From Clostridia bacterium (GTDB taxonomy: Bacteria; Bacillota; Clostridia; UMGS1810): a stretch of 64,000 nt of DNA. Below the pieces are notes generated by a model. That model had not been told where the DNA came from, did not search any database, and saw only the letters and a program-made list of their open reading frames with translations. The position numbers were made by a program, and so were the translations under genes. Positions 1 to 64,000 of the stretch are shown here, piece by piece. The DNA lies in the NCBI GenBank assembly GCA_045644205.1, contig JAZRGM010000052.1, forward strand, positions 19,859-83,858, given 5' to 3'. Within the stretch, counting starts at the first letter, position 1; every line of letters starts with the position of its first letter.

Positions 1-617
1 CACTTATAAAGAAAATCGTTGGTGTTGAGAAAAAGGGTGCATTTATGAATATTGCCATTGAAGGCATAAAAGAAATTGCAGATTTAGAAATGAAAATCCT
101 CCTTGAAACCTTTGGCAAATACGGAGCAGAAGATTTAGGCTCTGAATACGGCGAAAAATGGTGGAAAGAAAAAATCACATTCTTCTATCCCGGTCATATG
201 ATGGACATTCCTCAGTGCTTTGGTACAATGGATACAATAGCTCCCTATGATAAAATTGAAAAAATTTACTGGGAAATGAAAAAGGCAATTGAAACAAACT
301 TCCCACAGGCAAAATTCATTGCACACTTCTCCCACTGGTATGAATGGGGCTGCATGATATACGACAGATTCATCGTTGATGGTAAAGATGTACCTCAGGA
401 TCCTCACGAAGCATTCAGACTCCACCAGGCAATATGGAACTGCGGTGTAAGAACCGCCCTTGCAAATGGCGGTGTTGTAAATGACCACCATGGTGTAGGT
501 ATTAAGCTTGGCAGACTTATGAAAGAACAGTATGGTCCTGCAATGCAGGTGTTTGAAGGTATCAAAAAACAGCTCGACCCCAACGGAATTATGAATCCGT
601 TCAAACTCGGACTTTAA
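1..617 (+). CDS. FAD-linked oxidase C-terminal domain protein (GlcD/D-lactate-dehydrogenase-like); the 5' end lies outside the window
   Basis: The frame is open from base 3 with no stop before the tracked ATG at 45, so that ATG is probably internal. FSHWYEWGCMIYDRF and NDHHGVGIKLG...LDPNGIMNPFKL look like the conserved C-terminal signatures of FAD-linked oxidases. The Fe-S partner gene starts 16 nt downstream. Confidence 0.7.
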   Translation, partial: LIKKIVGVEKKGAFMNIAIEGIKEIADLEMKILLETFGKYGAEDLGSEYGEKWWKEKITFFYPGHMMDIPQCFGTMDTIAPYDKIEKIYWEMKKAIETNFPQAKFIAHFSHWYEWGCMIYDRFIVDGKDVPQDPHEAFRLHQAIWNCGVRTALANGGVVNDHHGVGIKLGRLMKEQYGPAMQVFEGIKKQLDPNGIMNPFKLGL

Positions 618-632
618 TAGGAGGGAAATATA

Positions 633-1703
633 ATGCAATTTACTGAAAAATCAAAAGAACATATAGATTCCTGTCGTTTTTGCTGGATGTGTCACCATGT
701 ATGTCCAATAGGAAATGCAACAGGTTTAGAAAGAAATACAGCAAGAGCAAGAGCACTTGGTCTTTCACTTGTAGCCAGAGATGCAGTTGAATATTCGGAT
801 GATATTATAAATAATGTTTATGAATGTTCACTTTGCGGCGGATGTATGACAGATTGCGTAACAGGTTGGGATCCTGTTATGTTTACAAAAGAAGCACGCT
901 TGGGCGCCGCTCTTGACGGTAAGCTCCCACAGTATGTAATGAACATGATTACTAATTTGACCGAAAAAGGCAATATCTACGGAATAGAAAAAAATCCCAA
1001 CATCCCCGTAAAAGAAGATAATGACACCTTGTTCTTCCTCGGTGAAGATGCAAGGGCAAAAGGCTGTGCAAAATATGCTGTTGAACTTCTTGAAAAGGCA
1101 AATGTAAAATTTGCTCTTCTCAGTGATGAACCCAACAGCGGTTACTCACTCGACTTCCTTATAGGTGCTGCAGCAGAAACCAAACAGATTATGGAAGAAT
1201 GTGCTAAGGTGCTTAATAACTATAAAAAAGTTATCTGCTACGATGCAGGCGATGCTAAAGTTATGATGCGTGAGTATAAAGAGTGGGGAATAGAACTTAA
1301 CTGCGAAGTTATAACTTTCCCTGCATTTGTTGCATCCCTTATTGCAGACGGCAGCCTTAAGGTTAAAAAGACTGATAATGTATTTACTCCACAGGATAGT
1401 CCGCTTCTTGCAAGAGATATAGAAGAAACAAAAGCTATTCGTGACATTCTTTCCAAGATAGGCGAAGTAAACGAAATGCTTCTTTGTAAAGAGCATACAC
1501 ATCTTGCAGGTCACCTTATTATGAATGAATATATGCCTGATGTTATTGAAGCAGTAGCTAAAAACAGATGGATAAATGCTCTTAATATGAATGCAAAAAT
1601 CCTTGTAACAGAAAGTGTTGCAGATTATGCACTTCTTGAAAAAACAAAACCCGAAGGCATAGAACTTCTTAAATTAGAGGAGGCAGTCTTAAGATGCTTG
1701 TAA
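633..1703 (+). CDS. Fe-S oxidoreductase with two 4Fe-4S ferredoxin-type motifs (GlcF/GlpC/LutA-like, with a degenerate C-terminal half)
   Basis: CRFCWMCHHVCP and CSLCGGCMTDC both fit CxxCxxCxxxC. There is a GGAGG RBS upstream. The gene follows the FAD oxidase directly and overlaps the next gene by 10 nt. Confidence 0.7.
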   Translation: MQFTEKSKEHIDSCRFCWMCHHVCPIGNATGLERNTARARALGLSLVARDAVEYSDDIINNVYECSLCGGCMTDCVTGWDPVMFTKEARLGAALDGKLPQYVMNMITNLTEKGNIYGIEKNPNIPVKEDNDTLFFLGEDARAKGCAKYAVELLEKANVKFALLSDEPNSGYSLDFLIGAAAETKQIMEECAKVLNNYKKVICYDAGDAKVMMREYKEWGIELNCEVITFPAFVASLIADGSLKVKKTDNVFTPQDSPLLARDIEETKAIRDILSKIGEVNEMLLCKEHTHLAGHLIMNEYMPDVIEAVAKNRWINALNMNAKILVTESVADYALLEKTKPEGIELLKLEEAVLRCL

Positions 1704-2533
1704 ACCTTAAATATGTTCTTGAAATGGCAGAAAAGGGCGGATTTGCTATTCCTGCATTTAATGTATATAACATGGAAAGTGTAATTGGCGTTCTTGAAGC
1801 GGCAGAAGAAATGAAAGCTCCTATTATTATGCAGGTGTACCCACGTCTTATGAAAGAGCAAACAGGATACTTTTTATCTCCTGTAATTCTTGCCGCTGCC
1901 AAAAAAGCAAGTGTTCCTGTTTGTTTTCATTTAGATCATGGTCCGTCAGAACTTGAAACAACACGTTCAATACGCTATGGAGCAACCGGGATTATGCTCG
2001 ATGGTTCAACGCTTCCTTTTGAAGATAATATTGCTCTTACAAAAAGAGTTGTGGAAACCTGTTCACATCTTGACATTCAGGTTGAAGGTGAACTTGGACA
2101 TGTTGGTATGACTTCAGATGATGATATGGATGAGTTTACAACTCCGGAGGATGCAAAAAGGTTTGTGGAAGAAACAGGAGTTTCTTGTCTTGCTGTTGCA
2201 GTAGGTACTGCACATGGCAGATATTCAAAACCGCCAAAACTTGATATAGACAGAATAAAGGCAATTCGTGAAGCTGCAAATAATGCTGCGCTTGTACTTC
2301 ACGGTGGCAGTGGAGTTCCTGATGAAGAAATTAAAAAGGCTGTTGCAGCCGGAATTCGTAAGATGAATTTTGCAACCGATATATGCTATGCTTTTCTGGA
2401 TACATGTCTTGAAGTACTCCAAAGTGAAGATAGACCTGTTGCAATAGATACATTTATGAAAAAACCAATAAATGCAGTAAAAGAATTCTGTGTTAAGAAA
2501 ATTAAGCTTGTTGGTGCGGAAGGAAAGGCATAA
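1694..2533 (+). CDS. Class II ketose-bisphosphate aldolase family protein (IolJ/tagatose-bisphosphate-aldolase-like)
   Basis: FHLDHG, LHGGSGVPDEE, KMNFATD and the C-terminal VGAEGKA are typical of class II FBA-family aldolases. It sits in the iolJ position relative to the kinase and iolB. Confidence 0.8.
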   Translation: MLVNLKYVLEMAEKGGFAIPAFNVYNMESVIGVLEAAEEMKAPIIMQVYPRLMKEQTGYFLSPVILAAAKKASVPVCFHLDHGPSELETTRSIRYGATGIMLDGSTLPFEDNIALTKRVVETCSHLDIQVEGELGHVGMTSDDDMDEFTTPEDAKRFVEETGVSCLAVAVGTAHGRYSKPPKLDIDRIKAIREAANNAALVLHGGSGVPDEEIKKAVAAGIRKMNFATDICYAFLDTCLEVLQSEDRPVAIDTFMKKPINAVKEFCVKKIKLVGAEGKA

Positions 2534-2536
2534 TTT

Positions 2537-3448
2537 ATGAGTGATATAGTTGGAATTGGTGCAAATGTAAGTGATACACTATATACCATACCTGAATTTC
2601 CCAAAGAGGATACAAAATTAAGAGCCCTAAGTTCTGTCCAGAGTGGTGGTGGACCTTGTGCAACAGGTCTTGTTGCTGCATCTAAGCTTGGTGCGGATTG
2701 TGCATATCTTGGGGTTCTTACTGATGATAGTGCAGGTGTTTTTCTGAAAAAAGATATGGAAAAATATAATGTGTCAACCGATCTTATTGATATAAAACCG
2801 GGCTTTACATCATTTACATCTTCAATATGGCTTAGTCTGGATTCTGCATCGAGGACTTGTGTATTTCATAAAGGTGATTTGCCCCCCTTTAACCTGAATG
2901 AAACCCATAAAGAAGCCATAAAAAAAGCAAATATTCTTATGGTTGACGGTAATGAAATGGATGCAGCAGTTGAGGCAGCTAAGCTTGCAAAGAATAACGG
3001 AACAAAGGTATTATATGATGCGGGCGGTCTTTATGATGGTGTGGAAAAACTTCTTGCCCAAAGCGATATAATAATTCCATCCGAGGAGTTTTCTCTTGCA
3101 CACACCGGCACAGAAAATGCCCGTGATGCAGCGAAGGTGTTGTACGAAAAATACAGCCCTGAAGTTGTTGTTGTTACTCAAGGAAAAAAGGGCGGTATAA
3201 TTTATGATGGAGATGAAGTGAGGGAATATCCTGCCTTTGTGGTTGACGCAATAGACACAAATGGTTCGGGAGATGTTTTTCACGGTGCATTTGCATTTGC
3301 AGTAAATTATGGTTATGACTATTATAAATCATGTGTTTTTTCAAGTGCGGTATCGGCACTTAAATGCACAAGAATTGGTGCAAGAAGTGCAGTGCCCACA
3401 TTTAATGAAACTGTTAGATTTTTAAAGGAGCGTGGAATAGATGTATAA
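2537..3448 (+). CDS. PfkB-family carbohydrate kinase
   Basis: It has the N-terminal GG motif (QSGGGPCATG) and the PfkB signature DTNGSGDVFHGAFAF. It lies 3 nt after the aldolase and overlaps iolB by 8 nt. It could be an IolC analogue, but the motifs are generic. Confidence 0.8.
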   Translation: MSDIVGIGANVSDTLYTIPEFPKEDTKLRALSSVQSGGGPCATGLVAASKLGADCAYLGVLTDDSAGVFLKKDMEKYNVSTDLIDIKPGFTSFTSSIWLSLDSASRTCVFHKGDLPPFNLNETHKEAIKKANILMVDGNEMDAAVEAAKLAKNNGTKVLYDAGGLYDGVEKLLAQSDIIIPSEEFSLAHTGTENARDAAKVLYEKYSPEVVVVTQGKKGGIIYDGDEVREYPAFVVDAIDTNGSGDVFHGAFAFAVNYGYDYYKSCVFSSAVSALKCTRIGARSAVPTFNETVRFLKERGIDV

Positions 3449-4226
3449 AAGAACATGGACAAAAAACTATGGTACAAGTGTAATCTATAAAAAAGAAGAT
3501 AGCTTCTGCCAGAAGGTTGAAATTGATATGATTCGTCTTGCAGATGGTGAAAAGAAATCATACAGAGAAATAAACAAGGAATATGCCTTGGTTATTTTAG
3601 GCGGAAAATGCACAGTTAAAGGTGATGATTTTGCTTTTGAAAATGCCGGCAAAAGAAAAGATGTATTTGATGGTGCGGCAACTTGTATCTATGTTCCTGC
3701 AAATAAACCTTTTTCTATTGTAGCAGTAGGTGAAGTGCAGATTTGCGTTTGTAAATCTCCATCCGATAAAGAGTATAAACCAGCTATTGTAAATCCTGAG
3801 GATGTTGTTATCAAGAACCTTGGTAAACCCGGTTGGGAAAGAGAAGCTCATTTCATTCTTGACGAAAGAGTAGATTCCAATATGCTTTATATTGGTGAAG
3901 CTTTTGTAAAGGGCGGTCAGTGGGCAAGCTATCCACCACATAAACACGATGATGATAATATGCCAACAGAGGCAGAAACAGAAGAAATATACTACTATGA
4001 ATTTAAAAAGCCACAGGGTTTTGGTATTCAAAAGGTTTATACATTAGAAGGTGATGTTGATGAAACATACACCGTTAAATCAGGTGATTTCGTTGAAATC
4101 CCAAGAGGATATCATCCTTTCCATGCTGCACCCGGATATGATAACTATTATCTCTGGATTATGGCAGGAGAAGACAGAGGCTTCTTTATGACAACTGATC
4201 CTGACCACAAATGGCTTAACAACTAA
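3441..4226 (+). CDS. iolB: 5-deoxy-glucuronate isomerase (KduI/IolB family)
   Basis: WASYPPHKHDDDNMPTEAETEEIYYYEF...GFGIQKVYT...DETYTV...PRGYHP...GYDNYYLWIMAG...DPDHKW closely parallels Bacillus subtilis IolB as I recall it (SSYPPHKHDQDNLPEE...ETYYH...QRVYTDD..DETMTV..PAGYHP). The length of 261 aa fits. Confidence 0.85.
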   Translation: MYKRTWTKNYGTSVIYKKEDSFCQKVEIDMIRLADGEKKSYREINKEYALVILGGKCTVKGDDFAFENAGKRKDVFDGAATCIYVPANKPFSIVAVGEVQICVCKSPSDKEYKPAIVNPEDVVIKNLGKPGWEREAHFILDERVDSNMLYIGEAFVKGGQWASYPPHKHDDDNMPTEAETEEIYYYEFKKPQGFGIQKVYTLEGDVDETYTVKSGDFVEIPRGYHPFHAAPGYDNYYLWIMAGEDRGFFMTTDPDHKWLNN

Positions 4227-4248
4227 TAAATTTTTATATTAAGTGTAA

Positions 4249-4275
4249 TAGCCTCCGGAATTTATCCGGAGGCTA
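4249..4275 (+). terminator. Stem-loop after iolB (10-bp stem TAGCCTCCGG/CCGGAGGCTA) with no U-tract
   Basis: A perfect inverted repeat lies 23 nt after the iolB stop. The missing T-run makes termination efficiency uncertain. Confidence 0.45.
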
Positions 4276-4373
4276 TCGAAAACTGTGTAGCAAGTGAATT
4301 GGAAGTTTAAATGGTATTACCATTTCTTAAGATTGCAAAAGTGTAAAAAGAATTTGACAAAGAGGTGTGATAT

Positions 4374-4691
4374 ATGAAAAAACCCAGAATAATGTTTGAT
4401 AAAACGGAAGTAATTGCATATGCAACAATAATAGGCGAAATGAATAAAAAATCACAAAAGCTTTTAAATCTTACACCTGATAAATTTTCAAAGATATCAT
4501 TTGTTCCCTGTAAGGAAAAAAAGCTTTTTAAGAGTGTAGATTCAGAAAAAATAGTTCTTAATTTAAGGGGGTATGCGCGTCCTGTTGAATATACCAAAAA
4601 AGAAAATATATCTTACTTTGAGACTTATAAAACAAATTTTGAAAAATTTGCAAAAGATAACGGAATTACATTTTCTGATGAAACAAGGTAA
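4374..4691 (+). CDS. Hypothetical lysine-rich protein (105 aa)
   Basis: The ORF has an AGAGGTG RBS 6-7 nt upstream of its ATG. I recognise no family. It sits between the two halves of the sugar operon. Confidence 0.5.
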   Translation: MKKPRIMFDKTEVIAYATIIGEMNKKSQKLLNLTPDKFSKISFVPCKEKKLFKSVDSEKIVLNLRGYARPVEYTKKENISYFETYKTNFEKFAKDNGITFSDETR

Positions 4692-4757
4692 TAGTGTGTT
4701 AATATTATGTATGTTATAAAATCGGACATAAAAACATTAGCATAACCGGAGGATAAA

Positions 4758-5555
4758 ATGGAAAGAAAAATAGAAAATATTAATTTTAGAACAGTTGATA
4801 GCGAGTGGGATGTCTATTTTGATATGGCACTTGTTATGCTTGATGAAATTATGAAAAATAATTCTTTTGGGAAAAAAACAGTTATGATTGTTCCTGTTGG
4901 TCCCACACAGCAGTATCCCATTTTAGCAAGACTTGTAAATCAGCTAAAGGTATCACTCAAGAATGTTTGGTTTTTTAATATGGACGAATATCTTCTGTCA
5001 CCAAATAAAACAGTGAGCTACGATGATCCCATAAGTTTCCACTACCGTATGAATAAAGAATTTTACGAGCTTGTTGACAGCGAACTTGTAATGCCGGAAA
5101 ACCAAAGACTTTTCCCTGAGCCGGGCAAGGAAGAAGAATATGACAAACGCATTGAAGAACTTGGCGGAGTTGACCTATGTCTTGGAGGACTTGGCATAAA
5201 CGGTCACATTGCCTTTAATGAACCACCCGAACCTGGTGAAAATGTTACTGCAGATGAATTCGCTTCTCTTGGCACAAGGGTACTTCCTATAACAAGAGAA
5301 ACAAAAACCATAAATGCCTATGGCTATCAGAGAGGCGATTTAAGAGGTATGCCCGAGTGGTGCATTACCGTTGGCATGAAACAGATTTTAGTTTCAAAAC
5401 GCATATACATTGCTCTTAATAGACCATGGCAACATGGTATAGTAAAGCATGTTTTGTTTGATGAAATTCAATCTGCAATTCCTGCAAGTCTTTTGAAGCG
5501 ACATAGTGATGTGAATTTTTGTGCGTATAGAGAGCTTGTCAATGATTTATTTTAA
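4758..5555 (+). CDS. Glucosamine-6-phosphate deaminase/isomerase family protein (NagB-like)
   Basis: FFNMDEYL and GGLGINGHIAFNEP are the NagB/6-phosphogluconolactonase-family signatures. A GGAGG RBS is present. Confidence 0.75.
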   Translation: MERKIENINFRTVDSEWDVYFDMALVMLDEIMKNNSFGKKTVMIVPVGPTQQYPILARLVNQLKVSLKNVWFFNMDEYLLSPNKTVSYDDPISFHYRMNKEFYELVDSELVMPENQRLFPEPGKEEEYDKRIEELGGVDLCLGGLGINGHIAFNEPPEPGENVTADEFASLGTRVLPITRETKTINAYGYQRGDLRGMPEWCITVGMKQILVSKRIYIALNRPWQHGIVKHVLFDEIQSAIPASLLKRHSDVNFCAYRELVNDLF

Positions 5556-5578
5556 ATTTTAAAAATCAGGAGTAGAAT

Positions 5579-7054
5579 ATGAAATACTTACTTGGTATAG
5601 ATTTTGGTGGTGGTTCCTCAAAAGCGACACTTCTTTGCGAAGATGGAACTATAACTGCAACAGCAAGTTGTGAATATAAAACATTGTATCCTCAGTTTGG
5701 ATATGCGGAGCAAAACCCAAAGGATTGGGTTGATGCTACATGTCATAATATAAAATCTGTCCTTTCAAAAAGCGGTGTAAGTCCTTATGATATATGTGCA
5801 TTATCACTAGATGCAGCAACTCATACCGCTGTTATTATGGATGAAGATTTTAATGTAATCCGTCCGGCAATATACTGGACAGATACACGAAGTGTAAATG
5901 AAGTTAAATTTCTTAAAGAGAATTACAGTGAAATAATTGAAAAACAGGTTCTACATAAACCTGATACTATCTGGTCTCTTCCTGAGCTTATGTGGATAAA
6001 AAATAATGAGCCGGAAAACTGGGCGAAAGTGAGGAAAATCCTTTTTGCCAAGGACTATGTCCGTCATTTCTTCACGGGCGATTATGTAACCGACTACATT
6101 GAAGCCGAAGGCTCCATGATGTTTGATATAAACACAATGAAATGGAGCACAGAACTTTGTGGCATTTTGGGTATTGATACAAAAATGATGCCTGAAATAG
6201 TAAAGCCTGCCGATATAGTAGGAAAAATCACCAAAGAGGCAGCTGTTATTACAGGACTATACGAAGGTACACCGGTTCTTTGTGGTACAACAGATACAGT
6301 TATGGAAGTTTTTGCATCAGGTGCTGTTAAAAAAGGTCAGATGACCTTGAAACTTGCCACCGCAGGCAGAATATGTGTTGTAACAGATAAAGCATATCCT
6401 GATGTTAACCTTATTAACTATTCTCACATAGCTGATGGCTTGTTTTATCCCGGTACAGCAACAAAATCATGTGCTGCATCATACAGATGGTTTCGGGATA
6501 CCTTTGGTGAAGATTATTCAGAGCTTGACAAAAAAGCAGAAAGTGTTCCCATAGGTTCGGAAGGGCTTGTTTTTCATCCTTATTTAAATGGTGAACTCAC
6601 ACCTTATGCAAATCCAAAGCTTTGTGCAGATTTCGTTGGTGTAAGAGCATCACACACCAAAGCTCATTTTACAAGGGCGGTACTTGAGGGGGTTACCATG
6701 AGTATGCTTGATTGTATGGAAACTCTCAATGGTATGAATATCCCTCATATTGACTGTGCGGTAATCATAGGCGGTGGCGGAAAAAGTCCACTTTGGCGTC
6801 AGATGATAGCAGATGCACTTGGAATAGAGCTTATAGAAATGAAATACGCCGATTCTTCATTTGGAAGTGCAATGCTTGCAGGCGTTGCTATTGGTATTTT
6901 TAGTAACTTGTCTGATGCTCTTGAAAGGTGTAACAAAAAAGTTTCAAGCACTTTTCCTAATAAGGAAAATACAGAAAAATATAGAGAGCTATTTAGAAAA
7001 TACAAAGCCATACAAAAAGCTCTTGAACCTATATATAACGGTGAATTTATATGA
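5579..7054 (+). CDS. FGGY-family carbohydrate kinase (xylulokinase-like)
   Basis: The N-terminal LGIDFGGGSSKATL ATPase motif and the C-terminal IIGGGGKSPLWRQMIADALG motif are both present. The 491-aa length fits. The stop overlaps the next start (ATGA). Confidence 0.85.
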   Translation: MKYLLGIDFGGGSSKATLLCEDGTITATASCEYKTLYPQFGYAEQNPKDWVDATCHNIKSVLSKSGVSPYDICALSLDAATHTAVIMDEDFNVIRPAIYWTDTRSVNEVKFLKENYSEIIEKQVLHKPDTIWSLPELMWIKNNEPENWAKVRKILFAKDYVRHFFTGDYVTDYIEAEGSMMFDINTMKWSTELCGILGIDTKMMPEIVKPADIVGKITKEAAVITGLYEGTPVLCGTTDTVMEVFASGAVKKGQMTLKLATAGRICVVTDKAYPDVNLINYSHIADGLFYPGTATKSCAASYRWFRDTFGEDYSELDKKAESVPIGSEGLVFHPYLNGELTPYANPKLCADFVGVRASHTKAHFTRAVLEGVTMSMLDCMETLNGMNIPHIDCAVIIGGGGKSPLWRQMIADALGIELIEMKYADSSFGSAMLAGVAIGIFSNLSDALERCNKKVSSTFPNKENTEKYRELFRKYKAIQKALEPIYNGEFI

Positions 7055-8403
7055 AAATACTAGTTTGTGTAAAGGTAATAAAAGGTGAGATAAACCCATT
7101 TGATGAATCTGCTTTAGAATGTGCTCTTAATATGAGTAATGATGTAACAGTAATATCAATGGGACCTTTGTCTACAAAACCAGCTCTTGAAAAGCTTACA
7201 AGGCTGGGTGCAAAGGCTATTATAATAAGCGATAGTATTTATGCAGGCTCAGATACCCTTGCTACCTCGTATATCCTTTCAAAACAGATAGAAAAGATGG
7301 ATTATGACTTAATACTTTGCGGAAGACAAAGCATAGATGGCGACACAGCTCAGGTAGGACCTATGCTTTCCGCAAAGCTTGGCATACCGCTTATAACAAA
7401 TGCAATAAGCATAAATTGTAGTGATAATGAGCTTTATGCGACCACCCGTATTGGTGAAGAAAATGTTTCTAAGCCATGTCTTGTTACTCTTGAAAGGTCG
7501 CATGTTTTGCGGTTTCCAAGCATATTTTCAAAGCCTGGTGAAGTAAGTGTTGTAACAAATAATGAGCTTTGTTGCAAAGAGGCAAAATGTGGTCTTAAAG
7601 GCTCACCCACAAAAGTCCTCGAAGCTTTTGAAAGTGAACGAGGTAAGCGAAAATGTAAGTTTATATCTTTTGACGAACTTTTTCCGCTCATTGATGATTT
7701 AATGAAAAAATCAGATGAAAAAGCAAAGGATGAATATAACGGTGAGAAATTAAAATCAGTATGGGCAATAGGTGAGGAAATGGTTGAAAAAGCAAGAGAA
7801 ATAGCAGATGATGTTGTTTTAATTGAAAAACTTCCGCCCAAAGATATTGCCAAACTGATATTAACTGAAAAACCTGATGTTGTGCTTTGGAACGCAGACC
7901 TTTGGGGCAGAAAAAATGCTCCCATAGTTGCAGCTATGCTTGAAACAGGACTTTGTGCTGATTGTACTCAGCTTGGTGTTGACGGAGAAAATCTTATTAT
8001 GTATCGTCCGGCACAAGGTGGAAATATAACCGCAAAAATAAAGTGCACTGCAACTCCTCAGATGGCAACGGTGCGAACAAAAACGGCAAGTTCTGAAATT
8101 ATAATTTCGGGTGGAAAGGGTGTAGTTGATAAATTCGATAAACTAAATATTCTTGCCGAAAAGCTTGATGCCGAAATTGGTGCATCAAGAGGACTTGTCG
8201 ATATGAACAAAGCTCCTTATGAAATGCAAATTGGTCTCACGGGAAAAACAGTTAGTCCCAAAATATACATAGCCATTGGCATTTCTGGAGCTGTTCACCA
8301 TACCTGTGCAATTGAAGGATCACAAACAGTAATAGCAATAAATCCTGATAAAGACGCAAGAATATTTGAATATGCAGACTATGGCATAGTAGAAGAGTTT
8401 TAA
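7051..8403 (+). CDS. Fused electron-transfer flavoprotein: EtfB-like N-terminal half plus EtfA-like C-terminal half
   Basis: The N-terminus MKILVCVKVIKGEINPFDESALECAL...GRQSIDGDTAQVGPMLSAKLGIP is EtfB/FixA-like. The C-terminus GASRGLVDMNKAPYEMQIGLTGKTVSPKIYIAIGISGAVHHTCAIEGSQTVIAINPDKDARIFEYADYGIV is the EtfA FAD-binding domain. It is a single 450-aa ORF. Confidence 0.8.
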   Translation: MKILVCVKVIKGEINPFDESALECALNMSNDVTVISMGPLSTKPALEKLTRLGAKAIIISDSIYAGSDTLATSYILSKQIEKMDYDLILCGRQSIDGDTAQVGPMLSAKLGIPLITNAISINCSDNELYATTRIGEENVSKPCLVTLERSHVLRFPSIFSKPGEVSVVTNNELCCKEAKCGLKGSPTKVLEAFESERGKRKCKFISFDELFPLIDDLMKKSDEKAKDEYNGEKLKSVWAIGEEMVEKAREIADDVVLIEKLPPKDIAKLILTEKPDVVLWNADLWGRKNAPIVAAMLETGLCADCTQLGVDGENLIMYRPAQGGNITAKIKCTATPQMATVRTKTASSEIIISGGKGVVDKFDKLNILAEKLDAEIGASRGLVDMNKAPYEMQIGLTGKTVSPKIYIAIGISGAVHHTCAIEGSQTVIAINPDKDARIFEYADYGIVEEF

Positions 8404-8619
8404 TTTGAAACAATTATGGTTATTAAGTAAAAAAAGATAATAGATCTAAATAATCATAAATATGGCTTATTATGGGAAAGAAATTTGAGGTGTATGCGAT
8501 AAGATAACATATAGAGTTATAGTGGATTAAGGATTTTGAGTTGACATTAATAATTAATAGAATCAGGGGTGATATAATATAGAATTTGAACTGAACAAGA
8601 TTGTACTAAAAGCACTTCA

Positions 8620-9159
8620 TTAAATTGAATACAAATAGCAAAGCTCGGGAATACCTTTAAGATGCTTCCTTGCTTTGGATATAAGTGCAGTTATTGTATT
8701 TGCTGATTTACCATAGTGCTTTCCGATATCTTTGGCAGTGTATCCTTTGCTTGACAGTATAAGGGCATTAATGCCCATTGCTGTTGACGGAGATGCACTG
8801 CCTTTTGCTTTTTTAAGTATTTTATAAATTTCAACTTTATCATATGTATCCGTTTCATAAGTTCCACTCATAATAGCCTGCTTAACATCATCTGTTGATT
8901 CTTCCTTTGAATATTTTCGTGATGAATGTATAAGAGCATCGCAGATTTCGTTCCATATGAGCCTATATGCATATGTAGAAAATGTTCCACCTTTATCGAT
9001 TGCCACGGCTTTATATAATCCTATAAGTCCAATCTGGAAAAGGTCTTCATAAGCATACCCGGGTATATCATTAGGGTTATGTACTTTATCTTTTATAACC
9101 TTTCCCACCAGACCCATATTATCTTTTAAAATTCTTTCCTGATTATCAGTCAATTTCAT
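8620..9159 (-). CDS. Sigma-70 family RNA polymerase sigma factor with regions 2 and 4 only (group 4-like)
   Basis: Region 2 reads YEDLFQIGLIGLYKAVAIDKGGTFSTYAYRLIWNEI. The region 4 HTH reads YTAKDIGKHYGKSANTITALISKARKHLK. An AAAGGGGG RBS lies upstream. Confidence 0.75.
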   Translation of the reverse strand: MKLTDNQERILKDNMGLVGKVIKDKVHNPNDIPGYAYEDLFQIGLIGLYKAVAIDKGGTFSTYAYRLIWNEICDALIHSSRKYSKEESTDDVKQAIMSGTYETDTYDKVEIYKILKKAKGSASPSTAMGINALILSSKGYTAKDIGKHYGKSANTITALISKARKHLKGIPELCYLYSI

Positions 9160-9290
9160 GATGCAAGACCCCCTTTGTGCGGTTTCATCCTGTTTTTGAA
9201 TCTTTCTATATACATTTTGCTCTCTTCTATAACCTTTTTGCAGTAGTATTCGCTTAAGTGTCCTATATGAGCGTGCTTCCTACTTTAACG

Positions 9291-9537
9291 AAAAAAAGCC
9301 GGAGAAACTGCAAAAAAACAATACAGAATCAAAGTGCTGAGAATTTGGTTGTCTCATCTCAGCGATTGACTCTGCATGGTTTAAGCAGCCCTCCGGCTTT
9401 AATATTCAATTTAGCTTGCATCATTATGGATTAGCTCTGTGCGCTAAATCCGTAACGGTTCCTTGTTCCTACCTATGACAAGTCTGACACCGTGAATTCT
9501 CCGATGTACCGAAAGCCTGGATGCAAGCTCCTGTCAC
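9291..9537 (-). ncRNA. Candidate structured RNA of about 247 nt, class unknown. It is either a stand-alone sRNA or a long terminator-containing leader of the sigma-factor gene.
   Basis: On the minus strand it starts about 7 nt after a consensus promoter. Domain 1 is closed by the 10-bp helix AGCUUGCAUC/GAUGCAAGCU (9413-9422 with 9520-9529) and encloses the hairpin GGAUUUAGC-GCACAGA-GCUAAUCC. Domain 2 (9295-9400) is a rod about 106 nt long: AAAGCCGGAG/CUCCGGCUUU, CAGAGUCAA/UUGAUUCUG, GCUGAGA/UCUCAGC. It ends in U7. Confidence 0.5.
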
Positions 9538-9543
9538 AGTTAT

Positions 9544-9572
9544 ATTATAGCACAATGCCTGCGTATGTGCAA
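9544..9572 (-). promoter_or_regulatory. Sigma-A-type promoter for the candidate RNA
   Basis: Minus strand: TTGCAC (9572-9567), a 17-nt spacer, then TGcTATAAT with the -10 hexamer at 9549-9544. The -35 element is embedded in the inverted repeat ATGCCT..AGGCAT. Confidence 0.6.
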
Positions 9573-9858
9573 GGCATCAAGCATAAATTCGTCATTATAA
9601 ATAAAAGAATTTATGTATTTCAGTCTGAGGAAAACCATGCCAGTCTGGTGGTATTTTTTTACTCAAAAGCCTCATCTTTTTCGTCATTTTGCACAATTCG
9701 TCTTTTTTATCTGAGATATAAAATTCACTTAAAACTCCGACAGCTAATATAATTTCAAATATAAATATTATAATATGTGATGTTGGAATTGCAGGTTTTA
9801 TATCTATACTTTCTACTAATTTTTATTTAGGTTTACAGTTTATGATGAATTAATTCTC

Positions 9859-10992
9859 TTAGCACAGCCCTAGTTCATCTTCTATCAGACCCATTTCAAT
9901 AGTTCTTACTTTTGCGAGCCCTTCGAGAAACGCGTTAACATAATCCTTTTGAAAATCAAAGCAGAGAACTTCGCTTTTGTATTTATTAAATAAAAGAGCT
10001 TCTTTAAAGCGAATGAGTCTTGCAATATCTCCGTCAAGGTGGGAGAGAATATATTTTCCGTAGACATATGCGTCGTATTCAAATATGCCTCTGCCGTTTG
10101 ATATGGTATCAGACTCAAACAATAAATCAAGTAATTTTTCTTTTACCGTGGGATGGCAAATTAATTTTAATAATCGAATGCCATTATCCGATAACGGAAC
10201 AAAATGTACATACTGATAAATTTTATCGAAGCGAAATTCGTGACGCGTACCGGCCTCGTTCTCCTTCAGCGTTTCAAGTGCTGTTTTGTCAGACTGACCG
10301 AAAAGTATAGCTGAATTTACACTGGTGACATCGGCATTCATTCTGGCTATTTCAATTAAACTGTATAGTGCTTTAAATTCGCCCATGCCGTTCCACTTCA
10401 TAACAGAACCTCGGGTGTTGTATACAGCAAAACATTTTTGATTTGAAAAGATGGCACCTGCCATTCGGGTAAACATTGTTTTATTTTGCTCTATAGACCC
10501 GATGTTTTTTAGATACCTCGAAGTATAGAATACATTTTGTTTCGGTATGACAGAGAGTATCTCACTATTTTGAAGCTCAGGGAGTACATATGGTCGGTAC
10601 TCAACTTCAGACCGCATACACATAGCCACCACTTCCGCAACTCTGTGATTTCTCTCAAGGTGCTTTTTATCACCGGCAAATTTGTGATTCCGGAAGGTCC
10701 CCAAATACACATCTGAAATATTGGGGTATATCCAGTTGAGTATGGGAACAGCCTCTCTGTAAAGTCGGATAGTCTTGCTGCTTCCTTTCCCGGATATGTT
10801 TAAGAATTTACAAAATACTCTTTCACCTGACTCAGAATTGTATAGCTCATTTTTTTCTGAGAGCTTATGAACAATCTTTCGAAAATACCTCTCGTTGCCA
10901 AGTAGTCGGAGTGATGAATATGGGTATTCACCCACCACTGAAAGTATTGCGGCAAGACTGCCCGCCTGACTGCTCGGATGCATATGAAGCAT
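9859..10992 (-). CDS. Hypothetical protein, 377 aa, no confident family (N-terminal winged-helix-like segment)
   Basis: Long intact ORF with an AAGGGTGA RBS. I recognise no catalytic motifs and no CxxC pairs. There is a weak resemblance in motif order to replication-relaxation-type proteins (wHTH, then ERNHRVAEVV). Confidence 0.55.
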   Translation of the reverse strand: MLHMHPSSQAGSLAAILSVVGEYPYSSLRLLGNERYFRKIVHKLSEKNELYNSESGERVFCKFLNISGKGSSKTIRLYREAVPILNWIYPNISDVYLGTFRNHKFAGDKKHLERNHRVAEVVAMCMRSEVEYRPYVLPELQNSEILSVIPKQNVFYTSRYLKNIGSIEQNKTMFTRMAGAIFSNQKCFAVYNTRGSVMKWNGMGEFKALYSLIEIARMNADVTSVNSAILFGQSDKTALETLKENEAGTRHEFRFDKIYQYVHFVPLSDNGIRLLKLICHPTVKEKLLDLLFESDTISNGRGIFEYDAYVYGKYILSHLDGDIARLIRFKEALLFNKYKSEVLCFDFQKDYVNAFLEGLAKVRTIEMGLIEDELGLC

Positions 10993-11247
10993 AGCTCATC
11001 ACCCTTGTCTTGTAAGCATTTTTCGCCAAGGTGACTGCTCTCTTTGGCGTAAATCAGCATGTAAATTAATTGCTAAACTTTGGTTTTTCAAGGGGTTGAG
11101 GCATTTTAAAACAAGTGTAATTTTTTTGATAAAAAATTTAGCAGTTTTTACACCTGTTTTTTAGGTGATTTTAAGACACCTAAATTTATAATATATATGT
11201 TTTTTTACTTTTCAAAAGTGAAAAAAATGAAAAAAGTGAAAATTCAC

Positions 11248-11276
11248 TTGAATTTTTATTGCTGTGTGTGTATAAT
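11248..11276 (+). promoter_or_regulatory. Sigma-A-type promoter of the AlbA_2 gene
   Basis: TTGAAT (11248-11253), a 17-nt spacer, then TATAAT (11271-11276). It lies inside the 5' extension of the tracked ORF. Confidence 0.55.
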
Positions 11277-11301
11277 ATTAATGGAGAGAGGTGTTAACAT
11301 A

Positions 11302-12600
11302 ATGATTGAGAATGAAAAATGTGAATTTAAGAGTGAATATACAGATAATGTTTTGAAAACTATAATTGCATTTGTGAATACTGATGGCGGTAAAATATTT
11401 ATTGGAGTTAATGACAATGGGGAGCCGACAGGGATTGAAAATATTGATGAATGTTATACAAGGATAACCAATTCCATAAGAGACAGTATTTCTCCGGATG
11501 TTACGATGTTCATAAAATACACAATAAACGAGGAAGACAGAATTATTGTAATTACTGTTTCAGAGGGCACAAATAAACCATATTTTTTAAAGTCAAAAGG
11601 TATGCGACCAGAAGGTGTATATGTTCGTCAGGGTGCAACTTCCGCACCTGCTTCTATGGAGAAGATAAGACAAATGATAAAGCTTTCAGAAAAAGAAACT
11701 TTTGAGAGTGGTCGTGCGTTAAATCAGGACCTTCATTTTACAGAAGCTACAAATGAATTTTCAATTAAAAAGGTAGAATTTAACAAAGGAAAATATGTTT
11801 CTTTAGGCATTATTAATCCTGATGATGAATTATATACTAATCTTGCGGTTTTGTTATCAGATGAGTGCGAACACACAATAAAAGTTGCTATCTTTGATGG
11901 CAATGACAAAAAAACATTCAAGGACAGAAAAGAGTTCACAGGTTCTTTATTTAAACAGTTGCGTAATTGTTATGAATATCTTAAGCTTTGCAATCATACC
12001 GCTGCAACCTTTGAAGGACTCGATAGAATAGACCGTGATGATTATCCTGTATCAGCATTAAGAGAAGCTTTGCTAAATGCCCTTGTTCATCGTGATTATT
12101 CTTTTAGCGGAAGCATAATGATAAATATTTTTGATGATAAAGTTGAATTCGTTTCCCTCGGAGGATTGGTAAGCGGATTATCAAAAGAGGATATTTTGAG
12201 AGGTGTTTCACAAACACGAAATCACAACCTTGCCAATGTTTTTTACGGATTAAAGCATGTTGAGGCTTATGGCACCGGTATCCAAAGAATATTTGATCTA
12301 TATGCTGAAGATAATCTTCAACCGGATATCATCATTACCGATAATACATTTACTATGATACTACCTAATCGGAATGTGGGAGAAAAAACCAAAGAATTTA
12401 TGCTCCAAAAACCTATGACACAACAAGAAAAAAGTATTCTTGGCTATATTAAAGAAAATGGTTTTATAACCGATCATGAAGTTCAAACAATGTTTGATGT
12501 CAAACAAACAAGGGCTTATAATATTATAAAATCAATGAAATATAAAGGACTTCTTGTAACAAAGGGCAGAGGAAATGATAAAAAACATTATTTGAAATAG
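11302..12600 (+). CDS. Schlafen-like AlbA_2 domain / HATPase_c_4 (RecG C-terminal-like) / C-terminal wHTH protein
   Basis: CEFKSEYTDNVLKTIIAFVNTDGGKIFIGVNDNGEPTGI is AlbA_2-like. REALLNALVHRDYSFSGSIMINIFDDKVEFVSLGG...EAYGTGIQRIF is HATPase_c_4-like. I chose the start at ATG 11302 (GGAGAGAGG RBS) rather than the tracked 11197. Confidence 0.75.
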   Translation: MIENEKCEFKSEYTDNVLKTIIAFVNTDGGKIFIGVNDNGEPTGIENIDECYTRITNSIRDSISPDVTMFIKYTINEEDRIIVITVSEGTNKPYFLKSKGMRPEGVYVRQGATSAPASMEKIRQMIKLSEKETFESGRALNQDLHFTEATNEFSIKKVEFNKGKYVSLGIINPDDELYTNLAVLLSDECEHTIKVAIFDGNDKKTFKDRKEFTGSLFKQLRNCYEYLKLCNHTAATFEGLDRIDRDDYPVSALREALLNALVHRDYSFSGSIMINIFDDKVEFVSLGGLVSGLSKEDILRGVSQTRNHNLANVFYGLKHVEAYGTGIQRIFDLYAEDNLQPDIIITDNTFTMILPNRNVGEKTKEFMLQKPMTQQEKSILGYIKENGFITDHEVQTMFDVKQTRAYNIIKSMKYKGLLVTKGRGNDKKHYLK

Positions 12601-12651
12601 TTATAAAGTATTATCTATGAAGTATTTCATAATTTAGTCCTTTCTTAAAAT

Positions 12652-12692
12652 AAAAATCCGATTTTACATTTAATGCAAAACCGGATTTTAAA
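12652..12692 (+). terminator. Intrinsic terminator after the AlbA_2 gene
   Basis: AAAAATCCGATTTT-loop-AAAACCGGATTTT stem with one mismatch, followed by T/A-rich sequence. Confidence 0.55.
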
Positions 12693-12829
12693 AATATTTA
12701 TTTATACTATATTTTCCATCCGGATTCAAGAGGAATTTGCATCGCTTTTAAATTAATGATAAAGCTGCCACTTGACAAATCAGTTCTTTTCATTTTAATA
12801 TGTACCTATAAAGAAAGGAAGATGGAGTT

Positions 12830-13759
12830 ATGGACAAAAAAGAGCTTTTAAAACACATAGGCAGCATAGAACAGATAGGCGGCATAAAAGACTATACCTT
12901 CAATGATGGAAAGTCAAAAGGCGTAAGAGCCATTGAAATAAACACAGGAAAGCTTTCCTTCACCATCCTTCCCGACAGATGCATGGATATTGCCCAGGCG
13001 TTTTTCTGCGGTGAAGCAGTAAGCTGGATTTCAAAAACGGGAATCACCCATCCCTCCTTCTATGAAAAAGACGGGAAGAATTGGCTCCGCGGTTTCTATG
13101 GCGGTCTTATAACCACCTGCGGTCTTAAAAATATCGGCGGTGCAGTGGGAGATAATGGTCTCCATGGCAGAATAGCAAATATTCCTGCCGAAAAGGTCAG
13201 CATCTTTGCTGATTGGGTTGGCGATGAATATATAATGCAGGTTTCGGGTATAATGCGAGAATGTCATGCTTTGGGGCTTAACCTTGTTCTTAAGCGCACC
13301 ATAACAGCCAAGCTCTTTGACGATAGCTTCACAGTTGAAGATGTTGTTATAAACGAAGGCTTCTCCGATGAAGACATCGCCCTTTGCTATCATTGCAACT
13401 TTGGCTATCCTCTTGTTTGCGAAGATGCAAAAATAATAAATGTTCCCGAAGATATTGCCTCAATATCTGCTCCCACCCATGCCATAGCTGAGAAATGTAT
13501 CAACATTCCCAAAGATGACGACATTGTAACCGTTGGAATAGAAAATAAATCAATGGGTGCCTACATAACCTATCAGACCAGAACCCTTCCCGATTTCCTT
13601 GTGTGGAAAATGTTTGGCGAAGGTGATTATGTTGTAGGCTTAGAGCCCCGCACCACAGCCCTTGGCGGACAAAACATTATAGATAGCAATAAATTTGTTA
13701 AATTAAAGCCTTTTGAAGAATATGAAACATATCTTAAATTTGATTTCAAGAAATTTTAA
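12830..13759 (+). CDS. Aldose 1-epimerase family protein (DUF4432-like)
   Basis: IGGIKDYTFNDGKSKGVRAIEINTGKLSFTILPDRCMDIAQAFFCGEAVSWISKTG matches the N-terminal pattern of DUF4432/galactose-mutarotase-like proteins. An RBS is present. Confidence 0.7.
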   Translation: MDKKELLKHIGSIEQIGGIKDYTFNDGKSKGVRAIEINTGKLSFTILPDRCMDIAQAFFCGEAVSWISKTGITHPSFYEKDGKNWLRGFYGGLITTCGLKNIGGAVGDNGLHGRIANIPAEKVSIFADWVGDEYIMQVSGIMRECHALGLNLVLKRTITAKLFDDSFTVEDVVINEGFSDEDIALCYHCNFGYPLVCEDAKIINVPEDIASISAPTHAIAEKCINIPKDDDIVTVGIENKSMGAYITYQTRTLPDFLVWKMFGEGDYVVGLEPRTTALGGQNIIDSNKFVKLKPFEEYETYLKFDFKKF

Positions 13760-13766
13760 AAAAGGC

Positions 13767-13795
13767 TTGCAATTATTTGAAATATGTGGTATCAT
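13767..13795 (+). promoter_or_regulatory. Promoter of the rimP-nusA-infB operon
   Basis: TTGCAA (13767-13772), a 17-nt spacer, then TGgTATCAT with the -10 hexamer at 13790-13795. Confidence 0.6.
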
Positions 13796-13825
13796 ATGTA
13801 AAGTAAGTTAATAATCATCGTAATG

Positions 13826-13857
13826 AGAGTGGGTTTTCGAACCCGCTCTTTTGTTTA
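13826..13857 (+). terminator. Leader attenuator/terminator upstream of rimP
   Basis: AGAGTGGGTT-TTCG-AACCCGCTCT forms a 10-bp stem with one G-U pair, followed by TTTTGTTT. It lies between the promoter and the rimP start. Confidence 0.65.
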
Positions 13858-13905
13858 GTTATCTTCAGAATAACTGCCCAGACGGTGAAAAAAAGGAATG
13901 ATAAA

Positions 13906-14379
13906 ATGGCAGATAAAAAAATTCCTCAGATTGTTTCAGAGATTGCAGCCCCCTTTGCTGAGAGCGCAGGATGCTTTGTTGACGATGTGGAGTTTAAAAA
14001 AGAAGGCTCAGAATATGTTCTGAGAGTAATCATCGATGTTGCCGACGATACAAATGGCGGAGTGTCAATCGACCAATGCGAAAGCGTAAGCCGGCTTCTA
14101 AGCGATGCGCTCGACAGCGCCGACCCTATATCCCAGGCATATATGCTTGAGGTTTCATCTCCGGGAATTGACCGCCCCCTAAAGCGTGATAAAGATTTTG
14201 AACGCTTCATGGGAAGGGAAATTGATATCGGTCTTTTTAAAGCTGTAGATGGCAGTAAAACTGTGTCAGGAAAGCTCATAGGCTTTAGTGATGGCGTTAT
14301 AACAATCGACACAGGCAAAGAAGAAATGATATTTGAAAAAGATAAAACAGCCAGCGTTCGTCTTGCTGTTATATGGTAG
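13906..14379 (+). CDS. rimP: Ribosome maturation factor RimP
   Basis: YMLEVSSPGIDRPLK is the hallmark motif, and the gene sits immediately upstream of nusA. I preferred ATG 13906 over the tracked GTG 13885. Confidence 0.9.
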   Translation: MADKKIPQIVSEIAAPFAESAGCFVDDVEFKKEGSEYVLRVIIDVADDTNGGVSIDQCESVSRLLSDALDSADPISQAYMLEVSSPGIDRPLKRDKDFERFMGREIDIGLFKAVDGSKTVSGKLIGFSDGVITIDTGKEEMIFEKDKTASVRLAVIW

Positions 14380-14409
14380 TTTTAATTACAGAAGGGAATG
14401 GTATAAAAA

Positions 14410-15441
14410 ATGAACAGTGAATTTTTACTTGCATTAAACGAAATTGAAAAAGAAAAAAACATCAGTAAGGAAATCCTTCTTGATGCAATCGATGCGGCTC
14501 TTGTTTCAGCCTACAAAAGAAACTACAGCACCAACCATAATAATGTTGTGGTAAATATCGACCGCGAAACAGGCTCCGTTAAGGTGTTTATCCAGAAGGA
14601 GGTTGTTGAAGAAGTAACAGATAGTCTTTGTCAGATTTCTCTTGAGGATGCAAAAAATATCTCAGGAAGCTATGATATCGGCGACACAGTAAACATCGAA
14701 GACACCCCTGCAGCCTTTGGCAGAATCGCTGCCCAGACAGCAAAGCAGGTTGTTCTTCAGAGAATAAAGGAAGCTGAAAGAAACCTTATTTTTGATGAAT
14801 TTTCCGAAAGAGAGCATAAGGTTGTAACAGGCACTATCCAGAGAATAGAAAAAGATAATATCTATCTTGACATCGGCAAAACCGAAGCCTATCTCTCACC
14901 AAGAGAACAGGTGCCCACAGAAAGCTACACCTTCCATAAAAGATTAAAGGTTTATGTGACCGAAGTAAGAAAAACCACAAAAGGACCTCTGGTTACAGTT
15001 TCAAGAACCCGTCCTGCATTTGTAGGCAAGCTTTTTGAAGAAGAAATCCCCGAAATAAGCGAAGGCATAGTAGAGATTAAAAGTATTTCCCGTGAGGCAG
15101 GTTCAAGAACCAAGATTGCTGTGTGGACAAATGATAAAAATGTTGATCCAATAGGCGCCTGTATCGGTGCTAAAGGCACAAGAGTGCAGAATATAGTTGA
15201 TGAATTAAACGGTGAAAAAATAGACATCGTTCGCTATAGCGAAGATATAGCAGAATTCATAAGAGCAAGTCTTAATCCTGCAGAGGTTGTAAGCCTTGAA
15301 ATAAATGCCGATGAAAAAGAAGCACATGTTGTTGTTCCTTTCCATCAGCTTTCTCTTGCAATCGGTAAGGAAGGTCAGAATGCCCGCCTTGCTGCAAGAC
15401 TCACAGGCTATAAAATCGACATCAAAAGCGATGCCGAGTAA
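14410..15441 (+). CDS. nusA: Transcription termination/antitermination factor NusA
   Basis: The order is N-terminal domain, S1 domain, then two KH domains (GACIGAKGTRVQNIVDEL; AIGKEGQNARLAARLTGYKIDIKS). Confidence 0.95.
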   Translation: MNSEFLLALNEIEKEKNISKEILLDAIDAALVSAYKRNYSTNHNNVVVNIDRETGSVKVFIQKEVVEEVTDSLCQISLEDAKNISGSYDIGDTVNIEDTPAAFGRIAAQTAKQVVLQRIKEAERNLIFDEFSEREHKVVTGTIQRIEKDNIYLDIGKTEAYLSPREQVPTESYTFHKRLKVYVTEVRKTTKGPLVTVSRTRPAFVGKLFEEEIPEISEGIVEIKSISREAGSRTKIAVWTNDKNVDPIGACIGAKGTRVQNIVDELNGEKIDIVRYSEDIAEFIRASLNPAEVVSLEINADEKEAHVVVPFHQLSLAIGKEGQNARLAARLTGYKIDIKSDAE

Positions 15442-15459
15442 GCTTTAAGGAATAAAACT

Positions 15460-15735
15460 ATGGCACGAAATGCAAAAAACACAAGAATGTGTTCGGGATG
15501 TATGTCACGCAGGGATAAATCGGATTTTGTCTGCATATATAATTCCACAGACGGTATAAAAATCGGAAATCCTGCGGATAAAACCTCAGGCAGAAGCGCG
15601 TATCTTTGCAAAAATGAAGAATGTATGGAAAAAGCCATCAAAAGAAAATGGATTTCCCGTGCGTTAAAGACAGAGCTTCCAAATGATTTCTATGATAATC
15701 TGAGGTCTTTTTTCAAAACACAAATCCGGGAGTGA
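15460..15735 (+). CDS. ylxR: YlxR/RnpM family RNA-binding protein (DUF448)
   Basis: It has the RMCSGCMSRRDK motif, is 91 aa long, and occupies the conserved position after nusA. Confidence 0.85.
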   Translation: MARNAKNTRMCSGCMSRRDKSDFVCIYNSTDGIKIGNPADKTSGRSAYLCKNEECMEKAIKRKWISRALKTELPNDFYDNLRSFFKTQIRE

Positions 15736-16058
15736 TAGCTATGAAGGAAATAATGGGACTTGTAGGTCTTGCCAAAAGAGCAGGAAGGCTTTCCTGCGGC
15801 GAGAGTGCTTGCAAAGAGGCAATAAAGCAAGGCAAATCCTTTCTTATCATTCTTGCAGAGGATGTTGGGAAAAACACAGGCAAAACCATCCTGGACAGCT
15901 GCAATTTTTATAATGTGAAGCATCTTATCCTTGGCACAAAAGATAGCCTCGGTCATGCAGTAGGCAACGATTATAACGCGGTTATCTCAATAAATGATGA
16001 GGGCTTTGCTAAAGGAATATTAAAAAAGTATCCGGCAAATATTAATGAAGGTGAGTGA
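15732..16058 (+). CDS. ylxQ: L7Ae/L30e-family RNA-binding protein
   Basis: [38 protein letters not shown] is L7Ae-like. It occupies the conserved position between ylxR and infB. Confidence 0.85.
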
Positions 16059-16062
16059 TAAT

Positions 16063-18363
16063 ATGGCTAAGGTAAAAAACAATAACCCCAGAGTCCATGA
16101 AATATCAAAAGATATAAACATTTCAAGCAAGGATTTAATTGCCCTTCTTGAAAGCTATGGTGTAAGTGTTAAAAATCATATGACTGTTCTGGAAAACAGA
16201 GAGATAGACATTATCTTAACTACCTATCTCAATCAGTATGATAAAGGCGACACAATAGAAGAATACTATGCTTCTCTCCAGGCTCAGAAGAATGAGGAAG
16301 CAAAAAAAGAAGCTGCAAAATCAGGCAAGGAAGAAGCAGCACAGCCCCAGCCAATAGCTGTGGAAGAAGAAATAACTCAGGAAAGCCTTGAAATCAAAAC
16401 AGAGCCTCAGAGAACCGTTGTCGACACCCGTCAGAATAATGTTGACCTTGAAAAGCTCGACACCGAAAAAATTGAGCAGCTTGTTGATGTTGATAAGGTA
16501 GAGGGCAAATCTCAGAAAAAGCAGAAGATTAAAAAAGGCGGTCAGGCTAAAAAGCAGGAAAAAGAGATTGCCAATGTAAATAAAAAGAAAAAAAGCGAAG
16601 AAAAAGAAAAAGAAGTTAAAAATGTTCTCGTTCCCGATGAAATCTCCGTTGGCGAATTTGCCGAAAGACTTGAGCTTCCTGCAACAACAGTTGTTAAAAA
16701 GCTTTTTGAATTGGGAATTATGGCTGCAGTAAGCCAGAATATAGATTTCGACACAGCAGCCCTTATTGGTGAGGATTTAGGCTATACAGTTGAAAAAGAA
16801 ATCATCATAACCGATGAAGACCGTCTTTTCAATGATGTTGAAGATAAAGAAGAAGACCTTCAGCCCCGTTCACCTGTTGTTGTTGTAATGGGCCATGTTG
16901 ACCACGGTAAAACCTCGCTTCTTGATGCTATAAGAAGCACAAATGTTATAGCAAAAGAAGCCGGCGGTATCACTCAGCACATAGGTGCCTACAGAGTCCG
17001 CATCGGTGACAAAAAGATTACCTTCCTCGACACTCCAGGTCACGAAGCCTTCACAGCAATGCGTATGAGAGGCGCTCAGGTAACTGATGTTGCAATTCTT
17101 GTTGTTGCAGCCGACGATGGTATCATGCCCCAGACAATTGAAGCTATAAACCATGCAAAAGCTGCCGGCGTAACAATCATCGTTGCCATAAATAAAATGG
17201 ATAAAGAAAGTGCCAACCCCGACAGAATCAAGCAGGAACTCACAGAATATGACCTTGTTCCCGAAGAATGGGGCGGAAGCACAATCTGTGTTCCTATTTC
17301 TGCAAAATTCAATCACAATATAGATGAGCTTTTGGAAATGGTAACCTTAGTTGCCGATATGAAAGAATTAAAAGCCAACCCCAACCGTCGTGCTAAAGGT
17401 ACAGTAATCGAAGCCCGTCTTGATAAAGGTAGAGGCCCGGTTGCCACAGTTTTAGTTCAGAATGGTACCTTAAAAGCAGGTGACATCATCGTTGCCGGCA
17501 CATCCGTAGGTAGAGTAAGAGCCATGGTAGACGACAGAGGCAACGCAGTTAAAAAAGCAGGCCCCTCTGTTCCTGTTGAAATCATAGGTCTTAGCGAAGT
17601 TCCCGATGGCGGCGACACCTTCTATGCTGTTGACGACGAAAGAAAAGCAAGAGCAGTTGTTGAAAAGAGAAAAGAAAAAATCAAGGAAGAAACCATCCAG
17701 TCAAGAACTGCAGTTTCTCTCGACGATTTATTCAGTCAGATTCAGCAGGGTGATGTTAAAGACTTAAATATCATCGTTAAAGCCGATGTTCAGGGCTCGG
17801 TTGAAGCTGTTAAGCAGTCACTTTCCAAGCTTTCAAATGACGAGGTAAGAGTAAATTGTATCCATGGCGGTGTTGGTGGTGTAACAGAATCCGATGTTAT
17901 GCTTGCTGCTGCATCAAATGCAATCATCGTTGGCTTTAATGTTCGTCCTGCAGGCGGAGCTATGGAATCTGCAAAGAGAAACGATGTAGATATTCGTCTC
18001 TATCGTGTAATCTATCATGCAATCGAAGAAATCGAAGCCGCTATGAAGGGTATGCTTGCGCCTAAGTTCAGAGAAAATCTTTTAGGTCATGCTGAGGTCA
18101 GAAGCGTATTTAAAGTATCAGGCGTTGGAGCAATTGCCGGCGGTTATGTTCTCGACGGTAAAATCTCCCGTAATTCTCAGGTTCGTGTTGTCCGCGACAG
18201 CATCATAATCCACGAAGGTGTGCTTTCAAGTCTGCGTCGTTTCAAAGACGATGTTAAGGAAGTTGCATCAGGCTATGAATGTGGTATCGGCGTTGAAAAC
18301 TATAACGACATAAAAGAAGGCGATGTAATCGAGTCCTTCATTATGGAAGAAGTAAAAGACTAA
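16063..18363 (+). CDS. infB: Translation initiation factor IF-2
   Basis: G domain motifs [24 protein letters not shown] and NKMD are present, with a Lys/Glu-rich N-terminal linker. I preferred ATG 16063 (AAGGTGAG RBS) over the tracked 16045. Confidence 0.95.
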
Positions 18364-18387
18364 TGTCACAAAGGCAAGGTGATAAAA

Positions 18388-18741
18388 GTGGCAAATAACA
18401 AAATGGAAAGAATAAAGGAAGACATCCGCAGAGAGCTTTCTGCAGTATTAAGAGATATAAAAGATCCCCGCCTTTCTCCAATGACAAGTGTTGTGGCAGT
18501 TGAGGTTACCAAAGACCTTAAATATGCCAAGGTGTATGTGAGCGTTATGGGTACAGAAGAAGAAAAATCCTCCTCCATGGAAGCTCTCAAAAATGCCACA
18601 GGCTTTATAAAAAGAGAAATCGGTCAGCGACTAAGCCTCAGAGGTGTTCCTCATCCGACCTTTGTTCTCGACCGTTCCATCGACTATGGTGCCCATATAA
18701 ACAGCATCATAGCGAAAATCAATAAGGGTGATGCAGAGTGA
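18388..18741 (+). CDS. rbfA: Ribosome-binding factor A
   Basis: RIKEDIRRELSAVLRDIKDPRLSPMTSVVAVEVTKDLKYAKVYVSV is RbfA-like. The start is ambiguous: GTG 18379, GTG 18388 or ATG 18403. Confidence 0.9.
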   Translation: MANNKMERIKEDIRRELSAVLRDIKDPRLSPMTSVVAVEVTKDLKYAKVYVSVMGTEEEKSSSMEALKNATGFIKREIGQRLSLRGVPHPTFVLDRSIDYGAHINSIIAKINKGDAE

Positions 18742-19688
18742 ATAGCTTAAAGGAAATTGCTGTCTATCTAAAACAAAACAATAATTATGCAATAATTGTT
18801 CATAAAAATCCCGATGGAGATTGCCTCGGATGTGCCGGGGCTCTTTGTCTTGCCCTTAGAAATATGGGTAAAAACGCCTCTGTTGTTCTTCCCAATCCTC
18901 ATAGCCCACGCCACGAATTTATGTGGGATAAAAATCTAGAGGAGGCACAGTTCACTTCGGAGTGTGCAATTTGTGTTGATGTGGCATCAATATCTCAGAT
19001 GGGCATAGCCTATGACGAGCATTTTAAAAAGCTTTCTGCATCTTGTTGCATCGATCACCATGGCACAAACGAAGGCTTTGCAGATATTAATTATATAGAT
19101 GCAAAAAGTGCGGCGTGCGGAGAGATTATCTATGAGCTTCTGCGTGAAATGGAAGCCGAGATAACTATCCCTATAGCTAAATTTCTCCTTGTTGCCATAG
19201 CTGATGACACAGGTAGCTTCCAATATTCCAACACAAGCTCTGCAACCCATATGATAGTTTCTGAATTATATAAAATAATTCCCGACCCTGAGCCAATTAT
19301 GCGTGCTCTTTATGGCACCCATACCAAACAGGAAATAGACACACTTAAAGAAATCGTTCCAAGCCTTGAATACCATATGGATGGCAAAGTGTGCTTTATG
19401 TTTGCCAATATTGAAAAAATAAAATCCATAGGTGCCGACCCATCCAATGTTGATGCATGGGTAGGTCTTCCCCGCTCAGTTAAGGGGGTTGAGGTGGCTG
19501 CAGTTTTTAAAATCCTGTCTGATAATGAGGTTAAAGTGAGCTTTCGTTCAAATGACTATGTGGATGTGTCAGACCTGGCTTCAAAATTTGGCGGTGGCGG
19601 TCATATGAGAGCCTCAGGTGCCACATTTTTTGAAAGCGCAGATTCAGCAAAGAAAAAGATTTTACAAGAATTAAAAAAGCTGGTGTAG
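18738..19688 (+). CDS. nrnA: DHH/DHHA1 phosphoesterase (NrnA-type oligoribonuclease/pAp phosphatase)
   Basis: NPDGDCLGCAGAL, CIDHHGTN and GGGGHMRASGA motifs are present. The start overlaps the rbfA stop (GTGA). Confidence 0.85.
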   Translation: MNSLKEIAVYLKQNNNYAIIVHKNPDGDCLGCAGALCLALRNMGKNASVVLPNPHSPRHEFMWDKNLEEAQFTSECAICVDVASISQMGIAYDEHFKKLSASCCIDHHGTNEGFADINYIDAKSAACGEIIYELLREMEAEITIPIAKFLLVAIADDTGSFQYSNTSSATHMIVSELYKIIPDPEPIMRALYGTHTKQEIDTLKEIVPSLEYHMDGKVCFMFANIEKIKSIGADPSNVDAWVGLPRSVKGVEVAAVFKILSDNEVKVSFRSNDYVDVSDLASKFGGGGHMRASGATFFESADSAKKKILQELKKLV

Positions 19689-19690
19689 TT

Positions 19691-20572
19691 TTGGATAATA
19701 TAAATGGAATAGTTATCGTAAATAAAGATAAAGGCTTCACCTCCCATGATGTGGTAAATGTTATAAGAAAAATATTCGGAACCCGCAAAGTGGGGCATAC
19801 AGGCACCCTCGACCCCGATGCAACAGGCGTTCTTCCCATCTGCATAGGCAAGGCGACTAAGATAGCCGATATGCTAACCTTTTCCGATAAATGCTATGTG
19901 GCAAAGGTAAAGCTCGGCATCACAACCGACACCCAGGATATTTCAGGTGAGGTTCTGGATAGGGCTGAAGTAAATGTCACAGAGGCTCAGCTTTTGGAAG
20001 CTGTTAAAAACCACACAGGCGACATAGAGCAGATTCCGCCTATGTATTCAGCCATAAAAATAAACGGTCAGAAGCTTTGCGACCTGGCAAGAAAGGGAAT
20101 CGAGGTTGAAAGAAAACCAAGAAAAATAACTATCTATTCTGCCGAGGTTTCGGGCTTTGACGGTGAAGAATTTTCTCTTAGTGTCCATTGCTCAAAAGGC
20201 ACCTATATCCGCACCCTTTGCCATGATATAGGAAAGCAATTAGGATGCGGAGCTGTTATGTGTGAGCTTGAAAGAACAAAATCCTCTGTTTTTTCTCTTG
20301 ATAATTCCTATAGTCTTGATGACCTAAGGGAAATGGACGAAGAAAAGCTCCGAAGCGTTTTAATGCCTGTTGATTCGGTATTTTTAAATTATCCCGAAAT
20401 GTATATAGACGATAATATAAAAAAACGACTTTGCAACGGTGCCCTTTGCTATGTTAAAAATAATGAGGGTACATATCGTATCTACGATAAAGAAAAGAAC
20501 TTTCTCTGCCTTGCTCAGGTTAAAGAGCAGGATGGAAGAAACATTTTAAAATCTCTGAAAACATTTTATTAA
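19691..20572 (+). CDS. truB: tRNA pseudouridine(55) synthase TruB
   Basis: VNKDKGFTSHDVV and KVGHTGTLDPDATGVLPI (catalytic Asp) are present. It uses a TTG start. Confidence 0.95.
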   Translation: MDNINGIVIVNKDKGFTSHDVVNVIRKIFGTRKVGHTGTLDPDATGVLPICIGKATKIADMLTFSDKCYVAKVKLGITTDTQDISGEVLDRAEVNVTEAQLLEAVKNHTGDIEQIPPMYSAIKINGQKLCDLARKGIEVERKPRKITIYSAEVSGFDGEEFSLSVHCSKGTYIRTLCHDIGKQLGCGAVMCELERTKSSVFSLDNSYSLDDLREMDEEKLRSVLMPVDSVFLNYPEMYIDDNIKKRLCNGALCYVKNNEGTYRIYDKEKNFLCLAQVKEQDGRNILKSLKTFY

Positions 20573-20583
20573 AGGTGATAAAA

Positions 20584-21468
20584 ATGGCAAACAGTAAAAA
20601 AGCAGTAGTTGCCATAGGCAAATTTGACGGTGTTCATAAAGGTCATCAGGAGCTTCTTTCCAAAGCCGCTCAAATATCGAAAACAAGTGGTTTTGAATGT
20701 GTTGCACTTGTTATAAATTCTATGAGGGGACAGTATCTCACTGCAGATGATGAAAGAAATGAAATAATAAAATCATTTGGCATAGAGAAGCTGGAAATTC
20801 AGAATCTCACCCCTGATTTTATGAATATGTGTGCAGAAGAATTTGTCTGTGATTTCCTTATTAAAAAATTAAACTGTGCTCATGTTGTTGTAGGCTATAA
20901 TTTCCGCTTTGCAAAAGGCAGAACAGCAGATGCGTCTTTACTAGAGGAAATCTGTATGGAAAATAATATCGACTGCACCATAATCCCCGAGGTTAAATGC
21001 TCTGTCGGCTCAGATGAGGTAACAGCCAGCAGCTCCAATATCCGAGATTATTTATTTAATGGTGATGTAGACTTTGCATCGAAAATCCTCGGCAGACCAT
21101 TTTATCTTTCAGGCGAAGTTGTTCGGGGAAAGCAAATAGGCAGAACCATAAACGCCCCAACTGCAAATATAAATTGCAGATCAGTCCAGACCTTTCCCAA
21201 GCCTGGCGTTTATGCCACAAGGGTAAGATATGAAGATAAAACATACATTTCCGTAACCAATATAGGTGATAACCCCACCGTATCTTCCGATGGTCAGATT
21301 ACTATCGAAACTCATATAATAGATTTCGCGGAAGATATCTATGGAAAGTCAATAAAGATTGAATTTGTAAAAAGAATAAGAGACCAAATAAAGTTTAACA
21401 GCCTTGAAGAATTAAAGCAGCAGATTGAAAAAGATATAGAAGCATCAATTAAAATAAGTGTGCTTTGA
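20584..21468 (+). CDS. ribF: Bifunctional riboflavin kinase/FMN adenylyltransferase
   Basis: AIGKFDGVHKGHQ and GEVVRGKQIGRTINAPTANI are present. I preferred ATG 20584 (AAAGGTGA RBS) over the tracked GTG 20575. Confidence 0.95.
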   Translation: MANSKKAVVAIGKFDGVHKGHQELLSKAAQISKTSGFECVALVINSMRGQYLTADDERNEIIKSFGIEKLEIQNLTPDFMNMCAEEFVCDFLIKKLNCAHVVVGYNFRFAKGRTADASLLEEICMENNIDCTIIPEVKCSVGSDEVTASSSNIRDYLFNGDVDFASKILGRPFYLSGEVVRGKQIGRTINAPTANINCRSVQTFPKPGVYATRVRYEDKTYISVTNIGDNPTVSSDGQITIETHIIDFAEDIYGKSIKIEFVKRIRDQIKFNSLEELKQQIEKDIEASIKISVL

Positions 21469-21477
21469 AGAATTACA

Positions 21478-21506
21478 TTGACAATGTTTTTTAATTGTGC
21501 TATAAT
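21478..21506 (+). promoter_or_regulatory. Promoter of the thrS T-box leader
   Basis: TTGACA (21478-21483), a 17-nt spacer, then TGcTATAAT with the -10 hexamer at 21501-21506. Confidence 0.75.
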
Positions 21507-21512
21507 TCTATT

Positions 21513-21766
21513 TAATTTAAAAGCGATGACGGAGACAGTAGCTTTTTTAAGGCATCCCAGAGAGAGAAACATTTGCTGGAAGTTTCTTATGCTAAGATTT
21601 AGTGAACACCACTCCCGAGCTGCAGTGTCGAAATAACAGTAGGCTCTTGCCGTAGCTCCTGCGTAAAAGGATAGGGTAGCCCCCAAAAGTTAAAAACCAA
21701 GGTGGAACCGTGCAATTTAAGCACCCTTGATAATGCGTTTTTGCGTGTTATAAGGGTGCTATTTTT
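21513..21766 (+). promoter_or_regulatory. T-box riboswitch leader, threonine specifier (ACC)
   Basis: Stem I elements are present (AGAGAGA box, distal UGCUGGAAG). The specifier region GUGAACACCACU has ACC at 21608-21610 followed by A. The T-box sequence is AACCAAGGUGGAACCGUGC (21695-21713). The terminator AGCACCCUU...AAGGGUGCU is followed by AUUUUU (about 21719-21766). The downstream gene is thrS. Confidence 0.85.
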
Positions 21767-21959
21767 ACTGTATAGGAATTTGCGTTCCTATACAGTAAAA
21801 AAATTGATTATATTGCCGTGCAAAATTTTTTGAAAAGCTTTGCTTTTCAAAAATGCACATGGCTTAAGAAAAGCGATATTGCTTCGCACTTCCGCCGCAG
21901 GCGGTGCGGCGAAGCCGCTTTTCTTGTGTAATCGTAGGGGACGGCGTCCTCGACGTCCC
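21767..21959. repeat. Array of four strong hairpins, partly GC-rich (REP/MITE-like insert), between the T-box terminator and thrS
   Basis: The hairpins are at 21767-21796 (11-bp stem), 21815-21863 (long imperfect stem), 21866-21925 (nested: AAGAAAAGCG/CGCTTTTCTT outside GCTTCGC/GCGAAGC outside CCGCC/GGCGG) and 21934-21959 (GTAGGGGAC-N12-GTCCC). Confidence 0.6.
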
Positions 21960-22010
21960 GAATTATATCAATAATATTTATTTAAGATAAAACTGAAAGG
22001 AAGTTATATT

Positions 22011-23807
22011 ATGAAAGTTATCTATGCTAATGGCACAGTTGGCGAATGTAGCCCCGAAGAAGAGCTTCACATTATCCGCCATAGTGCTGCCCACATTATG
22101 GCTCAGGCAATAAAACGCCTTTATCCTGATGCAAAATTTGCCTATGGCCCCGCAAATGAAAAAGGCTTCTATTATGATGTTGATTTGGGAGATGTTAAGC
22201 TCTCCGATGAAGATTTAGAAAAAATCGAAGCCGAAATGAAGAAAATTGTTAAAGAAAATCTTCCCATAAAACCCTCAATTCTTCCAAGAGAAGAAGCTAT
22301 AAAATTTATGGAAGAAAGAGGTGAATGTTATAAGGTTGAGCATATTGCCGACCTTGCCGACGATGCTCCCATAAGCTTCTTCACCCAGGGCGACTATGTT
22401 GATATGTGTACAGGACCGCACCTTTGCTACACAAAGGCATTAAAAGCCTTCAAAATTTTAAGTCAGTCAGGTGCATATTGGAAAAATAATAAAGACAATA
22501 CCATGCTCACCCGTATTAATGGCACAGCCTTTGCAACTAAGGAAGAATTAGAAGCTCACCTTGTTGCCTTAGAGGAAGCCAAAAAAAGAGACCATAATAA
22601 AATCGGAAGAGAGCTTGAATATTTCACAACCGTAGATGAAATCGGTCAGGGACTTCCAATCCTTCTTCCAAAGGGTTCAAGAGTTATTCAGCTTCTGCAG
22701 AGATGGGTTGAAGATGTTGAGCAGAAAAATGGCTATCTTCTAACCAAAACCCCCTTGATGGCAAAAAGAGATTTATATAGAATTTCAGGTCATTGGGATC
22801 ATTACCTCGACGGTATGTTTATCTTAGGCGACCCAATGGATGAAGAAAAAGAATGTCTTGCCCTTCGTCCAATGACCTGCCCCTTCCAGTATCAGGTGTG
22901 TTTAAATAAAGGAAGAAGCTACCGCGCCCTTCCAATGCGTCTTGGCGAAACCTCAACCCTTTTCAGAAATGAAGACTCCGGCGAAATGCACGGTCTTATA
23001 AGAGTTCGTCAGTTCACCATTTCCGAAGGCCATCTTGTTCTTCGTCCCGACCAATTGGAGAAAGAATTTGAAGGCTGCCTCAATCTTTGTAAATATTTCC
23101 TCGGCACAGTAGGTCTTCTTGATAACTGTACCTTCCGTTTCTCTCAGTGGGATCCCAACAATAGCAAAAAATATGAAGGTACACCTGAGCAGTGGAATGA
23201 AGCTCAGGCAACAATGGAAAAAATCCTTAAAAATCTTGATGTTGAATATGAAATCGGCATCGACGAAGCCGCATTCTATGGTCCTAAGCTTGACATTCAG
23301 TATAGAAATGTTTATGGTAAGGAAGACACAATCGTTACAATCCAGATAGATATGCTTCTTGCTGAAAAATTCGGTATGTACTATACCGATGCCGACGGTC
23401 AGAAAAAGCTTCCCTATATCATCCACAGAACAAGCCTTGGATGCTACGAAAGAACTTTGGCATATCTTCTTGAAACCTATGCAGGCGCTCTTCCTGCATG
23501 GCTCTCACCTGAGCAGGTAAGAATCCTTACCATCACCGACAGAGCTATCGACAAAGCAAACGAAGTATATGAAAAATTAACAGCCGATGGCTATAGAGTA
23601 AGCATTGATGATAGTGCCAACACTCTGAAATACAAGGTTAGAAATGCTCAGCTTGAAAAAATCCCCTATATGATTATCATAGGTGATAAGGATATCGAAA
23701 ATAATACCATCTCTGTTCGCTGCAGAGGCGGAGAAGATATTGGCACAACCACCTTTGAAAACTTTGCCGAAATCCTCAAAGATGTTGTTGATAATAAGAA
23801 AAAATAG
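22011..23807 (+). CDS. thrS: Threonine--tRNA ligase, short N-terminus
   Basis: RHSAAHIMAQA (editing domain), GHWDHY, LRPMTCP and FRNEDSGEMHGLIRVRQFT (class II core) are present, plus a C-terminal anticodon-binding domain. The gene is preceded by a Thr T-box. Confidence 0.95.
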   Translation: MKVIYANGTVGECSPEEELHIIRHSAAHIMAQAIKRLYPDAKFAYGPANEKGFYYDVDLGDVKLSDEDLEKIEAEMKKIVKENLPIKPSILPREEAIKFMEERGECYKVEHIADLADDAPISFFTQGDYVDMCTGPHLCYTKALKAFKILSQSGAYWKNNKDNTMLTRINGTAFATKEELEAHLVALEEAKKRDHNKIGRELEYFTTVDEIGQGLPILLPKGSRVIQLLQRWVEDVEQKNGYLLTKTPLMAKRDLYRISGHWDHYLDGMFILGDPMDEEKECLALRPMTCPFQYQVCLNKGRSYRALPMRLGETSTLFRNEDSGEMHGLIRVRQFTISEGHLVLRPDQLEKEFEGCLNLCKYFLGTVGLLDNCTFRFSQWDPNNSKKYEGTPEQWNEAQATMEKILKNLDVEYEIGIDEAAFYGPKLDIQYRNVYGKEDTIVTIQIDMLLAEKFGMYYTDADGQKKLPYIIHRTSLGCYERTLAYLLETYAGALPAWLSPEQVRILTITDRAIDKANEVYEKLTADGYRVSIDDSANTLKYKVRNAQLEKIPYMIIIGDKDIENNTISVRCRGGEDIGTTTFENFAEILKDVVDNKKK

Positions 23808-23844
23808 CAAAAAAATAACAAATAAGTTTTGTAATGTATGAAAA

Positions 23845-23888
23845 ACTGCACTATCAGGTCAGATTCCTTGATAGTGCAGTTTTATTTT
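23845..23888 (+). terminator. Intrinsic terminator of thrS
   Basis: ACTGCACTATCAGG...CCTTGATAGTGCAGT stem followed by TTTATTTT. Confidence 0.8.
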
Positions 23889-23999
23889 GGATTTTAATGT
23901 CCATATTTGAAAGATTTTTGTCTGTAAATAATCTTTTAAGGACTTTGTACGTAATGTATAATGATATAAAGGTATGCATTACAAAGGAGAATTGATTCA

Positions 24000-26372
24000 A
24001 TGAATTTCATATCTTTTAAAAATGATAATAACCTTACATATTCCTACCACCAACGTGGTCTGGAAACTCCATATTTCCCTGACCTTGAAGGAGAAAAAGA
24101 AAAGCTTTTGTTATATAACAGTTCAAACGGAAAGCTTTTTAAAGGTGAGCATGTAGCCTGGAAGGGCGAAGTTCTTCTTAATATGGCTGTGGATATTTGT
24201 GTATCATTTGGAAGTGAAATTTTTGTTGATACAATATATATAAATCAGATAGAGGATTCGGCATTTTCTCTGGCAGAGGTTTTTGATAAAACCAGTGACG
24301 AGGTTAGAAAAATCGGCGAATTTAAATATTCCGATAATGTACAAAGTTTTTTAATTCCTATTGGTGTGAAATCCTCATCGCTTATTATAAGGATTAATGG
24401 CTCATACAGGAATTTTGGGATAAAAAGCCTTGATATAACAGGCGTGTCCGATATAGATGATGCAATATATCCAATCCCTGCCAAATGTGACTTTAGTGAT
24501 GGAAGTTTTAGTTTAAATAATGCTAAAATCCGTTTTGACACAGAAGAAGCAAAGTATGGTGCAGAATATTTTTCTTTGATATTAAAAGAAAAACAAAATG
24601 TAGATATCAGTTTTTCTCAAAAAGAGGGTAAAATTACATTTGTCAAAACTTCCGCCTTTAATGATGGCTTTGAAATAAACATAACAGAAGATGAATGTAT
24701 AGTCATATCAGGAACAAAGCTTGGTTTTTTGTATGCTTCAGATGTTCTGTTAAAGCTTTCTGATGGGAAAGCCTTTAAATGTGTTCACATCGAAGATAAA
24801 CCGTTTATGGATTTCAGGGGCGTTCATCTTGCACTTCCCGAAAGAAAAAACATTTCATTTTTTAAAAAATTAATTAAAGAACTGATTATTCCTATGCGTT
24901 ATAATGCGGTTTTTCTTCAGTTTTCAGGTGCAATGCAGTACGAGTGTTTTCCCGAAATTTCAAAAAACTGGGAAAAATCATGTCAGGAATATGAAAAAGG
25001 TAACATATTAAGACCTGCCCACTACGAGTTTGTAGGTCATGATTCTCTTACAAAAGATGAAGTCAGGGATTTATGTAATTATATAAAAGCTTTTGGACTT
25101 GAGCTTATTCCCGAAATTCAGTCATGGGGACACACTCAGTATATAACATCAGTCTTTCCTGAACTTAGCGAAGAAGAAAATACTGAAAATGTGGGTGATA
25201 TCTATAATGCAGATGCCCGCCTTAAAACAGGCTCTGCTCATTGTATGTGTCCTTCCCATAAAGATTATTATAATATAACATTTAAAATAATTAATGAAGT
25301 TCTTGAGGTGTCAAAGCCTCAGCACTATGTTCATATGGGCCACGATGAAATATATGATATCGGCATATGCAATAAATGCAAAGAAAAAGGTGCTGCCAGG
25401 CTCTATACCGAAGAGGTTACGGCTTTAAATAATTACATAAAGAAAAAAGGATATACTATGATGCTCTGGGCAGATATGCTGCAGGAAGAAAAGTTTAAAA
25501 CCCGCTTAGCCATAGATAAAGTGCCTGAAGATATTATATTTCTTGATTTTACATGGTATTTTCATCCTGAAAAAGATATCGAGGACAAGCTTATAAAACA
25601 TGGCTTTGATGTAGTGTTCGGTAATATGTATTCAAGCCATTTTCCACGCTGGGAAACCCGCTCACGAAAAAATAATATAATGGGTGCAGAGGTTTCAACC
25701 TGGGTATATTGCGACGAAAAGACCTTAAGCTATGAGGGGAAAATGTATGAGCTTATCTATTCAGCCAATATGCTTTGGAATAGCCAATATAATTCAAAGC
25801 TCCGTCTTAGCTATAGCGAAATCATAAAGCCGCTTATCTGGGAAATAAGAAAAAAATTAGGCAATATTTCCTATAATTCAAGCAGTAGTATTGATTTTAA
25901 AAAGACACTCTATGATGCAAATATAAATAAAAATTATGCTGAGTGTTCATTAAATAACGAAACCTTTGAAACAAATTTAAACTGCAATGCCAAATACATA
26001 AGTCTTTTGTGGGCAAGTGATAAAAATGCTCCCCGGGTTATGTGGGAAGAACCATTTTCAATGGGTGAGGTAATACTTGAACTGAGCGATGGTACTTTTG
26101 TAAAAGAAGACATAAGCTATGCTCTTAATATCTTCACATCACATTCACGCTATGGCACACCAATCCCAAGCTATCTTTTTAGGCATGAGGGCTATATAGG
26201 AACCTACTATACCAAACCTCATTGCTTAAAAACTAAAAATGGTGATGACTATACCTTGGATCAGCATTTTATAAAAATTCCTGAAGGGAAAAAAATAAAA
26301 AAAATAAAGCTTAATCATAAAAAGAATACCGACGCAAAGATAATGATATATGACATAAATTACCATGTGTAA
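24000..26372 (+). CDS. GH20-like glycoside hydrolase (beta-N-acetylhexosaminidase-like), no signal peptide
   Basis: A GH20b-like N-domain pattern (IYPIPAKCDFSDGSFSL ... GTKLGFLYASDVLLKLS ... IEDKPFMDFRGVHLAL) is followed by a TIM-barrel-like region with HMGHDEIYD (compare HxGGDE). It diverges from canonical GH20 at the N..H.H..D motif. Confidence 0.6.
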   Translation: MNFISFKNDNNLTYSYHQRGLETPYFPDLEGEKEKLLLYNSSNGKLFKGEHVAWKGEVLLNMAVDICVSFGSEIFVDTIYINQIEDSAFSLAEVFDKTSDEVRKIGEFKYSDNVQSFLIPIGVKSSSLIIRINGSYRNFGIKSLDITGVSDIDDAIYPIPAKCDFSDGSFSLNNAKIRFDTEEAKYGAEYFSLILKEKQNVDISFSQKEGKITFVKTSAFNDGFEINITEDECIVISGTKLGFLYASDVLLKLSDGKAFKCVHIEDKPFMDFRGVHLALPERKNISFFKKLIKELIIPMRYNAVFLQFSGAMQYECFPEISKNWEKSCQEYEKGNILRPAHYEFVGHDSLTKDEVRDLCNYIKAFGLELIPEIQSWGHTQYITSVFPELSEEENTENVGDIYNADARLKTGSAHCMCPSHKDYYNITFKIINEVLEVSKPQHYVHMGHDEIYDIGICNKCKEKGAARLYTEEVTALNNYIKKKGYTMMLWADMLQEEKFKTRLAIDKVPEDIIFLDFTWYFHPEKDIEDKLIKHGFDVVFGNMYSSHFPRWETRSRKNNIMGAEVSTWVYCDEKTLSYEGKMYELIYSANMLWNSQYNSKLRLSYSEIIKPLIWEIRKKLGNISYNSSSSIDFKKTLYDANINKNYAECSLNNETFETNLNCNAKYISLLWASDKNAPRVMWEEPFSMGEVILELSDGTFVKEDISYALNIFTSHSRYGTPIPSYLFRHEGYIGTYYTKPHCLKTKNGDDYTLDQHFIKIPEGKKIKKIKLNHKKNTDAKIMIYDINYHV

Positions 26373-26434
26373 AATAATTGCAAAGATATGTGGCTGATGT
26401 TATATTAAACTTATAATAGTTGCGAGGTGATTAT

Positions 26435-27319
26435 ATGGCAACCGAATCGGTTTTCTTATTGTCAAGAAATAAATTATATAATTATAAAACTCATGATGAA
26501 GGTGCTGATATAAGCATTAAAAGCTGTGTTACAGTTTTGCGTAAATCTGCAGAAGATGGTATTACCCATCAGATTGCTTATCATGCACACTCTGTTTATG
26601 AAATGCACTATGTTCTGGAGGGAGAGTGTGAGTTTGAAACTGATAATGGAACAAAATACAAACTTTCCAAAAATCAGTTTATTATAATCCCTCATCAGAA
26701 AAGACACAGAGTGTTAAATGAAAGTGATGTTTTTTCAAAGGTTATAACAGACTTCGACATAAGACTTAATCCGGAAAATGAAAACGAATTCTACAGTGCT
26801 TTTGAAGAAAAATTACTAAATGTTGAAATATATAATGCATCTCGTGAGCTTTTGTGGCTGGTTTCAAATCTTTTAAAAAATGTTTGCGAAAAAAAGCATG
26901 AATATAAAAGCATTATATCATCATATCTCTATGCATACATAATAGAAACAGCCCGCATTGTTGTCGGCACCATGCAAATCCGTAAAAAGAGTGAATTTGA
27001 CGACCCCAGAGTTTCTGAAGCTGTCAGATTTATAAAGGAAAACATATCAAAAGGAATTACATCAAAGGAAGTTTCTTCCAGGTGCTTTATTTCAACCAAA
27101 CAGCTGGTGCGTATCTTTCAAAAAAATTTAGGTACAACTCCTTCGGAATACATACGCAGATGTAAAATTGATTATGCCAGAAGGCTTCTTCTTGAAACGG
27201 ATATTCAGATTTCGGAAATTGCAGAACAGCTTGGATTTACAGAGGTAACTGCATTTATTAATTTCTTCAGGCGATACGAAGACATAACTCCGGCTAAATT
27301 TAGAAAACGGAGCAGATAA
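26435..27319 (+). CDS. AraC-family transcriptional regulator (cupin sensor domain plus HTH_18)
   Basis: The C-terminus ...SRCFISTKQLVRIFQKNLGTTPSEYIRRCKIDYARRLLLETDIQISEIAEQLGFTEVTAFINFFRRYEDITPAKFR is a typical AraC double HTH. I chose ATG 26435 with its GAGGTGA RBS. Confidence 0.9.
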   Translation: MATESVFLLSRNKLYNYKTHDEGADISIKSCVTVLRKSAEDGITHQIAYHAHSVYEMHYVLEGECEFETDNGTKYKLSKNQFIIIPHQKRHRVLNESDVFSKVITDFDIRLNPENENEFYSAFEEKLLNVEIYNASRELLWLVSNLLKNVCEKKHEYKSIISSYLYAYIIETARIVVGTMQIRKKSEFDDPRVSEAVRFIKENISKGITSKEVSSRCFISTKQLVRIFQKNLGTTPSEYIRRCKIDYARRLLLETDIQISEIAEQLGFTEVTAFINFFRRYEDITPAKFRKRSR

Positions 27320-27429
27320 GCATTAAAATGTCTTTATGTGTAACTTTTCTGTCTTTGAAAAATCTTTACACAAAACAATGATTTTTTTATAATTTAATTA
27401 AATAACGAAAAAATAATCAGGAGGTAAAA

Positions 27430-29643
27430 ATGATTAAAAAACTAACATCAATTCTTCTATGTGTTGTGCTTCTTGTATCAGTGCTTCCACAGGTTGGTTT
27501 TGCAGCTGGTACTGTTACAATTCTATCAAACCGTACATCAACGGAAACTTCGTTTATAAAGGCACCTGCAGGTCAGTATTCGCAAATGAACTATGGAGTG
27601 CAGCTAAACGGTGAAAGTGCAGATGCCAATCTTTTTAACTGGACTGTATCGCCTGAAGGTCAGGGAGTGTCTGTAAAAGAAGGAGGTCAGGTTATCGTAT
27701 CAGGTAATACTTCTTTGAAATCATTTAATCTTACAGCTACACTCAAAACAGATTCGACTGCAACCGCTACGGTAAATATTCCAATTGAGAGCAGTGTGCT
27801 TTATGATTTTGATAACAACATATATGGCAGCCTGACAGCTACCGAAGATAGTGATGGTAATAAGTATCTTGCTGCAAATTCAGAAGCATCAGACAAATGG
27901 ACACAGATAAAACCCGGTTCATTTGGCGGAGTAGGATATGGTACGGAAACTCTTAAGTTTAAATTTCGTCTTTCTTCCGTAACAACAAAATATCTTTTTG
28001 TTGATAACTGGGGAACCTATCTTTATGCTGTTGCAAGTACAAGTGATCCTTCTAAATTTCTTCTGAATTTGAAATCAGGTTCTCACGATAAGTACATTGC
28101 ATCCGGAGATAACTTACTTTCTTTAAACCAATGGCATGAGGTTAAGTTTGAGTTCGATTTTGGCAGTGGAAAATTTAATGTATATGTGGACGATAGATTA
28201 GATGCTAATGCAAAAAATGTGACTATGCCGGAAGCAACGAAAACTCAGGGAACATTAAGAATGAAATTTAATATTGACGATGTTGTAGCCTACAGCGGTT
28301 TTGACTACACACCCGAACTTAATATTTCAGAAAATTCCAAATCATTATTAGTTCCCACAGTAAATAACCGTACTGCTTCTGTTAAATTTGAAGCTACATC
28401 CGATGATACATCTACCCCAATAACATGGTCACTGGCGGAAAACTATACCGGTGTAACAATTAATTCTCAGACAGGTCTTGTTACAGTTGGAAATACTGCA
28501 TCTTCCGGAGATATAACAGTTAAAGCTTCTCAGGGAACTCAGGAAAAAACAGCAACTCTGTCTCTTACAAAGTTCTATGAGGATTTTGAAAGTTTCTCTT
28601 CTGGCGATACACCGAGCTCCCCTTGGATTAACGGAAGTTTTATAACAGATGAAGACAATACTTATCTTTCAAGCACCAAGGATATAACAACAAGATTCTT
28701 CTTCCCTCAGGTAACTTCCGGAAATAATCTTGTTCTTGAAGCAGATGTTGGTTATTTATCCGGCACAATAACACTTTATGCACTTAATTCGTGGACCACT
28801 TTGGCAACACCAACAAGCTTTGAAATTTTTAACCGTTCACAGTGGAACAAAGTTAAAATTGTTCTTGATTATAAAAATTCTACCTATTCAGTCTTTGTAA
28901 ATGGGAAAGCAGTCAGCTATCAAAAAGCGATGAGCAATATGGCAGATATAAAGGCGTTTGGATTTGAAAGTGCAAATGTTGATAATGTAACAGTTTATAA
29001 TGTATCCAACACAGCTCCCGAGGCACTTAATGTAGAGCTTCCTGATGTTGTTGCCGGCGATAATACAAATCTTTCTTATAAGTATTTTGATGAAAGCGGT
29101 ATGGCTGAAAACTGCACAGATATCAAGTGGTATATTTCCGATGTGAAGGATAGCGGATACACACTTATTGATGGTGAAAACACAAAGACTTTGCTCACCA
29201 CAAACCAAATGATAGGAAAATATCTTAAAGCTGTAGTAACCCCTGCTCATATTGATGAATTTGACCTGTCTGTAACAAAAACAGGAGCACCAAAAGAAGC
29301 TATTTGCCGTGTTCTTGATATGTCGGCAGAGGTCACATCTGTAACAGTTGGCGGCGAAGCTGCTGATTTTACAAAAACAAATGTAATAAATAACAATACA
29401 AATGTAGAAGTAACACTTAATCTCAAAACCGCTTTGCAGATAAAGAAAACCTTTGTAGTTGCTCTTGCATATTACAAAGATAACGAGCTTTCAGAGCTTG
29501 ACTGCAGAGAAATAGAGCTTGATGAAAACACATCATCACTCACACAAACATTAAATCTTACATCCGGTGCAGGCATATACAAAATATTTGCCTGGGATGA
29601 AAATGCAAACACACCTCTTATAAAGGTAATAAGCTTTAATTAA
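27430..29643 (+). CDS. Secreted multidomain protein: signal peptide, then two (Ig-like + LamG/ConA-like) units, then C-terminal beta domains
   Basis: The signal peptide is MIKKLTSILLCVVLLVSVLPQVGFA. Big_2-like segments are present (..WTVSPEGQGVSVKEGGQVIVSGN..; ..ITWSLAENYTGVTINSQTGLVTVGN..). Jelly-roll-like segments are present (WHEVKFEFDFGSGKFNVYVDD; WNKVKIVLDYKNSTYSVFVNG). It has no SLH domain. Confidence 0.6.
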   Translation: MIKKLTSILLCVVLLVSVLPQVGFAAGTVTILSNRTSTETSFIKAPAGQYSQMNYGVQLNGESADANLFNWTVSPEGQGVSVKEGGQVIVSGNTSLKSFNLTATLKTDSTATATVNIPIESSVLYDFDNNIYGSLTATEDSDGNKYLAANSEASDKWTQIKPGSFGGVGYGTETLKFKFRLSSVTTKYLFVDNWGTYLYAVASTSDPSKFLLNLKSGSHDKYIASGDNLLSLNQWHEVKFEFDFGSGKFNVYVDDRLDANAKNVTMPEATKTQGTLRMKFNIDDVVAYSGFDYTPELNISENSKSLLVPTVNNRTASVKFEATSDDTSTPITWSLAENYTGVTINSQTGLVTVGNTASSGDITVKASQGTQEKTATLSLTKFYEDFESFSSGDTPSSPWINGSFITDEDNTYLSSTKDITTRFFFPQVTSGNNLVLEADVGYLSGTITLYALNSWTTLATPTSFEIFNRSQWNKVKIVLDYKNSTYSVFVNGKAVSYQKAMSNMADIKAFGFESANVDNVTVYNVSNTAPEALNVELPDVVAGDNTNLSYKYFDESGMAENCTDIKWYISDVKDSGYTLIDGENTKTLLTTNQMIGKYLKAVVTPAHIDEFDLSVTKTGAPKEAICRVLDMSAEVTSVTVGGEAADFTKTNVINNNTNVEVTLNLKTALQIKKTFVVALAYYKDNELSELDCREIELDENTSSLTQTLNLTSGAGIYKIFAWDENANTPLIKVISFN

Positions 29644-29684
29644 TATCATCCTTATGCACCCGTCTGTATTTATGCGGGTGCATA

Positions 29685-29728
29685 CATTCTCTAAAAGGAA
29701 ATTTATGTAAATTACCTTTTAGAGAATG
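29685..29728. promoter_or_regulatory. 44-nt near-perfect palindrome (21-nt arms, one mismatch) upstream of the amidotransferase gene
   Basis: CATTCTCTAAAAGGAAATTTA-TG-TAAATTACCTTTTAGAGAATG. It is preceded by a second hairpin at 29653-29684 (TATGCACCCG/CGGGTGCATA). Confidence 0.5.
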
Positions 29729-29751
29729 TAAATAACAAAGGGGGCGTAGTT

Positions 29752-30786
29752 ATGTGCAACATAGCAGGTTACATTGGTGAAAAAAATGCAGCACCAATAC
29801 TTATTGATATGATAAAAAAACAAGAGATGTTTGACGGAGGCTGTTGTACGGGGATTGCCACTATTTTTGAAGGCAAAATCTATATGCGCAAAGTCTTGGG
29901 TGATGTGCAAACGCTTATAGATGAAACAGATGCTCTTTTACTTCCTGGAAAAATTGGCATTGCTCATACCAGACCCGTGGGTGACCATGGTGAATATGCT
30001 CATCCCTTTATTGCGGATAATGGCAAAATGGCTCTTGTTGAAAATGGTACACTCAGAGATGTCCACCAAACAAGCAGAAAAAGGAATGCCCTTGCCGATA
30101 TGATAGCAGAAAGTGGAATTACTTTTTCATCTCTGGTAAATGACAGTCACGAGGCATATCCCCATTTAAAAACTGGAGAAACTGTTTCTGTATGTGAGCT
30201 TGAAGCTCATATAATGGCTGATTATAAAAATAAGGGTTTTTCCATAGAAGAAGCTATGGTAAAAATGATGGCAGACATATATTCCGATATTGTATCAGTT
30301 ATAATACATACCGACAGTCCTGAAAATATATATGTAACACGCAATTCAAGACCTATGCACATATTAACTCTTTCTGATGAAACATATATTGCTTCAACAC
30401 AGTTTGCCTTTCCGAAAGAGTATATGCACTATCACACTGTATCACTTCCACCGCTCAGATGCAGTCGTATATTTAAAGGCGGATACGAGGTAACACCATA
30501 CTATGTGGAAGGCGAAAGAATAGCACCGTTGTGCGCAGAAACATACTTTAAAGCATATCAAAAAATATCAAAAATATTAGATGGCAAAAAAGGATGTCCG
30601 CTTTGTTATGATGATATTGAAAATTATATATATTTTGAATGCAGTGACATCTGGTGCGAGACACACACTCTTAATCAGTGTGCAAGTATATCCTATGAGA
30701 TACTTTTTGCATTGGAACGCGAGGGCAGACTCAAGCACATCATAAAAACAGTTGGAAACAAAAAACGTGATTTTATGTATATATGA
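29752..30786 (+). CDS. Stand-alone class II (Ntn) glutamine amidotransferase domain protein with a Cys-rich C-terminal region
   Basis: MCNIAGYIG places the nucleophile Cys at position 2. GIAHTRP and VENGTL parallel the GlmS N-domain motifs GIAHTRWATHG and HNGIIEN. There is no SIS domain. The C-terminus contains CPLCYDD...ECSDIWCETHTLNQC. Confidence 0.7.
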   Translation: MCNIAGYIGEKNAAPILIDMIKKQEMFDGGCCTGIATIFEGKIYMRKVLGDVQTLIDETDALLLPGKIGIAHTRPVGDHGEYAHPFIADNGKMALVENGTLRDVHQTSRKRNALADMIAESGITFSSLVNDSHEAYPHLKTGETVSVCELEAHIMADYKNKGFSIEEAMVKMMADIYSDIVSVIIHTDSPENIYVTRNSRPMHILTLSDETYIASTQFAFPKEYMHYHTVSLPPLRCSRIFKGGYEVTPYYVEGERIAPLCAETYFKAYQKISKILDGKKGCPLCYDDIENYIYFECSDIWCETHTLNQCASISYEILFALEREGRLKHIIKTVGNKKRDFMYI

Positions 30787-30795
30787 GGTGATTGT

Positions 30796-32478
30796 ATGCA
30801 GCTTTATGTTAAACAGGTAAATTCACTCGAAAAAATAAGACTTACTGATGAGTTAAATCATAAGGAAATATTTTTTGCAAAAGTGCTTAAAGGCGAAAGA
30901 TTTTCCTATCAGATAGCACTCCGCGGTCCGTGGGCACTTCTTGGTATAAGCATTGAATCCAAATTAAAGGATTATATAAGTATCTATTCGGTAGAAAATT
31001 CTCCAATGGACTATACTGTCTATGACGAAAGCCGCGCACCATCTGATAATGACTATATAACAAAAGAACCCGGTCTTATGCCTGATCTGCTCCTGCCTTT
31101 TGAAGAAAACGGGGCAATAAAGCTTGTAGAGGGCACATCAAAAGCAATATGGGTAAGAATTGATGTCCCAAAAGATTTAACCGCCGGAAGTTATGATATA
31201 AAAATAAGATTAAAGAGCATAGTAAAAGATGGTCTGGGCAATGCAGTTGGGGAAAGCAGCGATGGCTTTGATGTTTCAAAAACCTTTACCCTAAATGTTG
31301 TAAATGCACAAATGCCTGAACAGGAAACCATATATACCCAATGGTTTTATGCAGACTGCATATCCGATTACTATAATGTTCCTATATATTCCAAAAGGCA
31401 TTGGGAGCTTATCGAAAGCTACATAAAAACAGCTGTCGAAACCGGAATAAATATGCTTCTTATGCCGGTTATAACGCCACCCTTAGACACTATGCCCGGC
31501 ACAGCCAGACCCTGCGTTCAGCTTGTTGACATTAAGAAAGCAGATAACGGCTACATCTATAATTTTGATAAAGTTAGAAAATGGATAGCTATTTGCAAAA
31601 AATGCGGTATAAAATATTATGAAATATCCCATCTTTTTTCGCAATGGGGCTCACAATTTTCTCCAAATATACTTATAGAAGAAAACGGTGAAAAAAATTA
31701 TCGTTTTACATGGGGTATAGCTTCAGATTCAAAAGAATACACAGAATTTTTAAAATCTTTTATTCCTGAGCTTGTAAAGGTTTTAAAAGATGAAAAAATA
31801 GATGATTTTACTTTTTTTCATATTTCCGACGAACCAAGAGAAAATCACATGGAAAACTACCAAAAAGCTTACAATCTGATAAAACCTTTAATAGGGGACA
31901 TCAAAACCTGCGATGCACTCTCAGACTATAGCTTTTATGAAAAAGGTCTTGTAGAATACCCTGTGACATGTACAAATGCAATAAATGAATTTTTAAAGCA
32001 TAATGTTTACAATCAATGGGTTTACTATTGCTGTGGGCAGATAAATAAGCTCAGCAACCGCCTTTTGTCAATGCCCTCTTACCGCAACAGAATAATGGGA
32101 GTACAAATGTATAAGCACCAAATAAAAGGCTTTCTCCATTGGGGATATAATTTTTATAATTCTGAGCTTTCAGCATATAAAATTAATCCATACCAGACAA
32201 CCTCGGGTGATTCCTCATTCCCATCCGGTGACCCGTTCAGTGTGTATCCCGGCAAAAACGGGGCGGAGCTTTCTCTTAGAGCATTGGTGTTTTATGAAGG
32301 TCTTCAGGATATATCGGTCCTGAAGCTTCTTGAAAAATATATAGGCTTTGAAAAGGTGAAAGATTTTATAGAAAATGCTGCAGGTATGGATATTACCTTT
32401 GAAGATTACCCAGGAAACACTTCGTTTTTACCAAAGCTCAGACAAAAGGCAGTAGATATAATAGAAAAATACATTTAA
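30796..32478 (+). CDS. DUF4091 domain protein (GH123-like beta-N-acetylgalactosaminidase family), no signal peptide
   Basis: The size is about 560 aa and FFHISDEPRENH supplies an adjacent Asp-Glu pair as in GH123/DUF4091 proteins. The general architecture matches that family as I recall it. Confidence 0.6.
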   Translation: MQLYVKQVNSLEKIRLTDELNHKEIFFAKVLKGERFSYQIALRGPWALLGISIESKLKDYISIYSVENSPMDYTVYDESRAPSDNDYITKEPGLMPDLLLPFEENGAIKLVEGTSKAIWVRIDVPKDLTAGSYDIKIRLKSIVKDGLGNAVGESSDGFDVSKTFTLNVVNAQMPEQETIYTQWFYADCISDYYNVPIYSKRHWELIESYIKTAVETGINMLLMPVITPPLDTMPGTARPCVQLVDIKKADNGYIYNFDKVRKWIAICKKCGIKYYEISHLFSQWGSQFSPNILIEENGEKNYRFTWGIASDSKEYTEFLKSFIPELVKVLKDEKIDDFTFFHISDEPRENHMENYQKAYNLIKPLIGDIKTCDALSDYSFYEKGLVEYPVTCTNAINEFLKHNVYNQWVYYCCGQINKLSNRLLSMPSYRNRIMGVQMYKHQIKGFLHWGYNFYNSELSAYKINPYQTTSGDSSFPSGDPFSVYPGKNGAELSLRALVFYEGLQDISVLKLLEKYIGFEKVKDFIENAAGMDITFEDYPGNTSFLPKLRQKAVDIIEKYI

Positions 32479-32493
32479 AGAGAGGAAATATAT

Positions 32494-33591
32494 ATGGACT
32501 ACCGTGACTATATAACTCCAAATGACAATGATACTTTAGCATTAAACGACAGCTTGTCAATACAAAATGCAATATCAAAAGCAAAACAAATTGGTTGCAA
32601 CAAGGTTATTATTCCCCGTTTTAATAAGCGCACAGAAAGCTTTTTGTGGGAAATTGAAAAAACCATACTTCTTCCGTCAGATATACATCTCATTCTTGAT
32701 AACTGTCATCTTCGAATGGCAGATAATACCTTTTGCAATATGCTAAAAAACGAAAACTGCGGAACTCCAAAAGGCAATAGAGAAGAAGGCACACAACATA
32801 ATATCATAATTGAAGGCAGGGGAAGAGCCGTCCTTGACGGTGGAAATTATAATGGTCTTGCAGAGGATAACTACAATTCTGAAACAGGTCCGTATCCTGT
32901 AGATAACTGCACACTTATTATGACAAATGTAAAAGGCTTTACTGTTAAAAATCTTCACTTCCGTCATCAAAGATACTGGGCAATGAATTTTATGTTTTGC
33001 TCAAATGGTAAAATAAGTGACATTGATTTTATGGCAGACCATACATTTAAAGATGAAAACGGTATTATTCAAAATGTGCTGACAAGGGAATATCCCCATT
33101 CCAGTATCTGTGTTAAAAATGCCGACGGTATCGACCTTAGAGCAGGCTGCCACGATATCATTGTTGAAAACATCACAGGCTTTACAGAGGATGACACAAT
33201 CGCTCTTACAACACTTCCTGCAAAAAGTACTATGCGTTTTGCAGTAGATAATCAAAGCCTTGATATACACAATATCATCATACGAAATATAAACTCGGCA
33301 ACTCTCTATGCAAATGTGCGCCTTTTAAATCAGGGGGGCACAAAGATATATAATGTCCTCATAGATGGTATTATGGATTCGTCAAAAGATTTCCCCGGTC
33401 TTAAGCAAGGCTCATCAGGAGTAAGAATAGGTGACCATAATCTTTACGGCAGCCGACACGCCACATCCGATGAAACCTACAATATAACAGTAAGAAATGT
33501 TTATTCCGGAGCATTGGCACCCTTAAATATAGTTTGTGAAATGAAAAATTTCAATTGTGACAATATATACAGTTTTAATTCCGTAAGCTAA
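32494..33591 (+). CDS. Right-handed beta-helix protein (pectate-lyase-superfamily / GH28-like)
   Basis: The N-terminal DSLSIQNAISKAKQIGCNKVIIP is followed by NADGIDLRAGCHDIIVENITGFTEDDTIAL and SSGVRIG, which resemble the GH28 NTDGID / G.DD.IA / G..IG motifs. There is no signal peptide. Confidence 0.6.
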   Translation: MDYRDYITPNDNDTLALNDSLSIQNAISKAKQIGCNKVIIPRFNKRTESFLWEIEKTILLPSDIHLILDNCHLRMADNTFCNMLKNENCGTPKGNREEGTQHNIIIEGRGRAVLDGGNYNGLAEDNYNSETGPYPVDNCTLIMTNVKGFTVKNLHFRHQRYWAMNFMFCSNGKISDIDFMADHTFKDENGIIQNVLTREYPHSSICVKNADGIDLRAGCHDIIVENITGFTEDDTIALTTLPAKSTMRFAVDNQSLDIHNIIIRNINSATLYANVRLLNQGGTKIYNVLIDGIMDSSKDFPGLKQGSSGVRIGDHNLYGSRHATSDETYNITVRNVYSGALAPLNIVCEMKNFNCDNIYSFNSVS

Positions 33592-33603
33592 GGAGGAAGA
33601 TAT

Positions 33604-36600
33604 ATGTTAAAAAAACCAATTGCTATATTACTTATAGTCATTTTATCTGTATTAAGCCTGACTTCGGTTTCTTTTGCCGATGCGGATACTGTGACTATTC
33701 TTACCCAGAGAGCAAGCGATGAAACTGCATCTTCATCGAGCTATATTAAACCTCCAAAGGGTATAATGACAAAAATGACCTATAATGCACAGTTAAATGG
33801 CACAAATGCCGAAGCTTCTCTTTTTAGCTGGTCAGTAAGCCCTGAAAATAAAGGTGTTTTTGTTGATAATACCGGCACAGTTTATGTATCGGGCGATACA
33901 ACTATTTCGTCATTTGATTTAACGGCTTCTTTAAAATCAAATCCCTTATCTCTTGCTACAAATACAATTATCCTTGAAGAAACCGTTTTATACGATTTTG
34001 ACAATAACACTTTTTCCAATGTAACTCCCGCTGTAGAAGCAGGCGGCAACAAGTATATGCAGGGTGGCACAAATAGCGATAGCTATGTAAGAGCTAATCC
34101 AAAAGCATTTGACTCAGGCTATGGAAGTGCAACATTTTCCTATGATATAAAAATAGGGGATAGCTGTACTACAAAATATATGTGGGCAGACACAAGATAC
34201 TGGAGCATGTATGTATATCTTAATCAGTCCAACAGATGTCCTGAAATTCCGGCAGGTTATGGTTCTTCAACTGCTACGGTTATCGGAGGTGCCTTTCCTG
34301 TTGATGAGTGGACCAATATAAAGTTTGAGTTTGACTTTGCTTCCGGAAAATATGCTACCAAGGTAGGTGACACAGTCACAGGAAATCTCAGTCATAAGTC
34401 CGGTAAAGGTTTTAAGATTGCTGCTATGGGCTTTAGCTATAAGGTAGATAACATAAGAATATACAGCGGTCACGAGGTTGAAAGAACGGTTGAGGTTACA
34501 GCCCCGAGAGCCCTTTCTATTCCGGCGAGCGGTGAAACCAGCTCTAAGCTCTATGCTGATGTATCTGCCGGAAGCCTGAAGATTAATGAAGAAATAAAAT
34601 GGGAGCTTGCAGATTCTTATCCGGGTGTGAGCATAAGCGGTGATGTTATCACAGTATCAGCCGGTGCACCCTTAGCGGTAGATATTAAGGCATCCCTGAA
34701 ATCATCTCCCGCCGTATTTGATGTATATACTCTGACCTTGGTCGATGAAACAAATCTTGAATTTTCAGACAACACAAGTATGTCGGAGATTACGGGAACA
34801 ACAGAGATACTAACAGACTCCTCGTCAAATAAATACCTTAAAACCGAAGGCACATCATATATAGCTATCAACCCTTCTATGCAGTCAGGAACAGTTCTTG
34901 TTGTAGAGGCAGATATTCACAGTCTTAATGAGAACCTTTCAACTCTTGCAATATCCGATGACATAGAGTTTAAAATAAATAAATCTGAGGGCAAAATATA
35001 CGAAGACGCTAAACAAAATACGGCTATAGAGGTTGGAAGCGGCTTTACATTTACTTTTATCTTCAATGATATAAATAAAACTTATATGGCTTTTGCCGAC
35101 AGCAAGCTTATTTCAAGTGGTTCGTCGCTTGCAATTACACCTGAGAGCTTTAAATTTGATACTAATTTGTCAAGGCTTTACATAGGCTCTGCACGCCAAA
35201 AGGCTCCTTATGTTACAAAAAGAGAAATTAATGGTACTCCAATTTCCGGAAAAGAAATAAAAGCTGATGCTGAGTTTATATCCGAAAATGGCGATAATAT
35301 AACATCAAATCAGATTTCATGGTATGTTGACGGAAGCTTTGTTTCAAATGGATTAAGCTTTACTGTTCCCGAAAACTCCGAGGGTAAAGAAATATACTAT
35401 ACAATTTCAGCATCAAATGCATACGGCACAACAAACGATGTAATAAGCAAAAAGCAAAATGTTAAAAAATTTTTTGAAGCTCAGTACTTATCTGATGCAG
35501 TAAGTATTTGGGTAAATAATATCTGGGATACATCAAAAGATGTAATAGCTTATTTAAGCTTATATAATACAGATAAGTGTGTAAATATTCTTGCAAGAAA
35601 AATAAGTGTTGATGTTCCATTTTCGTCCGATGCAATTTCCGTTCCGTCATCGCAGCCATTTGACAGGATTGATGTAATTTTAACCGATGCACAAAATCAT
35701 GCCCCCTTAAGTACACCATTTACGGTTTACGGCAGCGCGCAGACTATAAACGGACAGCTTGCCGCAGTGTATATGTTAAATCCATCTGATACATCAGATG
35801 TTCTTTCAAAATTTCAGTCATCCTATAATATGAGCAATCTTGAAGCTGCGGTAGATTCTGCCGGTGATAGCATATCTTCTGTGCTTTGCAATATTTGTAT
35901 TTTAAAGCCAAAAGCAGACGGCACAGTTGACTATCCCTATACACCTGAAGTATCAGGTCTTTACAATGTGGTTGTTGTAAAAGAAGACGGCACAGCGGTA
36001 GTAAGCGATAAATACATAAATCCATCTGAAATCCTTACATTAAACGGTGCATCAAATCTTTCTGATATAAGGGTAGAGCCTGTTGTAAAGGCCTTAACAG
36101 GAAGAGAAGACATCGTAATTAATTCTGCAATAGATGTTTATTCATCTGTTGCAGACAAATCCAATGTAATAAAGCTTGCAAACGGAGATATAAATTCTGT
36201 TATTGCATCTATATACCTTGCAAAATCAGCAGAGGATGCAAAAGCGAATACATCAACAATAAACAGCGTAAAATCCGAGCTTGGTCTTCTTGGAAAGGAC
36301 ACTCTTGCAATAGAGCTTCTGTGCAAAAATGCAAGCTATACAGAACCTGTACAAAAGGCTATTTCTTCAGGTTTTACAAATATTGATACCTATCTTGCTA
36401 ACTTAAAAACAGCGTCGATACTTTGCGGTGTGAAAAATGTTGTAAATGATAAAGATGCAAAGATATTTCTTCAGCATATTTCAAATCAAAAATACAATCA
36501 GGCAGATGAAACTGGAAAAAACAAAATTGCAAATGCAGTATACGGTAAAACATACTCAAGTATAGGAGAACTTTCATCTGCTGTAAATGCAGTTACACTT

Positions 36601-37260
36601 ACACCTGATATAAATAATAATCAGCAGGGCAGTAAGCCTGTAAATAACAATCAGAGTGTATTTGCAGGCTCTTTTTCCGATATAAGCCCATCACCTTCAA
36701 ACAAAACAGAAACCACACCCAAATATGTCTACACCGATGTATCAGATTCTCACTGGGCATTTAATTCAATTCTTTATCTTTCTCAAAAAGGTATAGTAAA
36801 CGGATACGAGGGCTCTTTTTATCCTGATAAGTTTGTTACAAGAGCAGAATTTGTAAAGATGCTCTGCACTGCATTCAGCCTTGAAGCTGCAACAGGGGAT
36901 TTGTTTGAAGATGTCAGTGAAAACGATTGGTTTGCTCCTTATGTATCTGCTGCAAAAGAGGCAGCTCTTGTATCGGGTGATGGAAAATATTTTAATCCAA
37001 ATTCCCAAATAACCCGTCAGGATGCTGCGGTTATGGTGTATCGCTTTGCAAATTATTCAGGTATAAACCTTTCCGGAAAAGGAACAGACTTTGCCGATGA
37101 TACTGAAATTTCAGATTATGCAAAGGAAGCTGTTTATGCAATGAATTTCAGCGGTATCATAAATGGAATGGGCAATGGAATTTTTGCTCCCCGGAACACC
37201 GCCACAAGAGCACAGGCGGCACAGATGATATTTAAAATGTTAGAAAAAGGAGGAAAATAA
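33604..37260 (+). CDS. S-layer-homology (SLH) anchored surface protein, 1218 aa; the N-terminus is paralogous to the 27430 protein
   Basis: A signal peptide is present. The Ig-like plus LamG-like N-terminal modules align with the 27430 product (TVTILTQRASDET.../...LYDFDNN...WTNIKFEFDFASGKY). Three C-terminal SLH repeats are present (DVSDSHWAFNSILYLSQKGIVNGY...; FEDVSENDWFAPYVSAAKEAALVSG...; FADDTEISDYAKEAVYAMNFSGIINGM...). Confidence 0.8.
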   Translation: MLKKPIAILLIVILSVLSLTSVSFADADTVTILTQRASDETASSSSYIKPPKGIMTKMTYNAQLNGTNAEASLFSWSVSPENKGVFVDNTGTVYVSGDTTISSFDLTASLKSNPLSLATNTIILEETVLYDFDNNTFSNVTPAVEAGGNKYMQGGTNSDSYVRANPKAFDSGYGSATFSYDIKIGDSCTTKYMWADTRYWSMYVYLNQSNRCPEIPAGYGSSTATVIGGAFPVDEWTNIKFEFDFASGKYATKVGDTVTGNLSHKSGKGFKIAAMGFSYKVDNIRIYSGHEVERTVEVTAPRALSIPASGETSSKLYADVSAGSLKINEEIKWELADSYPGVSISGDVITVSAGAPLAVDIKASLKSSPAVFDVYTLTLVDETNLEFSDNTSMSEITGTTEILTDSSSNKYLKTEGTSYIAINPSMQSGTVLVVEADIHSLNENLSTLAISDDIEFKINKSEGKIYEDAKQNTAIEVGSGFTFTFIFNDINKTYMAFADSKLISSGSSLAITPESFKFDTNLSRLYIGSARQKAPYVTKREINGTPISGKEIKADAEFISENGDNITSNQISWYVDGSFVSNGLSFTVPENSEGKEIYYTISASNAYGTTNDVISKKQNVKKFFEAQYLSDAVSIWVNNIWDTSKDVIAYLSLYNTDKCVNILARKISVDVPFSSDAISVPSSQPFDRIDVILTDAQNHAPLSTPFTVYGSAQTINGQLAAVYMLNPSDTSDVLSKFQSSYNMSNLEAAVDSAGDSISSVLCNICILKPKADGTVDYPYTPEVSGLYNVVVVKEDGTAVVSDKYINPSEILTLNGASNLSDIRVEPVVKALTGREDIVINSAIDVYSSVADKSNVIKLANGDINSVIASIYLAKSAEDAKANTSTINSVKSELGLLGKDTLAIELLCKNASYTEPVQKAISSGFTNIDTYLANLKTASILCGVKNVVNDKDAKIFLQHISNQKYNQADETGKNKIANAVYGKTYSSIGELSSAVNAVTLTPDINNNQQGSKPVNNNQSVFAGSFSDISPSPSNKTETTPKYVYTDVSDSHWAFNSILYLSQKGIVNGYEGSFYPDKFVTRAEFVKMLCTAFSLEAATGDLFEDVSENDWFAPYVSAAKEAALVSGDGKYFNPNSQITRQDAAVMVYRFANYSGINLSGKGTDFADDTEISDYAKEAVYAMNFSGIINGMGNGIFAPRNTATRAQAAQMIFKMLEKGGK

Positions 37261-37261
37261 T

Positions 37262-39967
37262 ATGAGTTTTAAAAGAGCCTTATCCCTGTTAGTAAGCATA
37301 ATAATGATACTTGGTATTTTTCCTTCTTTTGTATCCTATGCTGATTTCGAACCATCCGAATACGGAAACGAGGTTTACTTTTTAAGAGATTTAGGACTTG
37401 TAGATGAAAAACATATATCAACTGACGGACTTTCCAAAAGAATAACAAGGGGTGAATTTGCAAGTCTGGTAGTTTCAATTATGGGGCTTAGTGAGGAAGC
37501 TTCGGTTATGAGCTACACAGAAAAGTTTACTGATGTAAAATCAGACCACCCGTATTGCAAAGACATTCTTTTTGCTACAAATATGGGCTTATTCGGCGGT
37601 GTATCCAATACCGAATTTGCTCCTGATGAACCTGTGTATATGTATCAGGCAATAAAGGTAGCAGTCTGTATGGCAGGCTACAGTTTGCATGCCGAAAATT
37701 ATGGCGGTTATCCGGATGGTTATCTTAAAGTAGCAAACGATTTGGATATTCTTGAAAATGTTTCTGTCAATAACATAAGCGGAGCACTTCGCGGAGAAAT
37801 ATATGTTTTAATGTATAACACTGTCAATACAGATATGGCAATTGCATCGGAATTTGGCGATTCTCTCGGCTTTATAACTCAGGAGGGAAGAAACATTTTA
37901 AGTGAGTATCACAACATATACAAATCCGAGGGTGTTTTTGAAGCAGATTATAATACAGCCATAAGCGGAAAGGTAACCGATGCTCCCGATAAGGTGCGTA
38001 TAAACGGTATAGATTGCTATGTAACAAATGATAAGTATCTTTCGATGCTTGGCAGAAATCTTGTGTTTTATTATAAGTCAGAAAATAAACTGAACACTCT
38101 TTTGGCTGCTTATGATAACGAGAATACACAGGTCATATTAAATTGTGACAGTTCCCTTTCTTTTAACTATCTTGGCGGATACTATGAATACTTTGGTCAA
38201 AAGGAGCAAAAATTTAACATAGGAAAAGAATACATCGCCATATATAACGGTGAGCTTATAGATGGCTCAGAAGAAGCTCTTATGCTCCCTTCTCAGGGCA
38301 GAGTAATCCTTATTGAAAATAACGGTGACAGAATATATGATGTGGTCATTATTGAAGAATACTATAACCTTGTTGTATATTCCTATGATACCTATACAGA
38401 AGTGATTTCCGACATTGCCGTAAAAACAGGGGATTTCAGCCGGAATATAAAACTCTCCGACTATGATAATGTTATTATGACAGATAAAATGGGCAATGAT
38501 ATTTCGCCCTCATCGCTTAAAAGCAATAATATTATATCAGTATATAAAAACAGACAGAACTATCTTATAAGACTTGTTGTTTCCGATGATTTTTTCTCCG
38601 GGAAAATAACTGAAAAAAGCGGTGATGGAAAAATCACTGTATCAGGAGGCAAATACACACTTTCCGATGATCTTCGATTTAATGAATTGTTGCTTAATTT
38701 TTCAGATGAATATCTTTTTTACACAGATTGTTTTGGAAAGATTACCTATGTAACTGTTAAGTCAGACTCTGAGCTTGGATATATAGTAGATGCCAAAAAC
38801 GGAAGCGGTCTTGACGCAGGATGCTTTTTAAAGATATTTACTTCCGACGAAGAAATGAATGTGTACGAGCTTGCAGATAAGGTTACAGTAGAAAAAGGCC
38901 CTGCAAATTCATTGGTCTGCACGCCTGATGAAGTAAAAACCTTAATGGATACCGACAAAAGAGCACTTTATCTCTTTGAAAAAAACAAGGACGGACAGAT
39001 TAAGAAGATTATATATCCATACGAAATAAATACACAGAGTGAATTTGAAAATATGCCTGTGTATCCTATCTTTAAGCTTAACTATCTTCTTACTGCATGG
39101 CCTGATGCTACCATAAAAGACGGAAAGGTTCAGTATATAGAGCTTCAACACGGATTTGGCGGATGGCTCTCAATGCCCGAGGCGGCATTTACCTTTGATG
39201 TGCCCATACTTTCAAATACCAATCCGTCTGATGACTATTATACAGTAACACCAATAAGCGAATATGACGAAAATACAAAATTTGTTTTAAACAAAACCCC
39301 CAGCGGTGCAGCTGAAGAAATAGAAATATATTCTTTAAATTACGATAGCTTTCTTGCGGATATTCTTGTCCATTATGTTGACAGTGTAGATACAAATGTT
39401 ATAAACGAAGCTACCATGCCGGCTCTTGTTACGCAGATTACACAAGGTATAGATGAAAAAACCGGTGATATTGTTCATAAGCTTAAGCTAAGGTGGCAGC
39501 ATAAAGAAAAGACTTTTTATATTGACGATGCCGCTATTTTGGAACGCAGGGAATTCAGTCAGCGAAAAATCGCGTCAAATCTCCCATCACTTGCTCCAAA
39601 TAAGCAAAAAATTGCTGTAGGAGATATCATTACCTATCAGCATAATACATACACCGACAGAATAACCGCCGTAGCTCTGCTCTACGATCTTGAAAATGAC
39701 AAGGTTTCATATTCAGAACCGGGCTATGATGTTCTCTTAAGGTTTGAGATGGCAACAGTAAAAAGAGTAGATAACGGCTATCTTGAGCTTGAGTCAAGCC
39801 ACGGAATTGAGCGTTGCTATCTGGGACCCACAAAAATAATTGTATATGATAAAACCTTTGATAAAGCATACACCGGTACAACTGCCGACTTGTCTGTTGG
39901 AGACAAAATAGGAGTATACTTTAAGTGGACTCAGAATTTAAGCACCATTATTTATAAAGAAAGGTAG
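37262..39967 (+). CDS. SLH-domain surface protein (N-terminal SLH repeats) with about 700 aa of unassigned sequence
   Basis: A signal peptide is followed by SLH-like repeats (EVYFLRDLGLVD...ITRGEFASLV; FTDVKSDHPYCKDILFATNMGLFGG...). I could not assign the rest. The start lies 2 nt after the upstream stop. Confidence 0.65.
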   Translation: MSFKRALSLLVSIIMILGIFPSFVSYADFEPSEYGNEVYFLRDLGLVDEKHISTDGLSKRITRGEFASLVVSIMGLSEEASVMSYTEKFTDVKSDHPYCKDILFATNMGLFGGVSNTEFAPDEPVYMYQAIKVAVCMAGYSLHAENYGGYPDGYLKVANDLDILENVSVNNISGALRGEIYVLMYNTVNTDMAIASEFGDSLGFITQEGRNILSEYHNIYKSEGVFEADYNTAISGKVTDAPDKVRINGIDCYVTNDKYLSMLGRNLVFYYKSENKLNTLLAAYDNENTQVILNCDSSLSFNYLGGYYEYFGQKEQKFNIGKEYIAIYNGELIDGSEEALMLPSQGRVILIENNGDRIYDVVIIEEYYNLVVYSYDTYTEVISDIAVKTGDFSRNIKLSDYDNVIMTDKMGNDISPSSLKSNNIISVYKNRQNYLIRLVVSDDFFSGKITEKSGDGKITVSGGKYTLSDDLRFNELLLNFSDEYLFYTDCFGKITYVTVKSDSELGYIVDAKNGSGLDAGCFLKIFTSDEEMNVYELADKVTVEKGPANSLVCTPDEVKTLMDTDKRALYLFEKNKDGQIKKIIYPYEINTQSEFENMPVYPIFKLNYLLTAWPDATIKDGKVQYIELQHGFGGWLSMPEAAFTFDVPILSNTNPSDDYYTVTPISEYDENTKFVLNKTPSGAAEEIEIYSLNYDSFLADILVHYVDSVDTNVINEATMPALVTQITQGIDEKTGDIVHKLKLRWQHKEKTFYIDDAAILERREFSQRKIASNLPSLAPNKQKIAVGDIITYQHNTYTDRITAVALLYDLENDKVSYSEPGYDVLLRFEMATVKRVDNGYLELESSHGIERCYLGPTKIIVYDKTFDKAYTGTTADLSVGDKIGVYFKWTQNLSTIIYKER

Positions 39968-39973
39968 GTTAAA

Positions 39974-42900
39974 ATGATTAAAAGAATAATTTCGTTTATT
40001 GTATGTCTGGCAATATTTTCGTCTTACCTTTGCATAAATGCTTCAGCGCAGAGCAATACGGTTGTTGATTTGATAAATCTAAATGTAATATCCAAAACCG
40101 GACTTCCTGCATCAACAGAAGTTTATAAATCAGGCTCATACACAATGAAATGGGGAGATAGCGATATATACCGTGACATATCTCTTTCGGTTTCAAAAAA
40201 AGATTTGTCAGATGGATATCTTGAAACATGGATTTATTCCACACATCCCTCGGGTATGGAAATAAATCTTGGGCTTATTTCCGAAAATTCTTTCACACAA
40301 TGTGTTGATTACTATATAGCTCCCATAAAGATAAATTGGCAAGGTTGGAAGCTGATATCGTTAAAAACCGGTAATGATGGGGACTTTGAAAAGGTAAATT
40401 CACCACAGGGCTTTGATAATATAGATGAGATAAGACTTTTTAGCTCTTATGGCGGCAATACTCCCATATACGGAACAAATCTTTATTTTGATAAGATTGT
40501 ATTTAATAAAGAAAAAAGCTCTCAGGCAGAAGCCGATTTGGAAGCACCCGAACGAACCTTTGTTATTGCTGATTTTTCAAAGCCGGCAAATGTTGCAGCT
40601 TCAGGCTTTCCTTCATCAAAAGAAATAACACTTTCAGGCAGCTGTACTCTTAAATGGGCAGCACCAAATCTTCACAGTGCTCCCAAATTAGTTCTTCCCA
40701 TAACAGACTGGTCCGATTATGGATATATGTCAATAGATATGTATTCCGAAAAAGCAACAAATTCCACATTTTCGGCAATAATCTTTTCTGAAAATCCGGA
40801 AACAAACGGTGATGACTACTTTAAAGCTACCATTAATATTAACTGGACCGGTTGGAAAAGATTGACCTTTGGTATGGGAAGCTATGATGGAGGGTTTACA
40901 ACAGCAAAGACTCCTCTTGGCTGGGACAAAATAACCGGATTTACCTGGTGGAATAACTTCAGTAATATTGAAGTTGATCCCGAAACTGTTGTGTATGTAG
41001 ATAAAATATGGCTTGGCGGAACACCAAGCACTCTTGAATATAATCCGGAAAAAGACTTTATTCTGGATTCAAAGACAGAAATTAATTTTAAAGACATAAC
41101 AGCAGATGTAGTAAATAAAAATCCTGATAAAAAGCATCCAAGACTTCTTCTTTCCGATGAGGATTTTGAAAGACTCAAAGCTCAAAAGGAAACAGATCAA
41201 TTTTTGAAAAAAACATATGCAAACATATTTAGTGAAGCTAAAAAAGCTTTGGAGGCTGCAGATTCAAAATACATAAGCGAGGGCGGACATCTTCCACGCA
41301 CAGAAGCCTATATGCTTCCCACGCTTGCTCTTGTGTACCGACTTAGTGATGACGATGAATTAAAGACACAAATCAAAGAGCGAATGCTCAGGGCAATGAG
41401 GGTTGTCGCTGAGTGGAAAAGCTGGGGGACATACAGCATGCTTGATGTAGGAGATTTCAATACCGGTTTTTCGCTTGCGTATGACTGGATGTATGACGAG
41501 TGGACAGAAGATGAAAAACGGATGATGAGAAATGCAATGGTCAAAAATTCATTTGTCCCCACACTTTCGCATTTGAGAGGCAGAAGTCATTTTGCAGCAG
41601 AAGAAAACAACTGGAATCAGGTAATAAATTCCGGTCTTGGAATGGCAGCACTTGTAATGTGTGATGAGCCGGGCTACCAAGGACTTTGTAATGAAGTTAT
41701 AAACAGGACTTTTGATATTCTTCCAAGAGCACTTGATACCTTTGCCCCCGACGGAGTATCACTTGAAGGTCCAAACTACTGGTCTTATGCAAGCCAGAGA
41801 TTTTTCAAATATGTTTATTGTCTTATGACAGCTGCAGGCAGCGACTACGGATTATCCGAATATCCCGGTATGTCAAACACGGGAAACTTCATAACTGCAA
41901 TGAACGGACCTGTTGCTGCGTTTAACTACGGTGACGGAGATATAAAACCGGTATCAGATCCGTGTATGCACCTTATATCAAGAATATATAACAAACCGGA
42001 GTTTTCATCTTATCGTATTCAGGAAAAGCCTGACGGCGGTGACTGGAAAGATTTTGTTATGTACACTTCAGATTATGTTGCTGGTGACTACCGCACATCG
42101 CTTACACTCGATAGCTATTTCCGAGGTACAGTAAGCCTTGTTTCAAGCCGAAGCTCATGGTACGATGACAGTGCAAACTATCTTGCCTATAAGGGCGGCT
42201 ACAATCAGGCAAGCCACGGAGATTTGGATATGGGAACATTTGTTTTTGATTCAATGGGAACCCGCTGGATAACCGATATGGGAGCAGAGGAATACTCACT
42301 TGCCGGATATTTTGATTTTCTTCCGGGCGAGGGCAGATGGAAATACTATCGCAAAAGAGCAGAAGGCCACAATACTCTGGTTATTAATCCTGATATAAAT
42401 GAAGACCAGAACCCTCTTGCAAAAGGAGAAATATATAAATTTGAAAAAACAGATTCTGCAAATTACGGTCTTATAAATCTTACGGAATGTTATCTGGATG
42501 ATGCCGATGAGGTAATAAGAGGCTTTGCTTTTATAAATAACAAAAGTCAGGTAATTGTACAGGATGAAATTAAATCAACAAAGCCGATTGAGCTTTATTC
42601 ATTTTTCCATACAACAGCAAATATCGAGCTTAAAAACAGCAAAACAGCAATATTTTCTGTGAACGGCAAAAAAATGAGAGCTGACTTGGTATCTCAATCC
42701 GGAAGCTTTGAGGTAATGGATGCAAAACCGCTTTCCACATCTCCCGAGGCTCCTGCAGGTGCAAACGCAAACTCTTCATTCAGAAAGCTTGCAGTTCACC
42801 TTAAAAATGTAAAAAATCCAACAGTATCTGTTGTTTTGACTCCTCTTGCAGGCAACAGTGAAGATGTTTCTCTTCCCCTGTTTCTTCCACATAGCGAGTG

Positions 42901-44122
42901 GGATACATATCTTAATGAAAGCGTAAGCATAAATACACTTTCATTAGATGGAATACCCCTTGACGGATTTAATAAAAACAACCTCAATTATAATGTTTCT
43001 ACAGGAGAGATTGGCGTAATTTCAGCTACTGCCGATGACAATGTTTCTCTTACTATAAATCAGGCAGAAAGCAAGGATGATATAGCTACAATACTTGCAA
43101 CAAACACCAAAACAAATTCCTCTGTTACATATTCTGTAAGCTTTAATGAAAAAACAGTTGGAGTATCTGCACAAAATATTCTAAAGCATGATATAAAAGC
43201 TGTTGAAGCAAGTTCTGTTCCCGAAGTGCAAAATCCACCTGAAAGTACCTTTGACGGCGACATAAATACCCGCTGGAGCTCTGAAGGCGAACAGTGGATA
43301 CAGTGGGATCTTGGAGAGGTAAAAGATTTAGACAAGGTAATGCTTGCATTTATGAGCGGTAATATACGTTCTCAGTTTATGAAGCTTGAAATTTCCGAAG
43401 ATGGAATAAACTACAAAGAAGTCTTTAACGGTCAGGCAAGCGGTGAAACTCTTGATCTCGAAACCTTCAGCTTCCCAAAATGCAAGGGACGCTATATCCG
43501 CTTTACAGGTAACGGCACAACTTCCGGTACATGGAATTCCATAACAGAATTTGTTGCTCCTATTGCAAACAAAGAATTTACAGACTCTCAAAATCACTGG
43601 GCAAGTGACTATATAAGCTATATGTCAGCTCTTGGACTCGTAAACGGAGTATCAGAAGATAGATACGAACCCGACAAAACGATTACAATTGCCGAATACA
43701 TAACAATGATACTTCGTATATCGGGAATCGGCAGTGTGCAATACAGAGGCTCTCTTTCAGATGTAAATGAAAGTGACTGGTTCAGCGGCAATATTCAGGC
43801 GGCGATAGATTCCGGTTTTATCCCTGAAGAGATGCTTTCGGGAAATTCCATAAGACCAAATGAAGAAATAAGCCGTGAAGAAATGTGTGCAATTGCAGTA
43901 AAATTTTATGAGAGCTATACAAATCTTAAGGTCAAAACCTACGGTCTTTCAAAGTTTGAGGATGAAAAAGAAATTAATCAGGCATACAAAATGCTCATAG
44001 ATAAAGCGATTACACTAAGACTTATAAAGGGGACAGATGAAACACATATTTCACCAAAGCTTTCTTCAACAAGAGCACAGGCTACGGTAATAATGAAAAG
44101 ATTATTAATAATGATTTCTTAA
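39974..44122 (+). CDS. Surface-anchored heparinase II/III-like polysaccharide lyase with two N-terminal CBM-like modules, a cadherin-like domain, an F5/8 type C (discoidin) domain and three SLH repeats
   Basis: A signal peptide is present. The duplicated modules are SGSYTMKWGD...INWQGWKLISL and SGSCTLKWAA...INWTGWKRLTF. KHPRLLLSDEDFERLKA, NWNQVINSGLGMAAL, ASHGDLDMGTFVFDSMGTRWITDMG and AEGHNTLVINP are heparinase II/III-type motifs. STFDGDINTRWSSEGEQWIQWDLGE is discoidin-like. The C-terminal SLH begins FTDSQNHWASDYISYMSALGLVNG. Confidence 0.75.
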   Translation: MIKRIISFIVCLAIFSSYLCINASAQSNTVVDLINLNVISKTGLPASTEVYKSGSYTMKWGDSDIYRDISLSVSKKDLSDGYLETWIYSTHPSGMEINLGLISENSFTQCVDYYIAPIKINWQGWKLISLKTGNDGDFEKVNSPQGFDNIDEIRLFSSYGGNTPIYGTNLYFDKIVFNKEKSSQAEADLEAPERTFVIADFSKPANVAASGFPSSKEITLSGSCTLKWAAPNLHSAPKLVLPITDWSDYGYMSIDMYSEKATNSTFSAIIFSENPETNGDDYFKATININWTGWKRLTFGMGSYDGGFTTAKTPLGWDKITGFTWWNNFSNIEVDPETVVYVDKIWLGGTPSTLEYNPEKDFILDSKTEINFKDITADVVNKNPDKKHPRLLLSDEDFERLKAQKETDQFLKKTYANIFSEAKKALEAADSKYISEGGHLPRTEAYMLPTLALVYRLSDDDELKTQIKERMLRAMRVVAEWKSWGTYSMLDVGDFNTGFSLAYDWMYDEWTEDEKRMMRNAMVKNSFVPTLSHLRGRSHFAAEENNWNQVINSGLGMAALVMCDEPGYQGLCNEVINRTFDILPRALDTFAPDGVSLEGPNYWSYASQRFFKYVYCLMTAAGSDYGLSEYPGMSNTGNFITAMNGPVAAFNYGDGDIKPVSDPCMHLISRIYNKPEFSSYRIQEKPDGGDWKDFVMYTSDYVAGDYRTSLTLDSYFRGTVSLVSSRSSWYDDSANYLAYKGGYNQASHGDLDMGTFVFDSMGTRWITDMGAEEYSLAGYFDFLPGEGRWKYYRKRAEGHNTLVINPDINEDQNPLAKGEIYKFEKTDSANYGLINLTECYLDDADEVIRGFAFINNKSQVIVQDEIKSTKPIELYSFFHTTANIELKNSKTAIFSVNGKKMRADLVSQSGSFEVMDAKPLSTSPEAPAGANANSSFRKLAVHLKNVKNPTVSVVLTPLAGNSEDVSLPLFLPHSEWDTYLNESVSINTLSLDGIPLDGFNKNNLNYNVSTGEIGVISATADDNVSLTINQAESKDDIATILATNTKTNSSVTYSVSFNEKTVGVSAQNILKHDIKAVEASSVPEVQNPPESTFDGDINTRWSSEGEQWIQWDLGEVKDLDKVMLAFMSGNIRSQFMKLEISEDGINYKEVFNGQASGETLDLETFSFPKCKGRYIRFTGNGTTSGTWNSITEFVAPIANKEFTDSQNHWASDYISYMSALGLVNGVSEDRYEPDKTITIAEYITMILRISGIGSVQYRGSLSDVNESDWFSGNIQAAIDSGFIPEEMLSGNSIRPNEEISREEMCAIAVKFYESYTNLKVKTYGLSKFEDEKEINQAYKMLIDKAITLRLIKGTDETHISPKLSSTRAQATVIMKRLLIMIS

Positions 44123-44141
44123 TAAAAGGAGGATACAAACA

Positions 44142-45770
44142 ATGAAAAAATTTATAAGAATTTTTTCTTTAATCACAGCTCTGCTTGTACTTGCAACTGC
44201 GTTTTCCGGATGTGGAAAAAAAGAGGTATCTCTAACCGGTGACAGCTATTCCTATTGGGTTGTTCTTGACGAAAACTTTGCACAGACTATGGAGTCGGCA
44301 AGCGAGCATGCCTTTTATCAGGCAGTAACCAAAGCAACCGGAATAGATGTTGAATTTATTCATCCTGCAAGAGGAATAACAAATGTTGAAGCATTTCAGG
44401 TTCTTCTTGCGTCAACTGAAATGCCCGATATGATAGAATTTCCCTGGGGAGGAACAGGCTATGCCGGTGGTCCCGATCAGGCAATAAAAGATGGCGTGAT
44501 AATTGCCCTTAATGATTATCTTGAAGAATATGCACCAAATTACTACAACTATATGGAAGGCGACATAGCCAAAGAAAAGGATTATATTTATCGAAAGTCT
44601 GCTCTTTCCGATGAAGGTAACTACTATGGCTTCAGATGCATAAACATCGGTTCCTATGGATGCTTTGACGGTCTTTATGTAAGAAAAGATCTTCTTGATA
44701 AATGGGAGATAGACATTCCTGAAACTATTGACGACTGGGAAAATGTTTTTGCAACGGCCAAAGAAAACGGAGTTAAGTATCCTCTTACCGGAAAAACAAA
44801 TATTTTAAATATTATGGGAAGCAAAGACCTTTTCAATACAGCATGGGGTGTAGGGCAGAAATTCTATCTTGAAGGTGACAAGGTCAAATTCGGACCTTTT
44901 GAAAAAGGCTATAAAGAATATGTTGAAAAAATGGCTGAATGGATGAAAAAGGGCTACATAGACCCTGACTATATAACAAATGATGATAATGCGGTAGATT
45001 CATATCTTGTAAATGGGGATTCGATTGCATCTGTTGGATTTATCGGTTCAGCACTTGGCAAGCTTCTTCCTGCTCTTAAGGAGCGTCATCCCGAATATGT
45101 GATTGCAGCATGTCCCATGCCTGTTATGAAAAAAGGAGATGCTCCAAAATTCCAGACACTCGTCGCTCCCACATCAGACAGAACTATAGCCATAACAACA
45201 CAATGTGGTGAGGAAAATGAACAGAGATATAAAGAAGCTATAATGTGGTGCGACTATATGTATACCGATGAAGCTATGATATTAAAGCTTTTCGGTGTAG
45301 AAAATGACACATACACTATTAAAGAAGATGAAGATGGCAATAAACACTATGTGTACACAGACAAGGTTGTAAAAAACTATTCCGATATAGGTGCAAGTAA
45401 TATTACAGGCGGACTCTATCACTATACTATCCCATCTACCCATCCAAGCTTTTGCGAGCATGATGACTATTATCAAGGCTACTATACCTATGATGAACAG
45501 AAAAATGCTCTTAATGTTTGGAATGAGCACATAGACGAAGCTCAGAAATATATGCTTCCTGCACTCTCCTATACAGGTGAAGAGGCAGCTGAAATTGCAA
45601 ATATAACATCTAAGGCAAATGCTGATTTCACAGCCACTATATCAAACATAATTCTTGGAAAAGAAAAAATAGATAAATATGATGATGCTGTGAAAAAGAT
45701 GAAAGATGCAGGCTATGATAAGTATCTTGAAATACAACAGGCGGCTTATAATAGATATATTGCAAAATAA
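44142..45770 (+). CDS. ABC-transporter extracellular solute-binding lipoprotein (large LplA/LipO-like type)
   Basis: A lipobox LATAFSGC follows the signal sequence. The size is about 540 aa and the overall pattern is typical of sugar SBPs. No permease or ATPase gene is adjacent. Confidence 0.75.
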   Translation: MKKFIRIFSLITALLVLATAFSGCGKKEVSLTGDSYSYWVVLDENFAQTMESASEHAFYQAVTKATGIDVEFIHPARGITNVEAFQVLLASTEMPDMIEFPWGGTGYAGGPDQAIKDGVIIALNDYLEEYAPNYYNYMEGDIAKEKDYIYRKSALSDEGNYYGFRCINIGSYGCFDGLYVRKDLLDKWEIDIPETIDDWENVFATAKENGVKYPLTGKTNILNIMGSKDLFNTAWGVGQKFYLEGDKVKFGPFEKGYKEYVEKMAEWMKKGYIDPDYITNDDNAVDSYLVNGDSIASVGFIGSALGKLLPALKERHPEYVIAACPMPVMKKGDAPKFQTLVAPTSDRTIAITTQCGEENEQRYKEAIMWCDYMYTDEAMILKLFGVENDTYTIKEDEDGNKHYVYTDKVVKNYSDIGASNITGGLYHYTIPSTHPSFCEHDDYYQGYYTYDEQKNALNVWNEHIDEAQKYMLPALSYTGEEAAEIANITSKANADFTATISNIILGKEKIDKYDDAVKKMKDAGYDKYLEIQQAAYNRYIAK

Positions 45771-45785
45771 TAATCTTAAAATCTC

Positions 45786-45814
45786 TTGACAAAACTACTG
45801 ATTATGCATATAAT
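45786..45814 (+). promoter_or_regulatory. Promoter of the riboswitch-controlled cation-transport operon
   Basis: TTGACA (45786-45791), a 17-nt spacer, then TATAAT (45809-45814). Confidence 0.75.
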
Positions 45815-45822
45815 AGTTACGA

Positions 45823-45948
45823 GTAAGAGGGAGTAGCTTCCATCATTTCGGATGTTTGGTGTATCGTCAGAACGATTTTTAAAATCCGTACACTATGTAA
45901 TTAGCAAGACTTTTACCGCGTAAAAAAGCGGTAAAAGTCTTGTTTTTT
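45823..45948 (+). promoter_or_regulatory. Probable yybP-ykoY (Mn2+) riboswitch with a terminator expression platform
   Basis: The 5' string GAGGGAGUAGC resembles the conserved GGGGAGUAG and the 3' string UUAGCAAGAC resembles the conserved UUUAGCAAGACC. The P1 helix is GUAAGAG (45823-45829) with CUUUUAC (45910-45916). The 3' strand of P1 is shared with the left arm of a 15-bp terminator (45905-45919 with 45928-45942) followed by U6, which is the geometry of an ON switch. Confidence 0.7.
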
Positions 45949-45984
45949 GTCTGCTTCCCAAATTTGTAAAGGAGAGTAATTTGT

Positions 45985-46959
45985 ATGTTAATTCCAATTC
46001 TTTTATTAGCTCTTGGCTTTGTCCTTCTTATTAAAGGGGGCGACTGGTTCGTTGACGGTGCATCAGGTATTGCCCGTCGTTTTCATCTTCCCGAAATCCT
46101 AATCGGTGCCACAGTTGTTTCAATAGGAACCACCCTTCCCGAGGTTATGGTTTCTGCAGGTGCAGCCCTTCAGGGAAGCGGCTCTATCGCCTATGGAAAT
46201 GCAATAGGCTCCATAATCTGCAACACAGCCCTTATTGCGGCATTGACAGTATCCATAAAACCTGGCAGAGCCGATAGAAAAAGCATGATTATTCCTGTGG
46301 CTTTCTTTTTTGTTTCTGCTTTTTTATATTGCTTTATAGCCTATGCATTCGGAAGATTTTCACGCCTTTGCGGATTTGCCCTTCTTGCAATTTTTGTCAT
46401 ATATATGATTTCCAATGTTTTAAGTATGAAAAAAAGCTCTGCCCAGGAGGCTCAGGCATCCGGTGATGAAGGTGAAATTCAGGGCGGAAGCTTTCTTAAA
46501 GATATAGTTCTTCTTGTTATAGGTGCTGTTTTAATTGCTTTTGGTGCAGATTTCCTTGTTGACAATGCAATCATAATTGCAGAAAAATGTGGTGTTTCCG
46601 AAAAGGTTATCGGTCTTACCATCGTTGCTCTCGGAACCTCACTCCCTGAGCTTGTAACAGCCATCACATCCCTTATAAAAGGTCATGGCTCACTTTCTCT
46701 TGGAAATATCATCGGTGCCAATATCTTTAACCTCGTGCTTGTAAGCGGTGCTGCAGTTGCCATAAATCCATTCGACCTTCCTGTGTCAGGCCTTGTTGCA
46801 GGAATAAATTCATCGCTTGTTATCGATATTCCCGTTATGCTTCTGGTAATGAGCATTCTCACAATTCCCACCCTTATAAAGCAAAAGCTTTCCCGCTGGC
46901 AGGGAATAGTCCTTTTAGGAATTTATGCTTTGTTCTGCATATTGCAGTTTGCAATATAA
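45985..46959 (+). CDS. CaCA-family cation/Ca2+ exchanger (YrbG-like sodium:calcium antiporter)
   Basis: Two alpha-repeats carry GTTLPE and GTSLPE. The protein is polytopic and 324 aa long. Confidence 0.85.
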   Translation: MLIPILLLALGFVLLIKGGDWFVDGASGIARRFHLPEILIGATVVSIGTTLPEVMVSAGAALQGSGSIAYGNAIGSIICNTALIAALTVSIKPGRADRKSMIIPVAFFFVSAFLYCFIAYAFGRFSRLCGFALLAIFVIYMISNVLSMKKSSAQEAQASGDEGEIQGGSFLKDIVLLVIGAVLIAFGADFLVDNAIIIAEKCGVSEKVIGLTIVALGTSLPELVTAITSLIKGHGSLSLGNIIGANIFNLVLVSGAAVAINPFDLPVSGLVAGINSSLVIDIPVMLLVMSILTIPTLIKQKLSRWQGIVLLGIYALFCILQFAI

Positions 46960-46980
46960 AATAATTAAAAGAGGTGCGTT

Positions 46981-48120
46981 ATGAGTTTTTTACTTGAAAG
47001 CTTTATGGCAGTAACCTGGCAGCAAGGCGTTATGTATATTGTCGGATTAATTCTTATCTACCTTGCAATCAAAAAAGAATATGAACCATCCCTTCTTCTT
47101 CCTATGGGCTTTGGTGCAATCCTTGTTAACCTTCCCTTCTCCGGTGTTCTCAATCAGACAATCGAAGGAATAGGCGAGGTTCAGGGTATCATAGAATGGC
47201 TCTATGAAATCGGTATCGGTGCTTCAGAGGCAATGCCCCTTCTTCTTTTTATAGGCATTGGTGCTATGATAGATTTTGGTCCCCTTCTTTCAAACCCCAA
47301 AATGTTTTTATTTGGTGCCGCAGCTCAGTTTGGAATATTCTTCGTTGTTATTGTGGCTGTGCTACTTGGCTTCGATTTAAAAGATGCCGCATCAATCGGT
47401 ATTATCGGTGCAGCCGATGGCCCAACTTCAATCCTTGTTTCTCAGGTACTTAAATCAAATTATATAGGCCCCATAGCTGTTGCGGCATATTCCTATATGG
47501 CTCTTGTGCCTATCATTCAGCCAATGGCAATTAAAGCTGTTACAACCAAAAAGGAAAGACAGATAAGAATGCCCTATAATCCCGGCAATGTTTCCAAATT
47601 CTTAAGAATTGCTTTTCCCATAATCGTAACCTTTATTTCGGGATTTATCGCCCCCACATCCGTTTCTCTTGTAGGCTTTTTAATGTTTGGTAACCTTTTA
47701 AGAGAGTGTGGAGTTTTAGATTCACTTTCAGAATCAGCACAGAAGGTTCTTGCAAATCTTGTAACCCTTCTTCTTGGTATAACCATTTCCTTCAGCATGG
47801 TGGCTGAGCAGTTTGTAAACCTTCAGACTCTTATCATCATGGGCCTTGGTCTTGTTGCTTTTGTGTTTGATTCAATTGCAGGCGTGTTCTTTGCAAAATT
47901 CTTAAATCTCTTCACCAAAAATAAAATAAACCCAATGGTTGGTGCAGCAGGTATTTCCGCATTCCCAATGTCAGCCCGCGTAATCCAGAAAATGGGTCAG
48001 AAAGAAGATTCTCAGAACTTCCTTCTTATGCACGCAGTTGGTGCAAATGTTTCCGGACAGATTGCATCAGTTCTTGCCGGCGGTATGATATTAAACCTTA
48101 TCCCACAGCTTTTAAAGTAA
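46981..48120 (+). CDS. Sodium ion-translocating decarboxylase beta subunit (OadB/GcdB/MmdB family)
   Basis: WQQGVMYIVGLILIYLAIKKEYEPSLLLPMGFGAILVNLP and the highly hydrophobic 379-aa body match OadB-family proteins. No alpha or biotin-carrier subunit gene is nearby. Confidence 0.8.
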   Translation: MSFLLESFMAVTWQQGVMYIVGLILIYLAIKKEYEPSLLLPMGFGAILVNLPFSGVLNQTIEGIGEVQGIIEWLYEIGIGASEAMPLLLFIGIGAMIDFGPLLSNPKMFLFGAAAQFGIFFVVIVAVLLGFDLKDAASIGIIGAADGPTSILVSQVLKSNYIGPIAVAAYSYMALVPIIQPMAIKAVTTKKERQIRMPYNPGNVSKFLRIAFPIIVTFISGFIAPTSVSLVGFLMFGNLLRECGVLDSLSESAQKVLANLVTLLLGITISFSMVAEQFVNLQTLIIMGLGLVAFVFDSIAGVFFAKFLNLFTKNKINPMVGAAGISAFPMSARVIQKMGQKEDSQNFLLMHAVGANVSGQIASVLAGGMILNLIPQLLK

Positions 48121-48135
48121 TCGGAGGTTAAAATT

Positions 48136-48255
48136 ATGAATTATGCAGATTTAATGGCATCATTTAAACTTATGGGCCAGAGTATGCTTGCTATATTTAT
48201 CGTTATGGCGGCAATAGCTTTTATAGTATATTTATTCACTAAATTTTCAAAATAA
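48136..48255 (+). CDS. Small membrane protein (39 aa), OadG-like; not in the ORF track
   Basis: A GGAGGT RBS (48123-48128) lies 7 nt before the ATG. The product MNYADLMASFKLMGQSMLAIFIVMAAIAFIVYLFTKFSK has a single TM helix. It lies immediately after the beta subunit, as gamma/delta subunits of Na+ decarboxylases do. Confidence 0.6.
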   Translation: MNYADLMASFKLMGQSMLAIFIVMAAIAFIVYLFTKFSK

Positions 48256-48300
48256 AAACAATCCCCAAAAAGTCCTGATAACTTTTTGGGGATTGTTTTT
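48256..48300. terminator. Bidirectional intrinsic terminator between convergent genes
   Basis: AAACAATCCCCAAAAAGT-loop-ACTTTTTGGGGATTGTTT forms an 18-bp stem flanked by A-runs and T-runs. Confidence 0.85.
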
Positions 48301-48979
48301 ATCCTATTAATTTTTTATTTATATTTTGCATCTTTTCGTCAGTTTCGGCAATAATTTCAGCACAGTTCTTAAGTTCTTTTTCAAGCTCTTCAATATTTTC
48401 AATATTTCTTTTGTATTTCATTTTGTGTTCAAGGCTTGCCCAGAAATCCATTGCAATTGTTCTTAATTGCACCTCAACTCTCATATTCTGCTTTCTTTGA
48501 GCAAAAAACACAGGAACCTCAATTATCATATGATAGCTTCTATAGCCATTGGGTTTTGGGTTTTTAATATAATCCTTAACCTCAATAACATTAACATCAT
48601 CCTGCCTTGAAAACATCTCGGCAACCTCATATATGTCGTCAATAAATGAGCATATAACCCTTACCCCTGCCACATCATTCAGATTGGAAAGAATAGATTC
48701 CATGTTGAGCGAGAATCCTTTTCTTTTCAGTTTCTCCATGATGCTTGCAGGTTTTTTTATTCTTGATTTTATCATTTCAATAGGGTTTCTTTTATAAGTA
48801 ACAGAAAAATCGTCATTCAAAACTTCAAACTTTGTTCTTACTTCTCTTATCGCACAGTTATACATCATCATAAATTCCTGAAATCCCTTGAACATATCCT
48901 GCATTTCGTCAAGGTGATCTGATGAAACGATGCTGTGAGCCAAAAGAGTTTTAGATAAATCCTTTTCCATATCTATCAT
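48299..48979 (-). CDS. Small alarmone synthetase (RelP/RelQ-type GTP pyrophosphokinase)
   Basis: The RelA_SpoT synthetase motifs DVAGVRVICSF, GYRSYHMIIEVPV and VEVQLRTIAMDFWASLEH are present. The protein is 226 aa. Confidence 0.9.
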   Translation of the reverse strand: MIDMEKDLSKTLLAHSIVSSDHLDEMQDMFKGFQEFMMMYNCAIREVRTKFEVLNDDFSVTYKRNPIEMIKSRIKKPASIMEKLKRKGFSLNMESILSNLNDVAGVRVICSFIDDIYEVAEMFSRQDDVNVIEVKDYIKNPKPNGYRSYHMIIEVPVFFAQRKQNMRVEVQLRTIAMDFWASLEHKMKYKRNIENIEELEKELKNCAEIIAETDEKMQNINKKLIG

Positions 48980-49225
48980 TTTAAAACACCTCTTTTCAAT
49001 TTGATTTTATCACAAAATGATGCAAAAATAAAGCATATTTTAAAAGATTTACATAATGTTAATCAATTGTTAATAATTACTGTCCTTGTTATAGTACATC
49101 AGATATGCTATAAATATATTAAAGGAAAAATAAATACAACTCCATTTTCTTGTTACTCTTGAAAAAAAACTAATTTTGTGATACTATATTTATATATGTC
49201 TTAATTTACGAAAAGAGTATGATAT

Positions 49226-50365
49226 ATGGAAGTTTATCTTGATAACAGCGCCACAACAAAGCCATATGATGAAGCAGTAAAAGTGATGGGAGATGTTATG
49301 TCTGCAACCTACGGTAATCCCTCTTCTCTTCACCGCATGGGAAAATATGCCCAGGACCTTCTTGAAAAAAGCAGAGAAACCCTAGCTAAATCTATCGGGG
49401 CAGCTCCGGGTGAATTTTATTTTACCTCCGGCGGCACCGAAAGCAATAACCTTTCAATAATAGGCTGTGCTATGGCAAATAAAAGAGAAGGAAACCGCAT
49501 AATAACCCAGCCCACAGAGCATGCCGCAGTTCTGGAACCCTTTAAGTTTTTGGAATCCCAGGGCTTTGAGGTTTGCTATGTTCCTGTTGATGGCTCAGGC
49601 TTTCCCGATGTGGATGCTTTAAAAAGCTTAATAAATGAAAAGACCATCCTTCTTAGCTTTATGCTTGTCAATAATGAAAATGGTGCCATATTTCCAATAG
49701 ATGAAATAGCATCTCTCCCAAGGGGAAAGGCTAAGCTTCATGTTGATGCAGTTCAGGGCTACGGAAAGCTACCTTTAAATGTTAAAAAACAAAATATAGA
49801 TATGCTGAGCATTTCTTCTCATAAAATCCATGGTCCAAACGGAATAGGCGGGTTGTATGTTAAAAACGGAGTTAAAATAAACCCCATAGTCTATGGAGGC
49901 TCTCAGGAAAGGGGCCTTCGCTCAGGCACGGAAAATATAGCTTCGGCGGCATCCTTTGCAAAGGCATGCGAAATTAAAATATCGAAAATGGATAGCGACG
50001 CTGAAAAAATGCAGCTTCTAAAATCAAGGCTCAAAGAAAAGCTTATGGAAAAAATAGAAAATGTTGTTGTAAATTCTCCTGAAAATTCAGTTTGCAGCAT
50101 TTTAAATCTTTCCTTTCCCGGAGTTAAAAGCGAAGTGCTTTTGCATGTTTTAGAATCAAAGGGCATCTATGTTTCCACAGGCTCCGCCTGCAATTCAAGA
50201 AAGAAGAAATACAGCTATGTTTTAAAAGAAATGAATTTAAAAGATAACATCATCGACAGCGCTGTGAGATTTTCCTTTTCATCGTTTAATACGATTGAAG
50301 AAATAGACTACACAGCCGATGTTCTTGCAAAAGAAATACCCATTTTAAGAAAAATAATGAAATAG
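49226..50365 (+). CDS. Cysteine desulfurase (class V aminotransferase, NifS/IscS-like, ThiI partner)
   Basis: SISSHKIHGPNGIG carries the PLP lysine and VSTGSACNS carries the active-site Cys. The gene lies directly upstream of thiI. A candidate promoter TTGAAA-17-TGaTACTAT lies upstream at about 49170-49198. Confidence 0.9.
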   Translation: MEVYLDNSATTKPYDEAVKVMGDVMSATYGNPSSLHRMGKYAQDLLEKSRETLAKSIGAAPGEFYFTSGGTESNNLSIIGCAMANKREGNRIITQPTEHAAVLEPFKFLESQGFEVCYVPVDGSGFPDVDALKSLINEKTILLSFMLVNNENGAIFPIDEIASLPRGKAKLHVDAVQGYGKLPLNVKKQNIDMLSISSHKIHGPNGIGGLYVKNGVKINPIVYGGSQERGLRSGTENIASAASFAKACEIKISKMDSDAEKMQLLKSRLKEKLMEKIENVVVNSPENSVCSILNLSFPGVKSEVLLHVLESKGIYVSTGSACNSRKKKYSYVLKEMNLKDNIIDSAVRFSFSSFNTIEEIDYTADVLAKEIPILRKIMK

Positions 50366-50374
50366 GAGATATAA

Positions 50375-51535
50375 ATGAACAGATTAGTTCTTGTCCGCTA
50401 CGGCGAAATAATTTTAAAAGGCTTAAATCGCCCTGTCTTTGAAGATTTGCTTGTTAAAAATATAAAGCAGGCGTTAAAAGATGAATGTGAATTGAAAATA
50501 TATAAAGCTCAGGCAACAATCTATATTGAGCCAAAAGACGATAGCTGCACAGAGTCTATAGTTGAAAAGCTGAAAAAGGTTTTCGGCATAGTGTCAATCG
50601 TTGTGGCATATCCGGCAGAAAAGAATATGGACGATGTTGAAAAGCAGATAGTTAATAATTTTGCAAACGAATTAAAATCTGCAAAAACATTTAAAGTAAT
50701 AGCAAAAAGAGCCGATAAAAAATTCCATATGCAGTCTCCCGAAATCTGCGAGGAAATCGGCGGCAGAATTTTAGAAGCTTTTCCGAATTTAAGTGTTGAT
50801 GTTAAAAACCCCGAAATAAATGTTTATGTTGAAATAAGAGAGCATGGCTTTGTTCACCTTGACAAAATCCAGGGTGCAGGCGGAATGCCCTCAGGCTCCA
50901 ATGGAAGGGCAATGCTTCTTTTGTCAGGGGGAATTGACAGTCCTGTGGCAGGCTATATGATAGGCAAAAGGGGAGTGTATATGGAGGCTGTCCACTTTTT
51001 CAGCTATCCCTACACAAGCGACAGAGCCAAAGATAAGGTCTTAAAGCTTGCTTCCATCATTTCATCCTATACAGGAAGCTTAAAGGTGCATATTGTTCCC
51101 TTTACCGATATTCAGCTTGAAATAAGAGATAAATGCCCTGAAGAACATTTAACCCTTGTTATGCGCCGCTTTATGATGGCAATAGCCGAAAGAATAGCCA
51201 TAAAAAGAGGTTGTCAGGCTCTTATAACAGGCGAGAGCATAGGTCAGGTGGCAAGCCAGACAATGTCTGCCTTAGCTGTAACCGATGATGCAGTTAATAT
51301 CCCTGTTTTCCGACCACTCATAGGAATGGATAAGGAAGAAATCGTTGAAATTTCAAGAAAGATAGATACCTTCGAAACCTCAATCCTTCCATATGAAGAT
51401 TGCTGCACAGTCTTCACTCCACGACATCCCACCACCAAGCCTAAAATTGAAAGAATTGTTTTCTCTCAGGAAAAGCTTGATATTGAAAGACTCATAAATG
51501 AAGCTGTGGAAGGTACTGAAACTATAGATGTGTGA
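50375..51535 (+). CDS. thiI: tRNA 4-thiouridine(8) synthase ThiI
   Basis: It has THUMP-type N-terminal architecture and the PP-loop LLLSGGIDSPVA. Confidence 0.9.
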   Translation: MNRLVLVRYGEIILKGLNRPVFEDLLVKNIKQALKDECELKIYKAQATIYIEPKDDSCTESIVEKLKKVFGIVSIVVAYPAEKNMDDVEKQIVNNFANELKSAKTFKVIAKRADKKFHMQSPEICEEIGGRILEAFPNLSVDVKNPEINVYVEIREHGFVHLDKIQGAGGMPSGSNGRAMLLLSGGIDSPVAGYMIGKRGVYMEAVHFFSYPYTSDRAKDKVLKLASIISSYTGSLKVHIVPFTDIQLEIRDKCPEEHLTLVMRRFMMAIAERIAIKRGCQALITGESIGQVASQTMSALAVTDDAVNIPVFRPLIGMDKEEIVEISRKIDTFETSILPYEDCCTVFTPRHPTTKPKIERIVFSQEKLDIERLINEAVEGTETIDV

Positions 51536-51539
51536 AAAA

Positions 51540-52037
51540 ATGAAAGAAATAATATCTTCAATAGATGAATTAAAAATAAAGCTATATAATGCTTTAAGCA
51601 AAAAAAATCTCACGCTTTCCACCGCAGAAAGCTGCACCGGAGGTATGATAGGCGCCTCCATAACCTCAATCCCCGGTATTTCATCCTACTATGGCTATGG
51701 CTTTGTTACCTATAGCAATGAAGCAAAGCAAAAGCTTATAGGGGTAAGGGGTGAAACCCTGGAAAAGCACGGTGCTGTTAGTGCCGAAACTGCTCTTGAA
51801 ATGGCGGAAGGTACCCTCAAGGTGTCGGGAGCCGATATAGCAGTTTCCGTAACAGGCATAGCAGGCCCCGGCGGCGGAAGTGAAAAAAAGCCTGTGGGCC
51901 TTGTGTATCTTGGATATGCACAAAAAGAAAAAAGACTTTTTAAAAAGCTCAATCTTTCAGGCGACAGAGATGCAGTAAGGCTTTTAACAGTTAAAAATGT
52001 ATTGGAATTAATAGTAAAACAGCTTGAAAATAAATAG
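51540..52037 (+). CDS. CinA C-terminal domain protein (nicotinamide-nucleotide amidohydrolase PncC-like)
   Basis: [10 protein letters not shown] and [12 protein letters not shown] motifs are present, and the gene lies upstream of recA. I preferred ATG 51540 over the tracked 51528. Confidence 0.85.
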
Positions 52038-52051
52038 AAGAGGTGATAATA

Positions 52052-53131
52052 ATGGCAGGAAAAGGAAAAATTGTTGTAGAACCAAATAACGACAGAGCTC
52101 AGGCTCTTGCCGCAGCTCTTGCCCAAATTGAAAAAACATATGGCGAAGGCTCTGTTATGCGCCTTGGAAATGCCCCATCAATTCAGGTTGAGGTTATTCC
52201 AACAGGCTCTCTTAGCCTAGACCTTGCTCTTGGCACAGGCGGTCTTCCCCGAGGCAGAATAGTTGAAATATATGGTCCTGAATCATCGGGTAAAACAACC
52301 GTTTCTCTCCATGTTATAGCAGAAGCTCAGAAAAAAGGCGGCGAGGTTGCATTTATTGATGCTGAGCACGCCTTAGACCCAATCTATGCCCAGAAGCTTG
52401 GTGTAGATATAGACCGTCTCATCGTTGCTCAGCCCGACACAGGTGAGCAGGCACTTGAGATTGCCGAAGCTCTTGCAAGAAGCGGCGCCATAGATGTTAT
52501 AGTTGTGGATTCAGTTGCAGCTCTTGTTCCAAAGGCAGAAATCGCAGGTGTAATGGGTGATTCCCATGTTGGTCTCCATGCCCGTCTTATGAGCCAGGCA
52601 CTAAGAAAGCTCACAAGTGTTATCCATAAATCCAACACAGTTGCCATCTTTATCAATCAGCTTCGTGAAAAGGTTGGCGTTATGTATGGTAACCCCGAGG
52701 TTACAACAGGCGGACGAGCTCTCAAATTCTATTCATCTGTGAGAATAGATGTAAGAAAAATAGAAGCAATAAAAGATGGCTCCAATATAATCGGCAACAG
52801 AACAAGAGCAAAGGTTGTTAAAAACAAGCTTGCTCCTCCATTCAAAGAGGCTGAATTCGACATTATGTTTGGCGAAGGCATCTCCCGTGAAGGAAATATC
52901 CTCGACATCGCTGTTCAGTATGACATCATCCAGAAGGGCGGAGCCTGGTATTCCTATAATGGAGAGCATATCGGTCAGGGTAGAGACAAAACCAAAGAGT
53001 ATATGCGTCAGAATCCCGAATTTACCGAAAGCGTTTATAATATGATTATAGAAAAAGTTGAGCTTGAAAAGCAGGCAAAAGAGCAGGCTCGAAAAGAAAT
53101 GGTAAAGTCAAAAACCGAAAATGAAGAGTGA
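52052..53131 (+). CDS. recA: Recombinase RecA
   Basis: [22 protein letters not shown], the Walker [10 protein letters not shown] and VVDSVAAL are present. I chose ATG 52052. Confidence 0.97.
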
Positions 53132-53137
53132 AGATAA

Positions 53138-53767
53138 GTGAAAATAACAGAAGTTTCTCCTCAAAAAAATAATTCTTTAAGAGTAAATATTTTTGTTGAT
53201 GGTGCCTATAGCTTCTCCTTTGATGCCGCTGAGGCTGTTCTGAAAGGACTCAAAGAAGGGAAAGAGCTTAGCGAAAAGGAAATTAAAAACCTTTTAATGG
53301 ATAGCGAATTTTCCAAGGCAAGAGATTATGCCCTGGGAATTTTGTCCCGCAAAAATACCACATCAAAGCTTTTATCCGATAACCTTACCGAAAAAGGCTA
53401 CAACGAAATAATAGTCGCCGAGGTAATAAATGAGCTTGAGTCTCTTGGCTATATCGACGATGAAAGCTTTGCTCAGATGTTTTTTGAATATTGCCTTGAA
53501 AAAATGTGGGGCAAAAAGAAAATCCACTATGAGATGGCTCAGAAGGGCATCCCCGAAAGCATCATCGAAGAGGTGTTATCATCCTATAGCATCGATGAAG
53601 CTGTCTGCAATATGTCTGTGTATATAACCGAAAGATATAATGCCGATGAATTAAAGGATGCAAAAATAAAAGCTAAAATAACCCGCCATTTTGCATCACG
53701 CGGTTTTGGATTTTCAGAAATATCATCGGCAATAGCCGAGGCAACAAAGGAGATTTCAGATGAATAA
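53138..53767 (+). CDS. recX: Recombination regulator RecX
   Basis: It lies immediately after recA. It has a three-repeat helical pattern and the typical RARDYALGILSRKNTTSKLLSDNLTEKGY segment. It uses a GTG start. Confidence 0.8.
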   Translation: MKITEVSPQKNNSLRVNIFVDGAYSFSFDAAEAVLKGLKEGKELSEKEIKNLLMDSEFSKARDYALGILSRKNTTSKLLSDNLTEKGYNEIIVAEVINELESLGYIDDESFAQMFFEYCLEKMWGKKKIHYEMAQKGIPESIIEEVLSSYSIDEAVCNMSVYITERYNADELKDAKIKAKITRHFASRGFGFSEISSAIAEATKEISDE

Positions 53768-55097
53768 AAAAATAGGCTTTATATCCCTTGGCTGTGCTAA
53801 AAATTTAACCGACACAGAAACCATGCTGGGCATCCTTTCGGAGGAAGGCTTTGAAATAACAGCTGATGCAGCCGATAGTGATATTATAGTTGTCAACACC
53901 TGTGCCTTCATAGATTCCGCCAAGGAAGAATCCATAAATGCCATTCTGGAAATGGCAAATCTTAAAGAAAATAAATGTGAGCTTCTTGTTGTGACAGGCT
54001 GTCTTGCCCAAAGATATAAAGAAGAAATTTCCGCATCTCTTCCTGAGGTAGACATTATCCTTGGCACAAATGACTATCCCAGCATAGCCAAAGCCATAAA
54101 GGATTTCTATAGCCAAGGTAAAAAAACATCTCTTGTAAGCAGCGAAAACACCCCCGTAGCCTACGACCTTCCAAGAATAAAAAGCACGCCATTTTATAGT
54201 GCTTATCTTAAAATTGCCGATGGCTGCGATAATTTCTGCACCTACTGCATAATCCCTAAGCTTCGCGGAAAATTCCGCTCAAGACCAATGGAGAGCATCT
54301 TAAATGAAGCAAATAGGCTTGCAGAGGACGGAGTTAAAGAATTAATCCTTGTTGCTCAGGACACAGCCTGCTATGGTAAAGATATTAATCTCACCCTTGC
54401 CGCTCTTTTAAAAGAGCTTTCCAAAATAGATGGCATAGAATGGATACGCCTTCAGTATTCTTATCCCGAAAATATCACAGATGAATTAATTGAAGAAATT
54501 GCATCAAATAAAAAGATTGTAAAATACCTTGATATGCCTCTTCAGCATGTGAGCGACAATATTTTAAAGCTTATGGGAAGAAAAGGGAGCAAGGATGAAA
54601 TTGAAAAGCTTATAGACAAATTAAGAAGCAAAATCCCCGGTCTTTCAATAAGAACCTCTCTTATAACAGGTTTCCCCGGAGAAACTCAAAAAGATTTTGA
54701 AATTTTAAAGGAATTTTTAAATAAATACAGAATAGACAAAGTGGGAGTATTTCCATATTCCCGTGAAGAAGGAACTGCGGCATATAAATTTGAAAATCAG
54801 ATAGACGAAGAAATTAAGGAAAGCCGCAGAGATGAGCTGATGAAGCTCCAGATGGGCATATCCCTCCGGTTAAACGAAGAAAAAATCGGCAAAAGGGCAT
54901 TTTGCTTAATTGAGGGCTATGACGAAGACGAATTTTGCTATGTGGGCAGATGTTCAACCGACACCCCCGATGTGGATGGCACAGCCTTTGTATACAGCGA
55001 GGACGAGCTATCTGCAGGCGACATAGTGGAAATAGAAATAATAGACCATTCAGAATACGATGTAGTTGGAAAAACTACCGGACGAAAGGATGAATAA
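53760..55097 (+). CDS. rimO: Ribosomal protein S12 methylthiotransferase RimO
   Basis: The order is a UPF0004 N-domain (GFISLGCAKN), a radical-SAM CDNFCTYC motif, then a C-terminal TRAM domain. The 445-aa length is typical of RimO. Confidence 0.85.
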   Translation: MNKKIGFISLGCAKNLTDTETMLGILSEEGFEITADAADSDIIVVNTCAFIDSAKEESINAILEMANLKENKCELLVVTGCLAQRYKEEISASLPEVDIILGTNDYPSIAKAIKDFYSQGKKTSLVSSENTPVAYDLPRIKSTPFYSAYLKIADGCDNFCTYCIIPKLRGKFRSRPMESILNEANRLAEDGVKELILVAQDTACYGKDINLTLAALLKELSKIDGIEWIRLQYSYPENITDELIEEIASNKKIVKYLDMPLQHVSDNILKLMGRKGSKDEIEKLIDKLRSKIPGLSIRTSLITGFPGETQKDFEILKEFLNKYRIDKVGVFPYSREEGTAAYKFENQIDEEIKESRRDELMKLQMGISLRLNEEKIGKRAFCLIEGYDEDEFCYVGRCSTDTPDVDGTAFVYSEDELSAGDIVEIEIIDHSEYDVVGKTTGRKDE

Positions 55098-55098
55098 A

Positions 55099-55665
55099 AT
55101 GAATTTAGCAAACAAAATCACAATGACAAGAATCTGTATGATACCAATCTTTATGATAGCTTATCTTGTTAATTTTCCCTATCATAACCTTGTGGCTTGT
55201 TTAATTTTTGCCCTTGCAGCATTCACCGATGGTGTAGACGGTTATGTAGCAAGAAACTATAAGATGGTAACAGATTTCGGAAAGTTTATCGATCCTTTGG
55301 CAGACAAGCTCTTAATTGCCACAGCTCTTATCTGCTTTGTTGAAGAAAACGAAATTGCAGGCTATATGGCAGTGCTTATAATTGCCCGTGAATTTATCGT
55401 AACAGGATTAAGAACTGTTGCAATGAGTAAGGGTGTTGTAATAGCTGCAAGTATGACAGGTAAAATCAAAACCGTTATTCAGATTATCGCTGTTATCTGC
55501 GTTTTCCTCTTTGGCAACGAACCTGTTTATGGCAATCTCAATATAACATTATTCGGTAATTCCTATACTCCCGGCTACATAGCAATGTTTATTGCAACTA
55601 TCTACACAATCTATTCCGGAATAGAATACCTTGCAAAGAACAAGGAACTCTTAGCCGATCAATAG
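55099..55665 (+). CDS. pgsA: CDP-diacylglycerol--glycerol-3-phosphate 3-phosphatidyltransferase
   Basis: DGVDGYVARNYKMVTDFGKFIDPLADK is the CDP-alcohol phosphatidyltransferase motif. I chose ATG 55099, just after the rimO stop. Confidence 0.9.
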   Translation: MNLANKITMTRICMIPIFMIAYLVNFPYHNLVACLIFALAAFTDGVDGYVARNYKMVTDFGKFIDPLADKLLIATALICFVEENEIAGYMAVLIIAREFIVTGLRTVAMSKGVVIAASMTGKIKTVIQIIAVICVFLFGNEPVYGNLNITLFGNSYTPGYIAMFIATIYTIYSGIEYLAKNKELLADQ

Positions 55666-55683
55666 AATAATAGAAAATATTTT

Positions 55684-55720
55684 GAAATCCGCCTTTGAGG
55701 GCGGATTTCATTACTTTTTA
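55684..55720 (+). terminator. Terminator after pgsA
   Basis: GAAATCCGCC-TTTGAG-GGCGGATTTC stem followed by T-rich sequence. Confidence 0.7.
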
Positions 55721-55795
55721 TTTAAATCTGTTGTACATATATTATAAATGTGATATAATTTTACATGAAATTGACTTTAAAGAGGTGTTTGTTTT

Positions 55796-56893
55796 ATGAA
55801 AAATAAATTGTCAGAAATCGGCAATAATAATCTTATGGAGAATTATAAGAAAACAAACGATATTTTTGCCGATATGCAGGAATTGATTGAAACAACACAA
55901 AAGGCTGCTCACAGAGCTGTTAACACAGTACTTGTTCAACGAAATTGGCTTATTGGGTATAGAATTGCCGAAGAAGAGCTTGGCGATGCTGGTCGTACCG
56001 AGAATTATGGTTTAAATATAATGAAGAAATTGTCTGAACGACTGACAAATGCTTACGGAAAAGGTTTTACAAAAACAAATCTTTACAGTTTCTATTCGTT
56101 TTATAGGATGTTCCCAAACATTTTCCACTCAGTGAGTGGAAAATCTGTATCATTACTTTCCTGGACACACTATCGTGCACTATTACAGGTACACGATACA
56201 GAGGCACGCGAGTGGTATGCAAAAGAAGCTGCAGAACAAACTTGGAGCGTTAGAACACTTCAACGAAACATATCATCACAGTATTATTATCGTTTATTGC
56301 AATCTCAAAAGAAAGAACATACAATAAACGAAATGAAAGAAATAACAGAAGAATATCAGGCCGATAAATTAGAATTTATAAAGAATCCTGTTATTGCTGA
56401 ATTTCTTGGATTAGGAAAAAATTCCGATTTTACAGAAACTGAGCTTGAAAGGAGTATTATTTCAAATCTGCAAAAATTTCTTATGGAAATGGGAAAGGGA
56501 TATGCTTTTGTTGCAAGACAACAACATATCCAAACTGAAAAAGAGGATTATTTTATCGACCTTGTTTTCTATAACTATATTCTCAAATGCTTTGTTTTAA
56601 TCGATCTTAAAACAAAGAAAATCACACATCAAGATGTTGGACAAATGGATATGTATATCAGAATGTATGATGAGATGAAACGAAGCGAAGGTGATAATCC
56701 TACGATAGGTATTGTTCTTTGCTCTGATACAGATGAAGATATTGCAAAGTATTCAGTAATGCATGGAAATGAACAGCTATTTGCAAGTAAATATAAGCTG
56801 TATCTTCCTACTGAAGAGGAATTAAAATCTGAAATTGAAGCCCAAAAAGCTATATTTTATTTGCAGCAGCAGGAAAAAGAAATGGAAGAATAA
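55796..56893 (+). CDS. DUF1016/YhcG-family PD-(D/E)xK nuclease domain protein
   Basis: The N-terminal DUF1016-like helical region (VNTVLVQRNWLIGYRIAEEE, WTHYRALLQV) is followed by the C-terminal nuclease core EDYFIDLVFYNYILKCFVLIDLKTKK. Confidence 0.75.
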   Translation: MKNKLSEIGNNNLMENYKKTNDIFADMQELIETTQKAAHRAVNTVLVQRNWLIGYRIAEEELGDAGRTENYGLNIMKKLSERLTNAYGKGFTKTNLYSFYSFYRMFPNIFHSVSGKSVSLLSWTHYRALLQVHDTEAREWYAKEAAEQTWSVRTLQRNISSQYYYRLLQSQKKEHTINEMKEITEEYQADKLEFIKNPVIAEFLGLGKNSDFTETELERSIISNLQKFLMEMGKGYAFVARQQHIQTEKEDYFIDLVFYNYILKCFVLIDLKTKKITHQDVGQMDMYIRMYDEMKRSEGDNPTIGIVLCSDTDEDIAKYSVMHGNEQLFASKYKLYLPTEEELKSEIEAQKAIFYLQQQEKEMEE

Positions 56894-56942
56894 TATGTGT
56901 GGTTGATAGCTTTTTGAGCTATTAAGTAAAGTATCATTCGAG

Positions 56943-56967
56943 GGACTGTATAATTGCAGTCCTTTTT
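56943..56967 (+). terminator. Weak terminator after the DUF1016 gene
   Basis: GGACTG-8 nt-CAGTCC followed by TTTTT. Confidence 0.45.
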
Positions 56968-57000
56968 ATGTGCATTAGCTATTGTCAAACCTCAAAGAAT

Positions 57001-57026
57001 GTAGGGGACAGTTCTTGCAATGTCCC
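57001..57026. repeat. GTAGGGGAC-N12-GTCCC hairpin, second copy of the motif at 21934-21959
   Basis: Both copies have identical 9-nt left and 5-nt right arms. The loops are 12 nt long with different sequences. Both copies are intergenic. Confidence 0.55.
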
Positions 57027-57055
57027 ACATATAAAATATATATTAATTAAAAAGG

Positions 57056-57095
57056 GAATTTAAGTCCAAAAAGACTTAAATTCCCTTAACTGTTA
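57056..57095 (-). terminator. Terminator of the phosphodiester glycosidase gene (can act bidirectionally)
   Basis: AAGGGAATTTAAGTC-loop-GACTTAAATTCCCTT forms a 15-bp stem with a T-run on the minus strand. Confidence 0.8.
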
Positions 57096-57108
57096 TATAT
57101 AGAATTTT

Positions 57109-59370
57109 TTATTCCACAAACTCAAATTTAATTTCATTTCCTTTAACTGTAAACACAACATATGCACAATATTTCTTTGTTTCAATCATTGTGTCTGTTT
57201 TGTATTCTTCCACCTGACCTGCAGAAATATATGTCACTCCGCTTTCGAAAAAGACTTCGGGCTTGCTTCCTGAATACACATAAAATATGCTCTTTTTGCC
57301 ATTTTTAAAAGCTTCTTTAAACATTGCCTTCATTCGTTTCTCTTCTTCCTTGGGAAGCTCATGGGGAGCTTTTTTTGTTATAAAAACAATGTTTTCCGAA
57401 TCATTTTTCAAATCGCTGTATATTCCTGCCCAATGGGGAGCATTTTTAATCTTTCCGTCGTTTGTGCTTAAGGTAACAAAGCTTGTGCCATCTTTTCTAT
57501 AGATGCTGTAGTCTTTGGCGGTGGTGGTGTTTTCTTCTGCATTTTCTCCGTAGAAATTATCTGTCACATACGCTTTGTCATATCCGCCAAGAAGCTTCAA
57601 TCTTTCAAGAGAGTAAAATCTGTTAAGAAGGGTGGTACCTTTTGGCACACTTCCGCTTATTGCAACTGTGTGTCCATCATTTATCCTGCCTTTAAAAAGA
57701 GATATTATATCAGCTTCCGTTCCAAAAGGAGCTTTCTTTTCAAATGCTTTGCGGTTTATGCTCACATAGTCTTTCTTTCCGTCATATTCACATTCAATAA
57801 CTGCCCCTTCGCCATCCTGAGTAATGCTAAGCTTCCCGTTTGTCACCTTAACCTTATCATTGTCCGATTTCCAGCTTATTAATTCAGGGTTTATATCTAT
57901 TGCATTTCCTTCATCATCATATGCTACTATGCCAATCTCTTTGCTTTCACCTTTTTTAATGCTGATGTCATTATCCAAAATATTTATTGATGAAATTCTG
58001 TCTTTGGCATACACATAAAGCCTGCATATCGCGTCATCCGCTGTGGCATAAACTGCATAGCTTCCTGCCTTTTCGGGAGTGAATTTTCCGCCATCTATAG
58101 TTTTTCCGTCGGCTGTGTAGTATCTAACATTATTCTTTTCAGGATAAAATTCTATTCCATATTCATCAAAGAAATCAGCACTTAAGTTTATGGTGTCTCC
58201 AAGTAAAACCCTTTCCTTGTCAGCTTTAAGTACGCCTGTTTTTGCTTTTGTGCCTTTTTTACCAAAATCCTTTATCCCGATAGCTGTTGAAACAGGTCTT
58301 AAATAGCTTGCACCATTTGCCGCCTTATATTCTCCGTCTGGATTTTTTATAACAAAGGTAGAAGAGCCGCCACCGTCAAGATTAATTGCTTTTTCAGCTC
58401 CCAGACTTATCATAAGCTGAGCCATTTCGGTTTGGGTTAATCCTCTGCAGTCTGCCTCTCTGCCATCTGTAACAGCAAGAATAAGAGTCTTTCCGTCGGC
58501 CTTAATTCCAACAGCGCTTCTTTGGGCATACCCTGTAACATTTCCTGTGAATTTTGCTACCTTGCCTTCGTCAACAAGGAGTGTGTTTCCGCCGGTTGCT
58601 TCCTTTATTCCTTCAATATCAGGGGTAAGATTAAATTCTATTTTAACCTCGTCACCAATTTGAAAGTTATCAAAAAATCCATTTACCTCCGGGTTTGTAA
58701 CAAGCACATACCCTCCCTGAGGAATAGGTGCCGCATCTGATTGAGCCTCTCTTATTTCAACAACTGCATCACTTTTAACAATAAGCTCTTTAAAGCCCTT
58801 TCCCCATGATGTGTCTGCCCATTTGTCGGTGAGCATGGTAATTGCTCCGCCCGATGCAGGAACCTTGTTTATCTGATAGATGGGGCAGGAATATCCCTGG
58901 GGAGAATAAACAGTTGATGTAAATGAAAAATAATCCATAATAATCTCATTATTTTCAGTCAGCACAATGCTTGCCTGATTGTCAAGAGCAGGAGTTGAAA
59001 TAAGCTCTCCGTCTTTATAGGTCATTCCAAGCATATTTGTCTGGTTTGAGCCTGTGTTGAAAAAGTCGGCATTAATAGCCACCGTAGCACCTTCATTTTG
59101 TGCCATAGACTTAACATTCTCCAGATAGCTGCTTCCTTTTTTTGCTGTCATAACCTTAAATTCTGTGTTTGGATTTTCCAAATCAACATATGCAATATAT
59201 GCTTTAATCCATGTATTTTTGGTTAAAATATTTTTATATTGAAAATTAATTCCGTCTGCTATGGTTTTGCTGTAGCCTTCTTCATAAAGATACTGAGCTG
59301 AAGAAGTAAGAGACATTATGCATATGAGACTGCATAGCATAAATGATAAAAATCTTTTCATAAAATCCAT
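57109..59370 (-). CDS. Secreted phosphodiester glycosidase (NAGPA/DUF2233) family protein with an Ig-like domain and a C-terminal extension
   Basis: A signal peptide is present. INADFFN and AINLDGGGSSTF are DUF2233 hallmarks. A Big_2-like segment reads ISIKKGESKEIGIVAYDDEGNAIDINPELISWKSDNDKVKVTNGKL. Confidence 0.75.
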   Translation of the reverse strand: MDFMKRFLSFMLCSLICIMSLTSSAQYLYEEGYSKTIADGINFQYKNILTKNTWIKAYIAYVDLENPNTEFKVMTAKKGSSYLENVKSMAQNEGATVAINADFFNTGSNQTNMLGMTYKDGELISTPALDNQASIVLTENNEIIMDYFSFTSTVYSPQGYSCPIYQINKVPASGGAITMLTDKWADTSWGKGFKELIVKSDAVVEIREAQSDAAPIPQGGYVLVTNPEVNGFFDNFQIGDEVKIEFNLTPDIEGIKEATGGNTLLVDEGKVAKFTGNVTGYAQRSAVGIKADGKTLILAVTDGREADCRGLTQTEMAQLMISLGAEKAINLDGGGSSTFVIKNPDGEYKAANGASYLRPVSTAIGIKDFGKKGTKAKTGVLKADKERVLLGDTINLSADFFDEYGIEFYPEKNNVRYYTADGKTIDGGKFTPEKAGSYAVYATADDAICRLYVYAKDRISSINILDNDISIKKGESKEIGIVAYDDEGNAIDINPELISWKSDNDKVKVTNGKLSITQDGEGAVIECEYDGKKDYVSINRKAFEKKAPFGTEADIISLFKGRINDGHTVAISGSVPKGTTLLNRFYSLERLKLLGGYDKAYVTDNFYGENAEENTTTAKDYSIYRKDGTSFVTLSTNDGKIKNAPHWAGIYSDLKNDSENIVFITKKAPHELPKEEEKRMKAMFKEAFKNGKKSIFYVYSGSKPEVFFESGVTYISAGQVEEYKTDTMIETKKYCAYVVFTVKGNEIKFEFVE

Positions 59371-59458
59371 CCTTTCAATGCAATAATAACATATGAAAAA
59401 AACATTTAAAAGTAGTTTATTAAAGCTTTAAAAAAAATGTAATATTACCTGTATTTGG

Positions 59459-59487
59459 TTGACTAAAAATCAGTTAAATGATATAAT
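59459..59487 (+). promoter_or_regulatory. Promoter of the envelope-polysaccharide gene cluster
   Basis: TTGACT (59459-59464), a 17-nt spacer, then TATAAT (59482-59487). The tracked TTG start codon is the -35 box. Confidence 0.6.
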
Positions 59488-59521
59488 TGATATAATTATA
59501 AGTATGTTATGGAGGAATAGT

Positions 59522-60064
59522 GTGAATATCCGCTCATTTTCAATAAATTCCCTTTCTGTGATAAGGGGAGCTTTGAATAGGTATAAATTTAGTTCCTGCG
59601 GAAAACTTCTTCGCATTGAAAAAAATGTGAGAATATGGAAACAGCGCGGTGAAATCGTTTTGGGTGACAGAGTTCTTCTTCATAGGGGAGTTAAGCTAAG
59701 CTGTCTTGGCGGTGAAAATAAAGCCATAATAAAAATCGGCAATTGTTCATATATCGGCGACCGGACGGAAATTCACTCAGGAAACTTAGTGGAAATAGGA
59801 AATGGCTGCAATATCTCCTGGAACTGCACCATTCTAGACCGCGACTATCATAAGCTTTGCTCCGATGAAGAAATAATAAAGCCTGTTAAAATCTGCGATA
59901 ATGTGTGGATAGGTTGCGGCTGCATAATCCTCAAAGGAGTTACAATAGGTGAGGGTGCAGTTGTTGCGGCAGGCTCTGTTGTAACAAAGGATGTTCCTCC
60001 CAAAACTTTAGTTGGCGGAAATCCTGCCAGAATCATTAAATCCGATATAACTTGGAAACCCTAA
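59522..60064 (+). CDS. Hexapeptide-repeat (LbH) O-acetyltransferase
   Basis: Left-handed beta-helix repeats ...[13 protein letters not shown]...[45 protein letters not shown] are present. I preferred GTG 59522, which lies 6 nt after GGAGG. ATG 59504 is an alternative. Confidence 0.8.
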
Positions 60065-60077
60065 CGGTGGTGTTATT

Positions 60078-61637
60078 TTGAAAAAAACTAATTTTCTTTC
60101 TGCCATAGGCTCTGTTATGGTTATTATGATAGCTTCGAGACTATTGGCACTATTTTCGAGTCAGGTTTATATGTCTGTCTTCGGAACTGATAATATCTAT
60201 ATAAATATATATTCCTATGCAATTAATATTCCAAATATAATCTTCACCTGTATAGGCACAGCCCTCTCAACTGTGGTCATTCCCATATATGTGGGCCATA
60301 GGGCAACAGGGGAAAATGATAAGGCGAAAAAATTTGCCGATAATATCATTTCCGTATCCCTTGTGCTGACATTTATCCTGGTCATCTTCGGAATTTGCAT
60401 ATCGCCTCTTTTAGTAAATTTTACAGGCTTTTCAAAGGATGCCGATTCAAAAGTGTATGCCACAAAGGCTCTGATGATAGTTATGCCCGTTATGTTCTTT
60501 TATGCTCTCAACTATATCTTCCAGGGCATGCTTCAGTCGGAAGGATGCTATAAGCTTCCGGCTTTTGTGAGTGTGCCAAGTTCACTTGTTGTTATATTAT
60601 ATGTGTTTTTACTAAGCGATAGCTTCGGTGTAACAGGGCTTTTATACGCAAGCGTTCTTGGGCTATCCCTGCAGGCTATTATTTTAATTCCGCCTCTCTA
60701 CAGACAGGGCTATCGCTATAGGGTAAGATTTAAACTAAATGACCCCGACATCATAAATGCCGCAAAAATGGCAGTTCCCGTTCTTGTCGGAGTCGGAGCA
60801 TATCAGCTCAATATGCTTTTTAATTCAACCATGATTGCCCGCTACGATAAAAGCATGGTAACAATCCTCACCTTTGTTCAGAATATAACAATCCAGATGG
60901 TTCTGGCCCTTGTATATTCCATCACAGCTGTTATCTATCCGCGCCTTAGCGAAAGCTATGCTAAGGGCGATACAGCATCCTACAAAGAAACCCTTGGCGG
61001 CATATTAAAAAATGTCAGCGTGATTTTAATTCCCCTAACCTTTGGATACATAAGCGTCAGAGAACCCCTTTTAAATCTTCTTGTTGCCTGGGGTAAGGTA
61101 AGCCCCGACGCAGTTAAAAAAGCAGAAATCTTTCTTTCCTTTTATGCAATAGGAATTCTTGGCATAGGTCTTAAGGAAATTCTCGACAGAGCCCTTTATT
61201 CTGTTAAAAACACAAAAATATCCGCAGTAAACGGATTTTTGATAATGTTTGTAAATATAGCTCTCAGCCTTTTGTTTATGCCCCATATAGGAGCCTTTGG
61301 TATTCCTCTTTCTTATTCTCTGGCATCACTTCTGGGTGTTTCCAATCTTTTATTTCAGCTTAAAAGGAAGGTCGGAAGCTATGCAAAAGGTCTTTTAAAG
61401 GAAATATTAAAAAGCATCCTTTTATCTGCTCTTATGTGGATTCTTGTTTATTTTCTGCTGGAAGCTTTAAATATTGTTTTTCCGTCAGAAGGTTTTATCG
61501 CAAGAATAATAAAACTCGGCGCTCCCGCATTTATCGGAGCTTTGTTCTATCTTATTTCGGCATATTTTTTAAAAATCTCCTTTGTACGGGATTTTGCCGA
61601 TAAAATATTTAAAAGAGTGAAAAAGGAGGATGCATAA
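60078..61637 (+). CDS. murJ: MurJ/MviN-family (MOP superfamily) lipid-linked glycan flippase
   Basis: The N-terminus ...IASRLLALFSSQVYMSVFGTDNIYINIYSYAINIPNIIF...GTALSTVVIPIY fits the MurJ pattern. It is a 519-aa polytopic protein with a TTG start. Confidence 0.7.
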   Translation: MKKTNFLSAIGSVMVIMIASRLLALFSSQVYMSVFGTDNIYINIYSYAINIPNIIFTCIGTALSTVVIPIYVGHRATGENDKAKKFADNIISVSLVLTFILVIFGICISPLLVNFTGFSKDADSKVYATKALMIVMPVMFFYALNYIFQGMLQSEGCYKLPAFVSVPSSLVVILYVFLLSDSFGVTGLLYASVLGLSLQAIILIPPLYRQGYRYRVRFKLNDPDIINAAKMAVPVLVGVGAYQLNMLFNSTMIARYDKSMVTILTFVQNITIQMVLALVYSITAVIYPRLSESYAKGDTASYKETLGGILKNVSVILIPLTFGYISVREPLLNLLVAWGKVSPDAVKKAEIFLSFYAIGILGIGLKEILDRALYSVKNTKISAVNGFLIMFVNIALSLLFMPHIGAFGIPLSYSLASLLGVSNLLFQLKRKVGSYAKGLLKEILKSILLSALMWILVYFLLEALNIVFPSEGFIARIIKLGAPAFIGALFYLISAYFLKISFVRDFADKIFKRVKKEDA

Positions 61638-61638
61638 A

Positions 61639-63264
61639 TTGAAAAAAATACTATTTGCCATTTGCTATGCAATGTACTATTTTTTTGCAAGGCATCTTCC
61701 CGGCTCAGATGTGCCCTATAGCATGGGTTCAAAAAAAATCCGCAGATTTTTCTGCCGGGGAATTTTTAAGAAAATGGGCAAAAATGTCAACATAGAGCAC
61801 GGAGTGTTCTTTGGTTCCGGAAGAGAAATCGAAATAGGCAATAATTCCGGCATAGGCACCAACTGCCGCATAGCAGGTCCGCTATCCATCGGCGACGATG
61901 TTATGATAGCACCAAATGTCAGCATCTACACCCGCAACCACGAAACAGAGAATATCTATCGTCCCATGCGTCTCCAGACAGCCCCCCTTAAAAAGGTTAC
62001 CATCGGTAACGATGTGTGGGTGGGAGCAAATGCGATAATTCTCCCCGGAGTAACTATTGGAAACGGATGCATAATAGCGGCCGGAGCTGTTGTAACAAAG
62101 GATGTTCCCGATTTTGCAGTTGCAGGAGGTAATCCTGCAAAAATAATTAAAACACGAACACAAAAGGAAGGTGTACCAAGGATGAAAGTATTATATCTTA
62201 TTAACTACGCAGGAAACGCAGGCACAGAGAAATATGTGTATAATTTAATCAAAACCTATGAAGGCAAAGACACTAAGTGTTATCTTGGCTATAATGTTCC
62301 CGGAAAGCTCTCCGAGGATGTTGAGGCAATGGGAATTCCAACCCTGAGGTTTAATATGCGTCATCCCTTTGATAGAAAGGCTGCTAAAATTCTGGCAGAT
62401 TATTGCCGCGAAAATAATATAGATGTTATTCATGCTCAGTATCCAAGAGAAAACTATATCGCCCTTCTTTCTCAGAAATACTATAGCGGCACAAAGGTTG
62501 TCTACACCTGCCATCTCACTCTTAAAGCAAATTTCTTCTGGACAATAACCAATAAAATAATGACAAAAAATAACCACAAGATAATTTGTGTGTGCAATAA
62601 AAGCAAAGAACTCTTAATGTCTAACGGAATAAACGGTGATAAAATCGAGGTTATTTTTAATGGCATTAAACCCTATGAACATACTCCTGCCAATCCCGAT
62701 TTAAGAAAACAGCTTGGCATAGATGAAGATACCTTTGTTATAACAACTCTTGCCCGCTACAATATTGCAAAAGGGCTTGAGTATTTTGTAAACAGCATTG
62801 AAAAGCTAAAGAAGAAAACAAATAAAAAGTTTGTTCTTTTAATCTTAGGCGAAGGCGAACTCTGGGATAAGATAACAAATTTAATAAAAGAAAAAAATCT
62901 CACCGATGTTATCTATCAGCTTGGCTTCAGAACAGATACTTCCGAAATCTTAAAGATAAGCAACCTCTATGTTAATAGTGCAAAATGCTATGAGGCTCTC
63001 TCATTTGCAATCTTAGAGGGAATGGATGCATCCCTTCCCATAATCGCCACAAATGTTGGCGGCAATGGCGATATCGTGTCTCCCGAAAACGATTGCGGTA
63101 TCCTTGTTGAATATGGCGACACCGAAGAAATGTCCGATGCCATAAAAACCCTTATGGAAGATGAAGCCCTTTGGAAAAAGTATTCCGAAAATGCTTTTAA
63201 GGCTGTAAACGAAGTGTTTAATTTAGATAAGCTTTTAGACGATACCTACAAACTTTATTTCTAA
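61639..63264 (+). CDS. Fusion protein: N-terminal hexapeptide acetyltransferase plus C-terminal GT4-type glycosyltransferase
   Basis: LbH repeats run to ...GGNPAKIIKTRTQ. They continue in frame into MKVLYLINYAGNAGTEKYV... with the GT4 C-domain motif EALSFAILEGMDASLPIIATNVGGNGDIV. I preferred TTG 61639, which lies 9 nt after GGAGG, over the tracked ATG 61630. Confidence 0.75.
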   Translation: MKKILFAICYAMYYFFARHLPGSDVPYSMGSKKIRRFFCRGIFKKMGKNVNIEHGVFFGSGREIEIGNNSGIGTNCRIAGPLSIGDDVMIAPNVSIYTRNHETENIYRPMRLQTAPLKKVTIGNDVWVGANAIILPGVTIGNGCIIAAGAVVTKDVPDFAVAGGNPAKIIKTRTQKEGVPRMKVLYLINYAGNAGTEKYVYNLIKTYEGKDTKCYLGYNVPGKLSEDVEAMGIPTLRFNMRHPFDRKAAKILADYCRENNIDVIHAQYPRENYIALLSQKYYSGTKVVYTCHLTLKANFFWTITNKIMTKNNHKIICVCNKSKELLMSNGINGDKIEVIFNGIKPYEHTPANPDLRKQLGIDEDTFVITTLARYNIAKGLEYFVNSIEKLKKKTNKKFVLLILGEGELWDKITNLIKEKNLTDVIYQLGFRTDTSEILKISNLYVNSAKCYEALSFAILEGMDASLPIIATNVGGNGDIVSPENDCGILVEYGDTEEMSDAIKTLMEDEALWKKYSENAFKAVNEVFNLDKLLDDTYKLYF

Positions 63265-63280
63265 AACGGAGGAATTAAAA

Positions 63281-63757
63281 ATGGAAAATAAAAAATTCAG
63301 ATTCAATTTTGTTGATGCTGTTGTAATCCTTGCATTAGTTGCAGTTGTAGCCTTTGTTGTTTTGCAGCTTTCAAATGGCATTTTAGATGCTTCAGGAAGC
63401 TCCGCTACCTATAGAATGACCTTCTATACAGAAGAATCCACAATGTATTCCCTTGAAAATGTTAAAGAAGGTGACCCCGTTTGCGATGAATCAAATGATG
63501 TTGACCTTGGAAAGGTTGTAAGCAAAGAATTTACCGATAAATCCCATGCTCAGCTCGAAACAGCTGACGGAACCTATGTTGAAGCATCCCGTCCCGGCTA
63601 TGGCTCAGGCTCAGTTGTATTTGAAGGCGAAGGCACAGCCTATCAGTATGGTGCAAAATTTGACAACTCAAAATATAGCGTAGGGCAAACAGTTACCTTA
63701 AGAGTCGGCTCATCAAAGCTCTATGGCAGAATCAAAGCAATAGAAGTTATCAAGTAA
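63281..63757 (+). CDS. DUF4330-like membrane-anchored protein
   Basis: An N-terminal TM helix (FNFVDAVVILALVAVVAFVVL) is followed by a beta-rich domain. The size and position resemble DUF4330 proteins in polysaccharide loci. Confidence 0.5.
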   Translation: MENKKFRFNFVDAVVILALVAVVAFVVLQLSNGILDASGSSATYRMTFYTEESTMYSLENVKEGDPVCDESNDVDLGKVVSKEFTDKSHAQLETADGTYVEASRPGYGSGSVVFEGEGTAYQYGAKFDNSKYSVGQTVTLRVGSSKLYGRIKAIEVIK

Positions 63758-63800
63758 TATCTTAGCGCTTTAAAAAATAAAAAGAAAGGAGGGGGCATGA

Positions 63801-64000
63801 GTGAAAATACCTTGTATGACCATGTATATTCTTATGTGCCTTAAAGATATGGCAAAAGAAAGCAAAAGTCTACTATTTCTTAAAAACATTGCTTCCTTTA
63901 TAAAAAATCAGTTTCTTCATAGCCTGCTCTATGGATTTTTAAGCTGTATCATTAGGCTTATTAAGGCTTCCTATGATGCTTCCTTTTTAAAAAAATATAT
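63801..64000 (+). CDS. Partial ORF running off the window end (hypothetical)
   Basis: The frame is open from GTG 63801, after an AAAGGAGGGGG RBS, to base 64000. The ATG at 63797 gives only a 15-codon ORF. Confidence 0.35.
   Translation, partial: MKIPCMTMYILMCLKDMAKESKSLLFLKNIASFIKNQFLHSLLYGFLSCIIRLIKASYDASFLKKY

Follow-up and report, generated by a model that had tools for sequence, protein, structure and literature searches.

A DUF3268 RNA with a conserved promoter and a rod-like terminator domain upstream of a sigma-factor operon in gut Clostridia

Introduction

What is the structured RNA that lies ahead of a sigma-factor gene in a contig of a Clostridia bacterium (assembly GCA_045644205.1, contig JAZRGM010000052.1), and does it control that gene? 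We analysed a stretch of 64,000 nucleotides of this contig (the window, whose positions are used throughout). Between 9572 and 9291 its minus strand carries a promoter followed by an RNA of about 247 nt with two folded domains. The original prediction, made from the sequence of the window, took this RNA to be an orphan. It offered two readings of its role: a new cis-regulatory leader gating the sigma factor by termination or antitermination, or a stand-alone partner of a neighbouring 377-aa protein.

Results and Discussion

Domain 1 belongs to the DUF3268 RNA family

We compared the whole window with the families of Rfam 15. The sole match at the gathering threshold was the DUF3268 RNA motif (RF02966), which covers domain 1 (9413-9535, minus strand) over model positions 1-121 of 121 and scores 104.8 bits against a gathering score of 65.3 (E = 6.3e-21). 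The match was reproduced in a second Rfam scan. The RNA had been described as an orphan matching no known family, a status that the original prediction had itself tied to the outcome of a cmscan search against Rfam. That search returned a clean family match, and the orphan label has to be withdrawn.

The structural details that had been proposed for domain 1 were borne out. The long-range helix P1 consists of 10 perfect base pairs, AGCUUGCAUC (9529-9520) with GAUGCAAGCU (9422-9413), and the internal hairpin GGAUUUAGC/GCUAAUCC is present with one bulged base. The core is a three-way k-junction (GUCAGAC / GGAACCG) with a conserved junction, CAGGCUUUCG. The architecture of the family was found complete, with P1, a three-way junction bearing two hairpins and a fourth hairpin, and all helices of the model could be aligned. 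The k-junction signature, the tandem sheared G.A pairs of GUCAGAC and GGAACCG, was invariant in a 30-sequence alignment that included the window. Covariation across relatives was seen in P1, P2, P2a, P2b and P4, with compensatory changes in every helix of domain 1. The window shares with the family not only P1, the three-way k-junction and the invariant junction nucleotides, but also its occurrence in gut Clostridia and, by way of a gene remnant, the link with DUF3268 (PF11672). On every RNA-level criterion tested, the window RNA is a member of RF02966.

The DUF3268 RNA is thus already known as a family. It comes from a survey that reported 224 motifs (Weinberg et al. 2017, NAR 45:10811), and the main text of that paper does not discuss it. 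Its k-junction was predicted and then crystallised by Lilley's group (PDB 8ITS; Li et al. 2023, RNA 29:1411), and it has been stated of the RNA that 'no function has been ascribed' (PMC10573300). A literature search for 'DUF3268' found the RNA treated only in papers on k-turns and k-junctions, and a search for 'PF11672' found nothing. Rfam gives the type of RF02966 as 'Gene; sRNA'. The model ends at P1, which leaves the rod and terminator of the window RNA outside it.

Related loci in gut Clostridia

We collected relatives by searching the species-representative genomes of GTDB with a pattern for domain 1. This yielded 64 stretches, about 52 of them with the full motif and all from gut or rumen Clostridia (Lachnospiraceae, Oscillospiraceae, Ruminococcaceae and others); the other 12 came from unrelated phyla, and their number equals the chance expectation. 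A second pattern, in which the domain 1 junction and the 5' strand of the rod were both free to vary, gave at least 120 matches in metagenome contigs, of which about 114 were genuine. One of four matches in viral contigs was genuine (L066), and blastn of the RNA against annotated phage and plasmid collections gave no match. The comparative set comprises at least about 170 related loci from gut Clostridia.

A promoter at a fixed distance from the motif

The proposed minus-strand promoter, TTGCAC-17 nt-TGcTATAAT, is present in the window, with its -35 element at 9567-9572 and its extended -10 element at 9544-9552. In 47 related unique loci the position of the -35 element is TTGACA-like with a 17-nt spacer, and nearly all loci carry the TG extension with a TATAAT or TATACT hexamer. 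The window copy combines a perfect extended -10 with a -35 that is weaker than the family consensus TTGACA. Among the 48 unique genome loci, 41 match the consensus TTGACA/TATAAT at 10 or more of 12 positions with a constant distance to the motif; 46 have a 17-nt spacer, and most have the TG extension. The closest relative among the matches listed (L096) has an identical promoter.

The distance from the -10 element to the start of the motif is fixed at 6 +/- 1 nt in nearly all loci. Since the -10 ends about 6 nt before the first aligned bases of the motif, transcription is expected to start essentially at the motif, which from the position of the -10 element would be near 9537 on the minus strand. 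A scan of the window found no promoter-like site antisense to the RNA, and none at 9160-9290, between the terminator and the sigma-factor gene.

Domain 2 is a conserved rod followed by a U-tract

P1 is joined by a linker, AAAUUGAAUAUU (9401-9412), to the second domain; within the linker, AAUUGAAUAU is conserved family-wide in the alignments. Domain 2 is a rod-like hairpin of about 100 nt (9298-9398, minus strand), supported by the minimum free energy (MFE) fold and by covariation, and it is followed by a U7 tract (9291-9297) that completes an intrinsic terminator, as a hairpin and U-run do in relatives. The outer helix of the rod is AGCCGGAGGGCUGC / GCAGUUUCUCCGGCU and the inner helix CAGAGUCAA / UUGAUUCUG; the apical stem is capped by a GAUGAGACA(A)CC loop, and there is an internal U-run at 9312-9318. 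A further sequence element of domain 2 is the rod loop GAGACACC. The rod folds to -49.7 kcal/mol and so combines, with its U-tract, the stable GC-rich hairpin and U-run of an intrinsic terminator; a generic terminator scanner missed it because its limits on loop and stem size were too small. The original prediction had the continuous rod (9398-9298) and U7 right, and underestimated its pairing: about 30 bp were proposed, and the MFE structure has about 39 bp.

The whole 247-nt strand folds to -89.1 kcal/mol, compared with -60.3 +/- 4.5 for dinucleotide shuffles (z = -6.4), and none of 200 shuffles folded as well. RNAalifold applied to the 30-sequence alignment predicts both domains, with compensatory changes in 32 of 52 predicted pairs. 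Considered alone, the rod has 95.5% of its alignment cells paired, compared with 32-49% in slid controls, and 15 of its 24 pairs show compensatory (two-sided) change, a level reached by 0 of 500 shuffles. The covariation between homologues that had been proposed as a check was therefore found in both domains. Because of these compensatory changes, together with the E value of 6.3e-21 for domain 1, the structure of the RNA is far beyond chance.

The genome loci had been chosen by the domain 1 pattern only and are therefore unbiased for statistics on domain 2. A scan anchored only on domain 1 found a hairpin and U-run 3' of the motif in 44 of the 48 unique genome loci, and 42 of these 44 hairpins were long (68-134 nt, -34 to -72 kcal/mol). 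One locus has a short version of the hairpin that keeps the same outer helix (L029). In two loci the hairpin runs into the ribosome-binding site (RBS) without a U-run (L060 and L063), and two copies are disrupted by insertions (L032 and L056). A covariance model of linker and rod (R1) scored 114 bits at 9290-9413 and matched nowhere else in the window. In the related loci it gave one match each, always directly 3' of domain 1. A search of domain 2 against Rfam gave no match; the sole signals, from miRNA hairpin models, were noise well short of the thresholds of those models.

Domain 2 resembles ordinary intrinsic (Rho-independent) terminators in being a GC-closed hairpin with a U7 tract; it differs from them in its size (about 100 nt and about 39 bp) and in its second, internal U-run. 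It is also conserved in primary sequence, including AGCCGGAAGGCUGC, CAGAGUCAA, the loop GAUGAGACACC and the two U-runs, with a mean column identity of 69%. This conservation extends to loops and internal loops, for example GAGUCAAU and GAUGAGACACC, and is kept across loci whose proteins are only 40-60% identical, which is atypical of plain terminators. The sequence constraint on the rod exceeds what a plain terminator needs. Compared with the RF02966 model, the window and nearly all of its relatives thus add a conserved rod and terminator and a fixed promoter. The promoter, terminator and covariation of the relatives support the proposal that this is a real, conserved unit running from promoter to terminator.

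The RNA heads a short operon in conjugative elements

In intact loci the next gene 3' of the RNA encodes a zinc-ribbon protein of about 155 aa matching Pfam PF11672 (DUF3268; E = 1.6e-53). Next in line is the gene for a homologue of the window sigma factor, whose start codon usually overlaps the stop codon of the DUF3268 gene, and a signal peptidase I (S26) is often the third product. The window protein itself is a sigma-70-family, ECF-like sigma factor of 179 aa with regions 2 and 4 (8620-9159, minus strand), the product of the second operon gene behind the RNA; no identical protein was on record in an exact-protein look-up. Its homologues, encoded downstream of the RNA on the same strand, share 38-69% amino acid identity with it. 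Among genome loci with at least 1.3 kb of downstream sequence (n=44), the DUF3268 gene was found in 43, the sigma gene in 39 and the signal peptidase gene in 31; the corresponding counts for metagenome loci (n=76, among the matches listed) were 72, 70 and 44. The downstream set varies between DUF3268-sigma-peptidase, DUF3268-peptidase and sigma alone, and in two loci (L041 and L185) the sigma gene directly follows the terminator. A profile of the DUF3268 protein compared with PDB sequences showed only a generic zinc-ribbon likeness, to RpoP/Rpo12 and eL43 (E >=0.016).

In all loci examined the RNA lies on the strand of the downstream genes. Between the last base of the U-tract and the start codon of the DUF3268 gene lie 13-91 nt (median 26, n=103 among the matches listed), and in most loci this leaves too little space for a further promoter. 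No conserved ORF that could serve as a leader peptide was found inside the RNA.

Upstream, on the same strand, a protein of about 190 aa with a signal peptide and a C-terminal membrane anchor is encoded up to about 115 nt before the RNA. Further upstream are large LPXTG-type adhesins and sortases, and beyond these an S1-domain protein and the type IV secretion coupling protein (PF02534), with homologues of the 377-aa protein immediately before PF02534. Judged from these gene contents, the neighbourhood of the RNA in intact loci is a conjugative-element module, and the RNA operon (DUF3268, sigma, signal peptidase I) stands at its end. Schaedlerella arabinosiphila DSM 106076 (L061) and Eubacterium sp. 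14-2 (L005) are examples of hosts with an intact element.

The window locus is a predicted deletion relic

The RNA had been placed upstream of the sigma gene with about 130 nt between the U-tract and the start codon. In the window this is accurate (131 nt, to the ATG at 9159); family-wide it is the DUF3268 gene that comes directly next. The gap in the window is a 3' stump of that gene (9156-9279, minus strand), recognised by 74-77% nucleotide matches to DUF3268 3' ends from most loci. What is left is 39 in-frame codons (HAHIGHLSEYYCKKVIEESKMYIERFKNRMKPHKGGLAS*) ending in a stop that overlaps the sigma ATG, and a deletion has taken the RBS together with the first approximately 112 codons. With only 39 codons of the DUF3268 gene left, sigma is the first intact downstream gene. 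The typical context of RF02966, a PF11672 gene directly downstream, is therefore reduced in the window to this 3' remnant, whereas L096 has the intact gene. L096, a metagenome contig of 2.15 kb, is collinear with the window (10440-9279 at 84% and 9279-8629 at 78% identity), and the 338 extra nt that it has at the junction are the RBS and first approximately 112 codons of an intact DUF3268 gene.

A second remnant lies in the 286 nt that separate the promoter from the 377-aa gene. It is the C-terminal transmembrane segment of the signal-peptide protein of about 190 aa (9694-9819, minus strand), which blastx matched to the protein of another locus (L166) with 47.6% identity over 42 aa (E = 1.4e-8); the same C-terminal position of this protein was matched in dozens of loci. 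The stub indicates a second deletion, common to L096, which took everything between the 377-aa gene and the stub. The window thus appears to be a doubly deleted relic of a conjugative element: the two deletions removed conjugation genes and most of the DUF3268 gene, and left the 377-aa gene, the RNA and the sigma gene.

These deletions bear directly on the suggestion of a dedicated partnership between the RNA and the 377-aa protein encoded next to it (9859-10992, minus strand). The RNA adjoins the 377-aa gene in the window and in L096, as such a partnership would have it, but in both this adjacency came about by a deletion, and the stub of the membrane-protein gene is what remains of the intervening stretch. 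In other loci with sufficient upstream sequence, the 377-aa homologues are encoded 2-11 kb away on the upstream side, just before the type IV coupling protein, which assigns the protein to the conjugation module. The gene directly upstream of the RNA in most loci is instead that of a large adhesin. The 377-aa protein itself had no match in Pfam, NCBIfam, PHROGs or PDB sequences. The partnership is rejected on synteny, and we regard it as highly improbable. Of the two protein families that homologues of the RNA might always neighbour, the sigma factor is encoded downstream in 39 of 44 genome loci; the 377-aa homologues adjoin the RNA in the window and in L096 and otherwise lie at the distance given above.

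Conservation between the window and L096 is uneven. Nucleotide identity is 100% in the promoter, 97.6% in domain 1 and 96.7% in domain 2, compared with 73% in the 377-aa gene and 77% in the sigma gene. An identity so far above that of the flanking genes means that the RNA unit is still strongly constrained or was recently exchanged between lineages. This suggests that the RNA is still constrained in the window without its DUF3268 gene. The RNA unit of the window, lying in a decayed element, may nevertheless no longer be active.

No alternative pairing between the two domains was found

A conserved aptamer-like domain followed by a terminator in a 5' leader is the layout of a riboswitch. Domain 1 has the look of an aptamer: several helices meet in a junction with invariant nucleotides, and a k-junction is part of the fold. 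The latter is shared with TPP riboswitches, which like the DUF3268 RNA carry the k-junction within a multi-helix fold and continue into an intrinsic terminator. The window RNA has, however, no sequence or Rfam similarity to the TPP aptamer. In a classical metabolite riboswitch, a ligand bound at domain 1 would decide whether the rod terminator forms or whether the junction CAGGCUUUCGG pairs instead with the 5' strand of the rod, CCGGAAGGCUG, as an antiterminator. Of 11 positions in these two segments, 10 can pair; 97% of alignment cells are compatible with this, compared with at most 65% when slid, and RNAduplex gave the junction as the best upstream partner of the rod 5' strand in about 80% of sequences.

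Several observations weigh against this antiterminator. We found no two-sided covariation for the pairing. The U-to-C junction variant CAGGCUCUCGG, present in 27 of 129 sequences among the matches listed, puts a C.A mismatch at the centre of the proposed helix, and this mismatch is not compensated. Folds of truncated transcripts rarely predicted the pairing, which as a pseudoknot lies outside the scope of RNAfold. The pairing would moreover leave the inner hairpin and U-run free to form, and by our estimate an equally good match would arise by chance about once in eight such RNAs. The pairing of CAGGCUUUCGG with the rod 5' strand is accordingly not supported as an antiterminator.

A general search gave the same picture. 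Mutual information with APC correction (121 sequences, effective number about 47) recovered the known helices only and no inter-domain helix; just one pair linked the domains (positions 20 and 202), and it stands without paired neighbours and seems to be confined to a clade. The mutually exclusive pairing of aptamer and terminator that characterises a classical riboswitch was thus absent from the window RNA and the alignments, and the sequence of the putative expression platform is conserved, which is not typical of riboswitches. We consider a classical metabolite riboswitch unlikely. From its sequence the RNA would work like a leader or attenuator, one that lacks the alternative pairing of classical riboswitches.

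A proposed termination gate on the sigma operon

The best explanation of these results, and one that we consider moderately probable, is that the RF02966 copy, its near-consensus promoter of housekeeping type and the rod with its U-tract act together in cis to gate the sigma operon by termination. Most of the transcription that begins at this strong promoter would end at the rod and U7 and release an RNA of about 245 nt. The sigma gene would be expressed only by read-through of this terminator, because nothing promoter-like lies between terminator and gene. In most loci there is also no room for another promoter before the next RBS, so that downstream expression would have to pass the rod. The k-junction domain would modulate read-through in response to some factor. 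Because no alternative pairing was found, a gate run by a protein or by RNA polymerase itself is favoured, and either would be a more likely operator than the switching of a classical riboswitch. The reading of the original prediction, a new cis leader that gates the sigma factor by termination or antitermination, therefore agrees with the comparative data as far as the termination gate is concerned; the leader is not new, since it belongs to RF02966.

The main rival to a gate in cis is a role as an abundant stand-alone small RNA, in which the transcript of about 245 nt, as an RNA of the conjugative element, acts in trans on mRNAs or binds a protein or RNA polymerase. Downstream genes would then be expressed by passive leak through the terminator, and domain 1 would have no role in termination. 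The consensus promoter of the RNA and its very strong terminator predict a discrete transcript, Rfam types the family as an sRNA, and alternative pairing between the domains was not found, all of which would fit. Both domains keep their sequence, whereas the proteins encoded nearby have diverged to 38-63% identity, and such conservation in the rod is as compatible with a functional stand-alone RNA as with a leader. RNA and terminator also persist intact in loci whose downstream genes are lost or decayed (L108, which is RNA-only, and L178), and the window RNA is 97% identical to that of L096 despite the deletion of the DUF3268 gene. A trans-acting RNA would, on the other hand, need no site directly before an RBS without an intervening promoter, and yet the RNA is strictly collinear with the same operon, 13-91 nt upstream of it, in about 120 loci among the matches listed. 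Nor did it ever occur away from the conjugation module among these matches, so that the genomic independence of a stand-alone RNA was not seen, and it has no known target or partner. A small-RNA role is possible, although we hold it to be doubtful. From its placement the RNA is predicted to be a gate in cis, whatever else it may do.

Processive antitermination offers another way of working in cis. The put RNAs of phage HK022 and the EAR elements of Bacillus eps operons are promoter-proximal structured RNAs upstream of terminators that act in this manner. If the DUF3268 RNA were of the put or EAR (B. subtilis eps operon) type, domain 1 would fold once transcribed and make the polymerase resistant to termination; transcripts from its own promoter would pass the rod, and entry from the upstream conjugation and adhesin genes would be blocked. 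The start of the motif does coincide with the predicted +1 of a promoter whose position is fixed, a conserved terminator follows directly, and the upstream genes are on the same strand, which would make an insulating terminator sensible. No platform for alternative pairing would be needed, matching the negative covariation search. The likeness to put and EAR is nevertheless one of position: the DUF3268 RNA shares no sequence, structural or Rfam similarity with either, and the downstream operon of about 1.5 kb is so short that processivity is hardly needed. The sequence conservation of the rod would also be left unexplained. We judge an RNA of this kind improbable.

A cis gate would have a parallel in another conjugative element. 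In Tn916, attenuation in the tet(M) leader feeds into orf7/orf8, and read-through of the leader terminator leads to a gene for a sigma-factor-like regulator and to activity of the element. Attenuation in that leader is mediated by ribosomes on a translated leader peptide. The two systems would share their setting in a conjugative element and the read-through of a leader terminator into a sigma-factor-like regulator, which for the DUF3268 RNA is a prediction from sequence. They differ in that the DUF3268 leader, a large structured RNA, contains no conserved ORF, and as far as tested the proteins are unrelated.

A more specific form of the termination gate can be put forward tentatively. RF02966 might represent just the 5' half of a conserved RNA, about 245 nt long and with two domains, that serves as a signal-responsive gate on sigma operons in Clostridial conjugative elements. 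The 3' rod would then be under selection at the level of its sequence, and the gate could be driven by a protein, RNA polymerase or a ligand. If this is true, the two-domain gate would be a case of RNA-based control of horizontal gene transfer in gut bacteria, with a mechanism that dispenses with the usual alternative pairing of terminator and antiterminator.

The window RNA should be annotated as a DUF3268 RNA (RF02966). To this label the analysis adds a family-wide promoter, a conserved rod domain that the Rfam model does not include, a context of conjugative elements and sigma operons, and the status of the present locus as a probable deletion derivative. The comparative picture yields the concrete hypothesis that the RNA gates the sigma factor of a mobile element. 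For this hypothesis the window copy is a natural deletion variant, in which the DUF3268 gene is gone and the RNA is nearly unchanged.

The rod of the DUF3268 RNA

The rod that forms domain 2 of the RNA carries two conserved U-runs on the minus strand, one following the inner hairpin (9312-9318) and the other following the complete rod (9291-9297). Since U-runs end both the inner hairpin and the complete rod, this domain looks like two nested terminators. The 5' strand of the rod also contains a self-folding element, AGCC-GNRA-GGCU (9385-9398, minus strand, and homologous positions), which can pair into a hairpin of 4 bp whose tetraloop consists of purines only. At least 96% of sequences allow this hairpin, and its tetraloop is most often GGAA (77/121), followed by GAAA (14/121), GAGA (8/121) and GGAG (6/121). 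The hairpin might serve as a transient antiterminator or as a docking element.

Several related loci represent natural disrupted variants of the RNA unit. An insertion of ~265 nt separates domain 1 from the rod in L032, the rod itself is interrupted by an insertion in L087, and the motif is truncated in L056. In two further loci (L108 and L178) the downstream genes have been lost or have decayed, and the RNA and its terminator are intact.

The region upstream of the RNA promoter

The 'intergenic' spacer in front of this promoter holds a stub (9694-9819, minus strand) encoding the C-terminal membrane anchor of a ~190-aa signal-peptide protein, and in intact elements this protein precedes the RNA. 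Comparison of the window with its closest relative, the collinear metagenome contig L096, showed 93% identity over the whole length of the 286-nt spacer, with lower identity in the flanking genes (73-77%). There is a second promoter-like site, CTGAAA-18-TATAAT (9594-9623, minus strand), ~50 nt ahead of the main promoter. This site is conserved in L096 as well and could have arisen by chance, the DNA being AT-rich.

In most family members (e.g. L003, L025, L028 and L064), the -35 hexamer is preceded at a distance of ~10 nt by a conserved box rich in AT, AAATATTCC(t)ataAGG, which may be a UP element or an operator. An AATATT core is common to this box and the conserved linker AAUUGAAUAU. The window lacks the box seen in these related loci.

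The DUF3268 gene remnant and the genomic setting

Downstream of the RNA, what is left in the window of a DUF3268 (PF11672) zinc-ribbon gene is its 3' part (9156-9279, minus strand), comprising 39 in-frame codons, with a stop codon that overlaps the ATG of the sigma-factor gene. Relative to L096, a 338-nt deletion has removed the RBS and ~112 codons of this gene. The decayed conjugative-element fragment to which the RNA belongs adjoins, on the opposite strand, a gene (11197-12600, plus strand) whose 467-aa product has Schlafen/AlbA_2 and HATPase_c_4 domains. Apart from this gene and that of a 309-aa protein (12830-13759), the flanking genes are housekeeping genes, with an electron-transfer flavoprotein gene at one end of the fragment and nusA at the other.

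The RNA was found in just one 'viral' contig, L066 (IMG/VR contig UViG_3300029575_000175). This contig also encodes a type IV coupling protein and a homolog of the 377-aa protein, and is probably a conjugative element rather than a phage. Separately, a lysine riboswitch (RF00168) at 11377-11564 of L113, an unrelated chance match, has no bearing on the DUF3268 RNA.
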